15,598 nucleotides of DNA from a bacterium (GTDB taxonomy: Bacteria; Zixibacteria; MSB-5A5; GN15; FEB-12): assembly GCA_043811375.1 (NCBI GenBank), contig JBDRNJ010000089.1:1-15598 (forward strand). The letters are read 5' to 3'. Both the position numbers and the translations under genes were made by a program. The notes below the pieces were generated by a model. The model was given only the letters and a program-made list of their open reading frames with translations. It had not been told where the DNA came from and searched no databases. Shown piece after piece: positions 1 through 15,598 of the stretch; position 1 is the first letter of the stretch; each line of letters begins with the position of its first letter.

Positions 1-45
1 TACATAACTGAACATCGCCTGCTGATCATCATCGGTGCCGCGCAT
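1..45 (-). CDS. IS5-family DDE transposase, N-terminal 15 codons (partial)
   Basis: Minus strand from ATG at 45 reads MRGTDDDQQAMFSYV, matching the typical MRGxDxxxxxxFSYV start of IS5-family (DUF772-containing) transposases. GAGAGGG SD-like sequence lies upstream. Not in the ORF track because it is truncated. Confidence 0.8.
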   Translation of the reverse strand, partial: MRGTDDDQQAMFSYV

Positions 46-125
46 TGCTGGACCCTCTCATATGGAGTATCGTTTTGATCCCCAACAATACCCCAATGAT
101 ATATAAAATTCAGCTAAAATGAGGA

Positions 126-141
126 GTTTTTCAACAGCCTG
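126..141. repeat. IS terminal inverted repeat (transposase-5' end)
   Basis: GTTTTTCAACAGCCTG followed by TTAA. The partner repeat is outside the window. Confidence 0.7.
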
Positions 142-480
142 TTAATGTCTTGCAGGCCGATAAGTCGTATTGTTCAGGCACCGAAGCTTCAGGGACGGGC
201 AAGAAGGATAATCGAGCAACAGAAGAGAATCAAAGACCGAACGTTGAAACAGAGAAAACGAGAATACCGAAAAACGATTGCCAGGCGACAGACTACGTCT
301 TAACTTCAAGTCCAACCTGTCCGGATTAGGCTGAACCGCTGCACATCAGATGATATTGAATCAGTTGACCGTCGGGGACAGAACCCTGACGTGTCCTAGG
401 TAGATCGCACAAGCCGACTGCCTTTCAAGGTACACCGTGCAGCCCATCTTGAGAAGGAGCGTCCGGTCCTTGCCAGTCAC

Positions 481-1470
481 CTAGACTCCGCGGATGAACC
501 GAGCGGACTCTTCCGGGAGAACAGTGTTGATGTATATGCCTGATCCAATCTCGAATCCGGCGGCTGTCGAAATTCGGGGAATGATCACCATATACCAGTG
601 AAGGTGTCGGGTGTCATGATCCCCTACCGGTGCCGAACGTATGATGTAATTGTAGTCCGGATTCCTCAATCCCCGGTACAGCCGGCTTAGAACATCCCGC
701 AGGATAATGGCCAATTCGTCTAACTCATCGTCCGTAATCAAAATGAAACTAGGTTGATGAATCTTCGGATATATCCGACATTCGAACGGCGACCTAGCCG
801 CAAACGGGCAGAACGACACAAAGTGGTCGGTCTCTGTGATTATGCGCTCCTGCAGTCTAATCTCTTCGGCAACCAGATCGCAGTATACACAGGTGCCGTG
901 CTGGTCGTAATACATGACGGCTTGTTCCATTGGGTAGCGGACGTGGGGTGGTATGATCGGTGTCGCAATAATCTGAGAGTGCGGGTGTTCTAGTGAAGTT
1001 CCGGCCTTCGCTCCATGGTTCCGAAAGACCGTAACCAGATTTATCCTGGAATCTTGACTGACCTGAGCTTGACGCTCGTGATAGGCTCTCAGAACAGCCG
1101 CGACCTCCGGCAATTCCATGGTTGCAATAGTCTGATTATGGTGCGGATGTTCTACTACAACCTCGGCTATGCCGAACCCCCCGGCCGAAAGAAAAGCGCC
1201 TGTCTGTGAGCGAGAAGCCGATAGATCCGGCCGGAGAGCTGCAAACTTGTTGGGTACTACTCTAACCTGCCAATTCCCCTGATTGGGATAGACGTAAGTT
1301 GCTGACTCGGTCTGACCTTCGTTGCCAGTACAGAAGGGGCAGTCATGTCTGCGTTTAGGTACATTTGCACTTATATACGACGGCGAATGGAAGTCCTCGG
1401 GGCGCCCCCCTCTCTCGGGGGCTAGAATAACCCATTCTCTAGTGGCAATGTTCTGGCGATATTCCGGCAT
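481..1470 (-). CDS. galT: Galactose-1-phosphate uridylyltransferase family (class I GalT, HIT superfamily) nucleotidyltransferase
   Basis: Motifs: N-terminal EYRQNIATREWVILAPERGGRP, Zn-binding CPFC, RVVPNKFAAL, FRNHGAKAGTSLEHPHSQ (catalytic HPH), HWYMVIIPR and AGFEIGSGIYINTVLPE. Start moved from 1542 to the ATG at 1470 (MPEYRQ), which has a GGAGG SD; 329 aa. Substrate not certain. Confidence 0.88.
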   Translation of the reverse strand: MPEYRQNIATREWVILAPERGGRPEDFHSPSYISANVPKRRHDCPFCTGNEGQTESATYVYPNQGNWQVRVVPNKFAALRPDLSASRSQTGAFLSAGGFGIAEVVVEHPHHNQTIATMELPEVAAVLRAYHERQAQVSQDSRINLVTVFRNHGAKAGTSLEHPHSQIIATPIIPPHVRYPMEQAVMYYDQHGTCVYCDLVAEEIRLQERIITETDHFVSFCPFAARSPFECRIYPKIHQPSFILITDDELDELAIILRDVLSRLYRGLRNPDYNYIIRSAPVGDHDTRHLHWYMVIIPRISTAAGFEIGSGIYINTVLPEESARFIRGV

Positions 1471-1706
1471 AGTCGATCCTCCGTTCGATACCGTTAAGTT
1501 ATCTACTTGTATTCCAGGAGGCAAGTCCGGATGAAATGCCAATGAATAGAAAGAAACCTCGCGTGAAAAATCCCTATAAAGACTATCGCCTGTTCCTTGG
1601 ATTCGCCCCTCACGGATTTCGGTTGCCAGAATAGCATTGGCCGATATATCTTCTTCCAGGTGTTTTTGTTGCCAGCATCGGACCGGATAGTTTTTGCGGA
1701 GAAGCC

Positions 1707-3191
1707 ATGAAACTTGCTCTGAAGTTCGCCTTATCGTTTATAGCAGTCACCATTGTTGTCTGGGGGGTTGCATCGTATATTCGCGTGCAGCGTGAGATCA
1801 ACTTGTTTGAGCTCGATATCCGGAGAGATCACGAATCGATTGGTATAGATCTGGCTGCCGCAGTTGCAGACATTTGGCGTCTCGGTGGCGAGAAAGCGGC
1901 TCGCGAGTTCGTCGACCACGCAAACGAAACCAAGAGTCACGTCTCCATAGCTCTTCTCTCCATCGATTCTATGATGCACTCTCTGGTCGTGCAACAGACC
2001 GAGTCATCTTCCGCTATATTGGATGAAATGACAGTCCATGCTGTCAGCGTATTGTACGAGGATAGCACCGAGACTGAATGGGTGTACACATATGTGCCTG
2101 TATCCGACGGAACAACTACGGGTTCTGTGCTTGAGTTATGTGAGTCTCTTTCTCACAAGAATGAATATGTCAGCTCGACTATTCGAAACGCTGTCCTCTA
2201 TACCTTGACGCTGGGCGTGATAGCCGGAGGGATTGCTATGCTATTGGGCGCGGTCTTCATAGTAAGACCAGTCAGGGCCTTGATGAAGAAGGCGCGGCAA
2301 GTAGCCGAGGGGGACCTCCGGAGTGACGTGCGGTTGCGACAGGCCGATGAACTGGGCGAACTAGGCATAGAGTTGAATGCGATGAGTTCACGGCTGGCCG
2401 TAGCTCGCCACGAGGCAGCAATCGAATCTGCTGCCCACGAAACAGCGACCCAACAGCTTCGACATGCAGATCGCCTTACTACAGTGGGGAAACTGGCTGC
2501 GGCTGTTGCCCACGAACTCGGGACACCGCTAAATGTTATCAAGGCCCGGGCGCGCATGATCGCGGAGAAGGAAGTCGAGGGTGATGGTGCCATCTCTTCC
2601 GGCCTGATAATTGTTGAGCAATCAGATCGTATGTCCCGCACAATCCGAGGGTTGCTTGATTTGTCTCGCAGAGACTCCCCCGGCACTGAGCTTGTGGATC
2701 TCAGAAATGTCGTAAATCAAGCCCTGGGCTTGATTGAGCCGATGACACACAAGAACCGAGTTAGCTTATCCGCTTGTAGTGCCGGTACACCCACCCTAGT
2801 GATGGCGGACGCCGATCAGATGCGCCAAGTACTAATGAACCTCATGGTGAATGCTGTGGAGGCCATGCCGGATGGTGGCGATTTAGCAGTGAGCGTTCAG
2901 TCCTTTCAGACGGACGTAGTCGCGAAGGGAGATGAGCACAGTGGGCCGTGCGCGGTTATCAGTGTTAGCGATACCGGGGTCGGCATTCCGCCAAAAGACA
3001 TTGATCAGTTGTTTGAACCGTTTTTCACCACCAAGGATCCGGAGAAAGGCACCGGCTTGGGATTATCCATATCCGCTGACATTGTAAAGGCGCACGGTGG
3101 CCGTATCGAGGTCAAGAGCGTGCCAGGGTATGGCTCGGTCTTTACTGTCTACTTGCCGACCAACTCCGAATCCATTAAGGGAGCGCTCTAA
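1707..3191 (+). CDS. Membrane sensor histidine kinase (TM - extracytoplasmic loop - TM - HAMP - HisKA - HATPase_c), NtrB/AtoS-like
   Basis: Two hydrophobic segments, HAMP (RPVRAL...DELGELGIELNAM), H-box AHELGTPLNVI, N-box QVLMNLMVNAVEAM, G1 DTGVGI, F-box FEPFFTTK, G2 GTGLGL. GGAG SD. Confidence 0.96.
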   Translation: MKLALKFALSFIAVTIVVWGVASYIRVQREINLFELDIRRDHESIGIDLAAAVADIWRLGGEKAAREFVDHANETKSHVSIALLSIDSMMHSLVVQQTESSSAILDEMTVHAVSVLYEDSTETEWVYTYVPVSDGTTTGSVLELCESLSHKNEYVSSTIRNAVLYTLTLGVIAGGIAMLLGAVFIVRPVRALMKKARQVAEGDLRSDVRLRQADELGELGIELNAMSSRLAVARHEAAIESAAHETATQQLRHADRLTTVGKLAAAVAHELGTPLNVIKARARMIAEKEVEGDGAISSGLIIVEQSDRMSRTIRGLLDLSRRDSPGTELVDLRNVVNQALGLIEPMTHKNRVSLSACSAGTPTLVMADADQMRQVLMNLMVNAVEAMPDGGDLAVSVQSFQTDVVAKGDEHSGPCAVISVSDTGVGIPPKDIDQLFEPFFTTKDPEKGTGLGLSISADIVKAHGGRIEVKSVPGYGSVFTVYLPTNSESIKGAL

Positions 3192-4546
3192 TGCGGGGTC
3201 ATATCCTGATTGTCGATGATGATCGCAGTACTTGTGAGCTGCTGGAGGAGTCCTTATCACGAAGCAAATTCGACGTGACTTGGCGCACCTCTGCTGCCGA
3301 AGCATTGGAACTACTTAACGAATCGGATTTTGACACTGTTGTCACCGATCTGAACATGCCGGGGGTCGATGGCCTGGAGTTGTGTGATCGCATAGCGGGT
3401 AGCAGAGAGAACCTGCCCGTCGTCGTTATTACTGCGTACGGCAGCCTTGACACTGCGGTGGCTGCAATTCGTGCGGGGGCTTATGATTTCGTCACCAAGC
3501 CTTTTGAAAAAGAAGCACTTATCCTAGCTCTAGATCGAGCGGTGCAGCATCGCCAACTGAAGGAAGAGGTCCGGAGATTGCGAGAAACCGTCGGTGAAAT
3601 TAGTTCCGCCACCGCTTTGCTTGGCGAAAGCGATGCCATGAAGAGTCTCCGGGCTCTGATTATTCGCGTAGCCAAAGCCGACACTTCCGTTCTGATCTCC
3701 GGAGAGACTGGGACGGGCAAAGAGCTTGTCGCCCGGGAACTTCACAACCGGAGCCATCGGCACGCGGGGCCGTTTATTGGGATCAACTGTGCTGCGATGC
3801 CTGAGACATTACTCGAAAGCGAACTATTCGGGCACATTCGTGGAGCCTTCACCGATGCGCGAAGTGATCACGTCGGGCTGCTGGTGCAGGCCAACGGCGG
3901 GACCCTTTTACTGGACGAGATCGGTGCGATGCCCTTGGGCTTGCAGTCGAAGGTTCTCCGCGCTCTCCAGGAACGCAAGGTGCGGCCTGTGGGTTCAAAC
4001 TCTGAAGTGGATTTCGATGTCCGCATAGTCTCAGCTTCTAACGTCGACCTTGAGAATGCAGTTGACGAAGGCCGGTTTCGGCAGGATCTGTTTTTCCGGA
4101 TAAATGTCATCTATATAGAAGTCCCTCCACTCCGCGCTCGTGGATCCGATATCCTCCTTCTGGCTCAACACTTCATAAAGAGCTTCTCTAAGCGTATGAA
4201 CAGGGAGGTCCACGGAGTGAACCACTCTGCCGCTGAGAAACTCCAGTCCTTCAGTTGGCCGGGCAATGTTCGCGAACTGCAGAATTGCATTGAGCGCGCA
4301 ATTGCCCTCGCCACACACGAGTTGATTACCGTCGAAGATCTGCCTGAGAAAATCCGCAGTCACCGGCCATCGCACCTGTTCCTGGCGGGTGACGATCCGC
4401 GAGACTTGATACCACTGGCAGAGTTGGAGCGACGGTATATTTTCAAGGTCCTTGAAGCGGCGCAGGACAGCAAAACGGAAGCCGCTCGCATACTCGGTCT
4501 GGATCGCAAAACTCTTTATCGTAAGCTGGAACAGTACAAGAGATAG
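3191..4546 (+). CDS. Sigma-54-dependent response regulator (REC - AAA+ - Fis HTH), NtrC/AtoC family
   Basis: ILIVDDD, phosphoacceptor TDLNMPG, Walker A GETGTGKE, ESELFGH-GAFTDA loop, Walker B LLLDEIG, FRQDLFFRINV, WPGNVRELQN, C-terminal AARILGLDRKTLYRKL. TAATG overlap with the kinase stop. Confidence 0.97.
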   Translation: MRGHILIVDDDRSTCELLEESLSRSKFDVTWRTSAAEALELLNESDFDTVVTDLNMPGVDGLELCDRIAGSRENLPVVVITAYGSLDTAVAAIRAGAYDFVTKPFEKEALILALDRAVQHRQLKEEVRRLRETVGEISSATALLGESDAMKSLRALIIRVAKADTSVLISGETGTGKELVARELHNRSHRHAGPFIGINCAAMPETLLESELFGHIRGAFTDARSDHVGLLVQANGGTLLLDEIGAMPLGLQSKVLRALQERKVRPVGSNSEVDFDVRIVSASNVDLENAVDEGRFRQDLFFRINVIYIEVPPLRARGSDILLLAQHFIKSFSKRMNREVHGVNHSAAEKLQSFSWPGNVRELQNCIERAIALATHELITVEDLPEKIRSHRPSHLFLAGDDPRDLIPLAELERRYIFKVLEAAQDSKTEAARILGLDRKTLYRKLEQYKR

Positions 4547-4570
4547 TTCCCCCCGTACATTGTAGCACCT

Positions 4571-4604
4571 TGGGGCAGAAGGCCTCATGAGGCGAATGGC
4601 CCCG
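4571..4604. promoter_or_regulatory. Two adjacent 17-bp imperfect palindromes, putative upstream activator (enhancer) sites
   Basis: TGGGGC-AGAAG-GCCTCA (4571-4587) and TGAGGC-GAATG-GCCCCG (4588-4604). The 6-5-6 geometry resembles NtrC boxes, and the sites lie ~150-180 bp upstream of the -24 element. Confidence 0.6.
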
Positions 4605-4752
4605 CCCCGCCGCGGCCCATCTCCCATTCCTCCAAGACCCTCCGGCCTCGCCGGCCAACAGTCCGCGTGGAGGTCTAATAATATGCGGGACAACCAGTAA
4701 CCCGACCGCCTTTGGTTCCTTCTTTGACCTAAGGCACCCCCACGAATTCGAT

Positions 4753-4768
4753 TGGCACGCCCTATGCT
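4753..4768 (+). promoter_or_regulatory. Sigma-54 (RpoN) -24/-12 promoter
   Basis: TGGCACGCCCTATGCT: GG(4754-55)-N10-GC(4766-67), near consensus TGGCACG-N4-TTGCW, directly downstream of a sigma-54 activator gene. Predicted +1 is ~4779. Confidence 0.85.
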
Positions 4769-4778
4769 ATTCCAACTG

Positions 4779-5248
4779 TCAGAACCGGCATGAAGCCGGA
4801 AAGGAGTACCTTTGATGAAACGACTGAACACCTGCGAGGAACCGAGCGATGTCTGCCGGCTGCGAAACTAAAGAAAGCTACGCCAACCGTCGTAACCGAC
4901 GTGCGTACCCGCGACCCATGGTCGCACTCCACGCAGCACTGCAGCCCAAAAATCGGAACTTGCGGATAGACGTCAGAAGGATCTTGAATTCAGGCTCCGG
5001 CCTTGAAGTCGCAAGAGGATGCGACCAAACCGGCTGGAAGAAATACAGGGATGGCGGCCGGAGCCTGCGGTACTCGGGAGTATCAGAATGCATGACGCAG
5101 TGGCACGAACGGCACGCGATTGAGCTTAAGTCGCGTGCCGTTGTTGTGCCAGCCGGACCAACTCCGCTGGCAGATTCCGTGCAAATGAACATCATCTGAA
5201 CATATGCAGTAAGGGATAAACCCTAATTTCCACAAGGAGATGGAAAAG
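4779..5248 (+). ncRNA. Putative long structured 5' leader or sRNA
   Basis: Perfect 12-bp stems at 4991-5002/5056-5067 and 5108-5119/5131-5142. Further hairpins at 4785-4799, 4889-4900, 4911-4925, 5008-5025, 5147-5172 and 5212-5224. No recognisable protein is encoded and no known RNA family was recognised. Confidence 0.45.
4815..4871 (+). CDS. Putative 18-aa leader peptide MKRLNTCEEPSDVCRLRN
   Basis: AAGGAG (4801-4806) lies 8 nt before ATG 4815, and this is the first SD-led start after the predicted TSS. Stop TAA at 4869-4871. Confidence 0.4.
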   Translation: MKRLNTCEEPSDVCRLRN

Positions 5249-5905
5249 ATGAACAACAAAAAGAGATACGCGTTTTCTGTAGCTGTTTTGACCTCTGCGC
5301 TTCTCGTGACCATAGCTGCCGGATGCGGCCACAACAAGCAGGTCGCCGCTGAAAGCCAAAAGGCTCAGGCACAGGTGGCCGATCTCCAGAAGAAGGTCAG
5401 CCAATTGGAGGCCGAGAAGAACAAAGCCAAGCAAGAAACTGACAACCTGCAAAAGGAATTGGCCCAATTGGCCGACAAAGAAAAGCTAAACCTCCAGAAA
5501 CTCGATCAGTATTCAGTATTGTCTCTTCCCAATACGCTCGTTTTCAGCAGCGGCAGCATCAAACTGTCGGCCGAAGGTACGGCGGTCCTGGGCAAGATTG
5601 CTGAAGTCCTGAAGCGTTACCCCGCATATGAGATTCGAATCGAGGGGCATACGGACAACAAGCAAATTAGGCCTGAATTCCAGAACAAGTATGCGACGAA
5701 TTGGGAGCTCTCATCAGCGCGCGCGACCGCTGTTGTCCGCCATCTTACTAACCAGCACAAGATGAATCCGCAGAGGCTCGGAGCTGTTGGCTACGGTGAA
5801 CATCGGCCGGCAGCTACCAATGACAACGAAGATGGGCGAGCCAAGAACCGTCGCGTAGAGTTTCACATTTACCCCGCGATGCAATCAAGGGTTCTCAATA
5901 AGTGA
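5249..5905 (+). CDS. OmpA/MotB-like peptidoglycan-binding lipoprotein with coiled coil
   Basis: Basic N-terminus, hydrophobic stretch, lipobox IAAG-C and a K/Q/E-rich coiled coil. C-terminal IEGHTDN, NWELSSARA, AVGYGEHRP and GRAKNRRVEF. AAGGAG (5234-5239) spacing favours ATG 5249 over 5240. Confidence 0.9.
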   Translation: MNNKKRYAFSVAVLTSALLVTIAAGCGHNKQVAAESQKAQAQVADLQKKVSQLEAEKNKAKQETDNLQKELAQLADKEKLNLQKLDQYSVLSLPNTLVFSSGSIKLSAEGTAVLGKIAEVLKRYPAYEIRIEGHTDNKQIRPEFQNKYATNWELSSARATAVVRHLTNQHKMNPQRLGAVGYGEHRPAATNDNEDGRAKNRRVEFHIYPAMQSRVLNK

Positions 5906-6028
5906 GGACAGTCAGTTAGGGACTTCGGAGCTAAGCAGGCCGGTTCGCGCGTCAGCCAAGAGATAGAGACAGCGGACCGGTCCTCCGGCGAGACGAATAG
6001 GAATTGAATCAATGGAAGTTACGGTCCA

Positions 6029-7027
6029 ATGCTGAATCAGATGACCAGTCATGAACTCTGGGCGGTCGTGCTTGCCGGGGGTGAGGGGAAACGACTGCAG
6101 GAGTATACCCGCGATAGGTTGGGCGTCTCGCTCCCGAAACAGTTTTGCGTCCTCCACGGCACAAGAAGCCTGTTGCAGAGAACTGTGAGCCGCGTGAACA
6201 AGCTGGTTCCAGCAGCGCGAACGGTGATTACCGTTCCACAGGCGTATCTGAAGGTCGCAATTGGTCAACTTGACGGGCGCCGTATACGCCTCGCTGTTCA
6301 GCCCTGCAATCGTGATACCACGGCTGCAGTGTTTCTGTCTCTATTATATGTATACAAGCAGTCCCCAGATGCCATGGTAGTGGTAGTGCCCTCAGACCAC
6401 TACGTATCACCCGAGGAAGCATTCCTCACCAGCTTATTGCGAGCAACACGTGTTGCGTCGGCGCACCGGAATAGGATTGTTCTGATAGGATGCAAACCCG
6501 GTTGTCGCGATACCGATCTCGGGTTCGTTGTCCCGGCTGCAGAACACTCTGGCAGCAGTGCCGAGAATGCGATACTCGTTTCGTGCGTCGAGGAGAAACC
6601 GAACCAGTCACTGCGCGACAAACTCGTTGACCGCTGCGCCTATTTGAACACGTTCATTATGGTGGGCGCTCTCTCAGCGTTTTTAAAAGCGGGGTACGAT
6701 ACTGTTCCCGGCATCCTAAGTGTACTGGAAGAATTGCACCCCGTTATCGGTACGCCGCGCGAACAGGAAACCTGTAAGAAGGCGTTCGCACGCATATCGA
6801 ATAGCAACTTCACGAAGGACGTCCTGTCTGCTGTGCCTGATCGGCTCTTGCTAGTACCGATGAACGAGCCTTGTCACTGGCTGGATGTCGGTAGACCGGA
6901 GAAAGTTGAGCAGATGCTTCAGTTGCTGTCCGGCGAGGCCAGGAACCTCCCTGATGCTTCGAGGACTGCAATTGTCGGCCCCGCTGTTAATCAGCATCAG
7001 GAGACACATGGTCATGCATACAGGTAG
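6029..7027 (+). CDS. Sugar-phosphate nucleotidyltransferase, mannose-1-phosphate guanylyltransferase-like (no cupin domain)
   Basis: AVVLAGGEGKRL, PKQF, SLLQRTVSR, QPCNRDT, VVPSDHY, EEKP and WLDVG. Start could be 6029 or 6041. Confidence 0.85.
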   Translation: MLNQMTSHELWAVVLAGGEGKRLQEYTRDRLGVSLPKQFCVLHGTRSLLQRTVSRVNKLVPAARTVITVPQAYLKVAIGQLDGRRIRLAVQPCNRDTTAAVFLSLLYVYKQSPDAMVVVVPSDHYVSPEEAFLTSLLRATRVASAHRNRIVLIGCKPGCRDTDLGFVVPAAEHSGSSAENAILVSCVEEKPNQSLRDKLVDRCAYLNTFIMVGALSAFLKAGYDTVPGILSVLEELHPVIGTPREQETCKKAFARISNSNFTKDVLSAVPDRLLLVPMNEPCHWLDVGRPEKVEQMLQLLSGEARNLPDASRTAIVGPAVNQHQETHGHAYR

Positions 7028-7580
7028 TCGATGGACAGAGATCATGGTGTCGTCTCTCGACCGACACTTCCCATGGGCGTGCGACTGCGACACACCTATT
7101 CCGCCGGACCGACTGCGATTGCGATTACATGAGTTTGCTCGGGAAGTGGATGAACAGGTTGCCGTCAATAGCGATGGTCGAGACATTCTCGAGTGGAGAG
7201 TTGCGAGCGCAATGCTCCGAGTACTGGTTAAGAAGATAAAACGGATTCCACGTCGTGGAAGCGTGAATTGTCTGAATGCCTTCGGCCCCCATTCGGACGG
7301 ATTCGTGTGGGCGGTGTACAGAAACAATGTCACGGTGCGAGATGCGATCGATACGTGGTGTCATCATTTAGGATGGAAACACGTTTACATTGTTGACTAT
7401 AGAGCCACAGACTCGCCGACCGACATTTCGCGTTATGGGGTCCATCTTGTCGGCCTGCGCTCGAACTCTCTTCTGAATAGACTTAGTGCGATGAGATCAC
7501 AGGGACAGTGGCAACATCGTCAGACGAACTCACTCCCAGCAGATATTGAACTGAAGCAAGGTTTCACGACAGCTAACTGA
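7014..7580 (+). CDS. Hypothetical protein (~188 aa)
   Basis: Open frame fills the gap between two co-directional genes. AGGAG (6999-7003) precedes in-frame ATGs at 7008 and 7014, overlapping the upstream stop. Ends 13 bp before the next gene. No family recognised, and the 6885 start is unlikely. Confidence 0.5.
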   Translation: MHTGSRWTEIMVSSLDRHFPWACDCDTPIPPDRLRLRLHEFAREVDEQVAVNSDGRDILEWRVASAMLRVLVKKIKRIPRRGSVNCLNAFGPHSDGFVWAVYRNNVTVRDAIDTWCHHLGWKHVYIVDYRATDSPTDISRYGVHLVGLRSNSLLNRLSAMRSQGQWQHRQTNSLPADIELKQGFTTAN

Positions 7581-7593
7581 AAGAAGACAGACC

Positions 7594-8745
7594 ATGGACA
7601 TCGCGATCCTACAACAGCATATACGACAGCTTGCCAATCTGCCCGAAACCGCTGACCCTGTGATATCCTGTTATGTCAATCTGACAAATACCGGGTCGCC
7701 CTGGAGCGAAGGACTTCGAGACCGGTTTGGTGTAATACTCGATGGAGCTACGGCAACTTATGAGAATTCGGATCTCGCCCAGCAGGTGTCTCAGATCCGC
7801 TCCTTTCTTGTATCATCTGAGATCAAGGGGGCGCGTGGTGCTGCAGTCTTCAGTCGTAGCGGAAAAGAGCCATTGTGGTTGACTATGAAGTTCTCTGTGC
7901 CCGTGCCAACCTGGGTTTCGGTCGACACGTTGCCCAACATCTACCACCTGGTAGAACTGAATGATCGCTATCAGAGATACGTCGTTCTCTTGTCATCACC
8001 GAATAGTGCAAGGATTTTCGATATCGCTCTCGGGGAAGTATCAAAGCAACTTCTAATGCAGAAGCCGTCACTGCGCAAGAGGGTCGGTCGCGAGTGGACC
8101 AGAGTACACTACCAGAATCACTTGCGTGAACGAGACCTGCGGTTTCTTCGTGAGAAGGTGGCAATCCTCGATCACCTTTTGTCCGACAAGGGATCGGGAT
8201 ATCTGGTTTTGGCCGGTGATAGTCATATATCAGAGGAAATCCGATCGGCGCTGCCAAAGCATTTGGCAGCGCTGGTCGTGGATGTAGTACCTCTTGGCAG
8301 GAATATCTCAGAAGATGAGATTGTGAACAGCAGTCTGCAGAGCATCATAGCGGCGCAGGAGCGAGAATCCGAGGCACCAGTGGAGAAGTTGTTAAAGGCC
8401 TTCTACAAGGACGACCTAGCTGTGGTCGGTGTGGCTGAGTGTCTTCAGAGCCTGGCCCGTCACCAGGCAGATATGCTGCTCATCGCGAACGATGGAGATC
8501 TCGGACGGGCTCGGTTGTGCCTGGCGTGCGGATGGGCTGTGACCGGTCGCCCATTGCCAGACGCTTGCATGGAATGCGGCGGAGAGCTATCTCCTGCTCG
8601 GGACGCTCGGGAAGAGCTTGTGCGTCTGGCGGGGATTGCGGGGCGTCCGGTGGAGACAGTTACCAAATCGGCACAACTTAGTGCCCTCGGAGGTGCAGGT
8701 TGCCTCCTGCGGTACGCAACAGTAGGTTCTAAAAAACACAGATAA
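7594..8745 (+). CDS. Bacterial archaeo-eukaryotic release factor homologue (baeRF, family-10-like; aRF1/Pelota fold) with Zn ribbon, lacking GGQ
   Basis: N-domain PVISCYVNL and RGAAVFS. Middle domain RYVVLL...ARIFDIALG and YLVLAGD. eRF1_3-type C-domain AVVGVAECLQSL...ADMLLI with CLACG...CMECG, EELVRLA and LSALGGAGCLLRY (compare GGIGALLRY). Confidence 0.85.
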   Translation: MDIAILQQHIRQLANLPETADPVISCYVNLTNTGSPWSEGLRDRFGVILDGATATYENSDLAQQVSQIRSFLVSSEIKGARGAAVFSRSGKEPLWLTMKFSVPVPTWVSVDTLPNIYHLVELNDRYQRYVVLLSSPNSARIFDIALGEVSKQLLMQKPSLRKRVGREWTRVHYQNHLRERDLRFLREKVAILDHLLSDKGSGYLVLAGDSHISEEIRSALPKHLAALVVDVVPLGRNISEDEIVNSSLQSIIAAQERESEAPVEKLLKAFYKDDLAVVGVAECLQSLARHQADMLLIANDGDLGRARLCLACGWAVTGRPLPDACMECGGELSPARDAREELVRLAGIAGRPVETVTKSAQLSALGGAGCLLRYATVGSKKHR

Positions 8746-8798
8746 CACGGGAATGCTCCGGTGCCAATAGGTCCGGACAAATGTGAAGGGAAACAGCT

Positions 8799-9248
8799 AT
8801 GCAGATCTCAAGATGGGAACCGTTTGGTGGTCTGACCAGCCTCAGAAGGGAAATGGACCGCCTGTTCGAATCGTTCTTCGACAGGGATTCCAGGACAGCC
8901 GTTACCAATGGAGACTGGACACCGCGATTTGATCTGGCCGAGTTCAAGGACTCGATAGTAATACGCGCGGACCTGCCAGGTATGGACGAAAAGGATATCT
9001 CGGTCTCGCTCTCGGGCGATAACCTGATCGTCAGGGGAGAGAGGAAATCAGAAAAAGACGAAAAGGATAAACACTATCACAGGGTGGAGTGCAGCTATGG
9101 CATGTTCCAACGCATCATCCCTATGCCAGTGACAGTAGAGGTCGGAAAAGTCAAGGCACAATATGAGAAGGGAGTCTTAGAGTTGGTGTTGCCCAAGAAG
9201 GCTGAAGCCAAACCGAAGGAGATCCCAATCACGGCCAAGAAGAAGTAG
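8799..9248 (+). CDS. Hsp20/alpha-crystallin small heat shock protein
   Basis: RWEPF...LRREMDRLFESFF, WTPRFD, ADLPGMDEKDI, LIVRGERK, YGMFQRIIPMP, AQYEKGVLELVLPK, C-terminal IPI motif. Confidence 0.97.
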   Translation: MQISRWEPFGGLTSLRREMDRLFESFFDRDSRTAVTNGDWTPRFDLAEFKDSIVIRADLPGMDEKDISVSLSGDNLIVRGERKSEKDEKDKHYHRVECSYGMFQRIIPMPVTVEVGKVKAQYEKGVLELVLPKKAEAKPKEIPITAKKK

Positions 9249-9289
9249 GGTTGGTATGAAGATGAGTCCTGCAATTGACGGAGTGAAAG

Positions 9290-9496
9290 ATGGAACAGAA
9301 GATTGGCGAAACGGCTGGCAAGATCTGGAAAGAGTTGAGCAAGAGCGGTGAAATGGCAATTTCCCAGGTGCCAAAGGCAATCAAGGAGCGGGATACAATC
9401 AGCTACCTGGCAATGGGGTGGCTCGCCCGTGAAGGCAAGCTTATATTCCGGACTAAGGGCAACAAAACGCTCGTTGTGGTAGGAGAAAAGGACTGA
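9290..9496 (+). CDS. Small winged helix-turn-helix protein, DUF2582 family
   Basis: IGETAGKIWKEL and YLAMGWLAREGKL signatures; GGAG SD; 68 aa. Confidence 0.9.
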   Translation: MEQKIGETAGKIWKELSKSGEMAISQVPKAIKERDTISYLAMGWLAREGKLIFRTKGNKTLVVVGEKD

Positions 9497-9514
9497 AGTG
9501 TCATCAGGTGCGAC

Positions 9515-9546
9515 AAATAGCGGGAGAATCTCAGACCGCTGTTTAA
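9515..9546 (+). terminator. Possible terminator hairpin after the DUF2582 gene
   Basis: AAATAGCGG (9515-9523) pairs with CCGCTGTTT (9536-9544) with one G-U pair. The U tract is short, so the call is weak. Confidence 0.3.
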
Positions 9547-9618
9547 CGCTTGCCCGGCGAGCAGAATTCCGTTTCGTACGGTAGTCGTTCAGCTAAGAGT
9601 TGGTGAGTTTCCCAATTT

Positions 9619-10560
9619 ATGTGTCTGGTGCCTATGGTATATGCACAATCAACTAGGCTATTTCTGTTCTCAGTCGTTTATTGCGTATTGTTCCTGACGG
9701 TGTTTGGAGCAGGGTCAGATGATCCAACCGGGAGCATCGACAGCGTCCTCGTAGCCGATACTGTCCCAGAATGCGCCGCCTCAACCTCTCTGGAATTCGT
9801 GGCACTGGGTATCCCTGCCCGCACAGACACCGCCATCAGCGGGTCGCAATTTGCTGCAATGACGAAAGGTTGGCTGGGACGTGAACGACAGGAGGCAGCG
9901 TTGAAGGAATTCCGGAGCGGTGATGTTCCGTCGTTCCTTCGTCGTCTCAAACCGGTTCATTTGGAACATATGACCCGGGATGGAAAGACGATCCGGGCGG
10001 TAATTTGGGTCACCCCCGATTACCTTGCGTTAGGCTCAGATGAAGATTACCTGCGGATGCCGCTCACACGGCCCACGGCGGTCACTATCGCGGCTGAGTT
10101 CAAATGCACTCTCCCGACCCGTAAGATCGTGGATGCTATTGCGGAACAAGCTGATTTCAGATTTAAACCGCAGCCCTTACCGCCCGGGAAGATGATGCGT
10201 TCGAGCGAGTATTATGTCAGGCACAATCAGCTAATCGAAGATCAGCGACGCGGAAGGCCATTGGGGGAACTCCTGGCAGGACACAAGAAGGATGTCGTTT
10301 TGTCAAATCGACTTTTTGGTCCGGAGAGAATAGCGATTTACGGTTGGCATCGTATAAGCGGCGAGCCTATTCAACCACTCAGTACGGTGCATGGCGCGAG
10401 ATACGCCGATTACAGCCACGGCATTCGCCTCGTGTACGCGCAAGTATGTATAGATGGTGAATTGCGCTCAATTTACGATGTGCTGGCAGACCCTGACCTT
10501 GCTCCAGTCTTGAGCTATGAGGGTCTCCTTCCAAGAATAAAGCGACTAATGAAATGGTAG
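9619..10560 (+). CDS. Exported uncharacterised protein (possible divergent C-type-lectin/FGE-like fold)
   Basis: Hydrophobic N-terminal signal. Motif-rich core: PDYLALGSDEDYLRMP, TLPTRKIVDAI, AGHKKDVV, AIYGWH, PIQPLSTVH, YADYSHGIRLV. Start uncertain (9619 or 9634). Confidence 0.8.
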   Translation: MCLVPMVYAQSTRLFLFSVVYCVLFLTVFGAGSDDPTGSIDSVLVADTVPECAASTSLEFVALGIPARTDTAISGSQFAAMTKGWLGRERQEAALKEFRSGDVPSFLRRLKPVHLEHMTRDGKTIRAVIWVTPDYLALGSDEDYLRMPLTRPTAVTIAAEFKCTLPTRKIVDAIAEQADFRFKPQPLPPGKMMRSSEYYVRHNQLIEDQRRGRPLGELLAGHKKDVVLSNRLFGPERIAIYGWHRISGEPIQPLSTVHGARYADYSHGIRLVYAQVCIDGELRSIYDVLADPDLAPVLSYEGLLPRIKRLMKW

Positions 10561-10564
10561 AAAA

Positions 10565-11578
10565 CTACTGCACAGTGTCGTTTTCGACATCACAGCAGCA
10601 GCGAAAACCGAGATGATAGTTCCGGTGACTCTTGGGGTCCGTCACTCGACTGCCGTGCCAATACGGTGCTCGCCATCGGCACCAATCCTCGTGGGCCTTA
10701 TAGCTGTCAAAGACGAACCAGCTTCCTTTCATCTCGGTATAGCCGTAGACCTTACTGCCCAGACTTGCCATCTGAGATGAATCGAGCGGCAGATTCATAT
10801 GTTCCGCGGCGTTCCCGTGTAGGTCGTAAACGCCTAAGGGGCTAATACAGTCGGGAAACGAACCGCAAGGATAGGTGTTGGACCCACAAAGCGACCAACT
10901 CCCACCATCGCACTGGCTGTCTTTTCGGCTACCGGTGCCGCAGATACCGATTCGGTACTCATCCCCGTACGCCCAAGACTTTCGGATACCCCACTTCGCG
11001 TTATGTGACTGGCGCATGAGACGTATGGCATCCATAGTAGTCTTACCGGCTGCCAAGTCGAAGCGATAGTCAGGGGGCAACAAAGCACCATCACACGCCC
11101 CTTCCCACTCGTGGGCGTCGCACAGACGCTTACCGAGGATTTCGCAAATACGGGCTGCTTCACTCGCCCGCACCCAGACAACAGGGTATTCACAGGGAAT
11201 GTTAGGGAATTCGAATTGATCGATACACACTGAGGCATCTTCCGGGGTCTGAGTTTCTGGATCATACAATGGGGCCATGAACGGGCGGCCACAAATCTCC
11301 AAGAAGACCAGATCCTGATAATCGACTGCCGTTTTAGCCAGAGTATCGCGACATTCAGCGTCCGAGATCGGATGATTAGAAATAGCGGGATTGCCTTGGC
11401 CGATGTACCCGGACTGCTCAAAAATCGCTCTCAGTGAGTCAACTTGGACATCAGAAAGACCATGAGTCACTTGCATCCGAGAGAGAAGCAGCTCATTTGC
11501 CTCCTTCAGGGTTGTTCGGCCTGCCGGAAGGATCGGCAGTGCGGAGAGAATCATCATCAGAATGAGAATGGCTCTCAT
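10565..11578 (-). CDS. Secreted FGE-sulfatase (SUMF1-like, C-type lectin fold) domain protein
   Basis: Signal peptide, CIDQFEFPN, PVVWV...A...C...GKRLCDAHEWEGAC, SPLGVYDLHGNAAEH, KGSW and YHLGFRCC. GGAGG SD and ATGA overlap with the upstream gene. Confidence 0.88.
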   Translation of the reverse strand: MRAILILMMILSALPILPAGRTTLKEANELLLSRMQVTHGLSDVQVDSLRAIFEQSGYIGQGNPAISNHPISDAECRDTLAKTAVDYQDLVFLEICGRPFMAPLYDPETQTPEDASVCIDQFEFPNIPCEYPVVWVRASEAARICEILGKRLCDAHEWEGACDGALLPPDYRFDLAAGKTTMDAIRLMRQSHNAKWGIRKSWAYGDEYRIGICGTGSRKDSQCDGGSWSLCGSNTYPCGSFPDCISPLGVYDLHGNAAEHMNLPLDSSQMASLGSKVYGYTEMKGSWFVFDSYKAHEDWCRWRAPYWHGSRVTDPKSHRNYHLGFRCCCDVENDTVQ

Positions 11579-13356
11579 TCTGTAACCTCCGCCTTGTCCT
11601 TCCGCAGCAAGTAGAAAAAATCACGGTTGTCGGAATACCCTATGTAACGCGGAAGTTCTACTCCGTCGACAGGCGGGTCCACTTCGGCCATTTCCTTGAC
11701 TAACCTCTGTACCACAAACTGATCTTCCTCAACCCGGTATATGGCCAGGTAAGTATGTTCCGGGGCATTCATGTCAAGGTGCATCGCATAGCTACAGTTG
11801 CATGAGTTTAGTACTCTGGCCATCGTGGATGGTATGGCTGCCGAAAAGTAAGCATAGATCAGAAAACTTGTGCTGTCGGTCTCCTGGATACATGTTCCTG
11901 CTCTCAATGTGCGAAGCTCTTTGCTTTCCGAACCGGACCAGTTGCCCTTGGCCCAGTCCTTAACAAATCTGCCAGGGAGTAGGCTCCAGGACCCAGTGTC
12001 TGGTTCGAGCAAGGGTACACCATTCTGGCGAGCGTATCTGATGTGTGGCAGTAATACCGAATCTTCCTTCTTCCAAGTTTGCATATCAACGCGGCCGTCG
12101 TCATGAACCAGAAGGGTTGCCAGGCCGGGTTGCAATATGCTGATTACTACCCCGTTTACCATGAAACCATAGTGCGTACCATGATTCTGGTTTGCCAAGT
12201 CCCCCCATTTGAAAGCACCATGGCTACGTTTGAACCCGCCCGCAAAAGTGGCTGCTACCTTGGTAACTTCGCGAGGGTTGATCTTACCGGTCCGAACCAG
12301 GGGAAACACGTTGTCAAAACCGTCCGGCCCAGGAAGTTCAGAATCTCGAGATGACTCGGGGATGCGGTCCGACCAGCCGACCCTGGGGTGGTCGGTACCC
12401 AGCGCAAAGCCAAGGTCGAACATTGAAAGGTCGAAGGCAACTAGATACACAAGGGCTGACAACTCTTTGTCTTCTAACGGGCTGAGTAAGCCCCGTTGCA
12501 CCCAGGAGGATTCCTGCTGAACAAGCTCCGGCCTAACAGAACTTACAAATACACCTGCGTACCCGGGGACTGGATACCAACGTCCAGGTCTCATGCCCCC
12601 GCCTGGGTCTCTTTCGATAGTGAAGTTCAACTCCGGTGCATTGAGCGCGATAGAATCCGCCCTGGCAATTGTCTTTAGCCTAACCGGACGACCTCGGTGT
12701 GAGGGATCGGCGCCCGCTGCCTTTTGATTCTGACTGATGCCAGTTTGACGATACTTGTCGCGAAAAAATTTCTCTTTAATGAAGTTGGTTATGTTTTCGC
12801 CATACTTAACTCGATCTCGAAGCAGATCAACTGCCCATTCTTTTTTAGTTCTTCGTCCTTCCGTCTGATTTCTCAGATAGACAGTCCCATTGCATAATTC
12901 TACAAATGGGCGTTTTGTATTCTGAGATAAATTAAAGAGAGAATCTCTGCCCGCCTGCCACAACACGCAGCGATCTCCTGTCGAATCCTTTACCAAAACG
13001 CGTCCGGCGAGTTCGTCAAGTTCCAGCTTGTATATTCCGGGAAAAGCGTTTTCTAAATGGTAAGATCTGGTCACTCCGGAAGCCGTTCGATACTCTAAAA
13101 TGTACCAGGAGTCAATATTCGGATTCAGATTGATGAGTTTGACCGACCCGCCTGGTTCACTCTTTACCATAGCCGATGACTTCACCAGCCATGGTTGTAG
13201 GTCGAGTACTGATAGACCTTGACCGCGAGCGGTCACCAAACCAGCTACCAGAAGTAATGCCAACACCACTGCCGAAAGCCCAAAGCGCCTTGGCGCACAA
13301 GACGATTCCGTGGTTATACTGAAATAATCCAAAAAACGTTTGACCGAACCTTGCAT
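11575..13356 (-). CDS. Exported uncharacterised protein with C-terminal phosphodiester-glycosidase (NAGPA/DUF2233)-like domain
   Basis: 593-aa ORF with a signal/TM segment. C-terminal half has ATFAGGFK, PGLATLLVHDDGRV, ARQNGVPLL, RTLRAG and YAMHLDMN (compare NGGF...R(S/T)A...AxNLDGG). The CDS is well supported; the domain call is by eye. Confidence 0.7.
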   Translation of the reverse strand: MQGSVKRFLDYFSITTESSCAPRRFGLSAVVLALLLVAGLVTARGQGLSVLDLQPWLVKSSAMVKSEPGGSVKLINLNPNIDSWYILEYRTASGVTRSYHLENAFPGIYKLELDELAGRVLVKDSTGDRCVLWQAGRDSLFNLSQNTKRPFVELCNGTVYLRNQTEGRRTKKEWAVDLLRDRVKYGENITNFIKEKFFRDKYRQTGISQNQKAAGADPSHRGRPVRLKTIARADSIALNAPELNFTIERDPGGGMRPGRWYPVPGYAGVFVSSVRPELVQQESSWVQRGLLSPLEDKELSALVYLVAFDLSMFDLGFALGTDHPRVGWSDRIPESSRDSELPGPDGFDNVFPLVRTGKINPREVTKVAATFAGGFKRSHGAFKWGDLANQNHGTHYGFMVNGVVISILQPGLATLLVHDDGRVDMQTWKKEDSVLLPHIRYARQNGVPLLEPDTGSWSLLPGRFVKDWAKGNWSGSESKELRTLRAGTCIQETDSTSFLIYAYFSAAIPSTMARVLNSCNCSYAMHLDMNAPEHTYLAIYRVEEDQFVVQRLVKEMAEVDPPVDGVELPRYIGYSDNRDFFYLLRKDKAEVTE

Positions 13357-13547
13357 TATGATCTACTGCTCCGTTCTCACCAAAAGCATCAGATAGCCAA
13401 CCACAGAAGTATAATGAGTTGTTGAAACAATCGCACGATTCTTTTGGAAAACTAGTTGGCCTTATTCCGTGTTTCACATTTCCAGACAGGCAATGGCACT
13501 ACACGAATTCTTGTTGCCAGTTTTTGGAGTGTATCACGTTATTAAGC

Positions 13548-13561
13548 TTGACCAAGGTCAA
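13548..13561. promoter_or_regulatory. FNR/CRP-family-like palindromic box
   Basis: TTGAC-CAAG-GTCAA, the same geometry as the FNR box TTGAT-N4-ATCAA, in the divergent intergenic region. Confidence 0.4.
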
Positions 13562-13621
13562 ACACTCAACCGTTGAGATCGAATTGAGTTGATATTGAAT
13601 CTCATCAAGGAGTACAGGACA

Positions 13622-15289
13622 GTGAATCTTGTCAGATCATTGATTGTGATAGTAGTGACGACGCTCTTCAGCGGCCAAGTACTTTGTGATCCCCTGGACT
13701 CCGTTCGCGAGAGACTGAGACAGCGAATAGAGGCCGCCAGTGTGCCCCCAAAACTGGCTGTGGGCAATCAATTAGTCTATGCCTCCGTGGCCCTGCCCCT
13801 TTTCTACGAGCGAAGAAGCTTTTTGCCCGCTTGGGTTACAGACAACGGCCCGAAGCCGGCAATTCGCACCTTGATTGGTATTCTTTCTGAAGCAGACAAA
13901 GAGGGGGTGCGGCCGAGCGACTATCACCTTGAGAAGTTGCAGACACTGGATCGTCGGTTGCGCTCGTCTGCACAGGACAAGCGGCCTATGAATCGAGGCG
14001 AGCTCATAGATATAGAGCTTCTATGTACCGACGCCTTCTTGATCTTCGGATCGCACATGCTGTCCGGTCGAATCAATCCTGAGACCGTGGACGCCGAGTG
14101 GTTTGCCAACCGCAAAGAAGGCGACCTGGTAGCGGTGCTTGAAGCCGCTATTGTAAATGGATCAGTCGACAGCACCCTCAAGTCTTTACTACCGCGACAA
14201 CAGGAATACCGGAATCTAAGAGCGGCCCTCGTCCGGTACAGATCGGTCGTTGCCAATGGTGGTTGGGCCCCTGTTCCAGAGGGTCCTGCCCTCAAGAAGG
14301 GAGATACTGGTAACCGCATCGTGGCGTTGCGTCGACGTCTATTACTGTCCAGAGATATAGTAGCAGTACCGACTGACTCAGAAGGAGTCTTTGATGAGGA
14401 GCTGCAAACTGCTGTAGTCCGGTACCAATCACGTAACGGTTTAGAGTCGGATGGTGTTGTCGGCTCCGCTACACTGGCTGCCCTAAATGTCACTACACAG
14501 GAACGGGTTCAGCAGCTCGTGACAAACCTTGAGCGATGGAGATGGTTGCCGCAGGAACTGGAGGATAAATATGTCCTCGTCAACATCGCCAACTTCGAAC
14601 TGGTAGTTATGGAATACGATTCACCTCTACTTTCTATGCGTATTGTCGTAGGACGTTCTTATCGCAGGACTCCTGTGTTCAGCGATCGCATCACTTACCT
14701 TGTCCTGAATCCATATTGGCATGTTCCTCAAAGTCTGGCAGCGGCAGACATTCTGCCCGCGATCAAAAAGGACTCTACCTATCTAGTTGATAACGATTTT
14801 GAGGTCTTTCTTGGGTGGGGAGCTGACGCGTTGTCAATAGACCCACGCGATGTTGATTGGAGCGAAATCAGCGGCAGAAACCTGCAATACCGCTTCCGAC
14901 AGAGACCAGGATCAAAAAACGCTCTGGGTCGCGTGAAGATCATGTTCCCAAACCAGTTTAATGTCTATCTCCATGATACGCCGGCCAAAGGGCTGTTTGC
15001 CAAAGCCAAAAGAGATTTCTCCTCCGGCTGTATCCGCATCGCTAAGCCGCTTGAGCTAACAGATTATCTGCTCGGACATGACAGCCGTTGGAATAGAAGT
15101 CGAATCGAAACAACTTTACAGCAGAGTGCTGAAGAAACTGTCCGGATTCCGGCAAGTATTCCTATACACATTCTGTATTGGACTGCGTGGGTTGACGAAG
15201 ATGGAACTGTGCACTTCCGACAGGATATCTACGACCGTGACAGACCCCTGTGGGAGGCCTTGTCGGAAGAACCTCCAGAGGTCGAATAA
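13622..15289 (+). CDS. ycbB: Murein L,D-transpeptidase, YcbB/LdtD type (scaffold + PG-binding + YkuD domains)
   Basis: FYERRSFLPAW, GVRPSDYH, PG-binding AVVRYQSRNGLESDGVVGSATLAALN, NLERWRWLP, VNIANFEL, VVGR...TP, NPYWHVP, RQRPGSKNALGRVKIMFPN, catalytic YLHDTP...SSGCIR, FRQDIYDRD. AAGGAG (13607-13612) favours GTG 13622 over TTG 13589 and yields a clean signal peptide. Confidence 0.95.
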   Translation: MNLVRSLIVIVVTTLFSGQVLCDPLDSVRERLRQRIEAASVPPKLAVGNQLVYASVALPLFYERRSFLPAWVTDNGPKPAIRTLIGILSEADKEGVRPSDYHLEKLQTLDRRLRSSAQDKRPMNRGELIDIELLCTDAFLIFGSHMLSGRINPETVDAEWFANRKEGDLVAVLEAAIVNGSVDSTLKSLLPRQQEYRNLRAALVRYRSVVANGGWAPVPEGPALKKGDTGNRIVALRRRLLLSRDIVAVPTDSEGVFDEELQTAVVRYQSRNGLESDGVVGSATLAALNVTTQERVQQLVTNLERWRWLPQELEDKYVLVNIANFELVVMEYDSPLLSMRIVVGRSYRRTPVFSDRITYLVLNPYWHVPQSLAAADILPAIKKDSTYLVDNDFEVFLGWGADALSIDPRDVDWSEISGRNLQYRFRQRPGSKNALGRVKIMFPNQFNVYLHDTPAKGLFAKAKRDFSSGCIRIAKPLELTDYLLGHDSRWNRSRIETTLQQSAEETVRIPASIPIHILYWTAWVDEDGTVHFRQDIYDRDRPLWEALSEEPPEVE

Positions 15290-15298
15290 AGGCGCATT

Positions 15299-15598
15299 AT
15301 GTATAGCAATTATCCTTTCAGAACTCTGATATCAAGGACAATCGCAATGGTTGTGCTCTTCTTGGCTTCGCTATGCCCATACATAGTCCAAGGAGATCAA
15401 GGTAATCCGATCCCATCTAGATCCGATTTCAAAATCACAGCACGTGGCATCACCACCAACTTGAAACTATTAAGCGTCTTCGTTCTTCCTGGAGACTCCC
15501 TCTTTGTCGTAGCGGACACGAGCACCCAGAAACTGAGGGTCTTCGCGACAGCAAAGGAAGGCAAGCTTTCCAAACTGAACACGAGGTGGCTATGGATA
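15299..15598 (+). CDS. Exported protein, partial (runs off the right edge); possibly an M15/YcbK-like peptidoglycan peptidase
   Basis: ATG lies 9 bp after the ycbB stop and the frame is open for 100 codons to the window end: MYSNYPFRTLISRTIAMVVLFLASLCPYIVQG...LSVFVLPGDSL...RWLWI, with a signal-like N-terminus. The product guess rests on ycbB-ycbK synteny and a recalled N-terminal similarity; no catalytic motif is visible. Confidence 0.6.
   Translation, partial: MYSNYPFRTLISRTIAMVVLFLASLCPYIVQGDQGNPIPSRSDFKITARGITTNLKLLSVFVLPGDSLFVVADTSTQKLRVFATAKEGKLSKLNTRWLWI

Follow-up and report, generated by a model that had tools for sequence, protein, structure and literature searches.

The 470 nt that follow a predicted sigma-54 promoter at this locus (4779-5248) are a real, unusually well-folded, single-copy sequence. 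Our reading, held tentatively (probability about 0.42), is that this element is a regulatory RNA of the RNAIII/Pel kind, induced by a two-component system through sigma-54, which would head an OmpA-baeRF10-Hsp20 operon as its first unit and contains an 18-codon ORF whose start it is predicted to mask itself. The window, that is the whole stretch of DNA analysed (15,598 nt), is the entire contig C89 of a 3.56-Mb genome that is 95% complete; its features are collected in Table 1. A bolder proposal, which we consider rather unlikely, is that the element is the founding member of a class of large multi-domain RNAs not described before, induced through sigma-54 together with baeRF10 (Balon-like) and Hsp20, which would use a long-range fold to gate a concealed 18-residue peptide and would have a role in the stress shutdown of translation. 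If true, it would be a second, unrelated RNA near a hibernation gene, with a nameable promoter and activator and in an uncultured lineage, and would tie structured RNAs to ribosome dormancy in a way that can be tested.

Table 1. Features of the window, with the evidence for each.
Feature	Position	Strand	Evidence or remark
Sensor histidine kinase (HAMP, HisKA, HATPase)	1707..3191	+	Pfam
NtrC-type sigma-54 activator (receiver, AAA+, HTH_8)	3191..4546	+	Pfam
Sigma-54 -24/-12 box TGGCAC-N6-TGCT	4753..4768	+	sequence and pattern scan; predicted +1 near 4779
Structured RNA candidate, single copy	4779..5248	+	fold z-score; no second copy by BLAST or covariance model
5' hairpin CCGGC/GCCGG	4785..4799	+	pair probability 1.0
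Start signal AAAGGAGT (4800-07) and local hairpin AAAGG/CCTTT	4800..4813	+	truncated-transcript folds, motif count
Long-range helix GAGTACC (4804-10)/GGTACTC (5069-75)	4804..5075	+	7 bp, pair probability 0.97
18-codon ORF	4815..4871	+	translation and start motif; two cysteines, polar, not hydrophobic
Strand-specific 5' domain	4832..4965	+	nested helices 4832-38/4959-65, 4842-45/4953-56, 4853-64/4932-44
116-codon ORF, probably spurious	4849..5199	+	protein searches, coding score, Atlas
Stretch under one 208-nt RNA contig	4851..5058		run X4, 4 differences, depth 2.7
Perfect 12-bp stem	4991..5067	+	encloses hairpin 5008-25 (loop AGAGGA) and weak hairpin 5030-54
14-bp hairpin	5108..5142	+	12 perfect pairs followed by U-G and U-A
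Hairpin TGCCAG/CTGGCA	5147..5172	+	pair probability 0.96
Weak local hairpin over ompA Shine-Dalgarno	5226..5241	+	pair probability about 0.7
OmpA-domain protein	5249..5905	+	Pfam; in-frame ATG also at 5240
Nucleotidyltransferase	6029..7027	+	Pfam
baeRF family 10 protein, aeRF1-like	7594..8745	+	Pfam
Hsp20	8799..9248	+	Pfam
DUF2582 winged-helix protein	9290..9496	+	Pfam

In 284 other genomes of the phylum the kinase has 14 orthologues; 13 of these loci were fetched (one at a contig end was left out), and all 13 hold the kinase-regulator pair. A similar sigma-54 box, found with a loose pattern, lies 3' of the regulator in 10 of the 13, so the box in the window stands at its usual place, and rpoN is present in the genome, both of which bear out the sigma-54 promoter proposed in the initial annotation. 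We infer that the NtrC-type regulator is the activator of this promoter. In the orthologous loci a gene begins about 40-150 nt past the start of the box, whereas in the window about 470 nt without a recognisable gene follow it. An ompA gene at this place is shared by one orthologous locus only (G270), where a 94-aa gene separates it from the box. In G270 (L065:2277-2561, minus strand) and in G163 (L067), the gene that comes first past the box encodes a 92-94-aa protein without a Pfam family, 65% identical between the two, whose Atlas clusters are hypothetical proteins, most commonly of Planctomycetota. A contig from a related strain covers 4608-4806 with 9 differences, all 8 of those listed falling before 4740.

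Downstream of the element and on the same strand follow ompA, the nucleotidyltransferase gene, an unassigned ORF, and the genes for baeRF10, Hsp20 and the DUF2582 protein. The stress operon with a ribosome-binding factor that had been suspected from the sequence is thereby supported by Pfam, in the form of baeRF10 and Hsp20. The baeRF10 protein is possibly a candidate Balon-type hibernation factor; an excerpt of PMC10901736 reports Balon-type genes in stress operons together with Hsp20. The OmpA-domain protein is likely a lipoprotein, judging from its sequence, in which a Gly-Cys pair is invariant among 13 close homologues. Protein searches returned 12 relatives of OmpA at 62-85% identity and eight of baeRF10 at 57-79%, and six contig sizes common to both lists suggest that a cassette with both genes is conserved. 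Several further observations concern these surroundings. The DUF2582 gene lies directly 3' of that for Hsp20 and is smaller than the size limit of the ORF list. The ORF between the nucleotidyltransferase and baeRF10 genes (6885/7041-7580) has a low coding score, no Pfam family and an unremarkable fold. The remainder of the window (9619-15289) holds a sulfatase-modifying-factor-like gene, an L,D-transpeptidase gene and two genes (313 and 593 aa) that could be placed in no Pfam family. At the baeRF10 loci of relatives (L134-L138, L140), an ORF judged LysR-like by eye from its N-terminus lies divergently just upstream in 6 of 7; one locus (L136) additionally holds a RaiA-family gene and a zinc-ribbon gene, and in another (L140) baeRF10 is split into three pieces. 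6S RNA was not found in the 95% complete genome.

The fold of the element is of particular interest. Its minimum free energy is -181.2 kcal/mol, with z about -5.7 to -5.8; the comparison with shuffles proposed in the initial annotation gave z -5.72, and 0 of 100 shuffles folded as well. In the same genome tmRNA reaches z -4.0 and RNase P RNA -3.0. The earlier claim that two perfect 12-bp stems so close together are unlikely by chance also stood, since only 68 perfect stems of at least 12 bp (loop 3-60) occur in the 3.56 Mb and only 2 pairs of them are neighbours within 300 nt, the element being one. Among 209 ORF-free gaps of at least 470 nt, 168 were folded, and z was -5.5 or lower in 8 (2 of 55, and 6 of 113 in a batch for which 5 shuffles and a fixed SD were used). 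Of these eight equally stable gaps, seven hold repeats present elsewhere in the genome, and one is single-copy. That the element folds better than tmRNA and RNase P RNA and, unlike those seven gaps, is single-copy favours the regulatory-RNA reading. Multi-copy hairpin repeats are found in many intergenic gaps of this genome. The sole other single-copy gap that stable (G000:C4:152551-153020, L101:1052-1521; z about -6.7, no Rfam match) forms a long, imperfect fold-back, is flanked by a small ORF and by one that looks integrase-like, is overlapped by short ORFs and is possibly part of a mobile element.

Taken whole, the minus strand folds equally well (z -5.2), which counts against a regulatory RNA. 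The 5' part does so on the promoter strand only, which counts in its favour: region 4779-4970, chosen after the fold was seen, has z -4.5 and an ensemble distance of 7.3 on the plus strand, and z -1.0 and a distance of 49 on the minus strand. Random control windows reached z -4 or lower in 1 of 136 cases and a distance of 8 or less in 0 of 136; the shorter 4828-4970 has z -3.9. Support also comes from the 10 orthologous loci where ordinary genes occupy the 470 nt after the promoter, as these fold less well (z +0.4 to -3.2). On the minus strand, a hairpin followed by a U-rich run (4902-4876) looks terminator-like, at a frequency expected by chance (4 found, 5.2 expected).

Seven stems of the initial annotation proved exactly complementary at the positions it gave (4785-99, 4889-4900, 4911-25, 4991-5002/5056-67, 5008-25, 4971-75/5093-97 and 5108-19/5131-42). 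Three closing helices that it proposed fared less well: TGCGT/ACGCA, CGTCA/TGACG and TGGCAC/GTGCCA (the last at 5101-06/5146-51) are complementary but are disfavoured in the full-length ensemble, where 4879-83/4903-07, 4824-27/4973-76 and 5147-52/5167-72, respectively, win over them. The helices of the 5' domain enclose hairpins 4879-4907 and 4911-25. The motif GTCGC/GCGAC occurs five times in three hairpins (4911-4925, 5008-5025, 5130-5134) where 1.5 are expected, with p 0.013, although the pattern was spotted only in hindsight and hairpin symmetry inflates the count; the recurrence could be a repeated binding site or could allow strand swapping.

Within this structure, AAAGGAGT-N7-ATG heads the 18-codon ORF. 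As a sequence feature this looks like a genuine start signal: AAAGGAGT-N5-9-ATG has 19 further occurrences in the genome, and in 17 of the 19 the frame is open through the 30 codons printed. The initial annotation had taken the overlapping ORFs to be non-coding, which probably holds for ORF 4849-5199, without a credible homologue, but it overlooked this short ORF. Folds of growing transcripts predict that the local hairpin hides the Shine-Dalgarno in transcripts of less than about 290 nt and that, once 5075 is reached, helix 4804-10/5069-75 replaces it, covering the 3' half of the Shine-Dalgarno. The ORF itself provides the 5' strands of long helices, and its stop lies in an A-rich linker. Thus, the element is predicted to fold over and hide the start of its own ORF, and this start signal, of a kind that usually precedes open frames, with its two successive masks, argues for a regulatory RNA.

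Evidence of transcription comes from five sequencing runs that hold small shares of 4550-5950, one of which (X4) is RNA. Over 3900-6300 this run covers only 4851-5058, a finding in favour of the regulatory-RNA reading; uncovered parts of the runs were not counted as absence, and X4 was itself chosen with the element's region. Its contigs carry neither strand nor ends and its depth cannot rank genes, so that a single low-depth record of unreadable strand also weighs against that reading. In a 20-kb control around RNase P, X4 shows depth in 4 of 30 bins, mainly over RNase P RNA, and DNA run X2 in 19 of 30. X4 therefore has the profile of an RNA library, and a close strain probably transcribes the element, although the sign is weak. 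A 76-nt RNase P piece (1 difference) stands at depth 356 against 2.7 for the element, so nothing points to abundance at a housekeeping level; other organisms may be the source of the RNase P pieces. Two differences in X4 are listed: A4949G maps to a loop of the predicted fold, and G4994A alters a base of the 12-bp stem, where the partner base is uncovered, a point against the proposed RNA. A simple scan of 4500-9700 found no plus-strand terminator, so read-through into ompA is likely; the lack of a terminator defining a 3' end counts against a discrete regulatory RNA.

Homologues of the element were sought widely. A DNA search of 284 other genomes of the phylum gave no full-length match and one of 35 nt, and a BLAST-type search of 60 relatives gave three matches of 30-34 nt, one of them the promoter box. 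One-sequence covariance models (R1/R2), of limited reach and run without a positive control, found the element alone: the 5' model detected no homologue in 107 genomes of the family, the 3' model gave one match at chance level (E 0.006) in 149 genomes of the order, and five chosen genomes held no homologue either. None was found in plasmid, phage and viral collections, and neither BLAST nor the covariance models found a REP/MITE-type copy elsewhere in the genome. For the regions upstream of 20 OmpA loci, no BLAST match to the element longer than 17 nt was among the matches listed, and seven baeRF10 loci gave no usable homologue. OmpA relatives in metagenome contigs (28-60% identity) and viral contigs (28-39%) offered nothing usable for the hunt. 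Rfam 15 gave one match over the whole window (E 1.1, outside the element) and one over 4740-5270 (E 3.5, 17.6 of 37 bits), neither assigning a family at the gathering threshold, in agreement with the initial annotation, which recognised no known family. We found no description of the element in the literature; supplementary lists of RNA-discovery papers could hold the motif. The lack of a homologue in any collection searched opposes the regulatory-RNA reading, since a decayed gene would look alike.

Several candidate matches and identities were rejected. A 23-nt match to G015 is the shared start signal of a zinc-ribbon gene, and a leader alignment to L072 (one of 10 tests, p 0.002) contains many gaps and has the start signal at its centre. 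Stem patterns returned 15 repeat hairpins in genome contigs and 1 unrelated match in viral contigs. A tmRNA-like identity was set aside, as the genome's tmRNA lies elsewhere (C81) and ARAGORN finds none in the window; so were a retron, a group II intron and an IS-encoded RNA, since none of the scanned ORFs of the window encodes a reverse transcriptase or transposase.

How might such an RNA work? The kinase and the NtrC-type activator would open the promoter, as sigma-54 activators do; the genes and the box are seen. During synthesis the local hairpin would mask the Shine-Dalgarno, until past 5075 the long-range helix takes over and the whole ORF is predicted to lie in helices. Polymerase would read on into ompA, and a compact 5' piece may be more stable than the message downstream or be released from it by cleavage. 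By analogy, the folded RNA could then act in trans on RNA or protein partners, and the 18-codon peptide may be made only upon refolding or cleavage, as described for RNAIII.

A rather unlikely alternative is that the element is what remains of the operon's former first gene, its start signal kept, its coding sequence decayed, and its hairpins leftovers or orphan repeats without selected function. Position speaks for decay: ATGs lie 62 and 96 nt after the start of the box, within the distance at which orthologous loci start a gene, and G270, the most syntenic locus, has its 94-aa gene in this slot. A single frameshift would be enough to fuse the 18-codon ORF with the frame that stays open over 4828-5196 and ends 35 nt before the ompA signal, and a 123-codon open frame appears in just 4% of shuffles. 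No trace of the three first-gene families of the orthologous loci was found with protein and DNA profiles in any frame, however, real frames scoring below shuffled decoys, and the likeness to the G270 leader is not significant (p 0.19). The stem CAGGCTCCGGCC recurs in repeat hairpins of unrelated genomes, but these matches share little outside the 24 bases queried. Were the element merely a decayed gene, folding z-scores better than that of tmRNA could arise without conservation; decay leaves the strand-specific, well-defined fold unexplained.

That the element is a cis-acting leader (a riboswitch, a thermometer or a leader-peptide attenuator) setting expression of the ompA operon is, in our view, unlikely. 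The promoter lies on one side of it and ompA on the other, no terminator intervenes, its short ORF is embedded in helices, it has competing helices, and the ompA Shine-Dalgarno sits within a hairpin, all as a leader would have it. Little coupling to the ompA start emerged from modelling (an energy model without ligands or pseudoknots), which weakens all three forms. A ribosome footprint forced on the short ORF shifts the unpaired probability of the paired ompA Shine-Dalgarno bases from 0.27 to 0.28-0.35, and that of the ompA AUG from about 0.4 to 0.7-0.8; going from 10 to 50 C moves the Shine-Dalgarno from 0.15 to 0.40. There is also no terminator/antiterminator pair and no Rfam riboswitch or thermometer match. 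Among the leader, riboswitch, thermosensor and sRNA options of the initial annotation, the riboswitch and thermosensor lose ground, the ompA Shine-Dalgarno hairpin barely responding to upstream unfolding or temperature in the model.

It is quite improbable that ORF 4849-5199 is a real, fast-evolving gene and the structure that of its mRNA. GAGGA stands 8 nt before its ATG, it occupies the first-gene slot, and it was gene-called once (P0001). A conserved protein here had been named in advance as evidence against an RNA, and no credible homologue appeared among the billions of proteins searched, although OmpA and baeRF10 have relatives at 57-85%: against 5.8 billion proteins the ORF matches itself only, and against 1.84 billion representatives it gave three tandem-repeat artefacts only, phmmer matches dismissed because their scores were summed over tandem repeats. 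There was no Atlas match either. Its coding score of -0.10 is typical of shadow frames (61% of 1030 score that high, and 1.7% of 523 real pieces that low), though other cassette genes are likewise low-scoring (0.05-0.26). Each of the two listed strain differences would alter the encoded protein.

That the element sequesters CsrA in the manner of CsrB/RsmZ is very improbable: its 15 GGA (p 0.03 against 9.9 +/- 2.3 in shuffles), of which one sits in the loop AGAGGA, a csrA gene in the genome and two-component control would fit, but only 2 of the 15 are predicted fully unpaired, no Rfam family matches, and fliW lies about 2 kb from csrA (C72), FliW and CsrB/C-type RNAs being reported as anti-correlated in an excerpt of PMC4894983.

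The regulatory RNA that we favour can be set beside several known systems. Few large structured RNAs without a known function have been described in bacteria. Those whose function is unexplained include, in an excerpt of PMC10861870, the raiA motif RNA (ModT), a large structured RNA adjoining a ribosome-hibernation gene. The element likewise is a large structured RNA candidate beside a gene of hibernation type, here itself a candidate. It differs in having no Rfam match, in its neighbours (an NtrC-type regulator and ompA, not comFC/raiA), in being neither widespread nor, by any sign, highly abundant, and in carrying a start signal and an ORF. In Pseudomonas, CrcZ lies directly downstream of a sigma-54 activator gene and has an RpoN promoter (excerpt of PMC5113210). 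The RpoN-type promoter of the element directly follows an activator gene in the manner of CrcZ/CrcY, but CrcZ antagonises Hfq/Crc and owns a terminator, which the element does not. Hfq was not found in the 95% complete genome, and the element holds 0 copies of AANAANAA, which we take to be the A-rich Hfq-binding motif. The two successive Shine-Dalgarno masks predicted for the element recall type I toxin mRNAs (aapA3, hok); in the aapA3 mRNA, according to an excerpt of PMC6733600, a transient hairpin first covers the Shine-Dalgarno, and a long-distance helix does so afterwards. The element is unlike these mRNAs in its polar peptide, its single copy and its inducible-type promoter, and no antisense sigma-70-type promoter was found on the minus strand nearby. 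Type I toxin peptides are typically hydrophobic.

The closest working likeness is to two dual-function RNAs, RNAIII of Staphylococcus aureus and Pel of Streptococcus pyogenes. As an excerpt of PMC12612679 describes them, RNAIII is induced by a two-component system, acts independently of Hfq and has its peptide translated with a delay, possibly via intramolecular pairing, and Pel is the first unit of an operon. They share with the element, as far as that excerpt goes, a length of about 470-514 nt, many stem-loops and a short ORF near the 5' end. The element stands apart in its sigma-54 promoter, its short, non-hydrophobic putative peptide and the lack of an Rfam match, and the likeness is one of anatomy, not of membership.
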